IMG/VR virus record: IMGVR_UViG_2859793810_000007 | DNA: 55,029 nt | Reading direction: 5' to 3' (one strand) | Source: a virus | Taxonomy: Duplodnaviria > Heunggongvirae > Uroviricota > Caudoviricetes | Shown: positions 1 to 55,029 of the stretch, piece after piece | Position numbering within the stretch: the first letter of the stretch is position 1 | Layout of the letters: every line of letters starts with the position of its first letter | The notes under the pieces: generated by a model | Told to the model about the DNA's origin: nothing | The model's input: the letters and a program-made list of their open reading frames with translations, nothing else | Database searches by the model: none | Position numbers and translations under genes: made by a program

Positions 1-10544: not shown

Positions 10545-11243
10545 TTACTGAGAAAGTTTATTGATGGAAAGGAAACCGCCGAAATTACCGGTATTGTTGC
10601 GCAACTCACACCCGCGCATACACTTGCTGCATTTGTCCTTCCGGATATCCGTTGTTGGTTTGTCGAACTCGTCAGCCACTGCCCTGCCCGTGTAACCACA
10701 CTCATCAGAACGGTAAGTCCACATACAGGTATTCGCCAGCATGATACGCCCCGGGAAAACCGCGCCATCCGTCTCCGTTGGTGTGGCCAGCACAAAAGAG
10801 GCACTGACCGCGCTCAGTTCGCTGCACTGCTCGATGCGCCAGCGGCTGATCACCTCCTGTTCCGGATCGGCGTCGCTGTTTCCGTTGACGAAGTTCACCG
10901 CATCCAGAAAACGGGCGTAAACCTTACGCCGGACCACCGTTCCGCCGACCAGACTCTGCAGATCTTCCGCCATCCCGGTGACCATGCCGTGCAGGTTAGA
11001 GACCGTCAGTGTCGGACGGGCAGCACAGCCCCTGCCGTTCAGTTCAAACCCCGACCCCTGAATGGGGTATGCCTGATACTGCCGCCCCTGCCAGGTGACC
11101 GGCTCACCTTTTTCGTTCTGCTCATTACAGAAAAAATAACGCTCACCACCGACCTCTGTCAGATCGATTTCCCAGAGCTCCACCCGGGCTGACTGCTCCG
11201 CACGGGTGCATTCATTCAGTGTTTCCTGCCGGATATCCTGCAT
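10545..11243 (-). CDS. L: minor tail protein L
   Basis: 232 aa matching lambda gpL length and sequence. Confidence 0.9.
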   Translation of the reverse strand: MQDIRQETLNECTRAEQSARVELWEIDLTEVGGERYFFCNEQNEKGEPVTWQGRQYQAYPIQGSGFELNGRGCAARPTLTVSNLHGMVTGMAEDLQSLVGGTVVRRKVYARFLDAVNFVNGNSDADPEQEVISRWRIEQCSELSAVSASFVLATPTETDGAVFPGRIMLANTCMWTYRSDECGYTGRAVADEFDKPTTDIRKDKCSKCMRGCELRNNTGNFGGFLSINKLSQ

Positions 11244-11572
11244 CAGTTCACCACCTGTTCAAAATCGGCCGTTACAGTCACCCATAACGCCCCCACGCTT
11301 GCCGACCATTTACGACAAACCACCCTGATCAGTTTCCAGTCATAAGGTGGCGTCCACTGAAATGCGCGGACGCCACCGTGCCGTTCCAGAAAGGCTTTTA
11401 AAGATGGGTGTTCACCTTTACGAACACGTATCGTCACGCTGTAAGTCGACAACTGGTTATTCAGTCCCGCCGCACGACGCTGTTCATAACCATCGCCCAG
11501 CTTCACTGTCACCACTTTCGGCTCTGATACCACATTCATATCCGGGCGCACTTTCCAGTGAAACGTCTCCAT
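11243..11572 (-). CDS. M: minor tail protein M
   Basis: 109 aa matching lambda gpM. Confidence 0.9.
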   Translation of the reverse strand: METFHWKVRPDMNVVSEPKVVTVKLGDGYEQRRAAGLNNQLSTYSVTIRVRKGEHPSLKAFLERHGGVRAFQWTPPYDWKLIRVVCRKWSASVGALWVTVTADFEQVVN

Positions 11573-14500
11573 TACCGGTATGCTCCACTTAACCGGCCAC
11601 CATCACGGGCCTGCTGTTGCATAAAGTCCGCGGCCGCTTTTTTCCCGAGGTCATAAACCACCTTCAGGGCAGCCGGACCTATCTGCCCGTTCGTGCCGTC
11701 GTTATTGATCTCAATGTTGTACTGCGGGGCAAACATCACCATGCCTGAACCACCAGTATCCGCCACAACCCCCAGCTTACCATCAGCACCGCGACGCAGT
11801 GGCAGAATGGCTTCAGGTCCCGCTTCCCCCATCACACCCGCGCCTTTTGCAAAAGCAAAAAACGTCGGACGGTTAACCACCGTGCCACTGTAGCGACTCA
11901 AATCAGCAGACTGGTAAACACCGCCATCAGCATTAGTCGTGAAGCCGAATAAAGAACCGACGCCCTTTACCGCCTGCATCATGGCCATCTGTGCCATAAT
12001 TCTGGCCATATCTGACAACAGGGAAGAGGTGAAGGATTTAAAATTCAGCTTACCGGTGGTACAGAATGTCGCCAGTGCATTACCGGCACTGCTGAATGCC
12101 ACTGTAAACATCTGTTCTGCCGTTCCCGCCGCATTATCCGCATCCGCCGTAAAATTCTGAAACGCCCGCATGGCACCGTTTTTCCAGTCGCCCTGCGCCA
12201 CTTCCAGTTCCTGCCAGTAGCGTTTGTTTTCATTCAGTTGTCGCTTCAGGCTCCCCTTCAGCACCTCCTCAGCCCTCCGGTAGTCCTCCGTCCCGTAAGT
12301 GCCTTTCTGGCGACTGTCATTCTCAAGCTGTTGCAACTGTTGCCGGTATTCCTGCCGGATGCGCAACTGTGCCTGGTAGCGCTGCCGCTGCTTATCCCCC
12401 ATACCTGCAGTGGCAATATCCAGATTGTGCTGCTCACGCAGTGCACGTTCTTTGTCTGCCAGCTGGCTGGTCAGCTGAACCGTTTTTTTTTCTCAGGTCG
12501 TTAAGCGCTGTCTGTTTCTGCAGCTCCTGCTGTTTCACATCCAGCAGCGTCAGCGCCTGAATCAGCTCATTCTTACGGGCCAGCACACTCTTTTCATCTG
12601 CCGTCAGCTTTTTCCCGTCCAGGTCGCTGATGCGCTGCTGCAGGGCCAGAAGCTGTTTATGCGCTTCAGTCATCCTTTCAGTGGCAATGCCTGCTGACTG
12701 TCTGGCAGCAGCAATCTGCCCTTCCACCTGTGCCTGCTGCTGACTGTACTGCAGCAATAACCGGGTGGCCTCATCATTACGGGTTGCCCGTGTATTTTTC
12801 TTAATGGCTTTTTCGTAACGTTCATTTTCACGCTGTATCGCCGCATCCCTGACAGCCTGGTCGGCGTACTGCATGGCATTAATACGCGCAATTTCCCGCT
12901 GATGTCGTGCAGCTTCCGTTTCATTCATCCGGTTCAGCGCGGCATTTTCAGCATTCCGGCGTTTCTGTTGCTCCTGGTAATTCCGTTCTGCCTGCGCTTT
13001 TGCATCCTGCAAATCCTTCCGGCGTTTTTTCTCCTGAAGATCGTTAAGACGCTGCTGATCGTACTCCACCTGTGTGGAGGCGTTTGTCCACGGATATTTT
13101 TTCGCGCGCTGAATTTTTTCCTGTAACGCATCAATCTGCGCATCCAGCGAGTCTTCACGACCAATATTCATGGCCGCATCCCAGAACTGCTTCCACCAGT
13201 CAGACAAGGTTTGCAGCGTACTACCCAGCGCATTGAGATTATTATCAATATCAGATGTGCGTTTACCGGTTTCCTCTGCCAGCGCAGACATGGCGATCCG
13301 GGCCGCATCACTGGACCGCCCCTGCTCCCCAAGGACGCGTATCTGCTCAAGCTGAGTGGCATTCAAAAAATGCAGCGCATTGTCCAGCGCCTTCGCGGCA
13401 TTTACAGGATCATCCTTCAGCCGCTTAAACTGATTTATGGTATCGCTGACCGACTGGCCAACCGATCGCTCCATCTGTGCGGCAGCTTTCGCCACCATAC
13501 CAATATCGTTTCCATGAAATGCCCCACTGCCCACCACCTGTGCCAGCGCACCGGCTGCCGCATGTTGCGTGATACCATTCCCGGATATGGCCCGGCTGAG
13601 TTTCCACAACTGCCCGACAGTGACACCGGCATAATGTCCCGTCAGCGCCAGCTGACGGTTAAATTTCTCGCCCTCCTTCCGGCCGTCATGCCAGGCTTTA
13701 CCCAGACCCAGGACCGCCGCGACAAGTCCGCCAATAACGCCGCCAGTCATCATGCCTTTCGGCGACATCAGTGCGCCTGTCCATCCGGCACGGTTAGCCA
13801 GCGTTATCCCGGATCCCCTCAGCGCACCAAAATTGCCTCGCGCCATCTGACTGATTAACACCCCCAGCTCCCGCCGGGCTGCCGCACTTTTCAGCCCCAG
13901 CGAATGTGTGGCTTTTCCTGCCCGCTCCATTTTGCGGATATACACTTCTGCAGCACTGCTTACCCCCAGCTGAGCCGCCCTGGCGCGAAGCAACTCAGAA
14001 GACGACAGATTCTGGCGGGTTGCCTGCTCTTTAAGCTGGCGGATAAACGCCGCTTTCTGCCGGGTGGCCTGTTCCTCTGCCTGCGTCAGGGCACGGGTTT
14101 TCGCCGTGATCTCCGAAATCAGCGCCAGATAATCCTGCTGACCAACCCCGCCACTGTTTCTGGCCTGTCGGATCTGCTGCTGAATACGCTGTAATTCCTG
14201 AAGCCCCGCACCGGCCTGTTTCACACTGTCAATCTGGCGATAAAAGGCGGCAGCCGCTTTATCCTGCGCCTCCGCCAGTGCCCTGGCCTGCGCCTGTTCC
14301 TCGCGCATTTTCTGATTCAGGGCATCCACGCGCAGACGGGTTTGTTCCACCTCACGGGCCATGCGTTCATGAGCCCGTGCATTCTTCTCCACCGTCTGCG
14401 CATGGGCTGATGCTGCTGTTGCAGCCGAAGAAGCCGCCTGCATTGTCTGCCGGGCCGCCTGAGTCTGACGCTCCATAAAACGCTGCATACGGGCAGAAGA

Positions 14501-14614
14501 CCGTTCTGCATCGCTGGCTGCACCATTCAGAAGGTTTTTGATACGGGGAATTTCATTTTTAAACTCTGCCGCATCAATCCCCAAATCAATGACCAGGTTG
14601 GCTATCTGGTCCAT
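11572..14614 (-). pseudogene. H: tail tape measure protein H, split by a frameshift
   Basis: N-part 12434-14614 (coiled-coil, Gly-rich) and C-part 11572-12402 (ends ...NNDGTNGQIGPAALKVVYDLGKK... like lambda gpH); frames diverge at the 9-A run (plus-strand T9, 12483-12491). Confidence 0.8.
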
Positions 14615-14915
14615 AACGCACACCTCCGGAAATACCTTCCCCAAGATGCATCAGTTCTTCGTCCGTTCGCTCCGGTATCCCGTTCTCTTCCGGTAAAAGG
14701 CTGAAATCAGCCACCGCAGCATCGCTGCTGCCGGACACCATTCTCACGATCAATGCCTTCAGCGAGGCAAACTGCGCATCCATCCACACATCACTGAAGC
14801 TCTGCATCCGGAAATAATCGCCCCACTCACCAAGCTCAGTGGCCGACATATCCGACAGCATCCGCCGCCAGTCTGCCCGCCGGAACTCCCGGGCAAGCCG
14901 CATGACAAACTGCAT
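14586..14915 (-). CDS. T: tail assembly chaperone T segment (expressed as G-T fusion by -1 frameshift)
   Basis: ORF in -1 frame overlapping the end of G, lambda G/T arrangement. Confidence 0.6.
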   Translation of the reverse strand: MQFVMRLAREFRRADWRRMLSDMSATELGEWGDYFRMQSFSDVWMDAQFASLKALIVRMVSGSSDAAVADFSLLPEENGIPERTDEELMHLGEGISGGVRYGPDSQPGH

Positions 14916-14923
14916 TTCCCGCG

Positions 14924-15310
14924 TCAGGACTTTTCCGGCGTCAGCGCCTCATGATCATCATCCCCGGCATTCTCAATGGTCCCCATACCGCTCAGCGACA
15001 GAACCCTCTCCGCCCCCGCGCCCAGCGCATCATACGACCATGTTGTCATAATGGATGCGCAAAGCGTCTCAACATCCTGAGACTGCTCAGCATTCCACAG
15101 TGAGCGGGAAACCAGCCAGGCATTGATATCCATTCCCATACGCAGAAAAGCAATCTGTCGTTCAGCCTCCGGCAGTTCTCCCTCCTGTGCATCAAACTTT
15201 GCCGTTCGCTGCTGAACAAACGTCAGATATTCAATTCTCTGCAGCCCGGACAGCTCACTGAGCACCACGGACTGTTTTTCATAATTAAACGTATCCTGTT
15301 TCAGAAACAT
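14924..15310 (-). CDS. G: tail assembly chaperone G
   Basis: MFLKQDTFNYEKQSVVLSELSGLQRIEYL... like lambda gpG; GGAG RBS upstream of the ATG pair at 15308-15313. Confidence 0.8.
   Translation of the reverse strand: MFLKQDTFNYEKQSVVLSELSGLQRIEYLTFVQQRTAKFDAQEGELPEAERQIAFLRMGMDINAWLVSRSLWNAEQSQDVETLCASIMTTWSYDALGAGAERVLSLSGMGTIENAGDDDHEALTPEKS
14930..14938 (-). other. candidate G-T programmed -1 slippery site
   Basis: minus strand reads CCG GAA AAG TCC TGA at the end of G; G GAA AAG is a near-cognate variant of the lambda G GGA AAG site, 2 codons before the G stop. Confidence 0.3.
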
Positions 15311-15368
15311 CATGTTCTCCGGATGCAAAAAGCCCCGGATAACCGGGGCAATGATGAGTATCGTCCTG

Positions 15369-16109
15369 TTATGGTGCGCTGACGGTCACCGCAGCCACTG
15401 CCACAAACTCTCCGTCAGAGGTCATGCCCACGATGCTGACACTGCCCTGCTTCACGCCTTTCACCGTGGCCACAAGCCCGCTCAGGGTCACCGAAGCAGT
15501 CTGAGGATCTGACGAATGCACACTGATCGCTTTGTCACTGGCCCCGTCAGGTTTTACTGTAAAGGTCAGTGTGGTGGTTGCTCCCGCTTTGACACTGACA
15601 GATGCCGGTGCCACCGTCAGTCCGGTAACACCCACGGTTTCAGTGCCTTCCTCTGCCAGATACGGACGCCCCACACCGCTGATTTTCACAGTGCGGGTCA
15701 TCACGTCTTTTGAGGCAATGGTTTTACCCAGTGAGCTCAGCCAGCCGCGGAAAACATCAACAGTGCCGTTGGGATATTTGATACGAAACGCGCAGACTTC
15801 ACCGGAGTCGAACAACTGAACCAGTTTTTTCTGCCCGCTGTCACCCGGACGACAGGCCAGCGTCGCCGAAGTATCACCAACGGATTTCTGCCCCTGGGTT
15901 GTCGTTTTCCAGTCTGCATCTTCATCATCGAGATAAGTGTCATCTTCTGCATCAGCGGTCATTTCGCCAGGTTGCAGATCCTTCACCATCGCAAGACGCA
16001 GCCAGTCAGTGTCCGACAAAGGGTTCGCAAACGCATCGCCGTTGCCGGTATACATCCAGAACGTTGTCCCCGCACCTTTCGTCTTTGCCAGTGGATTTGG
16101 TGTGGTCAT
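15369..16109 (-). CDS. V: major tail protein V (with C-terminal Ig-like domain)
   Basis: MTTPNPLAKTKGAGTTFW... matches lambda gpV; ATG at 16107-16109 preceded by GGAGG. Confidence 0.9.
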   Translation of the reverse strand: MTTPNPLAKTKGAGTTFWMYTGNGDAFANPLSDTDWLRLAMVKDLQPGEMTADAEDDTYLDDEDADWKTTTQGQKSVGDTSATLACRPGDSGQKKLVQLFDSGEVCAFRIKYPNGTVDVFRGWLSSLGKTIASKDVMTRTVKISGVGRPYLAEEGTETVGVTGLTVAPASVSVKAGATTTLTFTVKPDGASDKAISVHSSDPQTASVTLSGLVATVKGVKQGSVSIVGMTSDGEFVAVAAVTVSAP

Positions 16110-16119
16110 TACCACCTCC

Positions 16120-16521
16120 TTAATTCGTGTACGTGATCTGGTACGTGATTTCCGCCATCGCCCAGGTGGCCATCTCATTATCACGTTGATAGTTAAAACC
16201 GAGTGGGATCATGGTGTCGATGAGTCCGGAAAGCACCGGAATATCCTTCATGGCCGGAAATATGGTGTTCTCCATCCACGTATCCAGCTCAGAATCCGGC
16301 GCCTGTGCACGGACGAAAACGGCAATATGCAGAACAGCCTGCCAGTCGTCCTCATCCGTCATTTTTCCGGTGTACTGCGCATCACTCAGCCACACCGCCA
16401 CGGCGGGCAGTTCCTGCGCATCAATAAATGCCGGAAGCCCGTCAAAAAACGTGGCGCTGTCTCCACACTGTTCCCGAAGGCGTGCCAGCACGCTCTGACG
16501 GATTTGTGTGTGTCGGTTCAT
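16120..16521 (-). CDS. U: tail terminator protein U
   Basis: 133 aa matching lambda gpU. Confidence 0.9.
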   Translation of the reverse strand: MNRHTQIRQSVLARLREQCGDSATFFDGLPAFIDAQELPAVAVWLSDAQYTGKMTDEDDWQAVLHIAVFVRAQAPDSELDTWMENTIFPAMKDIPVLSGLIDTMIPLGFNYQRDNEMATWAMAEITYQITYTN

Positions 16522-17105
16522 TTACTCAGATGTAACCTCAGTTGTTGTTTCAGGGCATACCCCAGCTGTTTCGGCATTTCCGCAGCAATGATGCGGTCGC
16601 GGGCATCTTCAAATGCCTGTGTCAGCGGTCCGGACATCGGGATTTTCACCACATCAATGGGGTAACGATTTTTGCCGTCAATACGCCGCATCACATGCCA
16701 GCGACCATTCGCCAGTTGCTGAATAAACGCATCCCGGAAAAGGTATTTCCCCACTTTCAGTACGCTGCCACGATGACGTGAGTTGCTGCCATGCCGGGAG
16801 CGGGCCAGTCTGACCTGTGCGGTACCCAGCTTAATGGCGGGCAGGTTACCCCGGTTAACACGCATGCGGGCATACATTTTTCCTGAGGGGCTGGCTTTAA
16901 GCAGCCTGACACGCTCCCTGACCGTTTTCAGGGGAATACCTTTCACCTGGTTATCCCCGGCAACGGTATTCTGCGCAACCTGCCGTGTGGCGACAGAAAC
17001 AATCTTTGCCGCCACACGGTTTACCGCCCATGCGCTGGTCTGTGGCACCATGCGGGTATCGAGGCTGTTCAGATTGCGGATGGCATTCTCAAGTCCCTTC
17101 ATCAT
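16518..17105 (-). CDS. Z: tail completion protein Z
   Basis: 195 aa, lambda gpZ position and sequence. Confidence 0.85.
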   Translation of the reverse strand: MMKGLENAIRNLNSLDTRMVPQTSAWAVNRVAAKIVSVATRQVAQNTVAGDNQVKGIPLKTVRERVRLLKASPSGKMYARMRVNRGNLPAIKLGTAQVRLARSRHGSNSRHRGSVLKVGKYLFRDAFIQQLANGRWHVMRRIDGKNRYPIDVVKIPMSGPLTQAFEDARDRIIAAEMPKQLGYALKQQLRLHLSK

Positions 17106-17466
17106 ATCGCCTCATTCTGGCATTATTCTGTGGGGCAGGACTGCCCCGCCTTAACCGGATATAACAGCATCCCCCGTCATCCGGAGTAATACGATCCACA
17201 AAGAAAGAATCATCCCCGATAGTTAACGTATCCTGACGGCGTAACTGCGATATATCTGCCGTTTTCACAAACAGGCACGGTGAGGAATCCTCAAGCCGGA
17301 TCCCCCCGGCAACAAAAGAAATACTTTCGGGATCATCAAAAACCCCTGTCAGGTGTGTCCCCTCAAGTTCTCCGGACGTAATGACGGCGCTGATCCCCAT
17401 ATCACGGAGAATGACTTCATTGACACCGGCAAGCGCAGCATCAAACAGATTATCGAAACCGTCCAC
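17089..17466 (-). CDS. FII: head-tail joining protein FII
   Basis: MDGFDNLFDAALAGVNEVIL... matches lambda gpFII. Confidence 0.85.
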   Translation of the reverse strand: MDGFDNLFDAALAGVNEVILRDMGISAVITSGELEGTHLTGVFDDPESISFVAGGIRLEDSSPCLFVKTADISQLRRQDTLTIGDDSFFVDRITPDDGGCCYIRLRRGSPAPQNNARMRRYDEGT

Positions 17467-17477
17467 GACATCTCCTG

Positions 17478-17864
17478 TTACTGCCTTTTTGCCAGACCAC
17501 CTGCCGCCATGCTGGCAGCCACCTCAGCAGAAACACGAAACGACGTTCCCGGTGAAACAAATATCACTGAACCATTACATTTTGTATGCAGTGTCGCCAG
17601 TGCCACCACCGTAACCTGCCCCGTTTCGTCTCCGGTAACAATGCCTGGCTGTTCAGGAACTGACTCGCCTTTATGCGCGGTCGGATCATCTTTCGATGGT
17701 GAGTACGTATCCGGCTCTGCGACCTCCCCCGCATCTCCAAGCTCTTCCTCCAGTTCCGCCACTCGCTGCGCAATATCTGCCGCACTACCGGAGACATCCG
17801 GTTCACGCCCCAGCCTCTCAGCCAGCTCACAAAGACGTTTCAGGTTTTCTTCTTTCGTAGCCAT
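17478..17864 (-). CDS. FI: DNA packaging protein FI
   Basis: MATKEENLKRLCELAERLGREPDVSG... resembles lambda gpFI; start set at the internal Met. Confidence 0.7.
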   Translation of the reverse strand: MATKEENLKRLCELAERLGREPDVSGSAADIAQRVAELEEELGDAGEVAEPDTYSPSKDDPTAHKGESVPEQPGIVTGDETGQVTVVALATLHTKCNGSVIFVSPGTSFRVSAEVAASMAAGGLAKRQ

Positions 17865-17915
17865 ACCCGCTCCTGATTGAATGAAAAACGGGAGCATTTA
17901 GCTCCCGCTCACGGA

Positions 17916-18944
17916 TTATTTCACCTGCACCACCACAAACTCATCCGGATCCGGCAGCACCATCAGCGGCGCGGACTGCGTCATGGTGAATTCACGCGCC
18001 GGATCACCCACGGTCAGCCAGTGTTTCGGATAACGGGAAGACGCCACCACGCCTTCAGACAATGCCTGCGCATCCTGAATGGCACCGTAGCAACGAATAC
18101 CCTCTGCGGCCGTATTTCCCAGTACCAGTGTGCCGTCCGGCAGATAACGTTTTTCGGTACCGTCCTCTGCCACATAGGACGTTTTTGCCACCACGATTGC
18201 CAGATCACCATAATACCCTTTGAAGGACACCACCGCCCCCAGGTCTTTCACTGCCGTTTCCAGCTGTGAATTTGAGCCACGACGGGTATCCAGTTTTTCG
18301 CGGAACAGCTTAAAGCCATTCAGCAGACGCCAGACCTTACCATCCATAATGGCAATATTGATGGTGCCGGAAGCAAAATCACAGTACGCATCCAGATCAT
18401 GCGTCGGATCAAAGGTATCGCGGTCCTGAGCGCTCCACTCCGTCCCTCCTGCCTGCGTAATGTTATTTCCCACCGACCGGCCAAAATCGACCTCAACAGT
18501 TTCAAACTGCTCTCCTTCCATGGTGTATTTGCCATACAGCACGGCATTCACCGCCTGCATCTCTTCCACCTGGACAATGGCGTGCTCTTCCTGTTTGAGG
18601 TTATCGGTGATGATACGCAGGCGACGGTAAGCCGGGCCGTTCAGCTGGGCCGGATCTTCACCGGGAAGACGCTCCACCGCCTGCTGGTAATTAAATTCGT
18701 GTTTCGGCTTAACGTAGCCCGGGCGCAGTACACGAGTTTCACCGCCACGGTGACGCAACACCTTTCCTTCAACAACCGGGGAGACATAGGCCGCCACCGG
18801 CGTTTTTCCGGTAATTTTGTCCAGCATTACCTCTTCGGTATGGAAATTCACCGTACGGCGGAAAAACAGCTCCAGAAACAGCGCACGAAATTTAACTTTT
18901 TGTTCGGTATAACCGAGTAACTGGCGGGTCGTAAACAATCCCAT
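17916..18944 (-). CDS. E: major capsid protein E
   Basis: 342 aa collinear with lambda gpE (QLLGYTEQKVKF...TRRGSNSQLETAVKDLG...). Confidence 0.9.
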   Translation of the reverse strand: MGLFTTRQLLGYTEQKVKFRALFLELFFRRTVNFHTEEVMLDKITGKTPVAAYVSPVVEGKVLRHRGGETRVLRPGYVKPKHEFNYQQAVERLPGEDPAQLNGPAYRRLRIITDNLKQEEHAIVQVEEMQAVNAVLYGKYTMEGEQFETVEVDFGRSVGNNITQAGGTEWSAQDRDTFDPTHDLDAYCDFASGTINIAIMDGKVWRLLNGFKLFREKLDTRRGSNSQLETAVKDLGAVVSFKGYYGDLAIVVAKTSYVAEDGTEKRYLPDGTLVLGNTAAEGIRCYGAIQDAQALSEGVVASSRYPKHWLTVGDPAREFTMTQSAPLMVLPDPDEFVVVQVK

Positions 18945-19001
18945 AAATCAGTTCCTTTCATTCAGAAATCAGTCAGGCTACCGCAGTGACCTGATAAAAT
19001 G

Positions 19002-19349
19002 TTACGGCAGCGCTGCGTGACTCAGGGCACTGCCGGCAAAGGCATTCGCCTTTTTGTGTGTATCCACTCTCTCAGGCCAGTGGATGGCCTCCGTCGCAAA
19101 GGTCCCCGACTTGTAATACGTCAGCACCGTCTCTGTACCTTCAAGCGGCAGTACCAGTATGCCAACCACATGGCCTGCCTTCTGTCCGTCCCAGACCACC
19201 AGTTTCCCGGTATCCTCATCCAGCATCAGGGGCGTCAGAGCCGGTGTTGCCGAGGAAATCCCGCTGCAGCCTGTGGCGGTATGGGCCGGATCATTACCGG
19301 CAAAAATACGTACTTCCGCACGCTGTTCAGTGATGGTTTTCGTTACCAT
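19002..19349 (-). CDS. D: head decoration protein D
   Basis: 115 aa, DPAHTATG...TPLMLD...KSGTF motif pattern of lambda gpD. Confidence 0.85.
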   Translation of the reverse strand: MVTKTITEQRAEVRIFAGNDPAHTATGCSGISSATPALTPLMLDEDTGKLVVWDGQKAGHVVGILVLPLEGTETVLTYYKSGTFATEAIHWPERVDTHKKANAFAGSALSHAALP

Positions 19350-19385
19350 ATTGTAAAAACCTCATATTGATGGTCAGCACTGACT

Positions 19386-20891
19386 TCATGGCATGGCCAT
19401 GAGCATTTTCACGTCCGCATCACCGTCTGCTGACGTCTGTGGCACGCCACCCTGTACCGCTGCCGGTGAATGGTTCGCCATGAAATGTTCAAACATGGCG
19501 GTTGTGGATGCAGAAACCGGTTCTGCCCTGCCTGAGGCTGCCGCCAGTACAGCCCGGGCATTCTCCACGGTCATCCCCGGACAGGCCGCCAGTTTTTCAG
19601 CCTGCGCCTCTGCCCCTTTTGCCTCATCCAGGGCCATAATCTGATCACGAAGTGAGGGTCCGGCATTCGCCTGCGGTGAAGCAGCCAGAATCGGACGGGC
19701 TTTTTCCACCGTCATCTCCGGCATCGCCGCCAGCGTTGCCGCCAGTTGTTCACGTCCTTTCGCCTCTTCACATGCCATAATGCGATCGGCTTCACTCTGC
19801 GCAGATACACCAGATTGTTGCGGTGCCGCCACGGCCAGAATCGCCCGGGCCTGCTCAACGCTCATACCCTGTTGCCCTGCCAGCATCGTGGCCAGTTGTT
19901 CACGTCCTTTCGCTTCCTGACACGTCAGGATCCCCATCACTCGCTGGTTCTCCTGCGCGGCAGCCTCCGTTGCAGTTAATTGCGGCATAGTGCCTCCTGT
20001 ATCGTGTGTGTTCAGCGTCGCAGCCATCACGCTGATGGCGTCCGACGCATTGATTAATTCATCCGCCAGTTCGGCCTCAATACCGGACTGACCTTCAAAA
20101 ACGGCGGCCTCTGTTCCCATAACCGCATCCACAGATAAACCGGTATACATCGCCACTTTTTCAGCAAACATCCGGCGCGCCGCATCAATGCGCTGCTGCA
20201 TGTCCTGGCGAACCTTTGCTGGCAGGGATTCAAACTGATTGCCATCCACCTTGTGCGATCCGGCGTAAATCAGCGTGATATCCACACCGGCCTGTGCCAG
20301 ATGACCGGCATAGCTGACATGGCCCATCATCACCCCAATGGAGCCGATACGGGATGTCTGGGTAACCAGCCGTCGGGAGCAGGCCGATGCCAGTAACATG
20401 GCGGCTGAACAGGCCGTGTCATTGCACAGTGCCCAGACAGGCTTCAGCTGCCGGAGACGGTAAATCATGTCAGCGCAGTCAAACGCGCCGGTGGCCTGCC
20501 CGCCAGAACTGTCAATGTCCAGCAGTACGCCCCGTACCTGAGTGTCCGCCATTGCCTGCTGAAGACAGGCGACAATGCCGTCATAGCCAGTCATTCCGGA
20601 AAATGGCCGCATGCCACCCAGCCGGTGTACCAGCGTGCCGGTCACCGGCAGTACAGCAATACCGTTCACCACCCGGTAAACACGGGCAGGTCGTTTGCCT
20701 CCGGCCATGTACTCGTCCGTTTCAGCCAGCATCCCGGGAGCGTCAAGCTGTACCTGCTGTTGCGGTACCGAAAGGCTTGCTGCGCCCATCTCACGCCCGA
20801 GCGCGCAAAAGAAAACCCGCGCATAGGCGGGCTCCAGAAGCAGCGGCTCATTGAATGCCGCAGCGATAATATGTGAAAGATTACGTCTCAC
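19386..20891 (-). CDS. C: prohead protease/scaffold C (with in-frame Nu3)
   Basis: 501 aa; AFNEPLLLEPAYARVFFCAL...GSIGVMMGH... matches lambda gpC (S49-type protease). Confidence 0.85.
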   Translation of the reverse strand: MRRNLSHIIAAAFNEPLLLEPAYARVFFCALGREMGAASLSVPQQQVQLDAPGMLAETDEYMAGGKRPARVYRVVNGIAVLPVTGTLVHRLGGMRPFSGMTGYDGIVACLQQAMADTQVRGVLLDIDSSGGQATGAFDCADMIYRLRQLKPVWALCNDTACSAAMLLASACSRRLVTQTSRIGSIGVMMGHVSYAGHLAQAGVDITLIYAGSHKVDGNQFESLPAKVRQDMQQRIDAARRMFAEKVAMYTGLSVDAVMGTEAAVFEGQSGIEAELADELINASDAISVMAATLNTHDTGGTMPQLTATEAAAQENQRVMGILTCQEAKGREQLATMLAGQQGMSVEQARAILAVAAPQQSGVSAQSEADRIMACEEAKGREQLAATLAAMPEMTVEKARPILAASPQANAGPSLRDQIMALDEAKGAEAQAEKLAACPGMTVENARAVLAAASGRAEPVSASTTAMFEHFMANHSPAAVQGGVPQTSADGDADVKMLMAMP

Positions 20892-22474
20892 GTGATGTTG
20901 TCTCCTCTTCCGGCCTGCGACTCTCCGCTATCTGCTGCTGATACGCCTGGGCTATCCACACCGGACGTGAGAGTCCGGCTTTTTCGCGCTCTGCGGATTC
21001 CCTGACCTGCTGGCGGAAAATGTCCTGATAATCTTCGCCCATCAGTGCCAGTTCTTTCTCATACGTGCTCAGTCCGGCCTCAATGCGCATCACCGATTCC
21101 TGGACCTCCTTGAGCCCGTCAATGGCCATTCTTCCGGAGCTAATCCACTCTGCCCGTGACCAGGCTGAACGCGCCTGGTAAAAATCAAAACGCGCCCGTG
21201 GCGGACGAATAATCCCCCGAAGAAGCGCCTCTTCCAGCCAGCAGGAAAACATCTGCGTGGCCAGCCGGGCCGCAATAAATTTTCGCCGCCCCATAAAATA
21301 GCGCCACGACTCATTGGCGGAGGCGCGGGCACTTGAGTAACTGACCTTCGAGTAATCACGGGACAACTGTTCGTAGGAAACGCCAAGACCGGCTGCAATA
21401 TACCGCAGCAGCGCCTGTTCAAGCGCCGAAAATCCATTGTCTGAATCCTGCGCTGTCTGCAGGTTCAGCGCATCGCCAGGAAAAAAGGTGCGGAATTTTA
21501 ACACCGCCCAGCGTCACGTTATTCGTGTCATACCAGCGGGTGAACTTCTCCAGAATATTAATAAGCGGATTATCCTGCTGACCTTGCGGTGCCCCCGCGA
21601 TATATTCAAATGCCTTTTCGGTATCAAGTTCACTTTCGATTGTGGCTGCATACATCGCCTTCACAATGGCCGACTGAAGCTGCGTGGCCTGCAGGGAGTC
21701 CAGCATCTTCATCCGCTCCATTACGCTGTAAAACTGATTAGCCCCACGGGTCTGCCCGTCCTCCACCGGCTCAAAAATATGCAGCATGGCCGGACGCCCG
21801 GTGGGAAGCTCACGCGGGATCCGCTCCCAGCGTCCGGCACCAGAGAACGGAAAATCATCCTCACAGATATGGTACGCAATCGCCCGCCCATACCGATCGA
21901 CCTCAACCCCGGCCCGCAGAAAGTGGTTCCCCATACCGTGTCCTGGCGTGTCCACCCGTTTCGGACTCACGGCTTTAAAACGCGTACGGAATAACTGCGT
22001 GGTTTCCGTATCCCAGACCGGCTGCACAAAGATTTCGCCGTTAAAGGCATGCACGCCCACCCCTTCACGGATAAATTCCGTAAACGTGCGTTTCCCTTCC
22101 ACGTCGATCTCGCCAAACATTCCTTCTGCGTATTCCGACCAGGCTGCTTCCACCTCCCCGACAAAACTTTTTGCCGTGGTCTCCCGCATCCCCAGCCAAC
22201 GCCAGTTCAGACGGTAGCTGATAAGAAACATGTGCCCGACGATATGATCCTTATGCAGGGCCACCGCATTAGCCGCGATACCGTTATTGCGCACCAGATC
22301 ATCTGCCCGGGCATTCCCCAGACGCAATGCAGGCAACAGGGCCGCATCGGCACTCTGCGCCGGTGGTAACCACTCTGCCATTTGCCCGCCAAATCCTGCG
22401 CCGCCTCCGTTGTAGCTGAGACTCTCACGAAGCGGAACGCCGTTCACATCAATCAGGACAGGCGTTCGTTTCAT
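20881..22474 (-). pseudogene. B: portal protein B, split by a frameshift
   Basis: 351-aa and 207-aa ORFs both match lambda gpB; junction GGVKIPHLF / PGDALNLQTAQD falls on the T6 run (plus-strand A6, 21481-21486). Confidence 0.8.
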
Positions 22475-22674
22475 AACCTCACTCCCAGCGGTCGGCGGCG
22501 TCGGGTCGTACCCAGAACCGACTCCGCATCGTTGATCGCACGGTTAAGCTCATTCAGGGACGCTGCCGTATATTCGATCCTGCGACCGTCTTTCTGTACC
22601 GACACAACCCGTTTACCGGTTAATAAATCAAGGCGCGCCTGACGCAGCGCCTGCAGTTCAGCGACTGTAACCAT
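22471..22674 (-). CDS. W: head-tail joining protein W
   Basis: 67 aa, ...LTGKRVVSVQKDGRRIEYTAASL... like lambda gpW. Confidence 0.85.
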   Translation of the reverse strand: MVTVAELQALRQARLDLLTGKRVVSVQKDGRRIEYTAASLNELNRAINDAESVLGTTRRRRPLGVRL

Positions 22675-24585
22675 TCACTCCTCCGGACAGCTTCGCTGCC
22701 AGTTCTTCAAGGGTCGGTTGTGCAGTTGCATCCTTGCGGGATGCAACTGCACAGCCAGATCAAGTTGCCAGCGTTGCACGGACACACGTAATGCCGCATA
22801 GGCATACACCAGGCAGTCCAGCGCTTCGTTACGCCGCTTTTTGTTATCCCACAACAGACGCATCTTTCCTTTTTCCCACTTTTCCACCAGTTCCTCCGCC
22901 ACCAGTTGTTGTGCCTCTGTCTGCGAAAAAATCTCCGGATTATCAGGAAAGCGGATGGCATACGATGTGGCCTCATTCACAGGGGTGGGATCGGCCTTCA
23001 TTCGGGCATAGAGAATTTCTTTTGCGGTATCCGTCCCCACCTCACACAGATACACACCCCGCTGATTGCGGGTTTTCGGCATGGTGATCACCGGCTTGCC
23101 ATAGACAGAGGCACCTTTTACCGGCAGTACCCGGAAAATACCGTGTTTTTTTGACCTCTGATACACGATTTCGCCATCGATCCCCCCGATATCCCAGCAG
23201 ACACGGGAAATGGTCATTTCGGTACCGTCTGCATGGCGGTATTTTTTATTGATCGCCGCATCCACACGTAACAGCGTCTCTTCCTCATCAGGACGTCCCA
23301 TGATGATGATTTTATCCACCAGAAAGGCTTCCTCTCCCGGAGCCCACCCCCAGACATACATCTCAAAACGGTTTCGCTGCGAGTCAATGCCCGCCGTCAG
23401 ATAAACCACCCGGACAGGCACCGTTGCCGTGTAAGGCACAACCTTATCCATCAGTACCTGGTGATCGAGTTTTTCGCCCACGGCCTCTTCCCAGGTCTCG
23501 CCCAGCGTGGTGTTCACAAAAGTTTTCACGCCGTTGGGATCTTTCAGTGCATCCAGCCAGTCACAGACTATCTGTACCCTGGTGGTGAACGGACTGTACG
23601 CCGTCCATATATGGAAAGTGATGGAGCGCGGCGGCGGAATTTCATTACCCGAAGCACTGAAAAACGTCAGACCGTCACACGTCCACATCCCGGTATTGTC
23701 ACAAATCCAGCGCCCCCCGGTCTGATCAAGTTCAGACTGACGGATCACGCAGCCATTATGTTCACACAGGTAATACACCGTTTCCGGTTTACCCTTCTCC
23801 CATTTCAGGCCAAACGACGTCGCATCATCGCCAAACTTCAGATACTGCTCCTCCCCGCAATGAGGGCAAGGGACATAAAACCGCATGAAATGCGCAGATT
23901 CATTCGCAGCTTTTTCAATCTGACAGGAGCCTTTAATTTTTGGCGTTGAACCGCGTATGGATTTTGGCCATACCGAACCTTCAATACGTTTATCGCCAAG
24001 CAGTGTTGGCGAACCTTCTTTTTCCACATCCGGTTCAAACGAGGAGAGTTCGTCATAGCAGACCACATCGACAGATTTTTCACGGTAGTTTTTGGCAGCA
24101 GCACCACCCAAACACCAGAACCCCACACCAGAGGAAAAACGCTTCAGTGTGAGCGTATTATCCCGGTGTTTCCGGCCCAGCCAGGGAGAAAGTTTTTTCA
24201 GGCAAGGAACATCACGAATTGTTGCTTCCACGTGAGACTTCATAAAATCTTCAGCAGCTGAGTCCGTCGGCTGAAAAAGAAGAGTGTTGCGGGATTTGTG
24301 CTCAATAAAATACCCGATCACACCAAGCACCATTTTTGTATAACCAACACGGGCAGATTTAATCAGGTTAACTGTACGAATCTCGTCATTGCCCATGCAG
24401 TTCATGATGGCGACCTGAAACTGCAGCGTTTTCCATTCCCCCTCACCGTATGACGATTCTTTAGGCAGGTAATAATTTTGATCGGCCCATTCTACAGCCG
24501 TCACCGGCAATACCCTGACCAGTGGCTGCAGTGCGATAGTGACTGCCACCATCATATTACTCAGTTGTTGTTCTGATATATTCAT
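22675..24585 (-). CDS. A: terminase large subunit A
   Basis: MNISEQQLSN... and long collinear match to lambda gpA; ATG at 24583-24585. Confidence 0.9.
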   Translation of the reverse strand: MNISEQQLSNMMVAVTIALQPLVRVLPVTAVEWADQNYYLPKESSYGEGEWKTLQFQVAIMNCMGNDEIRTVNLIKSARVGYTKMVLGVIGYFIEHKSRNTLLFQPTDSAAEDFMKSHVEATIRDVPCLKKLSPWLGRKHRDNTLTLKRFSSGVGFWCLGGAAAKNYREKSVDVVCYDELSSFEPDVEKEGSPTLLGDKRIEGSVWPKSIRGSTPKIKGSCQIEKAANESAHFMRFYVPCPHCGEEQYLKFGDDATSFGLKWEKGKPETVYYLCEHNGCVIRQSELDQTGGRWICDNTGMWTCDGLTFFSASGNEIPPPRSITFHIWTAYSPFTTRVQIVCDWLDALKDPNGVKTFVNTTLGETWEEAVGEKLDHQVLMDKVVPYTATVPVRVVYLTAGIDSQRNRFEMYVWGWAPGEEAFLVDKIIIMGRPDEEETLLRVDAAINKKYRHADGTEMTISRVCWDIGGIDGEIVYQRSKKHGIFRVLPVKGASVYGKPVITMPKTRNQRGVYLCEVGTDTAKEILYARMKADPTPVNEATSYAIRFPDNPEIFSQTEAQQLVAEELVEKWEKGKMRLLWDNKKRRNEALDCLVYAYAALRVSVQRWQLDLAVQLHPARMQLHNRPLKNWQRSCPEE

Positions 24586-24864
24586 CGAGTAAATCCGGTA
24601 ATTTATCCCCCGCACGCGCGCACTGATTCGCTCCCTTAGCAATAAGGATTTTCAGATGATCAATATGACGCGGCGTTAAATCCGGGAACTGTCGTTGCAT
24701 GGACAAAGGAATGGAGTCAAGCGTACTGGATAAAGCCATCGCCAGCTTACTAAGGGCAAAAATACAAAATCCGGTATCGATAAGATTTCCTTTTGACACC
24801 TGATTTTTTAACTGCTGTGCGACAGCCTGTTCTGCGGTCAGTTCCCATCTGGCAATGAGTAGTT
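24557..24864 (-). pseudogene. Nu1: terminase small subunit Nu1, 3-prime fragment (5-prime part replaced by IS600)
   Basis: ...TGFCIFALSKLAMALSSTLDSIPLSMQRQFPDLTPRHIDHLK... matches the C-terminal half of lambda Nu1; ORF runs into the IS600 end. Confidence 0.75.
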
Positions 24865-24907
24865 TGAGGTGTACTGGCAATAGCGGACACTACCATTTGT
24901 TCTTTTT

Positions 24908-25726
24908 TTAAGCAGCCATCTGATGATATTTTTCCCTGAAGGCTGCCGGGGAGATATTCCCCAGACGAGAGTGACGACGCTGACGATTGTAGAAAATCTC
25001 AATGTATTCCCGTATTACTGAGATGGCTTCATCCCGGTTATTAAAACGATAGTGGCTCAGGCTCTCATTTTTCAGCGTTCCCCAGAAGCTTTCCATCGGA
25101 GCATTGTCGTAACAGTTACCTTTACGCGACATTGATGTTTTCAGACCAGACTGCTCCTGTATGACCCGGTAATCGTATGCGCAGTACTGTGAACCTCGAT
25201 CAGAGTGGTGGATTAGCCCGGCAGGTGGGCGCTGGCTCCTGAGCGCCATAAACAGGGCTTTACCTGTCAGCTCTTTTGTCATGCGCTCTCCCATGGCGTA
25301 GCCGACAATTTCACACGTATAAACATCTTTGATGCCAGCGAGGTACAACCATCCCTCCTGTGTGGCAACATACGTCAGGTCCGCCACCCAGACCTGATTT
25401 GGTGCTGTAGGAGCGAACGTCTGGTTCAGCAGATTTGGCGCAACTGGCAGATTGTGGTTCGGGTTCGTAGTCGCTCTGAACTTGCGTTTCTGCTTACAGC
25501 GTAGCCTTAGCTCCTTACGAAGACGTGCCAGTCGGTCACGACCAACGATGATGCCATTCTCTGCCAGCTCCGTCTGGAGCCGCCGGGTTCCATATGTTTC
25601 GCGAGTGCGGATATGTGCCACCTTAATCTCCGGTTTTAGCCGCTCATCACTTTGTTTTCTGTCTGAGGGTTCATGCTGTACCCAGTTGTAATAACCGCTC
25701 CTGGATACACCAAATACCTGACACAT
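24908..25726 (-). CDS. IS600 transposase OrfB (DDE integrase domain)
   Basis: 272 aa; ...HSDRGSQYCAYDY... IS3-family catalytic region. Confidence 0.9.
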   Translation of the reverse strand: MCQVFGVSRSGYYNWVQHEPSDRKQSDERLKPEIKVAHIRTRETYGTRRLQTELAENGIIVGRDRLARLRKELRLRCKQKRKFRATTNPNHNLPVAPNLLNQTFAPTAPNQVWVADLTYVATQEGWLYLAGIKDVYTCEIVGYAMGERMTKELTGKALFMALRSQRPPAGLIHHSDRGSQYCAYDYRVIQEQSGLKTSMSRKGNCYDNAPMESFWGTLKNESLSHYRFNNRDEAISVIREYIEIFYNRQRRHSRLGNISPAAFREKYHQMAA

Positions 25727-25761
25727 CGCTTCAATGGGAAATTGTTGTCGCCATTGTTCGA

Positions 25762-26064
25762 TTAACGCGTATTTTTCAGCGACTCCTGTGCAAAATACGC
25801 TGTTGCTTTTTTTAATATATCTCGCTCAAGGCGAGCTTCATTTAACGCCTTACGCAGTTGCAGAATTTCAGATTCCAGTTCAGCCAGCGTGCGGGAACCA
25901 GGAGTACCGAGCCCTTTTCTGGCGGCGGTAACCCATTGTCCTAAAGTGCCTTCAGGAAGAGATAATCGGGAAGCGCCTTCACTGATCGAAAGTTGATTTT
26001 CAAGAACCGTTCTGACAGCTTCGGCTTTGAACTCTTTAGAGTAACGTTGGGTTTTTCTGCTCAT
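25762..26064 (-). CDS. IS600 OrfA (HTH/leucine-zipper)
   Basis: 100 aa MSRKTQRYSKEFKAEAVRTVLENQ...; A AAA AAA slippery motif near its 3-prime end for OrfAB fusion. Confidence 0.9.
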   Translation of the reverse strand: MSRKTQRYSKEFKAEAVRTVLENQLSISEGASRLSLPEGTLGQWVTAARKGLGTPGSRTLAELESEILQLRKALNEARLERDILKKATAYFAQESLKNTR

Positions 26065-26128
26065 TATTAGCTCCTTCTGATGCCATTCTATTTCAGGAAG
26101 GAGTGTCCGTTAAACTCAGGCTACCTCA

Positions 26129-26530
26129 CCCGTCCCGGATACCGAGAACGTTTCGTCCAGCAACTGGAGAGAGTTCGACGGTGGCATCATTGCCCATGCC
26201 GGAGGCGCTGGAGGTTTCGGCTGAGGATGGCACAGGGCATTTTCCTTTGACGAGCACCCGACCACCATTATCAAGCTTGCGCCGAAGAGCATCATTTTCA
26301 GCTTTCGCATCAGCTAACTCCTTCGTGTATTTAGCATCGAGTGCATCAGCATCACGCTGGCGCTGCTGCATGTCAGTAATGGTTGCGTTCGCCAGCTTCA
26401 GTTCTCCGGCGTTTTTGTCGCGCTGCTCTTTGTAGGTAATGGCGTTATCACGGTAATGATTAACAGCCCATGACAGGCAGACGATGATGCAGATAACCAG
26501 AGCGGAGATAATCGCGGTGACTCTGCTCAT
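26129..26530 (-). pseudogene. Rz: i-spanin Rz, 3-prime truncated by IS600 (Rz1 o-spanin embedded at 26129-26310, also truncated)
   Basis: [34 protein letters not shown]... like lambda Rz; +1-frame [24 protein letters not shown]...PPAPPAW is Rz1-like (lipobox, Pro-rich); both read into the IS. Confidence 0.7.
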
Positions 26531-27060
26531 TGATCTATCCCCCAACAGGCTAATGCGCTTTCCTGGTCACGACGAATAACCTGTCCATAGCAGTTATTTG
26601 AACGTATGCGGCAATCGCGCCCAACATCTTTTATCCACCAGCGAATCGCCTCGCATGCGCCCTTACGATCACCGGCATTCAGCCGCTTATAAAACGTCGA
26701 CGGGAAACACTTACCGGGGCCAATGTTATAGGGGCAAAATGACGCTATACCCGCTTTCTGGGGTTCGGTCAGAGGTACTTTAATATTGCGCTCCACCCAT
26801 GCCAGCGCCTTATCACGTTCAATAGCGTTAACCTGGTCACATTTTTCCTTCGACAGCTTCATTCCCGGTATGACAGGCTTACCATCCACCATTGTGGCAC
26901 CACGACAGATGGTCCATATGCCAGAACCATCACGGTATGCCGTTGTGTGATTACCCTCTTTTTCGTTCAGAAACTGGTCAAGTATCTGGGGAGCAGACGC
27001 GCCTGCGGCAATCAGCGCCAGAACAGCAGCCGACAGGCCGTATTTGATTTTTGCGCTCAT
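26527..27060 (-). CDS. R: SAR endolysin (T4-lysozyme-like muramidase with N-terminal signal-anchor-release domain)
   Basis: 177 aa; N-terminal Gly/Ala-rich weakly hydrophobic segment [18 protein letters not shown]...D...T catalytic pattern like phage 21 R. Confidence 0.85.
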
Positions 27061-27125
27061 GGATATTTATCAGGATTTATCGGCAACAAATAACGAGCCA
27101 ACTTATATACGCCTTTTAAGATAAG

Positions 27126-27755
27126 TCAGCCCCGGCTGGATCCAGTCATCAGGCTCTTTCTTAAAGGGGGAGTATTGAAATCACGAAGAAGAGCCTCCCG
27201 CACCGCAGCATCCATGTCTGCACCACTGGCAAGTGCTTCAATCTCTGCCGCCACCTGCAAATACCCCATGCAACGGCCAATGCGTTTCATAACTCTGGTG
27301 TTTTCGTCTTTCAGGCATCTGATAGCGAGATTAATAATTTTCAGGCAGTGATGATGCGATGCCCGGACAGGTTTTCCGTTCTCATAAACGACGAACTCAC
27401 CCTCTTCACAGGAAACCCTGAAAGGCCGATGGGGTTCCTGGTCTTTATCCGGTGCAGACGCAATAAAATCACTTTTATGCTCTTCCTCTCCGGCACTGTT
27501 AACCGTAATGACGTACTCAGGCCGCAGGTAAGCCGCCTCTTTTTCTGACAATGCGGCCGGTAAAAACTTTTCCTGCAAAAACTTCATAAAAGTCTCGTGA
27601 GCGACTTTGTGGCAGTAATCGTAAATCGCCGCATAATGCTCATCGCGGCGTTTGTTTTCATCTTCAGAACTCACCAACGCCGACAATTTTTTATTAAGCT
27701 CAGTGATTTCATTTTCCAGGTGATTGAATCGCTGATTCATTTCTTCATGCTTCAT
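27126..27755 (-). CDS. hypothetical 209-aa protein inserted between holin and endolysin (candidate moron)
   Basis: clean ORF with ATG at 27753-27755, 3 nt after the holin stop; acidic, coiled-coil-like N-terminus, His/Cys cluster HHHCLKIINLAIRCLK...RIGRCMG; no family recognised. Confidence 0.5.
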   Translation of the reverse strand: MKHEEMNQRFNHLENEITELNKKLSALVSSEDENKRRDEHYAAIYDYCHKVAHETFMKFLQEKFLPAALSEKEAAYLRPEYVITVNSAGEEEHKSDFIASAPDKDQEPHRPFRVSCEEGEFVVYENGKPVRASHHHCLKIINLAIRCLKDENTRVMKRIGRCMGYLQVAAEIEALASGADMDAAVREALLRDFNTPPLRKSLMTGSSRG

Positions 27756-27758
27756 TAT

Positions 27759-27974
27759 TTACTCTCCCCGTGCAGCCTTACGCTTGTCTTCTCTTATTTT
27801 GAAATACAGATTCGTCAGATAAGTCAGAAGCCCCAGAAGCAGACTTCCCAGCACACCAATCGCAGCCCACTGTGATGGCCTGACCTGATCCAACCACTGC
27901 AAAAACCAGTAGCCGGCACTGCCGGCGGAGGTGCCGTAGGCAATGCCCGTTGAAATTTTGTCCATGGATTTCAT
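27759..27974 (-). CDS. S: S21-type pinholin with dual start motif
   Basis: 71 aa [30 protein letters not shown]... near-identical in pattern to phage 21 S; Met1-Lys-Ser-Met4 dual start. Confidence 0.85.
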
Positions 27975-28266
27975 AGCCTCACCTCCGCAAATAACGGATG
28001 GCGTAGTTTTACACTGAGAAATGAAAGGGATTTGAAAAGAAAAAAACGCAAAAGCGGGCGAAACGATATATACAGTAAGGAAAGCACTCTATCCAACAAA
28101 CCACCCACAGTTAATCGGAATAAAAGCAGAGTGCTTATGAATGATCGCACGCCCGAAGGTTAGTATTTCTGCACAGCAATTTTGCAAAAAAAGGCGATCA
28201 TTCATAACTTAAACGTCTTTCAGTCACTCCGGGATTTCCCATCATCGCAGACTGAAAGACTCTGAC

Positions 28267-28341
<75 letters not shown>

Positions 28342-28344
28342 ATA

Positions 28345-28420
<76 letters not shown>

Positions 28421-28422
28421 GC

Positions 28423-28499
28423 TGGCCCACCACCGAGGACTCGAACCTCGCACCGTCAACTTAGAAGGTTGATGCTCTATCCGGATGAGCTAGTGGTGG
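28423..28499 (-). tRNA. tRNA-Arg (anticodon UCU)
   Basis: rc CCACCACTAGCTC...TCAACCTTCTAAGTTGA...GGTGGTGGGCCA; anticodon loop CUUCUAA. Confidence 0.75.
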
Positions 28500-28500
28500 T

Positions 28501-28577
28501 TGGTGGCCCTTGCTGGACTTGAACCAGCGACCTGGCGATTATGAGTCGCTCGCTCTGACCAACTGAGCTAAAGGGCC
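28501..28577 (-). tRNA. tRNA-Ile2-like (anticodon CAU; could be Met)
   Basis: rc GGCCCTTTAGCTCAGTTGGTCAGAGCGAGCGACTCATAATCGC...; close to E. coli ileX-type sequence. Confidence 0.75.
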
Positions 28578-28663
28578 GGAGGCAGAATAATAACCATATG
28601 TCATCACATCTGCAAACTCATCTGACCACCAGCGTGTTTAACGTCCTGTACCGTTTTTCAGGC

Positions 28664-28690
28664 ATAAAAAACCCGCCCGGAGGCGGGTTT
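28664..28690 (-). terminator. rho-independent terminator between Q and the tRNA array (tR-prime-like)
   Basis: minus strand CCCGCC-UCCG-GGCGGG hairpin followed by UUUUUU; lies about 90 nt downstream of the Q stop. Confidence 0.5.
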
Positions 28691-28776
28691 AAGCTGTGTG
28701 GCGAAGCAACCACTCTTAACAGAATATCCCGTTTTTTACGTACGTAAAATATTTTCTAGAAAGTCGCCCCTTACCA

Positions 28777-29157
28777 TCAGGGATGTTCAATATATTTGTC
28801 CATTTCTAACCGGACACCCAACATCATCAACATTCCTTCCACCACCCCCTCGGCTTTTTGTAGCTTCTTTCCTATATAACCATCTGAGCATCCATGCTTC
28901 CGCGCCAGCGTCATGAATGTCATCCCAAACACGTAGTAGTCAACCAGCAAGTCATGTAGATCGTTGTTGTTCCGGTTAAGGCGGGCCATACACCCACATA
29001 TAACCATCGCGTCATCGTCACAGCATTGCGGGCGGGATTTTACTTTTGAAGGGATTAATCCCTTAAAACCGGCAGCAATGGACGACCAGGTCACATCCTC
29101 ATGATTATTAGCCACCCACGCGCCCCAGCGCTCAAGAACCTGCTGAATATCACGCAT
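28777..29157 (-). CDS. Q: late antiterminator Q (82/933W-type)
   Basis: [34 protein letters not shown]...[17 protein letters not shown]... recognised as the Q family of phage 82/Stx phages; position directly upstream of terminator and tRNAs. Confidence 0.75.
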
Positions 29158-29353
29158 CACTGTCTTTACCCCTGTCCCATCCACGATGAACAATCAGAAC
29201 ACCATCAACAATGGCGTGCCCTTTGCCCTCTTTATCTTCAGCATATTTTCTTACCGTGGCGCGATTACAGTTCAGCATTCGTGAAACTTCGGTCATATTA
29301 CCTCGTGTCTGGATAAGCAGTTCCGGTATCGTTTGAATTTTGACGCTCATCAA
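29150..29353 (-). CDS. ninH: NinH-like protein
   Basis: 67 aa ...[38 protein letters not shown]... like lambda NinH. Confidence 0.7.
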
Positions 29354-29444
29354 ATACTCTCCGGTTCGGTGATTTTTATCCCGGGCTTTCCACCAGGGAC
29401 ATAATGATCGCGCACAAGCCAGGGCAAAACAAACTCATGGCGCA

Positions 29445-29702
29445 TCAGCGCAGCGCCTCCTGCACCAGTTTTTCAAACTTTCCGACTCTGGTTTCCAGCT
29501 CTGCCACACAGTCCACCAGCTCATCTACTGCTTTCTGTGCGCGATGCTTCGCCTGCATCAGTTCCCGAAGCGCGGGTACCATATCTTTACGGATAGCATC
29601 TTTTGTTATGCCCGTTTTTTCGAGTTGTTCAGCATGACGCAGCATTTCCTGCGCGTGTTTACGCAATTGTTCAGGGGTAAAAGTCATTGTCTGGTTGTTC
29701 AA
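29445..29702 (-). CDS. hypothetical 85-aa helical protein
   Basis: ATG overlaps the stop of the DnaB-like gene (translational coupling); coiled-coil-like; no family recognised. Confidence 0.4.
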   Translation of the reverse strand: MNNQTMTFTPEQLRKHAQEMLRHAEQLEKTGITKDAIRKDMVPALRELMQAKHRAQKAVDELVDCVAELETRVGKFEKLVQEALR

Positions 29703-31090
29703 AAGAAACGCTCCATCTTACTGCTGTCAGTTCGTTTATTACTGTATCTGCGCGGATTGCCGGGCTTCATGGGAGTGGAAAGCACCCGTGCACTTTCCTG
29801 GTCCACAGGCAGAAAATGTCCGTTATAAAAACGCCGGTAAATCGTTCCCAGAGAACCGTTACGTTGTTTCGTGATATTGATTTCTGCGATGCCCCTGGCC
29901 TGCGTATCCGGGTTGTACACTTCATCCCTGTAAAGCATCAGAATGATGTCTGCATCCGCCTCTATTTCTCCGGAATTTTTCAGGTCTGAGTTCATGGGAC
30001 GTTTATTGGGTCTGGACTCCACACCGCGGGAGAGCTGGCTCAGCGCAATCAACGGAAAACCACCGGATTTTGCCAGGCCTTTAAGCCCCTTTGAGATTTC
30101 ACCCACGGCAAGGTCATGACGCCCCGTGGTTCGGGTTTTTATCAGCCCGAGATAATCAACCACCACCAGCGCCGTTTCCGGATATTTAATCAGGTGGTGT
30201 TTCGTTGTTGCGCATATCTCATCAATGGCCAGGTTCGCCTGGTCCACCATCCAGATATTGCGCCCGGTCATCCGCCCCACCCCTTGTGAGAAACGCGTCC
30301 AGTCTTCATCTTCAAAGTGAGCCACAGATTTCAGGCGTGATACTGGCATCCCTCCAGCCGCAGACACCATACGTTCACCAATCTGGATGTTCGCCATCTC
30401 CATGGTGAACAGAAGCACACCATGCCCCTGCTCAGTCACCTTGTCGATGATGTCCAGCGCAAGTTCGGTTTTCCCCATCGAAGGACGGGCGGCAATGAAT
30501 ACCAGGTCTCCGGGCTCCATACCGCCTGTTTTTGCGTCCAGTTCATCAATACCGGTCATCAACGTCCTGGATTTCTCCAGCCCCTGATTCCGGCATTCAA
30601 CACGCTCAACCACTTCCGGAAGCACATCATCAATATGTACCGGCTGAATGACGCCCTTTCCTGTCGACAGTGTGACCATCATGTTCTGCGCATCCTTCAG
30701 GGCATCTTCAGCTGCTTCACAGGTATGCGCATCACGTAATTTCTGCAGCGCCTCATTCAGTGTTTTTTCTGCATCGCGCAGTGCGGCATTGCGCCGCAAC
30801 GCTGCAACATAGTGCTCCAGTGAAGACTTCACCCAGGTTTTACGCCCGGTATCAGTAATCACCGGGGCAAGTTCCGGCATCTCATTACACAACAGCACGG
30901 GGTCAATCACTCCTGAAACACGGGCCTGTCTGCAGATGCCTGTATAGATATCCTGATACGCTCGTACAGAAAAAACGTCCGCTGGCAGTGTGGCCAGAAT
31001 ATCCATCACTTCAGGATCTGCTCCGCGCAGAAAGAACGCGCCGATGACAGCGCCTTCAAGGTCATCGTTACGCCATACTGGAGTTGTCAT
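29699..31090 (-). CDS. replicative DNA helicase (DnaB family)
   Basis: 463 aa; Walker A ARPSMGKTELAL, Walker B VVVDYLGLI, C-terminal RecA-like fold motifs. Confidence 0.9.
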   Translation of the reverse strand: MTTPVWRNDDLEGAVIGAFFLRGADPEVMDILATLPADVFSVRAYQDIYTGICRQARVSGVIDPVLLCNEMPELAPVITDTGRKTWVKSSLEHYVAALRRNAALRDAEKTLNEALQKLRDAHTCEAAEDALKDAQNMMVTLSTGKGVIQPVHIDDVLPEVVERVECRNQGLEKSRTLMTGIDELDAKTGGMEPGDLVFIAARPSMGKTELALDIIDKVTEQGHGVLLFTMEMANIQIGERMVSAAGGMPVSRLKSVAHFEDEDWTRFSQGVGRMTGRNIWMVDQANLAIDEICATTKHHLIKYPETALVVVDYLGLIKTRTTGRHDLAVGEISKGLKGLAKSGGFPLIALSQLSRGVESRPNKRPMNSDLKNSGEIEADADIILMLYRDEVYNPDTQARGIAEINITKQRNGSLGTIYRRFYNGHFLPVDQESARVLSTPMKPGNPRRYSNKRTDSSKMERFF

Positions 31091-31965
31091 GCAGCCACAC
31101 CTCTGATACGAGAACGGTAACTGGGCCAGTTAAACGACAACCAGTTGCGTCCCCCGTCTGTGATCCTGTCGGCAATTCGGGGACTGATGAACGCCCACAA
31201 CTCTTCCGGTGAGAGGTTACTGATCAGAATGGTGGGCAAGATACTTTCGTACCTGGCGTTGATAATTTCCTGCAAAATAGCCATTTCAGCCGCGCTGCCA
31301 AACTGAACGCCAACTTCGTCGATGATCAGCAAATCCATTGACGCATAACGCTCAATAACTTCATCCGCTGTTTTTTCGCTGTCATTCCGCCAGCAATTTT
31401 TCACAGCACGGGTAAGGCGCATCACGTCGGTGATCTCCACACTGGCCAGATAGTTACGGATGATGTGTTTTGCCATAGCCACAGCCAGATGATTTTTTCC
31501 GGTACCACAACTGCCGGTCATAACAAGACTGGTACCGTTCTCCAGCATATCTGGCCAGTTCTCCGCATAGCGGCGACAGGCCGCAAGATTTCTGGCTGCG
31601 CCAGGATTAACCTCCAGATAATTATCAAACTCGCAGTCCCGAAAACGCAGGGCAATTCCGGCGTTATCAGTCAGCTCTTCCGCCTTGATGGACGACAGCT
31701 CCATGGTCAAATCGTTGGCCTCAGCGATTAAGCAGTCAGGGCAGCATGAAATTTCTTCTCTGTCCTCGCCATTACGATCGCTCCACACCAGTATATGCGT
31801 GTGATATTCGCCATGTTTTTCGCAATATCCGCGACCTTCACGCATCAGGCAGGAACGATAAGGCCATGGCTTTTCGCCCTTCTGAGCAAATGCAATCTCT
31901 GCCCGTAACTCATCCATTCGCGCCTGTAGTCTTTTTTGTTGTTCACGCAGGTTAAACGTCATCAT
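31087..31965 (-). CDS. DnaC/IstB-like helicase loader (AAA+), with N-terminal Cys/His cluster
   Basis: Walker A GSCGTGKNHLAVA, Walker B LLIIDEVG; ATG at 31963-31965 with GAGGTGA RBS; stop overlaps DnaB-like start. Confidence 0.8.
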   Translation of the reverse strand: MMTFNLREQQKRLQARMDELRAEIAFAQKGEKPWPYRSCLMREGRGYCEKHGEYHTHILVWSDRNGEDREEISCCPDCLIAEANDLTMELSSIKAEELTDNAGIALRFRDCEFDNYLEVNPGAARNLAACRRYAENWPDMLENGTSLVMTGSCGTGKNHLAVAMAKHIIRNYLASVEITDVMRLTRAVKNCWRNDSEKTADEVIERYASMDLLIIDEVGVQFGSAAEMAILQEIINARYESILPTILISNLSPEELWAFISPRIADRITDGGRNWLSFNWPSYRSRIRGVAA

Positions 31966-32057
31966 CGCTGTCACCTCAGAATGTCTGAAGTGGCACACTG
32001 AATTTGGCCACCTGAACAGAGGTGATATGCTCACCTCAGAACAACACAGGTGCTCCA

Positions 32058-33226
<1,169 letters not shown>

Positions 33227-33234
33227 CCACTTCA

Positions 33235-33944
33235 TTGCGCAGTTCTTCACTTGCTGAGGAAAAAACAAGCGTTCCATCCTTCTCGACATACCCATCCGTT
33301 TCAAGCAGACCACACAGCATGCCTATACGCGTTGATTTATTTGCGGAAAAAAACACACGAGGGATGAATTTGTTTTTTGCTGTGCACCCCATTAGTCCAT
33401 AACCTCGCAGGGTCTCCATGAGTGGATTTACCTGACCACGCGCCGTTGATATCAGCCAGTCCTTACCATCTCCAGAGAAGTTGTAATCAGGCAGTTCAGC
33501 CTTCATACGCTCGATCATGTATGGCTCGACGTTTGAAAACTTCACGCTCCCATTGCTAAGACTACCATCCCCGAGAAGGGAGCCGATAACCCATGCTAAT
33601 GGCTCTGAGTGGTCGCCAAAGTCACCAGTTATTTCAGGAATCCTAACGCCATTTTTGTGCCTCTTCGTTTCACTCAACCGCTTCAACCCGAAGGTATCTA
33701 TCACGCGGCGTTTCTCGCCTTTCGTGAATCCACGACTAGTGACCTCCCATAGGTGATCGCCTGCGCAATCAACATAACGACCATCTTCAAATGTGACTCG
33801 GTAAACATCTCTAACACCCTGCGGGAATATCCCAGTGACAGTTGACGGATTGCCGTCTACTGACGCCACCTGATCGCCAATTTTTACATTCCCGTGAGTA
33901 GTCCATGTCCCATCAGCTAAAAGAATAGGCTCATTCAGTGGGCA
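33235..33944 (-). other. intein remnant (Hint N-terminal block plus LAGLIDADG homing-endonuclease motifs), C-terminal splicing region missing
   Basis: block A-like CPLNEPILLADGT (compare CFAKGTNVLMADGS of a yeast VMA intein); LAGLIDADG-type motifs AWVIGSLLGDGSL (33558-33596) and IGMLCGLLETDGYV (33285-33326). Confidence 0.65.
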
Positions 33945-35060
33945 TGCCTTTCCGTGACCGTGCACACCATTGACCAGCGTCAACTCTGCCTCACGGAACT
34001 GGAATTTATCTGCCAGAGATTCCCACGGTGGATTAAACAGATACTGCTGCTTGCCGTAGAAAGCGTTGATAGTGTCCTGGTAAAACTCTCGCGCACTGTA
34101 GAGTTCTTCAGGATCGAAGTAGGATGCCGTGCCGATGTACTGCCAGATTTCATCCTCGGTAACACCGTTCATCAGGCATTCGTTGATGTCTTTGTACGGC
34201 AGAGTAACAAGACGGCAACGATGTTCACCGAGTCGGCTTACGATTTCCCTTGCGGCTTCACGACCAACATCATCAACGTCCATCGAGATGAATATTTCCT
34301 CAAACCTGTCGAGGTTGTGATACTCAAACTCAATCCACTGTTGCTTAGCGCCTTTCCCGCCACCAAACGGCACGGATAACGCCGAGATGCCGTATTGCGC
34401 ATAGCTCATACAATCAATTTCGCCTTCGCAAAGCACAACCACCCTCACGCCAGCGTCCAGAGCCTGCCATCCGAACAGGCAAGGTTCGCAATCACCTTCT
34501 GCCATAATGACTTTCTTCCCGTCCGGGCGCTCAGTGCTGATTCGCTTGACCTGCAACAACTCACCATCGCGTTTGTACGGAAGCACCAGAGCATCCAGTT
34601 CTCGTTCTCCATTCCACACCTTGCCGCTGACAACCTCGTAGCGCTTTACGACTTCTGGCGATATGCCACGCGATTGCAGGTACTCAAGATGGGATTCTGT
34701 TCTGGTAACGTAGCGGGCGATTTTCTTACGATCAGGTCTGGAGAATTTCTTCTCACGTCTGGCATCGAAATGGTGATCGTCATCCTTGATACCGAGAAAT
34801 GCTTTCGCTTCCTGCATAGCCTGATGCAGGTTAATTCCACGACATGCCATCCACAAATCAAGCATGTCACCGCCGTCTCCCTCAGCGAAATCAGCCCATT
34901 TTTTCTTGCCGATAAGGTTGACCTTAAGGCTGTTTCCCTTGTCACCGTTGACGTTACCGGCAACCCACTCATGCCCCTCTATCTTGCCGTTTGGCAACAG
35001 GTGCGGAGCCACCCTGTCAACCTGCGCCCAAAGCAGGTCGCTAAGTTCACTTGGCCTCAT
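33235..35060 (-). pseudogene. T7 gp4-like primase-helicase interrupted by an intein and 3-prime truncated by IS911
   Basis: TOPRIM motifs VVLCEGEIDCMS and ISMDVDDVG (34251-34448); P-loop-like NGVHGHGKA (33945-33968) immediately followed by Cys-initiated intein; ORF runs into IS911 right end. Confidence 0.7.
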
Positions 35061-35335
35061 GATTCCCTCAGATTGAGATTTTTAAACCAGAAATCGACAA
35101 ACGAAATACTTAACCAGCCGTGGTTATAACCAGCGACCAGTAGCGATTTGATTTTTGATTTCATGGTTCACCTGTCGAAAAACACATAGCCAGTTTTCGA
35201 TACGGTGATTGCGGATGATGGTCTGGATTGTGGTTGAATGGTTTCTGGCTTCTCGTCGTTCCAGCGCTGACTGAGGTAGCCTGAGTTTAACGGACACTCC
35301 TTCCTGAAATAGAATGGCATCAGAAGGAGCTAATA

Positions 35336-35638
35336 ATGAGCAGAAAAACCCAACGTTACTCTAAAGAGTTCAAAGCCGAAGCTGTCAGAACGGTTCTTGA
35401 AAATCAACTTTCGATCAGTGAAGGCGCTTCCCGATTATCCCTTCCTGAAGGCACTTTAGGACAATGGGTTACCGCCGCCAGAAAAGGGCTCGGTACTCCT
35501 GGTTCCCGCACGGTGGCTGAACTGGAATCTGAAATTCTGCAACTGCGTAAGGCGTTAAATGAAGCTCGCCTTGAGCGCGATATATTAAAAAAAGCAACAG
35601 CGTATTTTGCACAGGAGTCGCTGAAAAATACGCGTTAA
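35336..35638 (+). CDS. IS600 OrfA
   Basis: 100 aa, identical family to copy 1; slippery A AAA AAA at 35587-35593. Confidence 0.9.
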   Translation: MSRKTQRYSKEFKAEAVRTVLENQLSISEGASRLSLPEGTLGQWVTAARKGLGTPGSRTVAELESEILQLRKALNEARLERDILKKATAYFAQESLKNTR

Positions 35639-35673
35639 TCGAACAATGGCGACAACAATTTCCCATTGAAGCG

Positions 35674-36465
35674 ATGTGTCAGGTATTTGGTGTATCCAGG
35701 AGCGGTTATTACAACTGGGTACAGCATGAACCCTCAGACAGAAAACAAAGTGATGAGCGGCTAAAACTGGAGATTAAGGTGGCACATATCCGCACTCGCG
35801 AAACATATGGAACCCGGCGGCTCCAGACGGAGCTGGCAGAGAATGGCATCATCGTTGGTCGTGACCGACTGGCACGTCTTCGTAAGGAGCTGAGGCTACG
35901 CTGTAAGCAGAAACGCAAGTTCAGAGCGACTACGAACCCGAACCACAATCTGCCAGTTGCGCCAAATCTGCTGAACCAGACGTTCGCTCCTACAGCACCA
36001 AATCAGGTCTGGGTGGCGGACCTGACGTATGTTGCTGGCATCAAAGATGTTTATACGTGCGAAATTGTCGGCTACGCCATGGGAGAGCGCATGACAAAAG
36101 AGCTGACAGGTAAAGCCCTGTTTATGGCGCTCAGGAGCCAGCGCCCACCTGCCGGGCTAATCCACCACTCTGATCGAGGTTCACAGTACTGCGCATACGA
36201 TTACCGGGTCATACAGGAGCAGTCTGGTCTGAAAACATCAATGTCGCGTAAAGGTAACTGTTACGACAACGCTCCGATGGAAAGCTTCTGGGGAACGCTG
36301 AAAAATGAGAGCCTGAGCCACTATCGTTTTAATAACCGGGATGAAGCCATCTCAGTAATACGGGAATACATTGAGATTTTCTACAATCGTCAGCGTCGTC
36401 ACTCTCGTCTGGGGAATATCTCCCCGGCAGCCTTCAGGGAAAAATATCATCAGATGGCTGCTTAA
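35674..36465 (+). CDS. IS600 OrfB, 9-aa deletion variant
   Basis: 263 aa versus 272 aa in the other copies. Confidence 0.85.
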   Translation: MCQVFGVSRSGYYNWVQHEPSDRKQSDERLKLEIKVAHIRTRETYGTRRLQTELAENGIIVGRDRLARLRKELRLRCKQKRKFRATTNPNHNLPVAPNLLNQTFAPTAPNQVWVADLTYVAGIKDVYTCEIVGYAMGERMTKELTGKALFMALRSQRPPAGLIHHSDRGSQYCAYDYRVIQEQSGLKTSMSRKGNCYDNAPMESFWGTLKNESLSHYRFNNRDEAISVIREYIEIFYNRQRRHSRLGNISPAAFREKYHQMAA

Positions 36466-36508
36466 AAAAAGAACAAATGGTAGTGTCCGCTATTGCCAGT
36501 ACACCTCA

Positions 36509-36598
36509 CTGATCCAACCACTGCAAAAACCAGTAGCCGGCACTGCCGGCGGAGGTGCCGTAGGCAATGCCTGTTGATATTTTTTCCATCTGATACAT
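36509..36598 (-). pseudogene. pinholin 5-prime fragment (second lambdoid lysis region, truncated by IS600)
   Basis: [30 protein letters not shown] then IS600 end; N-terminus differs from the intact holin at 27759-27974, so not a simple duplicate. Confidence 0.6.
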
Positions 36599-36630
36599 AT
36601 CCCGCCCCCCCGACAGACCTGTGCTATCGG

Positions 36631-36665
36631 AAAGAAAAAAGGCCATCAGCAAAACTCTGATGGCC
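36631..36665 (-). terminator. rho-independent terminator upstream of the holin fragment
   Basis: 9-bp stem GGCCATCAG/CTGATGGCC with 7-nt loop; on the minus strand followed by UUUUUUCUUU. Confidence 0.5.
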
Positions 36666-37277
36666 TGAATCACCTTTACCAATATTGTATGAAAAAACAC
36701 GCACGACTAATTGACAATAATTTTCATTTCCATTAAAAAAGATCGCGTAGCATTCTTAATTCATGAGGAACTTTACCCGCCAGCAATCTGAGTAGCGAAA
36801 GCTGTTCATCCCCAATGTTTTTGCTGGCGGGTCCTTTTTTCTACGGTCCTCCTCCCCGGAGGGGCATTTCATTATTTTTCTAATCGTTACTGGTGAGAAG
36901 GCGGAAGAAAAAGCCAGTTCTTCGCCCCTAAATAACAGCATGATTCCAGTCCATGCAAAATCTGATTTCCAGCTCACACATACCGAGCACTGTACAAAAA
37001 ACCGCCAACCAAGGCAGTTAAGAGTGTGTTCCCGGGGTTTGCTTAGAATATTTTGTAAGTTGTCCGAAGAGATATTTACAACACCAGAATGATGCATTAT
37101 CAGTCCCCTGCCAGAGGTTCACTACGTAACCTGACCGACAATGCACCATTCTGGTGCTGAAAAAAGAGCACTGGAACTGCAACAAAACAACATCACAGAA
37201 CAGGAGATGGTAAGGAGTCAGACATTCCCACACAATATTGTGTCAGTGCAAATAACAACCTTCGTCTCAAATCTCGC

Positions 37278-37352
<75 letters not shown>

Positions 37353-37355
37353 ATA

Positions 37356-37430
<75 letters not shown>

Positions 37431-37432
37431 GC

Positions 37433-37509
37433 TGGCCCACCACCGAGGACTCGAACCTCGCACCGTCAACTTAGAAGGTTGATGCTCTATCCGGATGAGC
37501 TAGTGGTGG
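37433..37509 (-). tRNA. tRNA-Arg (UCU), second copy
   Basis: identical to 28423-28499. Confidence 0.7.
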
Positions 37510-37510
37510 T

Positions 37511-37587
37511 TGGTGGCCCTTGCTGGACTTGAACCAGCGACCTGGCGATTATGAGTCGCTCGCTCTGACCAACTGAGCTAAAGGGCC
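37511..37587 (-). tRNA. tRNA-Ile2-like (CAU), second copy
   Basis: identical to 28501-28577. Confidence 0.7.
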
Positions 37588-37776
37588 GGAGGCAGAATAA
37601 TAACCATATGTCATCACATCTGCAAACTCATCTGATCACCAGCACGTTTAACGTCCTGTGCCGTTTTTCAGGTATAAAAAAAACCGCATAAAGCGGGCTC
37701 TTTCAAATGTCCATGTCTGCTATTCGCCTCGCGGTACAGCTTTGCGAAGCGTACAAGAATTGAAGCAGTTTTTACG

Positions 37777-38199
37777 TCAAAAAGCAATAACTTTTTTCTC
37801 TATACCAAAAGCCATAACCATTGGTTTGTACAAAATAAATTCTGCCACCTTTAGCCAATGCTCAATGCGTCTTTCACAGGTTCTTAAACTCCATTTCGGG
37901 TGTGCATCATTCAGCAGTTCAGCCATTTTGCATTTGGTCATCCCCCGCCCCTCATACCGTTGCCGAAGGACGCTAATCAATCCTGGATGCTCTGCCAGCA
38001 CCTCACTTATGACCCGATCAATACATAACGCCTCTGCATCAGTACAATGCGCCAGCCAGCTCTTTTGCTTACCGTTAATCATATCCCGCAAAAAAGCCTC
38101 AAGTTCAGACTTGTTCAGACCTGCTTTTTTCATCCTCCGGAGCGCCTCGTTAATTGCCGTTTTTGTCAGCTTTTTAGAGGTCAACATCAGGTTAAACAT
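37777..38199 (-). CDS. putative late-gene regulator in the Q position (C-terminus resembles sigma-70 region 4 HTH)
   Basis: 141 aa; ...ISVLRQRYEGRGMTKCKMAELLNDAHPKWSLRTCERRIEHWLKVAEF...; sits directly upstream of the tRNA array; ATG 20 nt from the IS911 end. Confidence 0.4.
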   Translation of the reverse strand: MFNLMLTSKKLTKTAINEALRRMKKAGLNKSELEAFLRDMINGKQKSWLAHCTDAEALCIDRVISEVLAEHPGLISVLRQRYEGRGMTKCKMAELLNDAHPKWSLRTCERRIEHWLKVAEFILYKPMVMAFGIEKKVIAF

Positions 38200-38291
38200 A
38201 TTCCCCGTCTTACCGCCACTGAAGTGGCACACTGAATTTGGCCACCTGAACAGAGGTGATATGCTCACCTCAGAACAACACAGGTGCTCCA

Positions 38292-39460
<1,169 letters not shown>

Positions 39461-39529
39461 CCACTTCAAAGAATTAAAGCAACCTATTGTGACAGGCAGC
39501 GATAACAGTAAATCACAGGAAGCATAATC

Positions 39530-40294
39530 ATGGCAAAACCGGACTGGGAGGCCATCGAATCGGCATACCGGGCCGGAGTCCTTAGCCTCCGTGATATAGG
39601 CGAGAAATACGGCGTTACAGAAGGGGCTATCAGGAAGAGGGCCAAAAAGCTTGATTGGGCACGCAGTGGCGGTACGCAGGTTTGCAAAAATGGTACGCAA
39701 AAAAGGAAAGTGCGTACCAGCAGAAAGCCTGCCATTACTGGCCTTACACAAAAAAGTACGCAACTAAAAACAGAATCTACACCGGATACGAAACCGATAC
39801 GCGGAATGCGTACCGATCCCCCGACTAACCCATTCCAACCCGGTAACCAGCAGGCATTAAAACACGGTGGTTATGCCCGTCGCCTTCTGCTCAAAGATGA
39901 GGTGATAGAGGACGCTAAAGCGTTGACGCTCGAGGACGAATTATTTCGCCTTCGTGCTAACAACCTTGTCGCTGCAGAGAATATTGGTCGGTGGTTGGTG
40001 TCGCTGGAAGATGCTAATGGGGACCAGGAAAGGAAGATGCTGATTGAAAATATCAGCGCCGCCGAGAAAGCAATGATGCGCAATACAGTTCGTATTGAGT
40101 CCATCGTTGGCACGCTTGCGACGGTAGGAAAAATATTTGCTGATACAGCCTACCGCAAGGCCGCCACTGATAAGGTGTCTCTGGAGGCTGATCGTCTTCG
40201 CCGTGATGCAGGTATTGATGATGGCAATGGAGAGCGTGACCTCAATGACTTCTACTCTGACATCCAAACCGACGCTGAATCCGGCTTTACGTAG
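39530..40294 (+). CDS. terminase small subunit-like protein (N-terminal HTH)
   Basis: 254 aa; HTH LSLRDIGEKYGVTEGAIRKRAKK; overlaps start of the terminase large subunit. Confidence 0.65.
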   Translation: MAKPDWEAIESAYRAGVLSLRDIGEKYGVTEGAIRKRAKKLDWARSGGTQVCKNGTQKRKVRTSRKPAITGLTQKSTQLKTESTPDTKPIRGMRTDPPTNPFQPGNQQALKHGGYARRLLLKDEVIEDAKALTLEDELFRLRANNLVAAENIGRWLVSLEDANGDQERKMLIENISAAEKAMMRNTVRIESIVGTLATVGKIFADTAYRKAATDKVSLEADRLRRDAGIDDGNGERDLNDFYSDIQTDAESGFT

Positions 40295-41003
40295 TTTCTG
40301 GACTATGCGGGCACGTAACAAAGTGCTTTATGGTGGTCGGTCATCGTCAAAATCATGGGATGCCGCTGGCATTGCCATATTTCTGTCGAATAAATACACC
40401 CTGCGTTTTTGTTGTGCCCGTCAGATCCAGAATAAAATCGAAGAGTCGGTGTATACCCTGCTCAAAATTCAGATAGACAGGTTTGGTCTGCGGCACCGTT
40501 TCCGTATTCTGAACAACAAAATCATTAACCGGGTTACTGGCTCGGAATTTGTTTTTTATGGATTATGGCGCAACATCGAAGAAATTAAGTCACTGGAGGG
40601 GATCGATATGTTGTGGCTGGAAGAAGCCCACGCACTGACGGAATACCAGTGGAAAATTCTGGAGCCAACGATCCGTAAAGAGGGTTCGGAATGCTGGTTC
40701 ATATTCAACCCCGGACTTGTTACTGATTTCGTCTGGCGCAACTTCGTTGTTGATCCGCCCGAAGGCACTCTCATCCGCAAAATTAACTATGACGAAAATC
40801 CGTTTCTGTCTGACACCATGCTTAAGGTTATCGACGCGGCGCGACGCCGTGATCCGGATGGTTTTAAACATGTGTATGAGGGCGTTCCGGAGTCTGATGA
40901 TGATGCGGCAATTAGACTGGCCCCCTGAATCTCCAGACAACCAGTATCACTTATTTAAGTGATAGTCTTAATACTAGTTTTTAGACTAGTCATTGGAGAA
41001 CAG

Positions 41004-41369
41004 ATGATTGATGTCTTAGGGCCGGAGAAACGCAGACGGCGTACCACACAGGAAAAGATCGCAATTGTTCAGCAGAGCTTTGAACCGGGGATGACGGTCT
41101 CCCTCGTTGCCCGGCAACATGGTGTAGCAGCCAGCCAGTTATTTCTCTGGCGTAAGCAATACCAGGAAGGAAGTCTTACTGCTGTGGCCGCCGGAGAACA
41201 GGTTGTTCCTGCCTCTGAACTTGCTGCCGCCATGAAGCAGATTAAAGAACTCCAGCGCCTGCTCGGCAAGAAAACGATGGAAAATGAACTCCTCAAAGAA
41301 GCCGTTGAATATGGACGGGCAAAAAAGTGGATAGCGCACGCGCCCTTATTGCCCGGGGATGGGGAGTAA
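41004..41369 (+). CDS. insC: IS2 OrfA (InsC)
   Basis: [41 protein letters not shown]... Confidence 0.85.
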
Positions 41370-42232
41370 GCTTAGTCAGCCGTTGTCTCCGGGTGTCGCG
41401 TGCGCAGTTGCACGTCATTCTCAGACGAACCGATGACTGGATGGATGGCCGCCGCAGTCGTCACACTGATGATACGGATGTGCTTCTCCGTATACACCAT
41501 GTTATCGGAGAGCTGCCCACGTATGGTTATCGTCGGGTATGGGCGCTGCTTCGCAGACAGGCAGAACTTGATGGTATGCCTGCGATCAATGCCAAACGTG
41601 TTTACCGGCTCATGCGCCAGAATGCGCTGTTGCTTGAGCGAAAACCTGCTGTACCGCCATCGAAACGGGCACATACAGGCAGAGTGGCCGTGAAAGAAAG
41701 CAATCAGCGATGGTGCTCTGACGGGTTCGAGTTCTGCTGTGATAACGGAGAGAGACTGCGTGTCACGTTCGCGCTGGACTGCTGTGATCGTGAGGCACTG
41801 CACTGGGCGGGGACTACCGGCGGCTTCAACAGTGAAACAGTACAGGACGTCATGCTGGGAGCGGTGGAACGCCGCTTCGGCAACGATCTTCCGTCGTCTC
41901 CAGTGGAGTGGCTGACGGATAATGGTTCATGCTACCGGGCTAATGAAACACGCCAGTTCGCCCGGATGTTGGGACTTGAACCGAAGAACACGGCGGTGCG
42001 GAGTCCGGAGAGTAACGGAATAGCAGAGAGCTTCGTGAAAACGATAAAGCGTGACTACATCAGTATCATGCCCAAACCAGACGGGTTAACGGCAGCAAAG
42101 AACCTTGCAGAGGCGTTCGAGCATTATAACGAATGGCATCCGCATAGTGCGCTGGGTTATCGCTCGCCACGGGAATATCTGCGGCAGCGGGCTTGTAATG
42201 GGTTAAGTGATAACAGATGTCTGGAAATATAG
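41327..42232 (+). CDS. insD: IS2 OrfB (InsD) transposase
   Basis: 301-aa DDE integrase-type ORF overlapping orfA. Confidence 0.85.

Positions 42233-55029: not shown

Follow-up and report, generated by a model that had tools for sequence, protein, structure and literature searches.

A probable A8 to A9 slippage mutation splits the tape measure gene of a defective ipaH-carrying prophage in Shigella flexneri

Introduction

The DNA analysed here, called the window below, is a 55,029-nt stretch filed as the IMG/VR virus record IMGVR_UViG_2859793810_000007. In it the gene for the phage tail tape measure protein, H, is split between two open reading frames that meet in a run of nine A's. The question raised by this locus is whether the ninth A is a real mutation, an error of sequencing or assembly, or part of a functional site at which the two frames are rejoined during expression or by changes of tract length.

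The window is identical to CP026788.1 over 15,166 nt (100% identity), and CP026788.1 is the sequence of Shigella flexneri 2a ATCC 29903 (PMC9455713, PMC9430107). The window is chromosomal DNA of this strain and holds what remains of a lambda-like prophage, with ipaH as cargo, next to ybhB. The tail and head genes of the prophage follow ipaH on the minus strand and extend to about position 24865. Past that point the window is a mosaic of IS3-family elements, lysis and replication genes, part of a second phage, a Mu-type transposase gene and dcuC. The features that bear on the question are collected in Table 1.

Table 1. Coordinates of the tape measure locus and of other prophage features in the window
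Feature	Position	Strand
ybhB, at the start of the window	1-477	
ipaH, cargo gene for a T3SS E3 ubiquitin ligase effector, at the prophage end adjoining ybhB	1060..2823	+
Tail fibre gene, interrupted at about 3931, where 4 nt (one CCAG repeat unit) are deleted	3577..5030	-
Tail tip gene J, in 721-aa and 429-aa parts owing to a 1-nt deletion at about 7102 (C5 to C4, plus strand)	5719..9197	-
C-terminal 303 codons of H in the original frame, with Tape_meas_lam_C	11572..12482	-
A9 homopolymer, one base longer (+1) than the A8 of intact alleles	12483..12491	-
N-terminal tape measure fragment, 726 aa, with Pfam TMP_2 and TMP_4	12434..14614	-
Tail assembly protein T frame, Pfam Phage_tail_T; overlaps the H start; -1 frame relative to G	14586..14915	-
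Tail assembly chaperone G, Pfam Phage_TAC_2	14924..15310	-
Portal gene, split into 351-aa and 207-aa parts by a +1 insertion at about 21481 (A5 to A6, plus strand)	20881..22474	-
Truncated small terminase ORF	24557..24880	-

The tract and the split gene

Direct reading of the window placed a T9 run on the plus strand at 12483-12491, in the context GAACCG TTTTTTTTT CTCAGG with exactly nine T, which is A9 in the minus-strand gene H. The open reading frame of the N-terminal fragment starts at an ATG at 14614 and stops at 12434-12436. Its 726 residues consist of native residues 1-710, ending ...ALNDLRKK, and of 16 out-of-frame residues, NGSADQPAGRQRTCTA. The second frame is open from the tract to 11572 and reads ...KKTVQLTSQLADKERALREQHNLDIATAGMGDKQRQRYQ...; within it lies a 276-aa ORF (11572-12402), which is the C part of H counted from its first ATG, at 12402. 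The switch between the frames of the 726-aa and 276-aa ORFs falls exactly within the A9 tract, and a reading made from the sequence alone, which had described two H ORFs joined by T9 (A9 in the gene), was correct on this point.

In the A8 form of the gene the in-frame codons at the tract are CTG AGA AAA AAA ACG (L R K K T). When one A was deleted from the tract in silico, a single 3042-nt ORF of 1013 aa was obtained, reading ...ALNDLRKKTVQLTSQLADKERALREQHNLDIATAGMGDKQRQRYQ...; the sequence-only reading had predicted a continuous protein of about 1010 aa, and the repaired product is an exact match to a common Shigella protein (see below). With the extra A, the frame is lost after residue 710, a premature stop follows, and the last 303 residues are gone together with the Tape_meas_lam_C domain. 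Because the C-terminal 303 residues and this lambda-type domain are lost, H in the window is a pseudogene of its family and not a working member, being present as two ORFs with no single uninterrupted one.

The identity of the gene is unambiguous: Pfam domains and gene order both make it a lambda gpH-type tape measure gene, in agreement with its earlier identification as H. The N-terminal fragment matched TMP_2 (1.9e-46) and TMP_4 (9.2e-17), and the C-terminal fragment matched Tape_meas_lam_C (1.9e-25), all above the Pfam gathering scores. In annotated relatives and among the called genes of an identical locus, H lies between the G/T chaperone genes upstream and M, L, K, I and J downstream.

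The 55-kb window has no A/T run of 9 nt besides this T9. Shuffled sequences of the same composition contained on average 0.85 such runs, and at least one was present in 54 of 100 shuffles; a single run in 55 kb is within what composition leads one to expect. The case made below therefore rests on the position of the tract and on comparisons with other genomes, and not on the rarity of the run.

Tract length among relatives and in public data

Ten E. coli or EIEC chromosomes match the H region at 99.1-99.8% identity, one of them with a second copy, and the tract is T8/A8 in all 11 copies, which settles affirmatively the question posed by the sequence-only reading of whether related prophages carry A8. 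An intact 3042-nt tape measure CDS is annotated in seven of the 10 closest chromosomes; in the other three the annotation flags a disruption at another place in the gene. The extra base is the only indel across the H/T region relative to close relatives, and a comparison of the 5.9-kb block containing H with L011, the best long relative, showed no indel other than the extra T.

Wider searches gave a similar distribution. An exact-pattern scan that allowed A7 to A10 found A8 in all four matches among the species-representative genomes (GTDB); among the 27 matches that it found in IMG/VR contigs, the tract was A8 in 23 and A7 in four, and A9 was not found. The repaired 1013-aa protein is, verbatim, a Shigella tape measure protein that occurs on at least 1000 contigs and in 5052 index blocks. 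The 276-aa C fragment occurs in 42 index blocks, the A9 form of the N fragment (726 aa) on three contigs and its A7 form (713 aa) on 21 contigs.

Loci recovered through the 276-aa fragment fell into two classes, A9 and A7. Over 3344 nt, four of the A7 loci match the window without a single SNP, and at least 20 samples share one A7 contig. Five assemblies carry A9: CP026788.1, CP026793.1 (strain 74-1170, serotype 5a), CP026871.1, and the Logan assemblies of SRR6181323 and SRR35896918. The SRR6181323 contig has two differences from the window, both upstream of H, and the SRR35896918 contig is common to four samples. A Logan contig of SRR7186906 equals the window at all 11,051 aligned positions, the J frameshift included, except at the tract, where it has A8.

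Some S. flexneri strains, represented by CP026871.1, the Logan contig of SRR35896918 and CP026776.1, lack 303 nt of H in frame, corresponding to about 13990-14292 of the window. The junction of this deletion reads ...EEQAQARA followed by AQLGVSS..., and in a working phage the deletion would shorten the tail. This background carries both tract states, A9 in CP026871.1 and SRR35896918 and A8 in CP026776.1, where H is open at 912 aa.

Overall, A7, A8 and A9 occur on backgrounds that are 0-2 SNPs apart over 3.3-11 kb. Such closely related backgrounds with different tract lengths indicate that the tract is a slippage hot spot whose length has changed more than once, as replication slippage at a homopolymer would be expected to cause.

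Sequencing or assembly error as an alternative

The contig of SRR7186906 brings in an alternative to a real mutation: A9 may have come from a faulty consensus or assembly, or from a minority variant of a mixed culture, with A8 and an intact H in the true ATCC 29903 sequence. Since this short contig agrees with the window at every one of its 11,051 aligned positions other than the tract, A9 could be specific to one assembly or one stock. The identical intact protein is also overwhelmingly the common state, and no other homopolymer in the region is as long as the tract. The assembly accessions of the three complete A9 genomes are neighbours, suggesting a single project and pipeline, and other genomes in the same accession range contain scattered, unshared frameshifts in neighbouring tail genes.

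Against an error of this kind, A9 is present also in contigs from other runs, SRR6181323 and SRR35896918, the latter in a contig common to four samples. The reproducibility of A7 in at least 20 samples means that real length variation at the tract exists. Nor is the assembly generally error-prone here: there is no further indel between the window and the SRR7186906 contig over 11 kb, and the other A8 run within the comparison (3498-3505) shows no indel relative to L011. A literature search for the SRA runs and for the method used to sequence ATCC 29903 returned nothing usable on the platform behind the A9 and A8 contigs. On this balance we regard an error or a minority variant as rather unlikely. 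The recurrence of A9 in independently produced assemblies besides CP026788.1 argues for a real tract, and strain ATCC 29903 probably has a genuine A9.

Other lesions of the prophage

H is one of several damaged genes in the module (Table 1; intact relatives served as the reference). Public assemblies contain the 351-aa portal fragment in 2587 index blocks, so the portal lesion must be old and widely shared, and this frameshift is common to thousands of Shigella assemblies. The J lesion was found on only six contigs. Homology of the small terminase ORF to intact relatives ends at 24865, beside an IS3-family element (rve transposase, 24908-25726).

Genomes with the J lesion differ in the state of H. 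It is intact in CP026810.1 and SRR7186906, has the in-frame deletion in CP026776.1, is split elsewhere in UGYR01000001.1 and is split at A9 in the window. This variety among J-lesion genomes indicates that the H frameshift came late and is lineage- or strain-specific, in a module no longer able to form particles.

Two of these, both complete S. flexneri genomes, have further oddities. In CP026810.1 and UGYR01000001.1 alike, M and L are called as one 313-aa fusion, at about 4212-5154 in the numbering of their own loci. In both, too, I or H is split at other sites, and there are several tail-gene frameshifts that are absent from other genomes; these frameshifts may be real decay or may be long-read indel errors.

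The gene K was considered as another pseudogene, as the gene caller reported only 199 aa at the identical locus. This candidate was rejected: translation of the window gives K its whole 247 aa without interruption, and the 199-aa call is an artefact of start choice. The window also differs from L011 by 1 nt at 22749, where the sequences diverge locally, close to the 3' end of the large terminase gene. Public genomes contain both 636-aa and 642-aa versions of this protein, and its C-terminus may be altered in the window.

Recoding or phase variation as an alternative

A different possibility is that A9 is functional, a recoding or phase-variation site that tunes the amount of full-length tape measure protein through transcriptional slippage, ribosomal frameshifting or reversible ON/OFF switching of tract length. 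A slippery sequence does lie exactly at the frame junction. Bacterial RNA polymerase begins to slip efficiently at nine A's, a mechanism that S. flexneri employs at mxiE (PMC1088944). Runs of 7, 8 and 9 A's are all found on nearly identical backgrounds, so that, as in a phase-variable locus, length differs between close isolates.

The two-frame layout is not conserved, however. The in-frame A8 form accounts for 5052 index blocks against 42 for all frameshifted forms, and A8 is in frame in 11/11 copies from the E. coli relatives, in 4/4 GTDB matches and in 23/27 IMG/VR matches. The viable phages mEp460, cdtI and Ayreon read CTG AAG AAA AAA ACA in frame at this position, with a run of only A7. 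With portal, J and tail fibre all non-working, no particle can moreover be expected whose production could be regulated. Programmed frameshifting was ruled out by the unconserved out-of-frame layout and by these in-frame viable phages, and a recoding or phase-variation function as a whole appears highly improbable.

The boldest version of this idea makes the A-tract of H a reversible switch, in which A7, A8 and A9 would interconvert fast on one background, A9 would be leaky through RNA polymerase slippage, and the tail module would be under selection. If so, the tail module of the ipaH prophage would be kept by selection, for example as a domesticated tail-like particle, and would not simply be decaying. 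We think it very unlikely that the tract works in this way.

Origin and consequences of the A9 tract

The explanation that we favour, and hold to be likely, is that A9 in the window is a real and neutral replication-slippage mutation, A8 to A9, that made a pseudogene in an already defective prophage. In this prophage the gpH-type tape measure gene normally has an A8 tract (AGA AAA AAA A), and the polymorphism in tract length points to slipped-strand mispairing during DNA replication as the most likely source of the ninth A. With the extra base the frame shifts after residue 710, and the 16 wrong residues are followed by a stop.

The C-terminal domain of lambda gpH is needed for starting tail assembly on the tip complex. 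By analogy with lambda, a tape measure protein that has lost this domain with its last 303 residues would be unable to nucleate tail assembly there. The mutation was probably neutral all the same, since damage to portal, J and tail fibre, together with loss of the terminase end next to an IS element, already left the prophage unable to form particles. Against a reading of neutral decay, the intact H allele is retained in more than 99% of occurrences.

Some full-length product may still be made. A tract of nine A's should be long enough for RNA polymerase to slip on it, and minority transcripts with 8 or 11 A's could encode the full-length protein, so that leaky rescue by transcriptional slippage is plausible. 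The DNA tract itself could also readily revert.

In its domains (TMP_2, TMP_4 and Tape_meas_lam_C) and in the gene order V, G, T, H, M, L, K, I, J, the locus resembles the lambda gpH type as found in mEp460, cdtI and Ayreon. These and their relatives are the closest sequenced viable phages, with about 87.5% DNA identity in H. Unlike theirs, the H gene of the window is interrupted by a +1 frameshift, and the local codons also differ, being AGA AAA AAA A in Shigella and EIEC (A8; here A9) and AAG AAA AAA A in the viable phages (A7).

Frameshift mutations from A8 to A9 are already known. Baranov et al. (2005, PMC1088944) described 'pseudo pseudogenes', in which such a mutation creates a slippage-prone A9 and some full-length product is still made, A9 being the length at which RNA polymerase slippage turns efficient in many bacteria. 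The tract in H shows the same exact A8 to A9 extension relative to in-frame homologues and, again like those genes, does so in only some isolates of the species. It differs in that the prophage around it was already defective, so that any rescued product would have no obvious use.

The surroundings are those of the defective ipaH-carrying lambdoid remnants of Shigella and EIEC, with ipaH beside a lambda-like tail and head module, several IS3-family elements and multiple pseudogenes. There is no material difference from these remnants; the frameshift allele of the window is simply rare among carriers of the module. The H frameshift is ordinary prophage decay of a known kind and calls for no new mechanism.

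For annotation, the two ORFs should share a single entry, a tape measure pseudogene with a frameshift that belongs to a defective ipaH prophage of the S. flexneri type strain, and the finding has little importance beyond this. Its only mildly notable point is the coexistence of A7, A8 and A9 at a coding A8 tract in near-identical Shigella isolates, of which it is a clean example. As such it counsels caution about homopolymer calls in reference genomes, and it could serve as a test case for rescue of A8 to A9 mutations by transcriptional slippage.

Other features of the window

The end of G (14924-14940, minus strand) reads CCG GAA AAG TCC TGA; the T frame, at -1, reads GGA AAA GTC.... The conserved -1 frameshift between G and T of lambda-like tails would be expected here. 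The heptamer here is G GAA AAG, unlike the G GGA AAG of lambda.

At least five IS3-family transposase ORFs (rve) lie within 25 kb, at 24908-26064, 32387-33226, 35674-36465, 38621-39460 and 48031-48849. These elements cut the prophage up and separate it from the second-phage fragments (42977-47747; portal_3, DUF2213 and major capsid) and from the Mu-type transposase gene (49249-50883). The 3' end of a 619-aa ORF with Toprim_2 (33201-35060, minus strand) abuts one of the IS3-family transposase genes. This ORF has two weak matches, to LAGLIDADG_3 just above the Pfam cut-off and to Hom_end_hint below it, and may be an intein-containing primase-like gene.

Follow-up and report, generated by a model that had tools for sequence, protein, structure and literature searches.

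The gene for the portal protein of a lambda-type prophage is split into two reading frames at a run of six T in the DNA studied here, and genes J and H of the same prophage are broken at homopolymers as well. This raises the question whether such breaks come from systematic sequencing error at homopolymers or from real decay of a prophage that no longer needs to make particles, the two alternatives between which the original prediction had left the matter. We address this question for the whole stretch of 55,029 nucleotides of the IMG/VR record IMGVR_UViG_2859793810_000007 (the window), and in particular for portal gene B.

One extra T splits portal gene B

Over 22,181 and 19,197 bp the window shares 100% identity with CP026788.1 of Shigella flexneri. 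At the break in B the coding strand reads CAC CTT TTT TCC TGG, and the frame shifts after His-Leu-Phe, at about residue 330 of 530. The T6 run (Table 1) lies within positions 21476-21492, where the frameshift had been predicted. Base-level alignment to the two closest loci, the near-identical relatives L001 and L002, mapped the single extra base of the gene to this run, which is A5/T5 in both of them. The 1594-bp gene was matched over at least 80% of its length by 1850 E. coli genomes. The match was 1593 bp long in all 40 E. coli genomes listed and in 18 of the 20 phage records listed, phage 21 among them. One T too many does split the gene, as had been claimed.

The upstream frame had been thought to end at ...SWRC. 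In fact it continues 19 codons further, and the resulting 351-aa fragment ends in ...TLGGVKIPHLFSWRCAEPADSAGFRQWIFGA followed by the stop. The downstream ORF begins, from its mechanical GTG start, with MLKFRTFFPGDALNLQTAQD... and contains ...KFRTFFPGDALNLQTAQD..., and the wild-type junction peptide across the break is ...IPHLFPGDALNLQ.... When one T was removed from the run in silico, a portal protein of 530 aa was obtained that matches the Pfam profile PF05136 over positions 2-354 with 326.5 bits. Before this repair no single frame gives the full-length match; the N-terminal fragment covers profile positions 2-288 and the C-terminal fragment 288-354. The repaired protein also aligns with the solved lambda gpB (PDB 8k38) over residues 5-527 (E = 4e-213). 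In this alignment the break coincides with the HL(F/M)PGD motif, and the lambda motif ...GGAKVPHLMPGDSLNLQTAQD that had been quoted is confirmed. B is flanked by the genes for gpW and the S49 protease/scaffold protein, a conserved head-gene neighbourhood. Portal B is thus a pseudogene of the lambda-family portal PF05136.

Among phages, the portal of phage 21 (gene 4), called 'head-tail preconnector gp5' in older annotations, belongs to the same PF05136 family and has 93.5% DNA identity to portal B. The gene order of phage 21 and lambda matches that of the window, Nu1-A-W-B-C/Nu3-D-E-FI-FII. The window differs from these phages in that its portal is split by the extra T and in that the element has no cos and no 5' end of Nu1.

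In E. coli, the prophages closest to that of the window are lambdoid, linked to ipaH and found in EIEC-like strains (CFSAN029787 and FDAARGOS_943). They have the same structural module and a portal that is 99.8-99.9% identical, but unlike the window they carry it intact, with T5. The repaired portal differs from the intact EIEC prophage portal in one residue only, S445G. In CFSAN029787 ipaH lies just past the tail-fibre genes and the gene set appears complete. FDAARGOS_943 (L002) has independent lesions of its own, namely IS insertions and a frameshift in FII (C7 to C6 at L002 position 25165). Lesions among the related prophages also include IS insertions in V and FII, and in L017 (CP026810.1) the gene calls for M-L, I and ipaH are split or fused. 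The related prophages bear differing, independent lesions; decay went separately in each lineage.

Table 1. Features of the defective prophage (window coordinates) and the assemblies with an intact portal
Feature	Position	Strand	Remark
ipaH, LRR + NEL E3 ligase effector, 587 aa	1060..2823	+	Intact cargo, tail-fibre end of prophage
Tail-fibre gene, one AGTC unit lost (3 copies to 2) at 3933-3940	3577..5030	-	
Tail-tip gene J, split, C5 to C4 at 7102-7105	5719..9197	-	Rare allele
Tape-measure gene H, split, T8 to T9 at 12483-12491 (A9 on coding strand)	11572..14614	-	Rare allele
Portal gene B pseudogene, phage 21/lambda family	20881..22474	-	1594 bp, compared with 1593 bp in intact relatives
C-terminal portal fragment ORF, 207 aa, mechanical GTG start	20881..21504	-	Overlaps N-terminal ORF
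N-terminal portal fragment ORF, 351 aa	21419..22474	-	Last 21 residues out of frame
T6 run, coding strand (A6 on +)	21481..21486	-	Ancestral T5
Terminase large subunit A, 636 aa rather than 642	22675..24585	-	3' end frameshifted
Nu1 (terminase small subunit), 3' remnant	24554..24865	-	First 201 bp of Nu1 and cos missing
IS600 copy	24865..26130		Replaces about 2.5 kb of intact relative: cos, 5' Nu1, upstream genes
Intact-portal assemblies L021-L030 (CP037996.1; Logan SRR31555xxx, SRR16936277)			Single-base homopolymer losses

The T6 allele is fixed in S. flexneri

The exact 351-aa portal product, its out-of-frame tail included, is present on at least 1000 contigs (2587 index blocks). The names that carry it include S. 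flexneri 2a strain 301 and also strain 2457T. For 2146 of the 2587 blocks the contigs top out at 5-10 kb, a size typical of draft assemblies. Moreover, T6 was found in all ten other S. flexneri loci that were fetched, AE014073.1 included. Because the allele occurs in so many contigs and in every one of these loci, T6 in portal B is a real mutation fixed in S. flexneri and not a sequencing error. The ten loci form two sub-lineages that differ in their terminase allele and in portal residue 445; the portal of one sub-lineage departs from the intact EIEC portal by nothing but the extra T. T6 predates the split of these two sampled sub-lineages. A 61-mer containing T6 was found in none of 5,426 complete E. 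coli genomes, and the five closest copies were each one gap off.

A homopolymer error of sequencing or assembly in a gene that is really intact was nevertheless worth weighing. The break sits in a mononucleotide run, the source is apparently a complete assembly of the long-read era (judging from its accession series), and T5 is on record in about 20 contigs of S. flexneri type. Against this stand the distribution of T6, the fact that the window is only 1-2 indels away from independent assemblies in 15-21 kb, and the clear signature of homopolymer-loss errors in the T5 contigs themselves. An error at portal B is rejected on the allele distribution; this explanation is effectively refuted and we give it next to no probability. 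Thus, for B, the decay side of the original alternative is supported and the error side is not. Resolution of the break to an intact frame, which had been named as the outcome that would speak against it, is not what the ten other S. flexneri loci show at this site. The lesion is already known in kind, as the records of strain 301 show two separate ORFs. No description of this specific lesion was found in the literature searched, with the original S. flexneri genome papers lying outside the scope of that search.

Intact portals on the S. flexneri background

An intact portal of S. flexneri type (P0092, S445) was found in about 20 contigs. Counted by run length, this gives T5 in about 20 contigs, mostly from indel-prone data, versus T6 in 2587 index blocks. 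The contigs that were compared had been chosen because their portal is intact, and they necessarily share the loss at 21486. Apart from that loss, every indel in them removes one base from a homopolymer of at least 6 bases, and the sites of these losses differ from run to run. The scale of the problem is clear from CP037996.1, which has 25 indels in 21.6 kb versus a single one in 2457T. We therefore read the intact S. flexneri portals as artefacts of homopolymer under-calling. Two of the contigs, L028 and L030, have an intact portal without any other indel, and a true revertant clone is possible behind them. Reversion, or an intact portal retained from the ancestor, is rejected as the probable reading for S. 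flexneri, although not in an absolute sense, since the carriers show the homopolymer-loss signature. In a few records sequencing error thus masks the portal pseudogene; it did not create the T6 of the window. Under-calling of homopolymers yields falsely intact genes, and an error of this kind can hide a real pseudogene and not just fake one.

The portal lies in a defective prophage

The defective lambdoid prophage in the window carries ipaH, and its head genes are of the phage 21 type. From left to right it consists of ybhB and ipaH, the structural module on the minus strand, an IS600 copy, and lysis, Q and replication genes up to about position 31985, beyond which IS elements form a mosaic with other phage remnants. 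The ipaH end of the prophage adjoins ybhB and bioA, and the early region is severed by IS elements beyond 31985. No alignment of cos or of the first 201 bp of Nu1 was obtained anywhere in the window. The junction between IS600 and Nu1 (24836-24895) is identical in 10 of 10 other S. flexneri loci, and the packaging origin and the small terminase subunit were therefore lost in the common ancestor of the sampled lineages. The portal, terminase A, H, J and the tail-fibre gene are all frameshifted.

Effector genes are known to sit at the tail-fibre end of lambdoid prophages, beside the attachment site (PMC3530523). Like the defective or 'grounded' prophages that keep their cargo, the element appears to have been immobilised by IS insertions, deletions and point lesions while its cargo gene stayed intact. 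We see no material difference from these, and the window prophage is a standard example of them.

J and H are not broken in the same way as B

According to the original prediction, J, H and B were alike in being broken at homopolymers. All three breaks do exist in the window, but they are not one phenomenon, as that of B is species-wide while those of J and H are rare. The exact truncated J product (C4) was found in about 6 records (4-6 contigs) and the exact truncated H product (T9) in about 3 records (2-3 contigs). H is intact in the ten other S. flexneri loci, and at the chromosomal site of the window prophage J (1159 aa) and H (1013 aa) are both unbroken in four further genomes. Compared with the window over 15,030 bp, the S. 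flexneri genomes L034 and L036 show no substitutions and only the indels in J and H. The two alleles occur separately in other records and together only in the CP026788.1 assembly. The T9 run in H is the longest homopolymer of the prophage. The breaks in J and H are either very recent slippage mutations or consensus errors. Each was also seen in one or more contigs of different origin with few indels, and this speaks for real alleles. The locus is more useful as a calibration case, since of three look-alike homopolymer frameshifts one is ancient and fixed and two are at strain level or artefactual.

Further lesions do not involve homopolymers

In terminase A the ancestral CGCCA is changed to AACT at 22745-22748, a net loss of one base. 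The change turns a 6-bp inverted repeat into one of 18 nt with 94% complementarity (arms at 22716-22733 and 22739-22756), and it bears the signature of quasi-palindrome correction by template switching. The AACT allele is shared by the window and 5 of the 10 other S. flexneri loci, and the 636-aa product was found on at least 1000 contigs. The tail-fibre product truncated by the loss of one AGTC unit is on record in 111 contigs. Changes of these two kinds are not made by sequencing errors. With a 4-bp repeat loss, a quasi-palindrome correction and IS insertions among the lesions, homopolymers are not the whole story of the decay.

A second, paralogous ipaH prophage, located at another site (L032, L035, L037 and L038), has the AGTC loss and the 367-aa tail-fibre fragment as well; there ipaH encodes 583 aa, and dinI, an isochorismatase gene, IS110 and aspS are found. 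That the loss is common to both ipaH prophages implies duplication or gene conversion between them.

Two further candidates were rejected. At the C7 run of FII (17307) the window and all S. flexneri loci are intact and it is L002 that is frameshifted. For gene K, where the calls are 199 and 247 aa, the full frame is open and there is no indel relative to L001. The lambda-type G-T slippery heptamer GGGAAAG was not found at the end of G in the window.

Substitutions in the structural genes look neutral in S. flexneri

If the breaks were real, relaxed selection had been expected across the structural genes. We counted substitution events from A to H in 11 S. flexneri copies and found 17 nonsynonymous and 7 synonymous events (omega about 0.76). 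This ratio agrees with a neutral site fraction of 0.76 (P = 0.63), whereas the fractions of 0.27-0.35 that would hold under purifying selection are rejected (P = 1e-5 to 4e-4). The latter fractions were derived from comparisons with the phage 21 and EIEC copies, for which pN/pS is 0.11-0.17; the control values are 0.11 against phage 21 and 0.14 against L001. The relaxed selection that had been predicted is thus seen within S. flexneri and is not seen against functional relatives. The estimate comes from just 24 events. Left out by judgement were an obvious tract of recombination in gene U (16168-16405), a linked pair of sites in gene V and the complex change in terminase A. Within the limits of this small sample, the data point clearly to neutral drift of the structural genes.

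Whole-gene pairwise dN/dS (0.4-0.5) was discarded in favour of event counting. It is misleading because the gene U tract dominates the counts. In this tract 22 differences lie within 240 bp between S. flexneri copies, and 2457T also differs from the window there. The linked differences in gene V are at 15852 and 16065. One gene U allele matches L001 and the other matches L002, and the tract is therefore the product of recombination or gene conversion inside the dead prophage.

Decay, recoding or a new role for the fragment

Directly observed were the T6 allele, its distribution, the common IS junction and the neutral substitution pattern. From these we propose that the ancestral T5 run gained one T, most likely by replication slippage. 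This would have left the 351-aa N-terminal fragment, with the C-terminal remainder either untranslated or separately read. An IS600-associated deletion removed cos and the 5' part of Nu1, probably before the portal was frameshifted, and in the window IS elements also cut off the early region. Without DNA packaging or particles the structural genes would drift neutrally and later lesions would pile up lineage by lineage. The frameshift would persist because nothing selects against T6 in an element without cos and 5' Nu1. Ordinary prophage decay, with a real and fixed portal frameshift in a defective ipaH prophage, is very probably the whole explanation. Its biological weight is small, as it adds one more pseudogene to a Shigella prophage remnant.

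T6 might instead be a recoding or phase-variable site that supplies a functional portal on demand. A +1 ribosomal slip on CUU UUU U, transcriptional loss of a U or reversible replication slippage would each restore HLFPGD, and indeed any one-base slip within the run regenerates the wild-type protein. The same holds for slippage genes such as S. flexneri mxiE (a U run) and the 'pseudo pseudogenes' with 9A or 9T, whose runs are about 9 nt long and conserved for function (PMC1088944). These resemble portal B in that the frame is broken at a mononucleotide run and would be repaired by a one-base slip. By contrast, the portal run has 6 nt, the element around it is dead, and selection on it is not apparent. 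[quoted passage not shown] In addition, reading of the sequence revealed neither a Shine-Dalgarno-like motif upstream nor a stop or rare codon in the A site. With a run of 6 nt, T5 in two relatives, uninterrupted 1593-bp homologues and no stimulator, the site does not look like one of programmed frameshifting or slippage. T6 is conserved across S. flexneri and intact T5 versions are occasionally recorded, which would agree with a switch. The conservation follows from the very low divergence (0-3 differences in 1.6 kb), and the T5 records look like artefacts. A portal would also be useless without cos and Nu1 and with a frameshifted terminase C-terminus, and the substitutions look neutral. We consider recoding highly improbable.

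A domesticated 351-aa fragment, for instance a dominant-negative subunit that poisons the portal rings of superinfecting lambda/21-like phages, seems only marginally less improbable. The fragment still has its native start and the larger part of the portal domain (profile 2-288), and in most genomes its sequence does not vary. This invariance has no statistical weight, since there are only 3 substitutions in the gene across 10 loci. The upstream part of the late operon is disrupted by IS600, and the neighbouring genes evolve neutrally. There is a very small chance that T6 reversibly switches to T5 in some clones or that the fragment acts in anti-phage portal interference. If so, the intact-portal runs would be real revertants, or the fragment would be a prophage-derived defence against lambda/21-like phages. 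We retain ordinary decay as the explanation for portal B.

For H the comparison with mxiE and the 'pseudo pseudogenes' is different, as its A9 run belongs to their length class, yet is a rare allele. By its length, the derived A9 would be in the class in which transcriptional slippage is appreciable (PMC1088944). Slippage there could return some of the H transcripts to the correct frame, which would resemble the 'pseudo pseudogenes'.

Other elements of the window

A cluster of four tRNA genes (Gly-tcc, Thr-tgt, Arg-tct and Met/Ile-cat) lies in the late region of the prophage at 28267-28577, and a second copy of it at 37278-37587 in an isolated late-region fragment between IS copies. On the minus strand, a 619-aa ORF (33201-35060) contains a Toprim domain and, more weakly, matches Hint (below the Pfam cut-off) and LAGLIDADG. 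This combination suggests a putative intein. Along 98% of its length the ORF matches a 'toprim domain-containing protein' from O157 and other prophages. The match is confined to query bases 1-1828, and ORFs of IS type are neighbours of the ORF. From about 39500 to 50900 there is a second, unrelated phage remnant with a DUF2213 gene and a major capsid gene, and with an IS2 copy at 40913-42243. An IS600 copy (47986-49252) is directly adjoined by an ORF for a Mu-type transposase (49249-50883). The second remnant has a portal gene of its own (PF06381, 42977-44443), which is intact.

Follow-up and report, generated by a model that had tools for sequence, protein, structure and literature searches.

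Why does an insertion sequence stand where a lambdoid prophage should carry its packaging site, and could a prophage in this state still be packaged? The locus lies in a 55,029-nucleotide stretch of viral DNA (hereafter the window), and the genes considered here are all encoded on its minus strand. The feature, placed at 24557-26530 in a sequence-only reading, runs exactly from the stop codon of a Nu1 remnant (Nu1 encodes the small terminase subunit) to the start codon of Rz. Our comparison with related loci makes it highly probable that the scar records a two-step, IS600-driven decay of a lambda/21-type prophage that carries ipaH in the Shigella flexneri chromosome.

Results

A complete IS600 without a target duplication

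The element at 24865-26128 (IS600 copy 1, minus strand) is complete, with 1264 bp that are 99.5-99.7% identical over positions 1-1264 to E. coli elements annotated "IS3-like element IS600 family transposase". This call rests on a near-identical full-length match and not on a statistical pattern, so that chance plays no part in it. Direct reading placed the terminus of the orfA-side inverted repeat (TGAGGTAGCC...) at 26128, adjoining Rz, and that of the orfB-side repeat (TGAGGTGTAC...) at 24865, adjoining Nu1. The terminal inverted repeats are imperfect and start with TG (TGAGGTGTACTGGCAATAGCGGACACT versus TGAGGTAGCCTGAGTTTAACGGACACT). Two overlapping frames give the layout of the IS3 family: orfA (25762-26064, 100 aa) with a helix-turn-helix domain (Pfam HTH_Tnp_1, E = 8.5e-21), and orfB (24908-25726, 272 aa) with a DDE integrase-type catalytic domain (Pfam rve, rve_3, rve_2 and HTH_21). 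An A7G slippery run at 25806-25813, near the 3' end of orfA, is a putative -1 frameshift site, and homologous IS600 copies elsewhere carry the annotation "programmed frameshift". The search for a promoter reading outward from the IS end into the Nu1 remnant returned only the promoter-like site of the IS itself, with counts at the level of shuffled sequence. To see whether copy 1 might be a recombinant of two elements, we compared SNP mosaics of ten IS600 copies, which yielded only 13 informative sites with scrambled patterns, consistent with gene conversion.

The triplets that flank copy 1 are GTT (24862-24864) and CCC (26129-26131). The 3-bp duplication is thus missing, as had been read from the letters alone, and the identical flanks of a simple insertion are not seen. 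None of the three IS600 copies in the window has a target duplication (0/3). IS600 does duplicate 3 bp elsewhere, with AAC/AAC in Nu1 and GTC/GTC in rha of strain 8401. Copy 1 lacks the duplication because one of its original flanks was deleted later; the absence is the mark of that deletion. Having a duplication is a property of the insertion event and not of the element.

Both neighbors of IS600 are truncated

On the orfB side, the window encodes residues 68-169 of Nu1 (24560-24864, stop codon 24557-24559), with 99% identity to the intact 169-aa homologue of the enteroinvasive E. coli (EIEC) relative by tblastn. The proposed fusion of IS600 to the C-terminal half of Nu1 is therefore right as to the part kept and slightly low as to its size, which is ~60% of the protein. 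The remnant covers only positions 85-163/164 of Pfam Phage_Nu1 (E = 5.6e-19) and positions 87-189/199 of phrog_57, versus 12-189 for the full protein and 11-189 for phage 21 gp1. The mechanically called ORF, 24557-24880, prolongs the remnant to a TTG within the IS end. The C-terminal assembly and gpA-interaction region appears to be retained. Residues 1-67, by homology the N-terminal winged-helix DNA-binding domain that would read cosB, are absent from the 55-kb window, and the remnant is therefore a gene fragment and not a functional member of the family.

On the orfA side, Rz (i-spanin) keeps codons 1-134 of 155 (26129-26530, ATG at 26530), as established from the ORF list, tblastn (residues 1-134/155) and comparison with intact Rz. 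The match to Pfam Phage_lysis spans positions 1-104/126, 21 C-terminal residues are lost, and the stop codon, TGA at 26126-26128, is the terminus of IS600 itself. The truncation foreseen for Rz1 also holds. This o-spanin lipoprotein gene lies in the +1 frame of Rz (26116-26310; Pfam Rz1 positions 1-40/41), and translation against the intact relative gives 60-61 native codons of 67, followed by 3-4 codons and a stop from IS600, so that the last 6-7 codons are lost. The spanin architecture, with Rz1 embedded in Rz, and the lipobox VVGC are still present in the truncated pair. The adjacent lysozyme gene R (26527-27060) is intact, with 100% identity over 177 aa to the EIEC homologue, and gives the late-operon context and orientation.

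Relatives retain the missing segment

We compared the window with EIEC strain CFSAN029787, an intact relative, and with the loci L022-L025, L033, L035 and L001, among which L033 is the locus of S. flexneri 5b strain 8401 and L022 the same locus with shorter flanks. Between the two breakpoints, the EIEC strain has 2541 bp, which hold the cos region and Nu1 codons 1-67. Strain 8401, a much closer relative, has 3217 bp there, made up of ~1.95 kb of phage DNA and an extra IS600, and carries Nu1 codons 1-67 and a phage-21-like cos upstream of its IS600/Nu1 junction. Relative to strain 8401, the window has lost ~1.95 kb of phage DNA and, had it ever carried one there, a second IS600. The earlier proposal of an IS-associated deletion that took cos and the DNA-recognition domain of terminase is supported: both relatives have both between the breakpoints. 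The lost DNA comprises the last 21 codons of Rz, the last 6-7 of Rz1, a Rha-like cargo gene, three small ORFs, the whole of cos and Nu1 codons 1-67. The supposed contiguity of Rz, cos and Nu1 stands as gene order only, since a variable cargo of 1.9 to 2.9 kb separates Rz from cos in this phage group.

That the missing segment held cos is supported by homology. It aligns to cosN/cosB of phage 21 with a 24-nt identical block, and in both relatives (EIEC and 8401) the DNA directly upstream of Nu1 contains a cosN-like core together with repeated R-like elements, the putative binding sites of the small subunit; the R-like repeats in L033 are enriched over chance. The core in the intact relatives reads GGGCGGGAGCGG rather than GGGCGGCGACCT, and because of this variant core the exact lambda cosN is absent from the intact relative. 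In the 55-kb window, a conserved 20-mer, a cosN-like 18-mer and an R-like 12-mer had no match, and the sole 1-mismatch match to lambda cosN (53645-53656) is at chance level. Nor did any part of the missing segment turn up elsewhere in the window, where the search returned no cos-like sequence and no Nu1 5' region.

The missing part of Nu1 probably includes its DNA-binding domain, an assignment supported by homology. Residues 1-67 of phage 21 gp1 match the solved DNA-binding domain of lambda gpNu1 (PDB 1J9I, E = 5e-20). Matching the intact Nu1 sequence directly to solved structures gave only noise (E > 0.5), and its N-terminal 70 residues had no meaningful Pfam match at permissive thresholds, the N-terminal half of Phage_Nu1 being unmatched. 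Because these direct searches gave nothing, the assignment rests on the register of phrog_57 and on the match between phage 21 gp1 and 1J9I. With no cos in cis and a small subunit predicted to be unable to bind cosB, we infer from the biology of lambda and phage 21 that the prophage DNA would not be recognized, cut or packaged by a cos-type terminase.

Insertion into Nu1 probably preceded the loss of cos

The sister loci L022, L023 and L025 read ...GAAGAGAAAC / IS600 / AACTACTC..., a simple insertion with an AAC duplication, and the uninterrupted target in L001 reads GAAGAGAAACTACTC. In the window, GTT at 24862-24864 (AAC on the minus strand) corresponds to the surviving copy of this duplication. 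In step 1, shown by sequence comparison, IS600 entered Nu1 at codon 67/68 and so separated the DNA-binding N-terminus from the rest of the protein. Since sister strains carry the simple insertion, Nu1 was disrupted before cos was lost; cos is gone from the window, but IS600 did not replace it in one step.

L022-L025 have the same IS600/Nu1 junction as the window, in the same orientation and with 99.67-99.76% identity over 5.4 kb; strain 8401 (L022) is 99.7% identical over the 5.4 kb of common IS600-to-portal sequence. Along with a common portal frameshift, this supports one ancestral insertion. The alternative is a single step, in which one IS600 transposition deleted the flanking DNA of the window and the 8401-type Nu1 junction arose as an independent insertion at a preferred target. 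IS elements can prefer target sites, and the IS600 in Nu1 of strain 8401 is interrupted by a further IS of 1.3 kb, which is absent from the window copy. A base-identical junction in the same orientation, beside such a flank and the same portal lesion, argues for descent from one insertion, and we hold the single step to be very improbable. Because of the nested IS, the 8401-type locus is not itself the ancestral form, and the order of events rests on parsimony.

In step 2, the lineage of the window lost all DNA from the orfA-side end of that IS600 to Rz codon 134. The comparison shows this outcome, and either of two routes may have led to it: an intramolecular, transposase-mediated adjacent deletion starting from the IS600 end, or homologous recombination with another IS600, inserted in Rz in direct orientation. 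The junction base at 26129 (C on the plus strand, G on the minus strand) matches neither the IS end nor the A of three intact Rz genes. Over the 989 bp before this position L024 and the window are 100% identical, yet L024 has A there, as do L033 and L001. This base fits neither proposed mechanism of deletion. In L024 itself, a deletion anchored at the same IS600 end stops 5 nt inside a neighboring inverted IS600.

The segment from the 3' end of Rz through cos to the 5' part of Nu1 might instead have been inverted or translocated elsewhere in the chromosome by recombination between IS600 copies. Copies without a duplication, such as all three in the window, are typical of genomes shaped by inter-IS recombination, an IS600-mediated inversion is reported in strain 8401 (PMC1550401), and the contexts upstream of the DnaC-like gene vary between S. 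flexneri strains. However, the segment is absent from the 55-kb window. Neither copy 2 nor copy 3 has flanks that form the reciprocal of GTT/CCC: in a search for an inversion signature among the three IS600 copies by reciprocal flank matching, no triplet matched. We therefore consider relocation unlikely, with a small residual probability. It would leave the packaging conclusion unchanged, since a relocated segment leaves no cos in cis between Rz and Nu1.

The junctions recur in S. flexneri

We verified both junctions directly as 40-nt strings in genomes. They were identical in 8/8 S. flexneri-type genomes checked (mostly complete chromosomes; four or more carry the name S. flexneri), and neither occurred in any of 5,426 complete E. 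coli genomes. Index entries exist for the truncated Rz protein in 311 collection blocks and for the Nu1 hybrid ORF in 362; serotypes among the identified accessions are S. flexneri 2a, 4c, 1a and 5b. Shigella genomes hold many copies of IS600, which short-read assembly can collapse, but a repeat-induced misjoin that created a false Rz-IS600-Nu1 junction is scarcely credible when the same strings recur in eight independent genomes and junction-specific proteins in more than 300 blocks. IS600 insertions near the lysis genes of STEC genomes (H40, H45) proved to be unrelated and at other sites.

Further lesions of the prophage

The gpA-type large terminase gene (22675-24585; Pfam GpA_ATPase and GpA_nuclease) carries a lesion at ~22743-22748, with three substitutions and a 1-nt deletion that replace the last ~28 residues; tblastn splits the protein at residues 612/615, and base-level alignment shows the gene intact in L033 and L001. 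The portal gene (20884-22474) is frameshifted near 21482-21501, where the tblastn match falls into two overlapping segments that lie in different frames. This lesion is also present in sister strains that still have cos, and the window-sister alignment is ungapped there; gene calling gives a 351-aa portal fragment in every S. flexneri locus, L033 included, and the L033 and L035 copies show the fragment. Frameshifts also affect the genes for tape measure (H), J and tail fiber, and the prophage lacks its early region. With such lesions in portal, large terminase, H, J and tail fiber, and with the early region gone, the defect in packaging is over-determined. In functional terms the loss of cos was not decisive: the common ancestor already had an interrupted Nu1 and a frameshifted portal gene.

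Discussion

The feature is real, but it is ordinary prophage decay, with no new mechanism or system. A literature search for this specific lesion returned only general statements that S. flexneri prophages are cryptic and IS-rich. At base-pair level, the lesion supplies one reason why the prophage that carries ipaH is trapped in the S. flexneri chromosome. Such a prophage passes on its type III effector gene by vertical descent and not by phage spread. The three states of the locus (simple Nu1 insertion, deletion to Rz as in the window, and deletion to the neighboring IS600) could serve as markers of S. flexneri lineages, and the locus illustrates clearly how a prophage can decay in IS-driven steps.

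After Nu1 had been inactivated, a leftover cos in the chromosome would be a target for the terminase of any related phage, resident or superinfecting, and its loss may have been selected rather than neutral, an idea to which we give very little credence. Two independent deletions of the cos segment in S. flexneri-type genomes, of the window type (to Rz) and of the L024 type, start from the same IS600 end. In a related idea, the retained C-terminal fragment of Nu1, with its expected large-subunit-binding region, could act as a decoy against related phages.

Among known systems, copy 1 resembles IS600 (IS3 family) of Shigella in its 1264 bp, its TGAGGT... terminal inverted repeats, orfA/orfB, A7G run and HTH_Tnp_1 and rve domains, and differs in lacking the target duplication. 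The intact relatives share with the cos-Nu1-A module of lambda and phage 21 the order Rz ... cos - Nu1 - A - W - portal, a large terminase with GpA_ATPase and GpA_nuclease, and a Nu1 that falls in phrog_57 with phage 21 gp1. They differ in their variant cosN core and in a Nu1 N-terminus too divergent for Pfam Phage_Nu1 or 1J9I, which suggests a different cosB specificity; the window differs further in having neither cos nor Nu1 residues 1-67.

The Stx prophage of Shigella dysenteriae type 1 is likewise a lambdoid, IS600-associated element that carries a virulence gene, is fixed in its Shigella lineage and has no lytic cycle (PMC7819885). That element is a 13.5-kb remnant without most structural genes and with stx as cargo, whereas the window prophage has ipaH as cargo and retains almost all of its late genes, several with frameshifts. 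Inactivation by IS elements, deletions and frameshifts with retention of the cargo is likewise seen in the "grounded" prophages of K-12 (DLP12, Rac, Qin) and in defective lambdoid prophages of E. coli O157 Sakai (PMC2669165; PMC6379469). Defective lambdoid prophages of O157 can still be mobilized through interactions with other prophages (PMC2669165), which weighs against the packaging conclusion. Unlike the several Sakai prophages that are still packaged with such help, a prophage that lacks cos in cis would have to recombine with a relative that has cos before it could be rescued.

IS600 joins a truncated Rz to a remnant of Nu1

The late operon of the lambda-like prophage lies on the minus strand of the window, where holin S (27759-27974) comes first, followed by a 209-aa ORF, lysozyme R (26527-27060) and then Rz, which starts at 26530. 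Between Rz and what is left of the small terminase gene, Nu1 (24560-24864), lies a 1264-bp element (24865-26128); past the Nu1 fragment, the operon continues with the gene for the large terminase (22675-24585), W, portal, and the genes for head and tail. The 1264-bp stretch is a copy of a known element, IS600: over its full length, it has 99.5-99.7% identity to sequences that carry the annotation "IS3-like element IS600 family transposase"; its orfA (HTH_Tnp_1) and orfB (rve) are as expected, and it carries the A7G slippery run and the TGAGGT... terminal repeats. Since the triplets flanking this copy 1 are GTT and CCC, it has no 3-bp duplication, as the sequence-only reading had stated.

Rz is truncated after codon 134 of 155, with the TGA of the IS600 terminus (26126-26128) as its stop, and the embedded Rz1 retains 60-61 of its 67 codons before entering IS600 sequence, so the claim that IS600 truncates both genes was borne out. 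Base 26129, at this junction, matches neither an IS600 end nor conserved Rz, which has A there in 3/3 intact genes; the comparison locus L024 is 100% identical to the window over the 989 bp preceding 26129, yet has A at that base. On the other side, the Nu1 remnant consists of residues 68-169 of a 169-residue protein (99% identity to the intact homologue), and its alignment to Pfam Phage_Nu1 is confined to the C-terminal half (positions 85-163 of 164), that to the phrog_57 family profile to positions 87-189. The fused piece had been described as the C-terminal half of Nu1: it is indeed C-terminal, but amounts to ~60% of the protein, the single small correction to a description that was right throughout.

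Two more IS600 copies are present, at 47988-49251 and at 35272-36508 (inverted, with 25 bp deleted internally). Both likewise lack a 3-bp target duplication, and therefore all three copies in the window have undergone secondary rearrangements. A cluster of four tRNA genes (Gly-Thr-Arg plus a CAT-anticodon tRNA) is duplicated, at 28267-28577 and 37278-37587, and next to the second cluster lies what remains of another lambdoid prophage, a 30-codon holin fragment (36509-36598) truncated by IS600 copy 3.

The missing segment carries a phage-21-like cos and the Nu1 N-terminus

The best intact relative was the prophage of enteroinvasive E. coli (EIEC) CFSAN029787, with 96-99% identity on both sides of the breakpoints; the Rz-IS600-Nu1' arrangement itself was found in no complete E. 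coli genome. Between the breakpoints, the EIEC prophage has 2541 bp, comprising the Rz 3' end, a ParD/ParE pair, a KilA-N gene, small ORFs, the cos region and Nu1 codons 1-67, but this figure is not the true deletion size, because the cargo between Rz and cos differs among other intact relatives.

Upstream of Nu1, the loci of EIEC and of S. flexneri 5b strain 8401 both carry sequence that can be aligned with the cos annotated in phage 21, in agreement with the claim that the deletion removed cos. The alignment contains a cosN-like core (GGGCGGGAGCGG vs GGGCGGCGACCT in phage 21), a 24-nt block identical to phage 21 cos (TTTCACTATTTATGAAAATTTTTC), and repeats of the form AAACCGGACATG at the position of the cosB R sites; in L033, a strain 8401 locus, these R-like elements are commoner than in any shuffle. 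The phage records mEp460_4F5 and Tritos terminate only a few bases from the cosN-like core, which fits a real genome end at this site. None of these three motifs occurs in the window, even with mismatches allowed, and the one match to lambda cosN with a single mismatch (53645-53656) is at chance level. Neither BLAST nor tblastn detected any other trace of the missing segment or the Nu1 N-terminus in the 55 kb, leaving the proposed loss unopposed by a second copy within the window.

The intact Nu1 homologue showed no direct match to the solved lambda gpNu1 domain or to the N-terminal half of Pfam Phage_Nu1, and for this reason its sequence suggests a divergent specificity domain. This homologue and phage 21 gp1 both align with phrog_57 over their whole length (positions 12-189 and 11-189, respectively), and residues 1-67 of gp1 match the lambda gpNu1 DNA-binding domain structure (PDB 1J9I, E = 5e-20). 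By this register, the 67 missing residues would correspond to the winged-helix DNA-binding domain, which supports, through homology, the claim that the DNA-recognition domain of the terminase was removed.

The cos-like stretches with the variant core GGGCGGGAGCGG and the R-like repeat AAACCGGACATG lie at 5484-5714 in L001, which has an uninterrupted Nu1, and at 7007-7237 in L033. The variant core, the group's own R-like repeat and a Nu1 N-terminus unrecognised by Phage_Nu1 together suggest a packaging specificity distinct from those of lambda and phage 21.

Sister loci point to a two-step history

Searching public assemblies for the exact Nu1 hybrid ORF yielded loci of two kinds. The first has the structure of the window, with both 40-nt junction strings identical in 8/8 genomes checked; among the accessions returned, four are identified in publications as S. 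flexneri, namely G1663 (serotype 2a), AR-0425 (2a), AUSMDU00008332 (2a) and 1205 (4c). The locus has been present in public genomes for two decades. Since both junctions are absent from 5,426 complete E. coli genomes, they could serve as lineage markers.

The second kind, which includes strain 8401 (CP000266.1) and three NCTC-style assemblies, shares the IS600/Nu1 junction and the portal frameshift with the window, to which these loci are 99.67-99.76% identical over 5.4 kb; unlike the window, they still have, upstream of IS600, the cos region and Nu1 codons 1-67. Their IS600 is flanked on both sides by a perfect AAC duplication, the target in the uninterrupted gene being GAAGAGAAACTACTC, and the GTT at 24862-24864 of the window is the surviving copy of this duplication. 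Strain 8401 has 3217 bp that the window lacks: ~1.95 kb of phage DNA and a second, inverted IS600, which is inserted in a Rha-like gene and flanked by a GTC duplication of its own. The IS-associated deletion originally proposed is thus supported and refined to two steps, with ~1.95 kb of phage DNA lost; 2.5 kb applies only to the more distant EIEC relative.

In the most likely order, a simple insertion of IS600 into Nu1, which the sister strains show, was followed by loss of everything between the orfA-side end of this element and Rz codon 134, an outcome that the comparison also shows. As its mechanism, the second step fits either an intramolecular, transposase-mediated adjacent deletion or homologous recombination between this IS600 and another one in direct orientation within Rz, and the IS600 SNP patterns and flanks favour neither. 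L024 carries a different deletion anchored at the same IS600 end, in which full-length Rz is followed by the 5' part of the Rha-like gene, 5 bases of the neighbouring inverted IS600 and then the Nu1 IS600; the cos segment was therefore lost at least twice. At L024 1436-1460, this second, independent junction reads rha' / TGAGG / IS600 end. A selected loss of cos, or a decoy role for the Nu1 fragment, is highly improbable, the two independent deletions being the sole observation in favour of this reading.

Further insertions were seen in the sister strains. IS600 is nested within IS600 at position 167 in L035 (6177-7607), and the Nu1 IS600 of 8401-type strains is interrupted at positions 181-184 by another IS, 1.3 kb long (ends TGAACCGCCCCGGG...; L033 7624-8932). 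A reverse transcriptase of the group II intron type (RVT_1 and GIIM), absent from the window, is present in some S. flexneri strains, either between the Q and holin genes of this prophage (L005 6377-7798) or upstream, beside IS fragments ahead of the DnaC-like gene (L007 2445-3968).

The packaging defect is over-determined

Lambda-type phages need cos in cis for terminase binding, nicking and packaging, and the Nu1 N-terminal domain of lambda and phage 21 anchors terminase at cosB. By analogy, a prophage with neither would not be packageable by its own machinery. Compared with the intact EIEC prophage, frameshifts are also present in the tail fibre (3933-3939), J (7095-7104), tape measure H (12485-12489), portal (21482-21501) and large terminase (22743-22748) genes. 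The portal frameshift, common to strain 8401, predates the split and was already present in the common ancestor; the 3'-terminal lesion in the large terminase gene belongs to the window lineage and is not found in strain 8401. Collinearity with the intact relative ends at an IS911 copy (31985-33234) just beyond the DnaC-like gene, and therefore the immunity and integration regions are not in place. These gene lesions and the absence of those regions make the packaging defect over-determined.

This IS911 is one of two direct 1250-bp copies (the other at 38219-39468), 99% identical to annotated IS911, and the DNA on its far side differs among S. flexneri strains (loci L027 and L030 vs L026 and L034). 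A 619-aa Toprim-domain ORF (33201-35060, minus strand), with weak Hint and LAGLIDADG matches below Pfam cut-offs, is possibly a primase that contains an intein. A 587-aa IpaH-type effector with LRR_TTSS and NEL E3 ligase domains is encoded at the prophage's tail-fibre end (1060-2823, plus strand). The corresponding position in EIEC CFSAN029787 is occupied by a frameshifted ipaH, from which the effector in the window diverges in its N-terminal part.

Relation to known defective prophages

The observation is confirmed, and its interpretation is supported with a two-step history. Our literature search found no paper on this particular Rz-IS600-Nu1 lesion. Rescue of the cos-less prophage could proceed only through recombination with a cos-bearing relative; defective lambdoid prophages of E. 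coli O157 are mobilisable when they interact with other prophages (PMC2669165). Events of this kind are ordinary and already known: S. flexneri prophages have been described as cryptic and IS-riddled (PMC5596473), and IS600-associated defective lambdoid prophages carrying virulence genes are likewise known in S. dysenteriae type 1 (PMC7819885).

Follow-up and report, generated by a model that had tools for sequence, protein, structure and literature searches.

A predicted dual-start pinholin and a putative SAR endolysin in the lysis cassette of a defective Shigella flexneri prophage of the lambdoid type

Results

The analysed window is a 55,029-nucleotide stretch of DNA assigned to Caudoviricetes (IMG/VR record IMGVR_UViG_2859793810_000007). 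Its lysis genes are arranged in the order Q, tRNAs, S, ORF209, R and Rz/Rz1, all on the minus strand, and are bordered by a copy of IS600 and the remnant of a terminase gene (Table 1). The S, R and Q open reading frames are all full length. PF06530 is recorded on the 126-aa Q product in identical S. flexneri contexts, and the same tRNA cluster is annotated in relatives; tRNA genes between Q and S are common in lambdoid and Stx-type late regions. A promoter and terminator scan of positions 26000-28900 gave counts no higher than those of shuffled controls and, therefore, no promoter is claimed.

Table 1. Positions of the lysis genes and of neighboring features in the window.
Feature	Positions	Strand	Description or basis
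terS (small terminase, Nu1-like), 3' remnant	24557..24864	minus	5' part lost in IS600-linked deletion; relative comparison
IS600 (IS3 family), 1264 bp	24865..26128	minus	99.6-99.8% identical to annotated IS600
IS600 orfB	24908-25726	minus	
IS600 orfA	25762-26064	minus	
Rz1 o-spanin, 64 vs 68 aa	26116..26310	minus	+1 frame inside Rz; PF06085, 74.9 bits
Rz i-spanin, 134 of 155 codons	26126..26530	minus	PF03245, profile positions 1-104 of 126 only
R, GH24 (T4-lysozyme-type) muramidase, 933W/RrrQ type, 177 aa, N-terminal SAR-like domain	26527..27060	minus	PF00959
R catalytic triad Glu35-x8-Asp44-x5-Thr50 (codons 35-50)	26911..26958	minus	Gapless alignment to R21 EG...D...T
Putative SAR transmembrane segment (R codons 7-27)	26980..27042	minus	Hydropathy and composition; Lys4 and Lys6 precede
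ORF209, 209-aa accessory ORF	27126..27755	minus	Starts 3 nt after S stop; GGGGAGAG Shine-Dalgarno ahead
S, class II holin (pinholin), 71 aa, start MKSMDK	27759..27974	minus	PF04971 match
Predicted S products		minus	71 aa from ATG at 27974 (antiholin form, Met1-Lys2); 68 aa from ATG at 27965 (pinholin form)
S ribosome-binding region	27975..28006	minus	GGAGGTGAGGCT directly 5' of ATG1; sequence reading
Four tRNA genes (anticodons CAT, TCT, TGT, TCC)	28267..28577	minus	Between Q and S; ARAGORN
Late antiterminator Q, 126 aa	28777..29157	minus	ORF; L005 annotation 'antiterminator Q family protein'

The holin gene

The S product matches the P21 holin S family (PF04971) with 119.6 bits against a cut-off of 26. 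It is identical to S of phage 21 (S21-R21-Rz-Rz1, OL657228) at 67 of 71 positions (94.4%); residues 1-31 are identical throughout, and the MKSMDK start and the first transmembrane domain (TMD1) are shared. An earlier note, made from the letters of this DNA alone, had read the Met-Lys-Ser-Met start of the holin as a dual start, and the alignment to phage 21 S bears this out. The two in-frame Met codons, between which a Lys is encoded, lie at 27974-27972 and 27965-27963. For the same arrangement in phage 21, the curated record lists two S products, the S21-71 antiholin and the S21-68 pinholin. The pattern Met-x-x-Met-[D/E]-Lys recurs in the S family; among 120 representatives, it takes the form MKSMD in 40, MYRMD in 24 and MYQME in 8.

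TMD1 (residues 7-28) is weakly hydrophobic and SAR-like, with 55% Gly, Ala, Ser or Thr and a Hessa sum of +6.4, while TMD2 (residues 33-58) is hydrophobic (Hessa sum +0.5) and is followed by a charged C-terminal tail. Residues G40, S44 and G48 of TMD2 are the same as in phage 21 S and constitute the GxxxSxxxG motif. The allele also carries a rare substitution in the periplasmic loop, S32R, and Arg32 occurs in 4 of 100 representatives. S21-68 produces nanometre-scale pinholes that depolarise the membrane without releasing cytoplasmic endolysin, and the 94% identity suggests that the S protein described here may form pinholes as well. A predicted stem-loop takes in the S Shine-Dalgarno sequence, and phage 21 yields the same predicted stem; RNA folding at the S start was not significant in the window or in phage 21 (z-scores of -0.75 and -0.37, respectively). 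Such a stem, as modelled, might have a regulatory role over the Shine-Dalgarno sequence.

The endolysin gene

R matches PF00959 with 85.3 bits against a cut-off of 22.3 and is 100% identical to WP_001274722, the same protein being present in intact E. coli prophages. Near-identical genes in E. coli prophages are designated rrrQ in RefSeq, where the neighbor in the S-R slot is annotated as 'YdfR family protein'. Over the whole protein, R is 92% identical to R of the Stx2 phage 933W, and residues Tyr7-Pro24 of the SAR segment are identical. Its identity to R of phage 21 (R21) is 30-37%, which lies outside the high-identity R21/RrrD orthology. The earlier note had described a phage-21-type lysis system, and this label is sound as a statement of mechanism; as orthology it fails for R, which shares just 30-37% of its residues with R21 and is instead close to 933W R.

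E35 and D44 are invariant and T50 is nearly invariant in 34-35 R homologues, and the numbering of the three residues is shared with R21. R is 12 residues longer than R21 and, unlike it, contains eight Cys residues, the first of which is Cys52, and an extra Cys150-Cys157 loop. In the AF2 model (pLDDT 82.6), Foldseek matched R to full-length R21 (3HDE) and to other GH24 endolysins, and the model fits full-length R21 (TM 0.64-0.73) better than truncated R21 (TM 0.52). The active form of phage P1 Lyz (1XJT), an endolysin with the same GH24 fold and an N-terminal SAR domain, was also matched in the fold search with a TM of 0.57. P1 Lyz needs a Cys in its SAR domain for disulfide isomerisation. By contrast, no Cys occurs within the first 30 residues of R or of any of the 120 homologues, a feature that R shares with R21, and thus a thiol switch of the P1 Lyz type is not expected.

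The N-terminus of R carries a stretch of 21 uncharged residues (7-27) that is conserved across the family, with 52% Gly, Ala, Ser or Thr and a Hessa sum of +4.1, as compared with a sum of -2.5 for the canonical Rz transmembrane domain. SAR domains are described as about 20 uncharged, weakly hydrophobic residues with one to three basic residues ahead, and R matches this description. The Gly/Ala-rich signal-anchor-release segment that had been proposed at the endolysin N-terminus is therefore borne out by composition, and its core is the same as in 933W R. The latter has been listed and assayed as a SAR endolysin by the Young laboratory, in which little rounding was seen unless releasin was supplied. 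In surveys of Stx phages, this endolysin is classed with a pinholin in approximately 99% of phages.

It could be argued that R is conventionally secreted by means of a cleavable Sec signal peptide and is released to the periplasm immediately, with S merely modulating lysis. The N-terminus does have an n-h-c layout, namely two Lys, a hydrophobic core of about 13 residues and Gly-Ala-Ser-Ala, and the -3/-1 rule permits signal-peptidase sites after Gly20, Ala21, Ser22 and Ala23. However, the best of these, the AxA sequence Ala21-Ser22-Ala23, is followed by Pro24, and signal peptidase I of E. coli (LepB) does not tolerate Pro at P1'. Although a few homologues have ASAS without Pro, most have Pro within -3 to +1 (ASAP, APAP or APAS). 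AF2 also packs residues 11-35 against the globular body at a pLDDT of about 95, as in full-length R21, which would be unexpected for a discarded leader, and an active lysozyme that is freely secreted would have no need of a pinholin partner. Considering further that the identical segment is found in 933W R, a protein that is used as a SAR endolysin and causes little rounding without a releasin, we regard conventional secretion as very improbable and the segment as a putative SAR anchor.

The gene between S and R

The space that separates S from R is filled by ORF209, which is absent from the earlier note. ORF209 has no match in Pfam, NCBIfam or PADLOC and matches PHROG 1085, which is labelled 'unknown function'. 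It is equivalent to the C-terminal module of long YdfR/DUF1327 proteins, and a profile search of 1.84 billion representatives recovered only 42 clusters, ten of which were checked in Pfam and contained no domain. No transmembrane segment was found in it. The AF2 model is poor (pLDDT 55, pTM 0.38), and a Foldseek search of this model against the PDB returned nothing at E <= 0.001; PDB sequence matches were rejected as coiled-coil noise. When compared with 217-aa relatives, the 3' end of ORF209 is frameshifted, and the other frame encodes the conserved FKKEPDDWIQPGLTYLKRRI followed by a stop.

ORF209 is most likely an unrelated accessory gene of the 'moron' type within a variable S-R slot. Its position between S and R, 3 nt past the S stop and with a good Shine-Dalgarno sequence, might instead point to a working lysis component, such as a regulator of pinholin timing or of SAR release, in a three-component variant of the cassette, and in many prophages this slot is taken by relatives of ORF209, either on their own or as fusions to YdfR/DUF1327. 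We consider such a role quite unlikely, as the protein lacks a transmembrane segment and any family or fold assignment, and its conserved C-terminus has been lost here by the frameshift. Moreover, phage 21 and 933W have no gene between S and R, PhiR47_1 has only a YdfR gene there, and distant relatives of the module are situated at another place in the late region, with Q on one side and the holin gene on the other.

Spanin truncation and the IS600-linked deletion

The gene order of phage 21, including the embedded Rz1, is retained in the window, and the two-component Rz/Rz1 architecture is recognizable from Rz's N-terminal transmembrane domain (Hessa sum -2.5) and from the VVGC lipobox and Pro-rich region of Rz1. 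The C-terminal half of Rz is of a different sequence type than that of phage 21 and is also truncated. The proposal that IS600 truncates both spanins was exactly right: Rz now ends at a stop codon that arose at the IS600 junction (26128/26129), and the last 21 residues (IIRDQTALRTLQEYINTQCLN), including the C-terminal Cys, are missing in comparison with the intact Rz in L001. In Rz1, GEVA stands in place of the last 8 of the 68 residues, as the reading frame runs over the junction into IS600; its final four codons and the stop are made up of the junction base and the end of the IS. The intact C-termini that form the Rz-Rz1 interaction site were therefore not found. Spanin subunits interact via their C-termini, and spanins are dispensable only when divalent cations are absent. 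With the C-terminal interaction region of Rz gone, the spanin has probably lost its ability to disrupt the outer membrane.

IS600 replaces about 2.5 kb of prophage DNA, the corresponding flanks in E. coli RMDEC364 being separated by 2543 bp with deletion ends taken from BLAST coordinates. A simple IS600 insertion with target duplication was rejected on the basis of this distance in an intact relative. In RMDEC364, the missing segment encodes a ParD/ParE toxin-antitoxin system, KilA-N, two hypothetical genes and the 5' part of terS. For the terS remnant of the window, the identical product of 107 aa in S. flexneri loci has PF07471 recorded on it. With this segment lost, including the 5' part of terS, the prophage is considered defective. 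Further decay is evident from an IS911-like insertion and from IS elements in the replication genes. The arrangement seen here is fixed in many genomes of S. flexneri. Exact matches to the S protein and to the Rz/IS600 junction are present in genomes of this species, and the same cassette alleles occur in thousands of assemblies.

Such decay raises the question of whether the whole cassette is an inert relic, with function disabled by S32R in S, by absent late transcription or by both, and with open reading frames that have merely not decayed yet. The 2.5-kb deletion, the truncated terS and spanin genes, the IS elements in the replication genes, the frameshifted 3' end of ORF209, the rarity of Arg32 in the S family and a promoter and terminator scan no better than shuffled controls would all agree with this. 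On the other hand, S, R and Q have all kept their full length, R has intact catalytic residues and is 100% identical to the protein of intact E. coli prophages, and the same alleles are found in thousands of assemblies. We therefore judge a wholly inert cassette to be unlikely, if clearly less so than the alternatives considered above for R and ORF209. This explanation bears on present activity and not on identity, and it is compatible with the assignment of S as a pinholin and R as a putative SAR endolysin.

The Q-S-ORF209-R block is intact and near-identical across thousands of S. flexneri isolates, while the adjoining spanin, packaging and replication genes have been destroyed. One could imagine that the block has been co-opted as a host-controlled, spanin-less module for autolysis or vesiculation, possibly with ORF209 as a modulator, but we consider this extremely unlikely. 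Recent inheritance of a block that has not yet decayed would explain the same evidence equally well.

Discussion

The region very probably represents the lysis cassette in the late operon of a defective S. flexneri prophage of the lambdoid type, in which S is an orthologue of the phage 21 pinholin gene with the same dual start and R is a putative SAR GH24 muramidase. As judged from sequence, the module appears to be of an ordinary and well-described type, a phage-21-type pinholin combined with a membrane-tethered lysozyme of the 933W/RrrQ type. Both the pairing of a pinholin with a SAR endolysin and the prevalence of this paradigm among lambdoid and Stx-type prophages are already established, and the main value of the present analysis lies in correct annotation. 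Both starts should be given for S, R should be named as a putative SAR endolysin of the 933W/RrrQ type, and Rz and Rz1 should be marked as truncated. The prophage itself should be recorded as defective via the IS600-linked deletion, which represents a lineage marker in S. flexneri. The uncharacterised accessory gene family that takes up the S-R slot is the one item beyond this established picture.

The sequence of events in lysis can be proposed from the phage 21 paradigm, as the same pinholin and SAR-endolysin logic is shared. Q would drive read-through into the lysis genes and, given transcription of the operon, R would be exported by Sec and held inactive at the inner membrane by its weakly hydrophobic N-terminal helix. 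The 68-aa form of S would build up in the membrane while the 71-aa form, with its extra Lys2, would delay triggering. Upon triggering, small pinholes formed by the 68-aa form would collapse the proton motive force, and the SAR helix would then exit the bilayer and allow R to refold around Glu35, as in R21. This refolding is an extrapolation for R because the two proteins are only 30-37% identical. Released R would degrade the murein and, with a truncated spanin, lysis would be expected to end in fragile spheres unless shear or low divalent cations complete it.

The cassette can be compared with several known arrangements. In phage 21, S and R abut, whereas the 209-aa open reading frame intervenes here. 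The R gene of 933W also directly follows S, and the 933W S protein, which is 77.5% identical to S of the window, starts with MYQMEK and has no basic residue between the two Met residues; unlike the prophage described here, 933W is inducible and its spanins are intact. The layout of S, a gap gene, R and Rz is also found in the viable lambdoid phages PhiR47_1 and mEp460. S and R of PhiR47_1 are identical to those of the window at 68 of 71 and 174 of 177 positions, respectively, and the start context of R is the same. In these two phages, however, the product of the gap gene is not the 209-aa module but a YdfR-family protein of 104 aa, and Rz is complete (155 aa).

Results and discussion

The lysis cassette

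What is established for the cassette is the identity of its genes, with their motifs and truncations, and the context in the genome. It is a system of known kind, and its gene set is already annotated in Shigella flexneri and Escherichia coli. An earlier note had read it as a dual-start pinholin with an endolysin of the SAR (signal-anchor-release) type; that observation is confirmed and the reading is supported here. The coordinates were exact, and the genes all lie on the minus strand in the 5' to 3' order Q, tRNAs, S, ORF209, R, Rz/Rz1 and IS600, ORF209 being absent from the note. PHROGs agrees with the Pfam assignments and places ORF209 in PHROG 1085 ('unknown function'). The first tRNA is Met (CAT anticodon) by ARAGORN and tRNA-Ile in the RefSeq annotation of relatives; we take it to be a probable lysidine-modified Ile2 type.

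Features of the cassette and of other decayed regions
Feature	Position	Strand	Description
Q antiterminator	28777-29157	-	126 aa
tRNA genes (n=4)	28267-28577	-	ARAGORN
First tRNA of cluster	28501-28577	-	
S	27759-27974	-	71 aa; PF04971 ('Bacteriophage P21 holin S'), 119.6 bits
Codon 32 of S	27879-27881	-	Ser32Arg
ORF209	27126-27755	-	209 aa; no Pfam family
R	26527-27060	-	177 aa; PF00959
Rz	26126-26530	-	truncated; PF03245
Rz1	26116-26310	-	embedded in +1 frame of Rz, truncated; PF06085
IS600	24865-26128	-	
Second IS600 copy	35272-36508		internal 25-bp deletion
Holin stub	36509-36700	-	starts MYQMEK (933W-type)
Duplicate tRNA cluster	37278-37587	-	Met/Arg/Thr/Gly
IS3-family element, copy 1	32022-33226	+	ORFs 112 aa + 279 aa
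IS3-family element, copy 2	38256-39460	+	identical to copy 1
Replication gene	31087-32058		broken by an IS3-family copy
Portal-like ORF	21419-22474	-	351 aa
Portal-like ORF	20881-21504	-	207 aa

The S pinholin

The curated phage 21 genome record gives the S gene two products, 'S21-71 ... antiholin' and 'S21-68 ... pinholin class II', and according to the review literature the dual start yields both, the added positive charge making the antiholin. S of the window is identical to phage 21 S at 67 of 71 residues, including all of residues 1-31 with Met1-Lys2-Ser3-Met4 and the entire first transmembrane domain (TMD1), and differs by S32R, V46L, F49L and R64K. Alignments do not lack the dual start, because the two-Met arrangement recurs across 120 cluster representatives of the family (MKSMD 40, MYRMD 24, MYQME 8, MLRME 5, others). 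The hydropathy is the pattern expected: TMD1 (residues 7-28) is weak, with 55% Gly/Ala/Ser/Thr, and TMD2 (residues 33-58) is hydrophobic and followed by a charged tail.

Ser32Arg falls in the pinholin's periplasmic loop and is fixed in S. flexneri copies. Arg is rare at this position (S 58, T 37, R 4, N 1 among 100 representatives), and it is not found in the E. coli relative that is otherwise 99.4% identical.

The R endolysin

R carries Glu35-x8-Asp44-x5-Thr50, aligned by HMMER without gaps to the matching residues of R21, the phage 21 endolysin (3HDE), and RrrD (4ZPU). It is 100% identical to WP_001274722 from E. coli prophages, where some of these genes are labelled rrrQ in RefSeq. Identity to R21 is only 30-37%; to the endolysin of the Stx2 phage 933W it is 92%, with residues 7-24 the same. 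At the N-terminus, Lys4 and Lys6 precede 21 uncharged residues (52% G/A/S/T), and the Hessa sum of this segment is +4.1 versus -2.5 for the Rz TMD. By its composition, the segment fits the SAR domains described in the literature, as the earlier note had proposed. A study of Mu lysis lists 'pZE12-933W-R ... phage 933W SAR endolysin' and reports that 933W R alone, like R21, rounded few cells, and many when a releasin was co-expressed. In a survey of Stx phages, endolysins of this kind were classed as SAR proteins with a pinholin partner in ~99% of genomes.

A cleavable signal peptide would be the alternative. Under the -3/-1 rule its clearest site is Ala21-Ser22-Ala23, with Pro24 as the next residue; E. 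coli signal peptidase I cannot accept Pro at P1'. In most homologues there is a Pro between -3 and +1 of that site (ASAP, APAP, APAS), and a few have ASAS; weaker candidate sites follow Gly20, Ala21 and Ser22. In the AF2 model of R (pLDDT 82.6), residues 11-35 form two short helices (pLDDT ~95) packed against the body, and the TM score is 0.64-0.73 to full-length R21 versus 0.52 to its truncated inactive form. Putative retention of the segment has indirect support from the 933W experiments and this model. A thiol switch of the P1 Lyz type is excluded since no Cys was seen in the N-terminal segment of any of 120 homologues inspected, and R21-type conformational control is what we would naturally infer.

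ORF209

ORF209 starts 3 nt past the S stop codon, preceded by GGGGAGAG, and is equivalent to the module at the C-terminus of longer 'YdfR family'/DUF1327 proteins. Compared with 217-aa relatives, its final 12 codons are frameshifted, the conserved FKKEPDDWIQPGLTYLKRRI-stop lying in the other frame. Hydropathy gave no TMD, Foldseek of the AF2 model against the PDB no fold, and Pfam, NCBIfam and PADLOC no family. A profile search of 1.84 billion representatives returned a tiny family (42 clusters at 50% identity). Distant relatives occupy another late-region site, between Q and the holin. The S-R slot is empty in phage 21 and 933W, whereas in PhiR47_1 it holds YdfR only. We conclude that ORF209 is an accessory gene of a variable slot and not a core lysis component.

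Spanin truncation and lineage

The spanins were said to be truncated by IS600, and this holds: Rz has 134 of 155 aa, having lost IIRDQTALRTLQEYINTQCLN, and Rz1 has 64 aa versus 68, with GEVA in place of its tail. Spanin subunits bind via their C-termini, where a Rz Cys adds an intermolecular disulfide; since this binding site is lost here, the Rz/Rz1 complex is probably dead. Export of R would proceed through Sec with membrane tethering, S71 and S68 would set the timing, and pinholes would depolarise the membrane, upon which the SAR segment would be released and R would refold and degrade murein; the last step, at the outer membrane, would fail.

The match to an intact E. coli relative (99.4%) ends at 26130. 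A simple IS600 insertion is ruled out, as the flanks lie 2543 bp apart in E. coli RMDEC364. Missing from the window are the 3' end of Rz, a toxin-antitoxin pair (ParD/ParE), a gene for a KilA-N protein, two small ORFs and the beginning (5' part) of terS; with the start of terS deleted, the prophage, judging by its gene content, cannot package.

More than 4500 assembly blocks, some of them chromosomes of 4.4-4.7 Mb, encode exactly this S protein, and S. flexneri SFBU1023 carries the exact Rz/IS600 junction. The chromosome CP026792.1 has a complete 155-aa Rz (5445-5912) alongside the same S32R allele, and therefore the deletion arose within this lineage; as such an event, the Rz truncation could serve as a marker. 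An IS3-family element lies farther downstream of Rz in CP026792.1, in the opposite orientation.

Other decay in the prophage

Further IS copies break up replication genes. A second late-region remnant comprises a holin stub, cut after ~30 codons by another IS600 copy, and a duplicate tRNA cluster. The IS3-family element, apparently IS911, is present in two copies. The short ORF starts beside the two are identical, an indication of rearrangement between prophage remnants. The portal-like gene seems split into two overlapping ORFs, suggesting a frameshift and more decay of the head module.

Follow-up and report, generated by a model that had tools for sequence, protein, structure and literature searches.

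A truncated reading frame abutting an insertion sequence in a 55,029-nt stretch of DNA (the window) contains the beginning of an intein within a primase-helicase gene. The locus raises the question of which residue starts this intein, to which class it belongs, and whether the surviving part can still act. We conclude, with a probability of about 0.95, that the feature is a pseudogene fragment in a T7 gp4-like primase-helicase gene of a lambdoid prophage of Shigella flexneri, made up of the N-extein and 238 of the 342 residues of a class 3 LAGLIDADG intein. The window is 100.000% identical over 7,860 nt to AE014073.1, which we take to be S. flexneri 2a strain 2457T; the reading frame described below maps there to 711835–713694. 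This identity, the anatomy of the remnant, its insertion site, its motif set, and the deletion were all observed directly. The gene remnant is composed of the following parts:

33235..35060, minus strand: prophage primase-helicase gene remnant, codons 1–609 of the intact 968-codon gene; homology ends at the end of the insertion sequence (IS)
33948..35060, minus strand: N-extein, aa 1–371, comprising the N-terminal part of the primase, TOPRIM, and the helicase domain as far as the Walker A Lys; aligned with the intein-free mEp043 gp55
34173..34436, minus strand: TOPRIM domain, aa 209–296, containing EGEID and DVDD; Pfam Toprim_2, E = 2.5e-11; verified by translation
33948..33968, minus strand: first half of Walker A, GVHGHGK, aa 365–371; Lys371 is the intein −1 residue
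33235..33947, minus strand: intein residues 1–238 of 342, protein aa 372–609; boundaries set by comparing intact with intein-free alleles; lacks blocks F and G as well as the +1 Thr
33909..33947, minus strand: block A of the intein, ACPLNEPILLADG, opening with the non-nucleophilic Ala1; Pfam Hom_end_hint spans aa 379–424
33741..33782, minus strand: intein block B, GRYVDCAGDHLWEV, with His65 at B:10 and Trp67 at B:12 (the W of WCT), aligned to His65 and Trp67 of MchDnaB1 (6RIX); verified by translation
33558..33590, minus strand: first LAGLIDADG motif, VIGSLLGDGSL, kept in a paralogous intein; verified by translation
33285..33326, minus strand: second LAGLIDADG motif, IGMLCGLLETDGYV; Pfam LAGLIDADG_3 at aa 579–611; aligned to PI-SceI; verified by translation; the gene breaks 17 codons later
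33201..33233, minus strand: ten non-native codons and a stop read from the IS end

The complete open reading frame (619 codons, 33201..35060, minus strand) thus joins the N-extein and the 238 intein residues to a ten-codon tail read from IS911, and a Shine-Dalgarno sequence, GAGG, lies 7 nt upstream. The remnant is 99.9% identical to the intact gene of a Shigella-type chromosome (L041) and 99.3% identical to that of E. coli FDAARGOS_944. Both differences from the L041 allele are nonsynonymous, and His367 of the window copy is Asn in all other alleles examined. The N-extein matches phrog_239, annotated as DNA primase/helicase (E = 3.5e-103). Pfam Toprim_2 scores 44.2 bits against a cut-off of 22.1, and the segments LCEGEIDC and ISMDVDDVG fall within the match, in agreement with the preliminary description of this DNA, which had read EGEID and DVDD as TOPRIM motifs. 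A search for the N-terminal zinc-binding primase subdomain gave partial, sub-threshold matches to the PRK07078 and dnaG models at aa 5–146. In an intein-free allele, Pfam Toprim_2, AAA_25, and DnaB_C define a TOPRIM domain followed by an SF4 (DnaB-like) helicase with a Walker A motif. This allele matches T7 gp4 (5IKN) with E = 2.7e-23 over aa 192–539, and GSGMGK/S of gp4 aligns to GVNGHGK/T, supporting the earlier placement of the insertion in the P-loop of a gp4-like primase-helicase. Of these domains, the window copy retains TOPRIM and the first half of Walker A only.

Alignment of the window frame with the intact 968-aa allele and the intein-free 626-aa mEp043 gp55 reveals a clean in-frame insert of 342 aa between GHGK and TEVV. 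Intein-free alleles read GVNGHGK/TEVV, and in intact alleles ACPLNE...YVATHN separates the Lys of Walker A from its Thr. At the nucleotide level, the intein-free site of mEp043 is CACGGAAAA/ACGGAGGTTG. In tblastn, nine phage records contain the full insert, and the other records listed stop matching exactly at aa 372, with up to 97.8% identity. The preliminary description had named ordinary helicase sequence in intact homologs as the observation that would count against it; the intact homologs have the insert of about 342 aa at this site, and the intein-free homologs are without it. In the window, the start of the P-loop (aa 364–385) reads NGVHGHGK-A-CPLNEPILLADGT. The first intein residue is Ala372, not Cys373, with Lys371 at −1, because removal of an intein starting at Cys373 would produce GHGKA-T and disrupt Walker A, where the intein-free alleles have GHGK-T. 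Starting at Ala372, the intein does not belong to the canonical Cys1 type.

Block A (ACPLNEPILLADG) and block B (GRYVDCAGDHLW, including the block B His) are both present in the window and align to solved inteins. They are accompanied by two LAGLIDADG motifs, each with its conserved acidic residue (LLGDG and LETDG). With Pfam LAGLIDADG_3, the window frame reaches 24.1 bits and the intact insert 35.2 bits (cut-off 22.5); in the window frame the match ends at profile position 39 of 82, and the two-subdomain fold is incomplete. Pfam Hom_end_hint is found in the window frame with E = 3e-5 and a score below the gathering cut-off (24.5 versus 32.1 bits), and both Hom_end_hint and Hom_end match the intact insert. 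The 238-aa fragment alone matches solved inteins and PI-SceI (E = 2e-6 to 1e-5). NCBIfam matches are confined to the inteins carried by otherwise unrelated proteins (DnaB, RecA, RNA polymerase A'', Tes, and RNR). The DNA of the fragment is identical to an intact E. coli allele at 715 of 715 positions. These signals exceed chance level, and every sequence feature named in the preliminary description is found on the minus strand where it had been placed. The profile search proposed there, together with the clean 342-aa insert between alleles, thus upholds the reading of an intein with a LAGLIDADG endonuclease domain. Blocks F and G, with the terminal (His-)Asn and the +1 residue, were found nowhere in the window, where nothing past aa 613 is encoded.

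Judging from published residue numbers and from motifs aligned with a single class 3 intein of known structure, we assign the intein to class 3 (Trp-Cys-Thr, or WCT), whose predicted nucleophile, the block F Cys, falls in the deleted part. Class 3 calls for a first residue other than Cys, Ser, or Thr, and Ala372 is the first inserted residue. In biochemical terms, the class is also marked by a branched thioester intermediate at block F. The Trp at B:12 is present in the window as Trp67 (Trp438 of the protein). The Cys at F:4 is Cys322 in intact alleles, and the Thr at G:5 with Ser or Thr at +1 appears there as THN/T; both are deleted from the window. Ala1, Trp67, Cys322, Thr340, and Thr+1 each match a catalytic residue of MchDnaB1 (6RIX), a class 3 intein of known structure. 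In the intact insert, His65, Trp67, Cys322, and Thr340 correspond to His65, Trp67, Cys124, and Thr143 of that structure, described in the 6RIX paper as the catalytic triad and the WCT Trp. A paralog of 50% identity, inserted at the same K/T site of a DnaB-like helicase, keeps Ala1, the Trp, the Cys, THN, and T+1, and has Met at position 2.

By homology to characterized class 3 inteins, Cys322 of an intact allele would attack the Lys371–Ala372 peptide bond, and the N-extein would then be transferred to Thr+1. Cyclization of the terminal Asn342 and an O-to-N shift would restore GVNGHGKT. The LAGLIDADG endonuclease of intact alleles is predicted to cut intein-free alleles, into which the element would be copied by repair. 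Among complete E. coli genomes, 79 occupied and 210 unoccupied sites form a pattern compatible with such homing. Both the splicing chemistry and the homing of intact alleles are inferred in this way.

The preliminary description had closed the N-extein with a P-loop-like NGVHGHGKA and started a canonical Hint block A at Cys373; the location within Walker A stands, and the final Ala is reassigned to the intein as residue 1. Its version corresponds to a class 1 intein in which Cys373 comes first and makes the initial N–S acyl shift, Ala372 remaining in the P-loop of the N-extein. The block-A-like PLNEPILLADG directly after Cys373 would fit such an intein, and most inteins are started by Cys or Ser (PMC2807308). 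We nevertheless consider it very unlikely, since all intein-free alleles examined have GHGK-TEVV without Ala, and excision from Cys373 would give GHGKAT. Moreover, counting from Ala gives the conserved Ile and Gly the block A positions (8 and 13) that they have in standard inteins, whereas counting from Cys shifts both by one. The closest paralogous intein has Met in place of Cys373, and intact alleles contain the complete WCT triplet with Thr+1. The chance that there is no intein at all, and that the insert is instead a homing endonuclease, whether free-standing or fused, or else a bacterial intein-like (BIL/Hint) domain permanent in the protein, is close to nil. The sub-cut-off Hint-domain match and the missing C-terminal splice junction of the window copy would be compatible with it, but alleles whose exteins are 97–98% identical differ in having or lacking precisely these 342 aa, the insert of intact copies terminates in THN with Thr+1 next to it, and solved inteins can be aligned at blocks A, B, F, and G. 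In addition, the insert lies within Walker A, whose restoration is required for helicase function.

The class 3 intein of the window was interrupted together with its host gene, in a region bounded by two insertion sequences:

31986..33234, plus strand: IS3-family element recognized as IS911, with orfA at 32058–32360 and orfB at 32387–33226; takes the place of 4,678 bp present in the intact arrangement
35168..35271, minus strand: 3' remnant of the upstream replication gene (O-like, helix-turn-helix), cut by IS600; aligned with three intact prophages
35272..36509, plus strand: IS3-family element recognized as IS600; the early promoter region upstream of the remnant is removed

The native gene ends at 33235, exactly the start coordinate proposed earlier, and from 33234 onward the sequence is that of an IS3-family terminal inverted repeat (...GCGCAA/TGAAGTGGTCAAC...). 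In this element the two transposase frames (HTH_Tnp_1 followed by rve) overlap and the terminal repeats begin TGAAGTGG; from its inverted repeats we presume it to be IS911. The inverted repeat on its orfB side (IRR) lies directly against the intein, and the 3-bp target duplication is absent, with GTC and TTG as flanks. The window corresponds to L041 with positions 5303–9980 swapped for the IS, and an IS911-associated event took out these 4,678 bp. The lost DNA comprises intein residues 239–342 (including Cys322, Thr340, His341, and Asn342), the entire helicase domain of the C-extein, and some ten genes downstream. The earlier statement that IS911 had cut the host gene is therefore correct as to the truncation, with blocks F and G and the C-extein gone, and incorrect as to a plain insertion, given the loss of 4.68 kb. 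Because these blocks and the C-extein are missing, the window copy can neither splice nor home, and the remnant cannot serve as a helicase.

Intact alleles are found in the Stx2a-converting phages Min27, 24B, Stx2a_F403/F451, and phiXuzhou21, in Klebsiella phage phiKp_30, and in L041. In the retained part they are 98–100% identical to the window copy, in the same gene and at the same insertion site, but they keep residues 239–342 (blocks F and G, Cys322, and THN) and the C-extein, which the window copy has lost. The C-terminal junction that the preliminary description suggested seeking in other genomes is present in these alleles as ...YVATHN/T. Its view that inteins are rare in enterobacterial chromosomes does not hold for this element: 79 of 5,426 complete E. 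coli genomes carry the same intein, as do several Stx2a phages. Other S. flexneri genomes have a C-half frame beside an IS911 end (L032, 60–1143; junction ...CCACTTCA/CAATGGGG). N-half and C-half alleles are thus both found in S. flexneri, each joined to the same IS911 end at the same 3-bp CAA. As single standard events, we considered simple insertion, duplicative inversion, and recombination between IS copies, none of which yields two IRR junctions. No gene junctions with the orfA-proximal end of IS911 (IRL) were found in the viral contigs scanned.

The truncated 619-aa frame might in principle still be expressed and useful, as a primase-only protein, as a dominant-negative replication or exclusion factor, or as the N-half of an accidental trans-splicing split intein. 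Its reading frame is unbroken and preceded by the GAGG noted above, the identical protein is listed on 262 contigs and has unchanged neighboring genes in those complete chromosomes that were inspected, and the C-half lies at an IS911 end in other S. flexneri genomes. Wide presence, however, is predicted by clonal descent alone, and IS600 severs the upstream early region, with promoter and terminator signals around the remnant at chance level in our scan. Both changes from the intact L041 allele are nonsynonymous, and the break falls within the endonuclease domain and not at a domain boundary. At this locus, every genome examined carries the intact gene, one half (N or C), or neither half, and none carries the two together. 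We therefore regard a useful product as improbable to a high degree. Coexisting, expressed N- and C-halves would form an IS-generated split class 3 intein able to trans-splice and rebuild the primase-helicase; in a milder version, the IS911-end-like TGGGGTTGTTCAAC within the intein would be a hot spot for IS911 rearrangement. Both ideas are extremely speculative. A large protein search with the C-half returned relatives of the C-extein only and no usable entry for a Shigella C-half.

The class 3 pseudogene fragment has a precedent in the literature. A partial intein, "ShP-Sfv-2a-2457T-n Primase", was named by Tori et al. (2010, J Biol Chem 285:2515; PMC2807308) and described as "stopping before Block F"; it has stood in the intein database for years. 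The window remnant is almost certainly this intein, as judged from the strain, the host gene, the missing N-terminal nucleophile, and the phrase quoted; strain and type of host gene (prophage primase) agree, and no difference from the published description was detected. A search for other literature mentions of the intein in Stx phages or Shigella returned nothing relevant. The experimentally characterized class 3 prototype is the MP-Be DnaB intein of Mycobacteriophage Bethlehem, with His65, Trp67, Cys320, Thr339, His340, Asn341, and Thr+1. Compared by published residue numbers, the two inteins share a non-nucleophilic residue 1 (Pro1 in MP-Be DnaB, Ala1 here), His65, Trp67, Thr+1, an embedded endonuclease domain, and a helicase-type host protein. 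The block F Cys is at 320 versus 322, the C-terminal Thr-His-Asn at 339–341 versus 340–342, and the length is 341 versus 342 aa; phage, host, and extein differ. Phage Bethlehem gp51, annotated as "may contain intein", was tried as the source of this prototype and rejected, as it shows no similarity (best E = 0.95) and holds a different intein.

The best solved-structure match to the intact insert is Mycobacterium chimaera DnaB1 (6RIX/6RIY; E = 2.3e-9), with residue-for-residue correspondence of the block B His and the WCT positions. This mini-intein of 145 aa has no endonuclease domain and resides in a cellular DnaB. PI-SceI, the Sce VMA1 intein, aligns with the second LAGLIDADG motif of the intact insert and its surroundings (E about 1e-7; 8e-8), but is a class 1 (Cys1) intein of a eukaryotic V-ATPase. 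A dead class-3-type intein pseudogene has been described in a prophage remnant of Arthrobacter sp. FB24 (Arth_1007; Tori & Perler 2011, PMC3196547). Arth_1007 is full length but mutated, lacking the Cys at F:4 and the His at B:10, whereas in the window copy the N-terminal part is unmutated and the C-terminal part is deleted.

The element, its class, and the truncated Shigella copy are already known in the intein literature, and the discovery value is accordingly small. The locus is a worked example of a Cys beside a P-loop that need not be the first residue of an intein, and it illustrates that class 3 inteins are recognizable from an N-terminal fragment by Ala1 and the Trp at B:12. Prophages bring inteins into enterobacterial chromosomes, and the Shigella allelic series (intact, N-half, C-half, nearly deleted, and absent) provides a picture of the erosion of a prophage replication module by insertion sequences.

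The remnant is encoded by one open reading frame (ORF):

33201..35060, minus strand, 619 aa, truncated primase-helicase gene with partial intein

All motifs quoted in the preliminary description are found in this ORF, and translation confirmed their coordinates. Residues 4–385 match 'DNA primase/helicase' in PHROGs (phrog_239, E = 3.5e-103), and Pfam places a Toprim_2 domain at residues 209–296 (E = 2.5e-11). In agreement with the proposed intein, the Pfam profile LAGLIDADG_3 matches residues 579–611 with 24.1 bits, above the cut-off of 22.5; Hom_end_hint (residues 379–424) stays below threshold. In the second half of the ORF, NCBIfam matches fall solely on intein segments of unrelated proteins (DnaB, RecA, RNA polymerase A'', Tes, and RNR). 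The presence of an intein in a primase-helicase gene is confirmed, and its interpretation is supported apart from a one-residue shift of the boundary.

Searches by tblastn revealed two types of relatives in phage genomes. The Stx2a phages Min27, 24B, F403, F451, and phiXuzhou21 and the Klebsiella phage phiKp_30 are among those matching residues 1–613, while in others, such as mEp043, Sf101, ES18, and epsilon34, the match is confined to residues 1–372, with identities of up to 97.8%. We aligned the window ORF with the intact 968-aa allele of E. coli FDAARGOS_944 and the 626-aa gp55 of mEp043. A single clean 342-aa insert, ACPLNE...YVATHN, is observed where the intein-free protein reads GVNGHGK/TEVVGHM, so that intact homologues separate into intein-bearing and intein-free alleles as the intein reading predicts. 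A match to 5IKN (E = 2.7e-23) identifies the intein-free protein as a T7 gp4-like primase-helicase, whose GVNGHGKT pairs with the gp4 Walker A motif GSGMGKS. The insert therefore separates the Lys from the Thr of Walker A, at what Kelley et al. (2016) term the 'classic' intein site in P-loops, which bears out the proposed location in the P-loop of a gp4-like enzyme. In Min27 (3001–5909 of the compared locus), the annotation gives the 'P' gene 860 aa and lists a distinct 111-aa 'DNA primase' behind it, and alignment shows its C-extein to be frameshifted relative to intact alleles, reflecting either a sequencing error or a second route to gene inactivation.

The intein had been described as starting with a Cys (Cys373). 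We place its first residue at Ala372 instead, because intein-free alleles have no Ala after GHGK. Conserved Ile and Gly residues occupy positions 8 and 13 of block A in standard inteins, as they do here when Ala is counted as position 1. Were the intein excised from Cys373, the product would read GHGKAT and Walker A would be broken; the closest paralogue (50% identical, at the GMGK/T site of a DnaB-like helicase of Stx2a phages) starts with Ala and has Met at position 2. Together with the lack of Ala in intein-free alleles, these observations argue against Cys373 as the first residue. This one-residue correction therefore implies a different mechanistic class.

Among solved structures, the intact insert is matched best by 6RIX/6RIY (E = 2.3e-9), the class 3 intein of Mycobacterium chimaera DnaB1 according to its structure paper, where Cys124, His65, and Thr143 form the catalytic triad and Trp67 is the Trp of the WCT set. 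HMMER aligns His65 and Trp67 of our intein to the equally numbered residues of 6RIX, Cys322 to Cys124, and Thr340-His341-Asn342 to Thr143-His144-Asn145. Class 3 inteins are defined by the lack of an N-terminal nucleophile, Trp B:12, Cys F:4, Thr G:5, and Ser/Thr at +1 (Tori et al. 2010, PMC2807308). The aligned WCT residues, Ala1, and Thr+1 thus give a complete class 3 signature, and by its sequence the intact intein belongs to class 3 (WCT) rather than to the canonical Cys-initiated type. The MP-Be DnaB prototype has nearly the same layout (His65, Trp67, Cys320, Thr339-His340-Asn341, Thr+1, 341 aa). An endonuclease of the LAGLIDADG type with two motifs, a relative of PI-SceI, forms the central part of the intein.

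The 50%-identical intein of the Stx2a-phage DnaB-like helicase (TL-2011a and about 40 records; locus L006, 1898–4291) occupies the same K/T site, begins with Ala1, and has both the WCT residues and THN followed by Thr+1. A single intein lineage is therefore found in the P-loops of two non-orthologous helicases. The DnaB-like helicase adjoining the remnant (29699–31090, minus strand) has an uninterrupted P-loop, RPSMGK/TELAL.

The window copy keeps only intein residues 1–238, which comprise blocks A and B and the two LAGLIDADG motifs; over these 715 nt it matches the intact E. coli allele at every base. No coding trace of the gene past intein residue 238 is present anywhere in the window, in line with the reported loss of the C-terminal splicing blocks and C-extein. 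Lacking the nucleophile, terminal Asn, +1 residue, half of the endonuclease, and the helicase, the remnant is a pseudogene. The junction reads ...GAACTGCGCAA on the gene side and TGAAGTGGTCAACAAAAACTGG on the other, the latter being the orfB-proximal end (IRR) of an IS3-family element that we take to be IS911. This copy has no 3-bp target duplication (flanks GTC and TTG). About 210 nt upstream of the ATG, another element, presumably IS600, interrupts the preceding O-like gene. The window contains three IS600-type copies (35272–36509, 24862–26128, and 47986–49251); the first, next to the remnant, lacks 25 bp present in the other two and in L041.

L041, a 4.58-Mb chromosome found by looking up the neighboring DnaC-like gene in public assemblies, carries the 968-aa gene intact and in the same context and, with FDAARGOS_944, provides the intact allele sought in E. 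coli and Shigella, its insert ending in YVATHN. The window corresponds to L041 with 5303–9980 (4,678 bp) exchanged for IS911. Hence the description of a gene cut by IS911 holds for the IS end at the break, but not for a simple cut, as a whole stretch was replaced. Lost with it are the remaining intein sequence and C-extein, along with ninB, ninE, a toxin-antitoxin pair, antirepressor-like genes, and a 302-aa gene. The retained part differs from L041 at two bases, both nonsynonymous (A207V and N367H, the latter inside Walker A), which would fit relaxed constraint, with n = 2.

Shigella-type chromosomes present an allelic series at the locus of window 31986–35060:

L041, 3475–6381: intact 968-aa intein-bearing gene
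L034–36 and L042: N-half with IS911, as in the window
L039, 4049–6381: C-half only, behind IS911
L040, 4941–6189: IS911 in place of nearly the whole gene
L037 (8732–9980), L038, and L043: gene absent

The C-half junction consists of the IS911 IRR, CAA, and TGGGG (L032/L033, 40–80; L039, 5290–5300). The N-half junction (window 33230–33240) has this IS end and these 3 bp as well, and no gene junction with the orfA-proximal end (IRL) was found in viral contigs. None of the single standard IS events that we worked through accounts for the shared CAA and IRR. IS911 is reported to insert beside sequences resembling its own ends. Since the native sequence beside the break, TGGGGTTGTTCAAC, is similar to the IS911 end TGAAGTGGTCAAC, it may be a target hot spot.

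Two flanks, one lying upstream of the DnaC-like gene and the other of the DUF1133 antiterminator-like gene, meet IRL or IRR depending on the genome, at the identical base (L035, L036, L037, and L040; window 31986 and 38220). Recombination between IS copies alone should not alter which end a flank meets. ORFs 31087..32058 and 37777..38292 start with 24 identical residues (window 31966–32058 and 38220–38292, minus strand), read from the IS911 IRL into the adjoining gene; they are ORF-listing artefacts or, possibly, IS-driven read-out fusions. In L035 (7039–8547), a chromosome of S. flexneri type, the IS911 copy adjoining the remnant is split by the reverse transcriptase gene of a group II intron (RVT_1 and GIIM).

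The window is a patchwork of degraded lambdoid prophage DNA, from left to right:

IpaH-type effector gene, then lambda-like tail, head, and terminase genes
IS copies, four-tRNA cluster, DnaB-like/DnaC-like pair
IS911, intein remnant, IS600
second tRNA cluster copy, second IS911, pieces of another phage's head genes
Mu-type transposase, chromosomal dcuC

The effector (1060–2823, plus strand; LRR_TTSS and NEL E3-ligase domain, E = 7e-77) ends the tail gene block. The tRNA cluster (Gly-TCC, Thr-TGT, Arg-TCT, and Met-CAT; minus strand) occurs at 28267–28577 and 37278–37587, near phage antiterminator or lysis genes in both cases, and its copies are ~98.5% identical over the 406 nt compared, a part of the cluster region. 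The transposase (49249–50883, minus strand; DDE_2, E = 1e-134) adjoins an IS copy and the dcuC-like gene (52495–53982).

AE014073.1, from S. flexneri 2a strain 2457T, encodes the exact 619-aa protein, and the surrounding 7,860 nt are 100.000% identical to the window. The protein is named 'putative bacteriophage protein [Shigella flexneri]' (A0A0H2UXW5_SHIFL). A search of species-representative genomes for the 36-mer spanning the junction hit just two, S. flexneri SFBU1023 and a 4.44-Mb genome labelled 'E. coli'. A partial intein, "ShP-Sfv-2a-2457T-n Primase", "stopping before Block F", is listed by Tori et al. (2010, PMC2807308). This entry agrees with the remnant in strain, gene, missing nucleophile, and truncation point; the finding was therefore already catalogued, and the remnant is almost certainly this known intein.

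By homology, Cys322 of intact alleles would attack the Lys371-Ala372 bond, the N-extein would be handed to Thr+1, and Asn342 cyclisation would follow, restoring the Walker A motif; the endonuclease would cut unoccupied alleles during homing. The Klebsiella phage phiKp_30 (LC768498.2, 30821–31846) has the same intein with 97.7% amino-acid identity, so the element extends beyond Escherichia and Shigella. Of 5,426 complete E. coli genomes, 79 contain the insert (identity at least 99%, every copy chromosomal) and 210 the uninterrupted site. The flanking codons differ synonymously, with AAA/ACG in the empty allele versus AAG...ACC in the occupied one. These genome counts and codon differences are consistent with a mobile element.

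Follow-up and report, generated by a model that had tools for sequence, protein, structure and literature searches.

Three families of Q proteins have been counted in the structural literature on lambdoid phages, and DUF1133 is not among them (PMC9388147). The Q proteins of lambda and of phage 21 (Q21) are alike in function without being structurally homologous, and PF06530 is the family of Q21, that of phage 82 Q being PF06323 (PMC9388147). The Q21 fold is related to region 4 of sigma factors (sigma R4), especially that of ECF sigma factors (Yin, Kaelber and Ebright, bioRxiv 10.1101/651190). Q21 binds its Q-binding element through a helix-turn[loop]-helix, and its H2-H3 linker is part of a torus at the RNA exit channel; the logic of the Q cassette is described in the same work (10.1101/651190). 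DUF1133 has been reported from 13 Stx phages and was called a Q antiterminator by HHpred only (PMC8136144). In the literature we found no antitermination test of any DUF1133 member, and a full-text search for the corresponding Pfam model, PF06576, returned nothing.

The window analysed here is a 55,029-nt stretch of viral DNA (Caudoviricetes; IMG/VR record IMGVR_UViG_2859793810_000007). In a preliminary description, an ORF at 37777-38199 (-) was singled out as a second Q-position gene, unrelated to an 82-type Q at 28777-29157 (-). Two annotations have to be corrected, i.e. the ORF is to be read as a pseudogene fragment truncated by IS911, and the other Q as Q21-type. The DUF1133 family, its Q-like annotation and the 140-aa fragment itself are already public.

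Extent and truncation of the DUF1133 gene

The ORF at 37777-38199 (-) runs over 140 codons from ATG to stop and lies directly upstream of the second tRNA array (37278-37587), as originally described, with 190 nt between its 3′ end and the array. It matches PF06576 (DUF1133) at E=6.4e-73 and 244.3 bits (gathering cut-off 23.1) over positions 45-176 of 176 only, full-length coverage not being reached, and PHROG 753 ('anti-termination protein Q-like') at E=1.1e-53 over positions 47-188 of 189; a search of NCBIfam with the ORF gave no model. An intact ortholog of 555 nt and 184 aa, 99.5% identical at the nucleotide level, is encoded by E. coli FDAARGOS_944 (L001:5889-6443). In the nucleotide alignment the window follows this ortholog from the tRNAs up to 38219 with three single-base changes only, and then breaks into IS911. 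That is, the window copy lacks the first 112 nt of the coding sequence (37 codons and one base, or about 44 model positions), and the remnant at 37777-38219 (-) covers codon 38 (partial) to codon 184 and the stop. The ATG of the ORF corresponds to internal Met45 of the 184-aa protein, and upstream of it the frame stays open for six homologous codons (GGKTGN) before reaching the terminal inverted repeat of the IS. Since the coding sequence has lost its first 112 nt, the length of 140 aa is an artefact of truncation, and on these alignments the ORF is a 5′-truncated DUF1133 pseudogene fragment, not a whole gene.

The lost peptide, MIYPTNTGKSGEHLRLTTLESVWIQGKLRMWGRWSYI, carries most of the invariant family columns. 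W23, G26, K27, L28, M30, W31, G32, R33, W34, S35 and I37 are invariant among 16 full-length DUF1133 members, and these N-terminal motif columns fall inside the 112 nt missing from the window copy; the most conserved motif of the family, the N-terminal LxTLESVWIQGKLRMWGRWSYI, is therefore absent. In addition, the window copy reads MTKCK where the intact ortholog reads MTKRK, an arginine-to-cysteine substitution. An identical truncated sequence is already on deposit under the title 'DUF1133 family protein, partial [Shigella flexneri]' (P0035). Gene callers report exactly this 140-aa ORF in public assemblies (382 index blocks), and those close relatives that are named are Shigella flexneri. Among the matches listed, full-length DUF1133 relatives measure 174-192 aa and none is a native member of about 140 aa, the shorter ones being named partial or aligned only in part.

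Position in intact prophages and distribution of the family

In the intact prophage, the gene order is DUF1367, DUF1364 (YbcO), DUF1133, four tRNAs, class II holin, RrrD endolysin, lysis protein (Rz), dedA, small terminase and large terminase. The DUF1133 gene thus occupies the classical Q position of lambdoid prophages, flanked by nin-region genes on one side and the lysis cassette on the other; of this arrangement, the window keeps only the downstream half. A 63%-identical homolog in phage Rac-SA53 is annotated q and has the same layout. By megablast, the DNA was matched in 1,675 of 5,426 complete E. coli genomes, where it was always annotated 'DUF1133 family protein'. When 1.84 billion cluster representatives were searched by phmmer with a full-length member, 73 clusters were retrieved, many of them fragments, and among these 73 no bridge to other Q families was found. 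The family is compact and essentially exclusive to Enterobacterales. In S. flexneri genomes there is also another DUF1133 gene, of full length and 85-86% identical in protein sequence (L004, L005).

The IS911 junction

The IS911 copy that truncates the gene lies at 38220-39468 (+), as defined by exact matches to the left inverted repeat (IRL) at 38220 and to the end of the right inverted repeat (IRR) at 39468, with orfA and orfB on the plus strand. Its IRL is 20 nt 5′ of the ATG of the ORF, in keeping with the idea that the native promoter had been replaced by IS911; the start codon and 37 codons were removed as well. The element is flanked by CAC and AAG, without a 3-bp target duplication, and on its right side stand the terS and terL genes on the plus strand, i.e. 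a terminase operon directed away from it. Because of this opposite-pointing operon on the far side of the IS and the lack of a target duplication, the locus must have been rearranged.

A simpler arrangement is found in a sister assembly, CP026772.1 (L055), where YbcO/DUF1364 is followed by a 68-aa ORF containing the DUF1133 5′ end, IS911, and the 140-aa 3′ fragment, so that the 37 codons missing from the fragment lie across the IS from it. By this gene order, L055 represents a simple IS911 insertion and the ancestral state. In S. flexneri SFBU1023 (L047), the DUF1133 5′ fragment also abuts the IRL of IS911. A GTG at the IS911 junction is common to both halves of the gene. IS911 typically makes a 3-bp target duplication, and we read the shared GTG as such.

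In the eight sampled assemblies that carry the fragment (L048-L055), it abuts the IRR in all eight, with the IS oriented as the gene, whereas in the window it abuts the IRL at the identical nucleotide, meaning that IS911 is flipped relative to those assemblies. Homologous inversion between IS copies was considered and rejected, as recombination inside the IS keeps the same end at the flank. To account for the flipped element, either a second transposition is needed, e.g. a new insertion into the same GTG target with a subsequent deletion between IS copies, or the assembly is in error. The window lacks the dedA and Rz1 genes that stand 5′ of the IS in L051 and L052. In L053, L054 and L050 (about 1880-3403), a reverse transcriptase gene of the group II intron type (RVT_1 and GIIM) interrupts the IS911 that adjoins the fragment. 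The window has a second IS911 copy at 31986-33234 (+), in direct orientation to and 5 kb from that at 38220-39468 (+). The 3-bp flanks are unmatched in both copies (GTC/TTG at 31986-33234 and CAC/AAG at 38220-39468), on which ground both can be placed at junctions between fragments of different prophages.

Neighbouring genes and decay of the locus

Downstream of the second tRNA array, an ORF at 36509-36700 (-) contains a 5′ fragment of a phage 21-type holin S gene: its last 26 residues correspond to holin positions 1-26 (PF04971, 1-26 of 64), and its upstream part is non-homologous. The holin gene stops where an adjoining IS3-family element (ORFs 35336-36465), presumably IS600-like, begins. 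The orfB of this element, at 35674-36465 (+), encodes 263 aa, compared with 272 aa in S. flexneri (L047, 1260-2078), nine residues being absent within ...LTYVATREGWLYLAGVKHVY... (...LTYVAGIKDVY... in the window), and this IS copy may be defective. Further along, the ORF at 33201-35060 (-) is primase-like (Toprim_2, E=2.5e-11) and gives weak matches to Hint (PF05203) and LAGLIDADG (PF14528) after a P-loop-like GHGK motif, which suggests an intein-bearing primase-helicase gene; its 3′ end is cut by the IS911 copy ending at 33234. On the other side, 3′ of the truncating IS911, the small and large terminase genes at 39530-40928 (+) and 40959-41369 (+) are those of the type of prophage that carries the intact ortholog. 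The large terminase ORF ends early, just ahead of an IS-type orfA that we take to be IS2-like.

The second tRNA array, at 37278-37587 (-), consists of four genes (CAU, Arg-UCU, Thr-UGU and Gly-UCC) and is the first late-operon cargo 3′ of the Q cassette; Rfam models matched over 37200-38300 were tRNAs only. The CAU-anticodon tRNA, present at both 37511-37587 and 28501-28577 (both -), is called Met by ARAGORN and tRNA-Ile in RefSeq for the identical gene of the E. coli ortholog; we presume that it may be a lysidine-modified decoder of AUA, of the ileX type. Just upstream of the array is a promoter-like TTTGCA-18-TATTAT site at 37597-37626 (-), and an identical site is found at 28587-28616 (-). 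With such a site between each Q terminator and the tRNAs that follow it, expression of the prophage tRNAs may not depend on Q. The two tRNA modules match exactly over the span from the promoter-like site through tRNA-Gly, apart from tRNA-Thr, which in the second array (37357-37430, -) lacks one G near the 3′ acceptor end (GTAGTC-GCACCA, against GTAGTCGGCACCA at 28345-28420, -); ARAGORN assigns the two genes 74 and 76 nt, respectively.

The downstream cassette

The region following the stop codon was compared among DUF1133 loci taken from one genome per species, the annotated loci L001 and L002, and the window copy, which together gave 45 downstream sequences of sufficient length (44 related loci and the window copy) and 36 unique loci for a motif-anchored comparison; the search pattern was TAnG[C/A]T plus three partly specified bases. 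In 39 of the 45 sequences, the distance from the stop codon to the start of an intrinsic terminator is 160 nt or less; the window copy belongs to the six in which none was called. A conserved -10-like element, TAnGCT, occurs in 37 of the 45 sequences, 0-42 nt past the stop, and the terminator usually starts 39-54 nt after it, i.e. between promoter and late genes. At 32-35 nt upstream of TAnGCT is TTGACT or TTGCAA, which is kept both where it falls within the coding sequence and where it falls past the stop, and 10-13 nt upstream of TAnGCT there is a -10-like hexamer (TAAATT, TAGATT, TATGAT and others). The best -35/-10 pair occurs at a fixed offset in 31 of the 36 unique loci, ranging from Escherichia and Citrobacter to Serratia, Yersinia and Xenorhabdus.

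In the window, the corresponding elements are a -35-like hexamer, TTGCTT (37782-37787, -), which overlaps the last codons of the gene at the TTGACT/TTGCAA site, and, 17 nt after it, a -10-like hexamer, TTCAAT (37759-37764, -), which would be the -10 of a PR′-type promoter. These hexamers are weak in the E. coli/Shigella subgroup (TTGCTT-17-TTCAAT). A few nucleotides past the candidate -10 lies TACGCT (37748-37753, -), the local form of TAnGCT, and about 50 nt after it the alignment to the ortholog places a tR′-like intrinsic terminator (37676-37704, -). A G-to-T change relative to the intact ortholog falls in the stem of this terminator at 37683, and the minimum free energy of the 86-nt terminator region is -18.5 kcal/mol in the window, compared with -25.5 kcal/mol in the ortholog. 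A scan of the window with consensus sigma-70 and terminator models, from the gene to the tRNA promoter, yielded nothing, and the cassette is seen only by comparing the 45 sequences.

In Q cassettes, e.g. at lambda PR′, the sigma-dependent pause element typically sits between the transcription start and +6. By its position, at about the transcription start to +6, TAnGCT would be a candidate for such an element; alternatively, being often preceded by TG, it may be an extended or true promoter -10. For the qut-like, promoter-proximal pause element downstream of the gene, which the preliminary description had raised as a check, TAnGCT is a candidate by analogy with Q cassettes (10.1101/651190). 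The two Q loci of the window are entirely different between the stop codon and the end of the terminator, and near-identical from 'CCTGAAAAACGG' onward, a part that includes the promoter-like TTTGCA-18-TATTAT and the tRNAs. Such a distribution would be predicted for Q types that each move together with a cis cassette of their own.

Relationship to phage 21 Q and to sigma region 4

The Q at 28777-29157 (-) is a full-length member of PF06530 (E=4.2e-54, profile positions 1-118 of 118) and directly matches the solved Q of phage 21 (E=3.9e-8). As PF06530 is the Q21 family and Q82 belongs to PF06323, this Q is Q21-type, and its earlier assignment to the 82 type has to be abandoned; neither PF03589 nor PF06323 is matched by it or by the ORF at 37777-38199 at E≤1. 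A BLASTP comparison of the ORF product with this Q gave nothing at E≤100, which agrees with the initial impression that the two are unrelated, but a profile built from 16 full-length DUF1133 proteins matches Q21 in the PDB (6JNX/6P18) at E=1.7e-8. The match comprises two stretches: DUF1133 positions 14-51 align with Q21 6-45 (a W..G.L..WG.W.Y motif), and positions 94-180 with Q21 56-154 (C-[TN]-D-[DE], followed by the helix-turn-helix region). Conversely, all 16 full-length members match PF06530 (best E=3.6e-12), and the intact ortholog, at 29.4 bits, exceeds its gathering cut-off of 26, whereas the truncated ORF falls short of it (23.4 bits, E=5.9e-5). A phmmer search of the PDB with the truncated ORF gives noise only (a phycoerythrin at E=0.07, Q21 at E=0.78), and the family profile is needed to see the relationship. 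An hhalign comparison of the DUF1133 alignment with the single Q at 28777-29157 gives E=3.8e-4 and 36% probability, too weak alone. On the profile evidence, DUF1133 is distantly homologous to the Q21/PF06530 family, and both Q proteins of the window would belong to a Q21 superfamily through the transitive link provided by PF06530 and Q21. A different Q family, as had been suggested for the ORF, is therefore consistent with the Q slot and with the Q-like PHROG 753, but it is one related to the family that includes the other Q.

The C-terminus of the ORF had been compared with sigma-70 region 4, a likeness that holds at the level of fold. In structure comparison the closest solved structure to DUF1133 is Q21, followed by sigma R4 domains, whereas the sigma70_r4 models of Pfam (PF04545 and PF08281) give no match to the ORF at E≤1; a profile search thus returns DUF1133 and Q-like models and not sigma region 4. 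The AlphaFold2 model of a full-length member (P0002, 89% identical) has a mean pLDDT of 62.9; residues 100-175 are predicted with confidence (block means 77-96) and would form a sigma-R4-like C-terminal domain, as anticipated, the N-terminal 43 residues are poor, and an insert of about 40 residues has a pLDDT of 47-62. DUF1133 thus has both homology and likeness of fold to the solved Q21, i.e. to its sigma-R4-like, helix-turn[loop]-helix architecture. The protein is without sigma region 2 and is therefore no sigma factor.

Fate and function of the truncated gene

We hold it to be highly probable that the ORF is the 3′ remnant of a DUF1133 gene from the Q slot of a lambdoid prophage, split by IS911 and now most likely a non-functional relic. 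The insertion divided the gene after codon 37, removing the start codon along with the most conserved N-terminal motif, and the leftover is readable from Met45 as the 140-aa ORF. Loss of function is the most likely outcome because the truncation is accompanied by a decayed cassette (the terminator mutation, the cut holin gene and the opposite-pointing terminase operon), although the ORF is still open and retains the whole sigma-R4-like domain. The preliminary description had alternatively seen in the ORF a small late activator, intact but for a promoter lost to IS911, or a different Q family, and its open ATG-to-stop frame, its sigma-R4-like C-terminal domain and its being reported by gene callers in many assemblies would agree with that. 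The alignment to the intact 184-aa ortholog refutes this reading, to which we give practically no credence: the PF06576 match covers positions 45-176 only, the frame continues upstream through the homologous GGKTGN to the IS911 end, the missing 37 codons are found across IS911 in L055, and full-length relatives among the matches listed are 174-192 aa long.

For the window copy, only one non-trivial reading is left, in which the protein, shortened at its N-terminus, would persist as a decoy that binds DNA. That is, the product could still be made and keep a residual role, e.g. a dominant-negative one on the Q-binding site or on RNA polymerase, thereby damping late transcription of related prophages. 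Retention of the entire confidently predicted C-terminal domain, persistence of the identical ORF in 382 index blocks, and the second, full-length DUF1133 gene of S. flexneri (85-86% protein identity) would fit such a role. We nevertheless find it very unlikely, in view of the missing family motif and the accompanying decay (terminator mutation, arginine-to-cysteine change and truncated holin); furthermore, a scan of the minus strand over 37800-38320 revealed no promoter-like site 5′ of the fragment, the ATG is preceded only by a poorly spaced G-rich stretch, and clonal descent explains the persistence of the ORF equally well. Returning to the intact gene, its 184-aa product would, by homology with Q21, bind a late-promoter site just 3′ of its own gene via the sigma-R4-like helix-turn-helix, load onto RNA polymerase paused at the -10-like element and travel with it, so that the modified polymerase may read through the terminator about 50 nt further on and into the tRNA and lysis/morphogenesis genes. 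DUF1133 could instead be a late regulator without processive antitermination, i.e. a sigma-R4-like activator or sigma appropriator acting at the downstream promoter, the terminator then serving to insulate the upstream operon. This appears improbable to us, since the homology to Q21 spans the N-terminal WG-W motif as well as the C-terminal domain, every member tested matches PF06530, each Q type of the window has its own promoter-terminator segment, and at most loci the terminator follows the -10-like element by 39-54 nt, a layout that is sensible only if termination is suppressed.

Comparison with known Q proteins

For the locus itself the outcome matters little, and its value is modest and lies at the level of the family: DUF1133 is widespread, sits in the Q slot and is linked to Q21 by both profile and fold, and the conserved downstream cassette, with its promoter, pause-like element and terminator, makes an antitermination test easy to design. 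We favour, with some reservation, the view that DUF1133 is a fourth lambdoid Q antiterminator lineage, homologous to Q21 and distinguished by an insert of about 40 residues in the nozzle region, a shortened DNA-binding loop and a PR′-type cassette of its own. In that case, it could illustrate how far the construction of a Q21-type nozzle may vary.

The closest described system is Q21 (PDB 6P18, 6P19 and 6JNX; Pfam PF06530, Phage_antitermQ), whose model the truncated ORF alone does not reach above cut-off. Where Q21 has about 10 residues (46-55), DUF1133 has about 40 more (approximately 52-93), with helices predicted at 57-69 and 74-85 and two or three helices overall. In the torus-forming segment of Q21 (H1-H2 linker, H2 and H2-H3 linker), the equivalent of H1 and H2 aligns (DUF1133 14-51 with Q21 6-45), and roughly 40 residues of low pLDDT take the place of Q21 46-55; we infer that the insert falls in the H2-H3 linker of Q21, for which the text of the structural paper gives no residue numbers. 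The DNA-binding loop, in turn, is 12 residues shorter in DUF1133 than in Q21. Given this insert and the shorter loop, the mechanism of Q21 may not transfer exactly to DUF1133. The likeness to region 4 of the sigma-70 family (e.g. sigmaE R4, PDB 2H27) is one of fold, with no match at the sequence level. The Q proteins of lambda (PF03589) and phage 82 (PF06323) occupy the same functional slot as DUF1133 and share with it the logic of the cassette, that is, a Q gene followed by PR′, a pause element, a terminator and the late genes.
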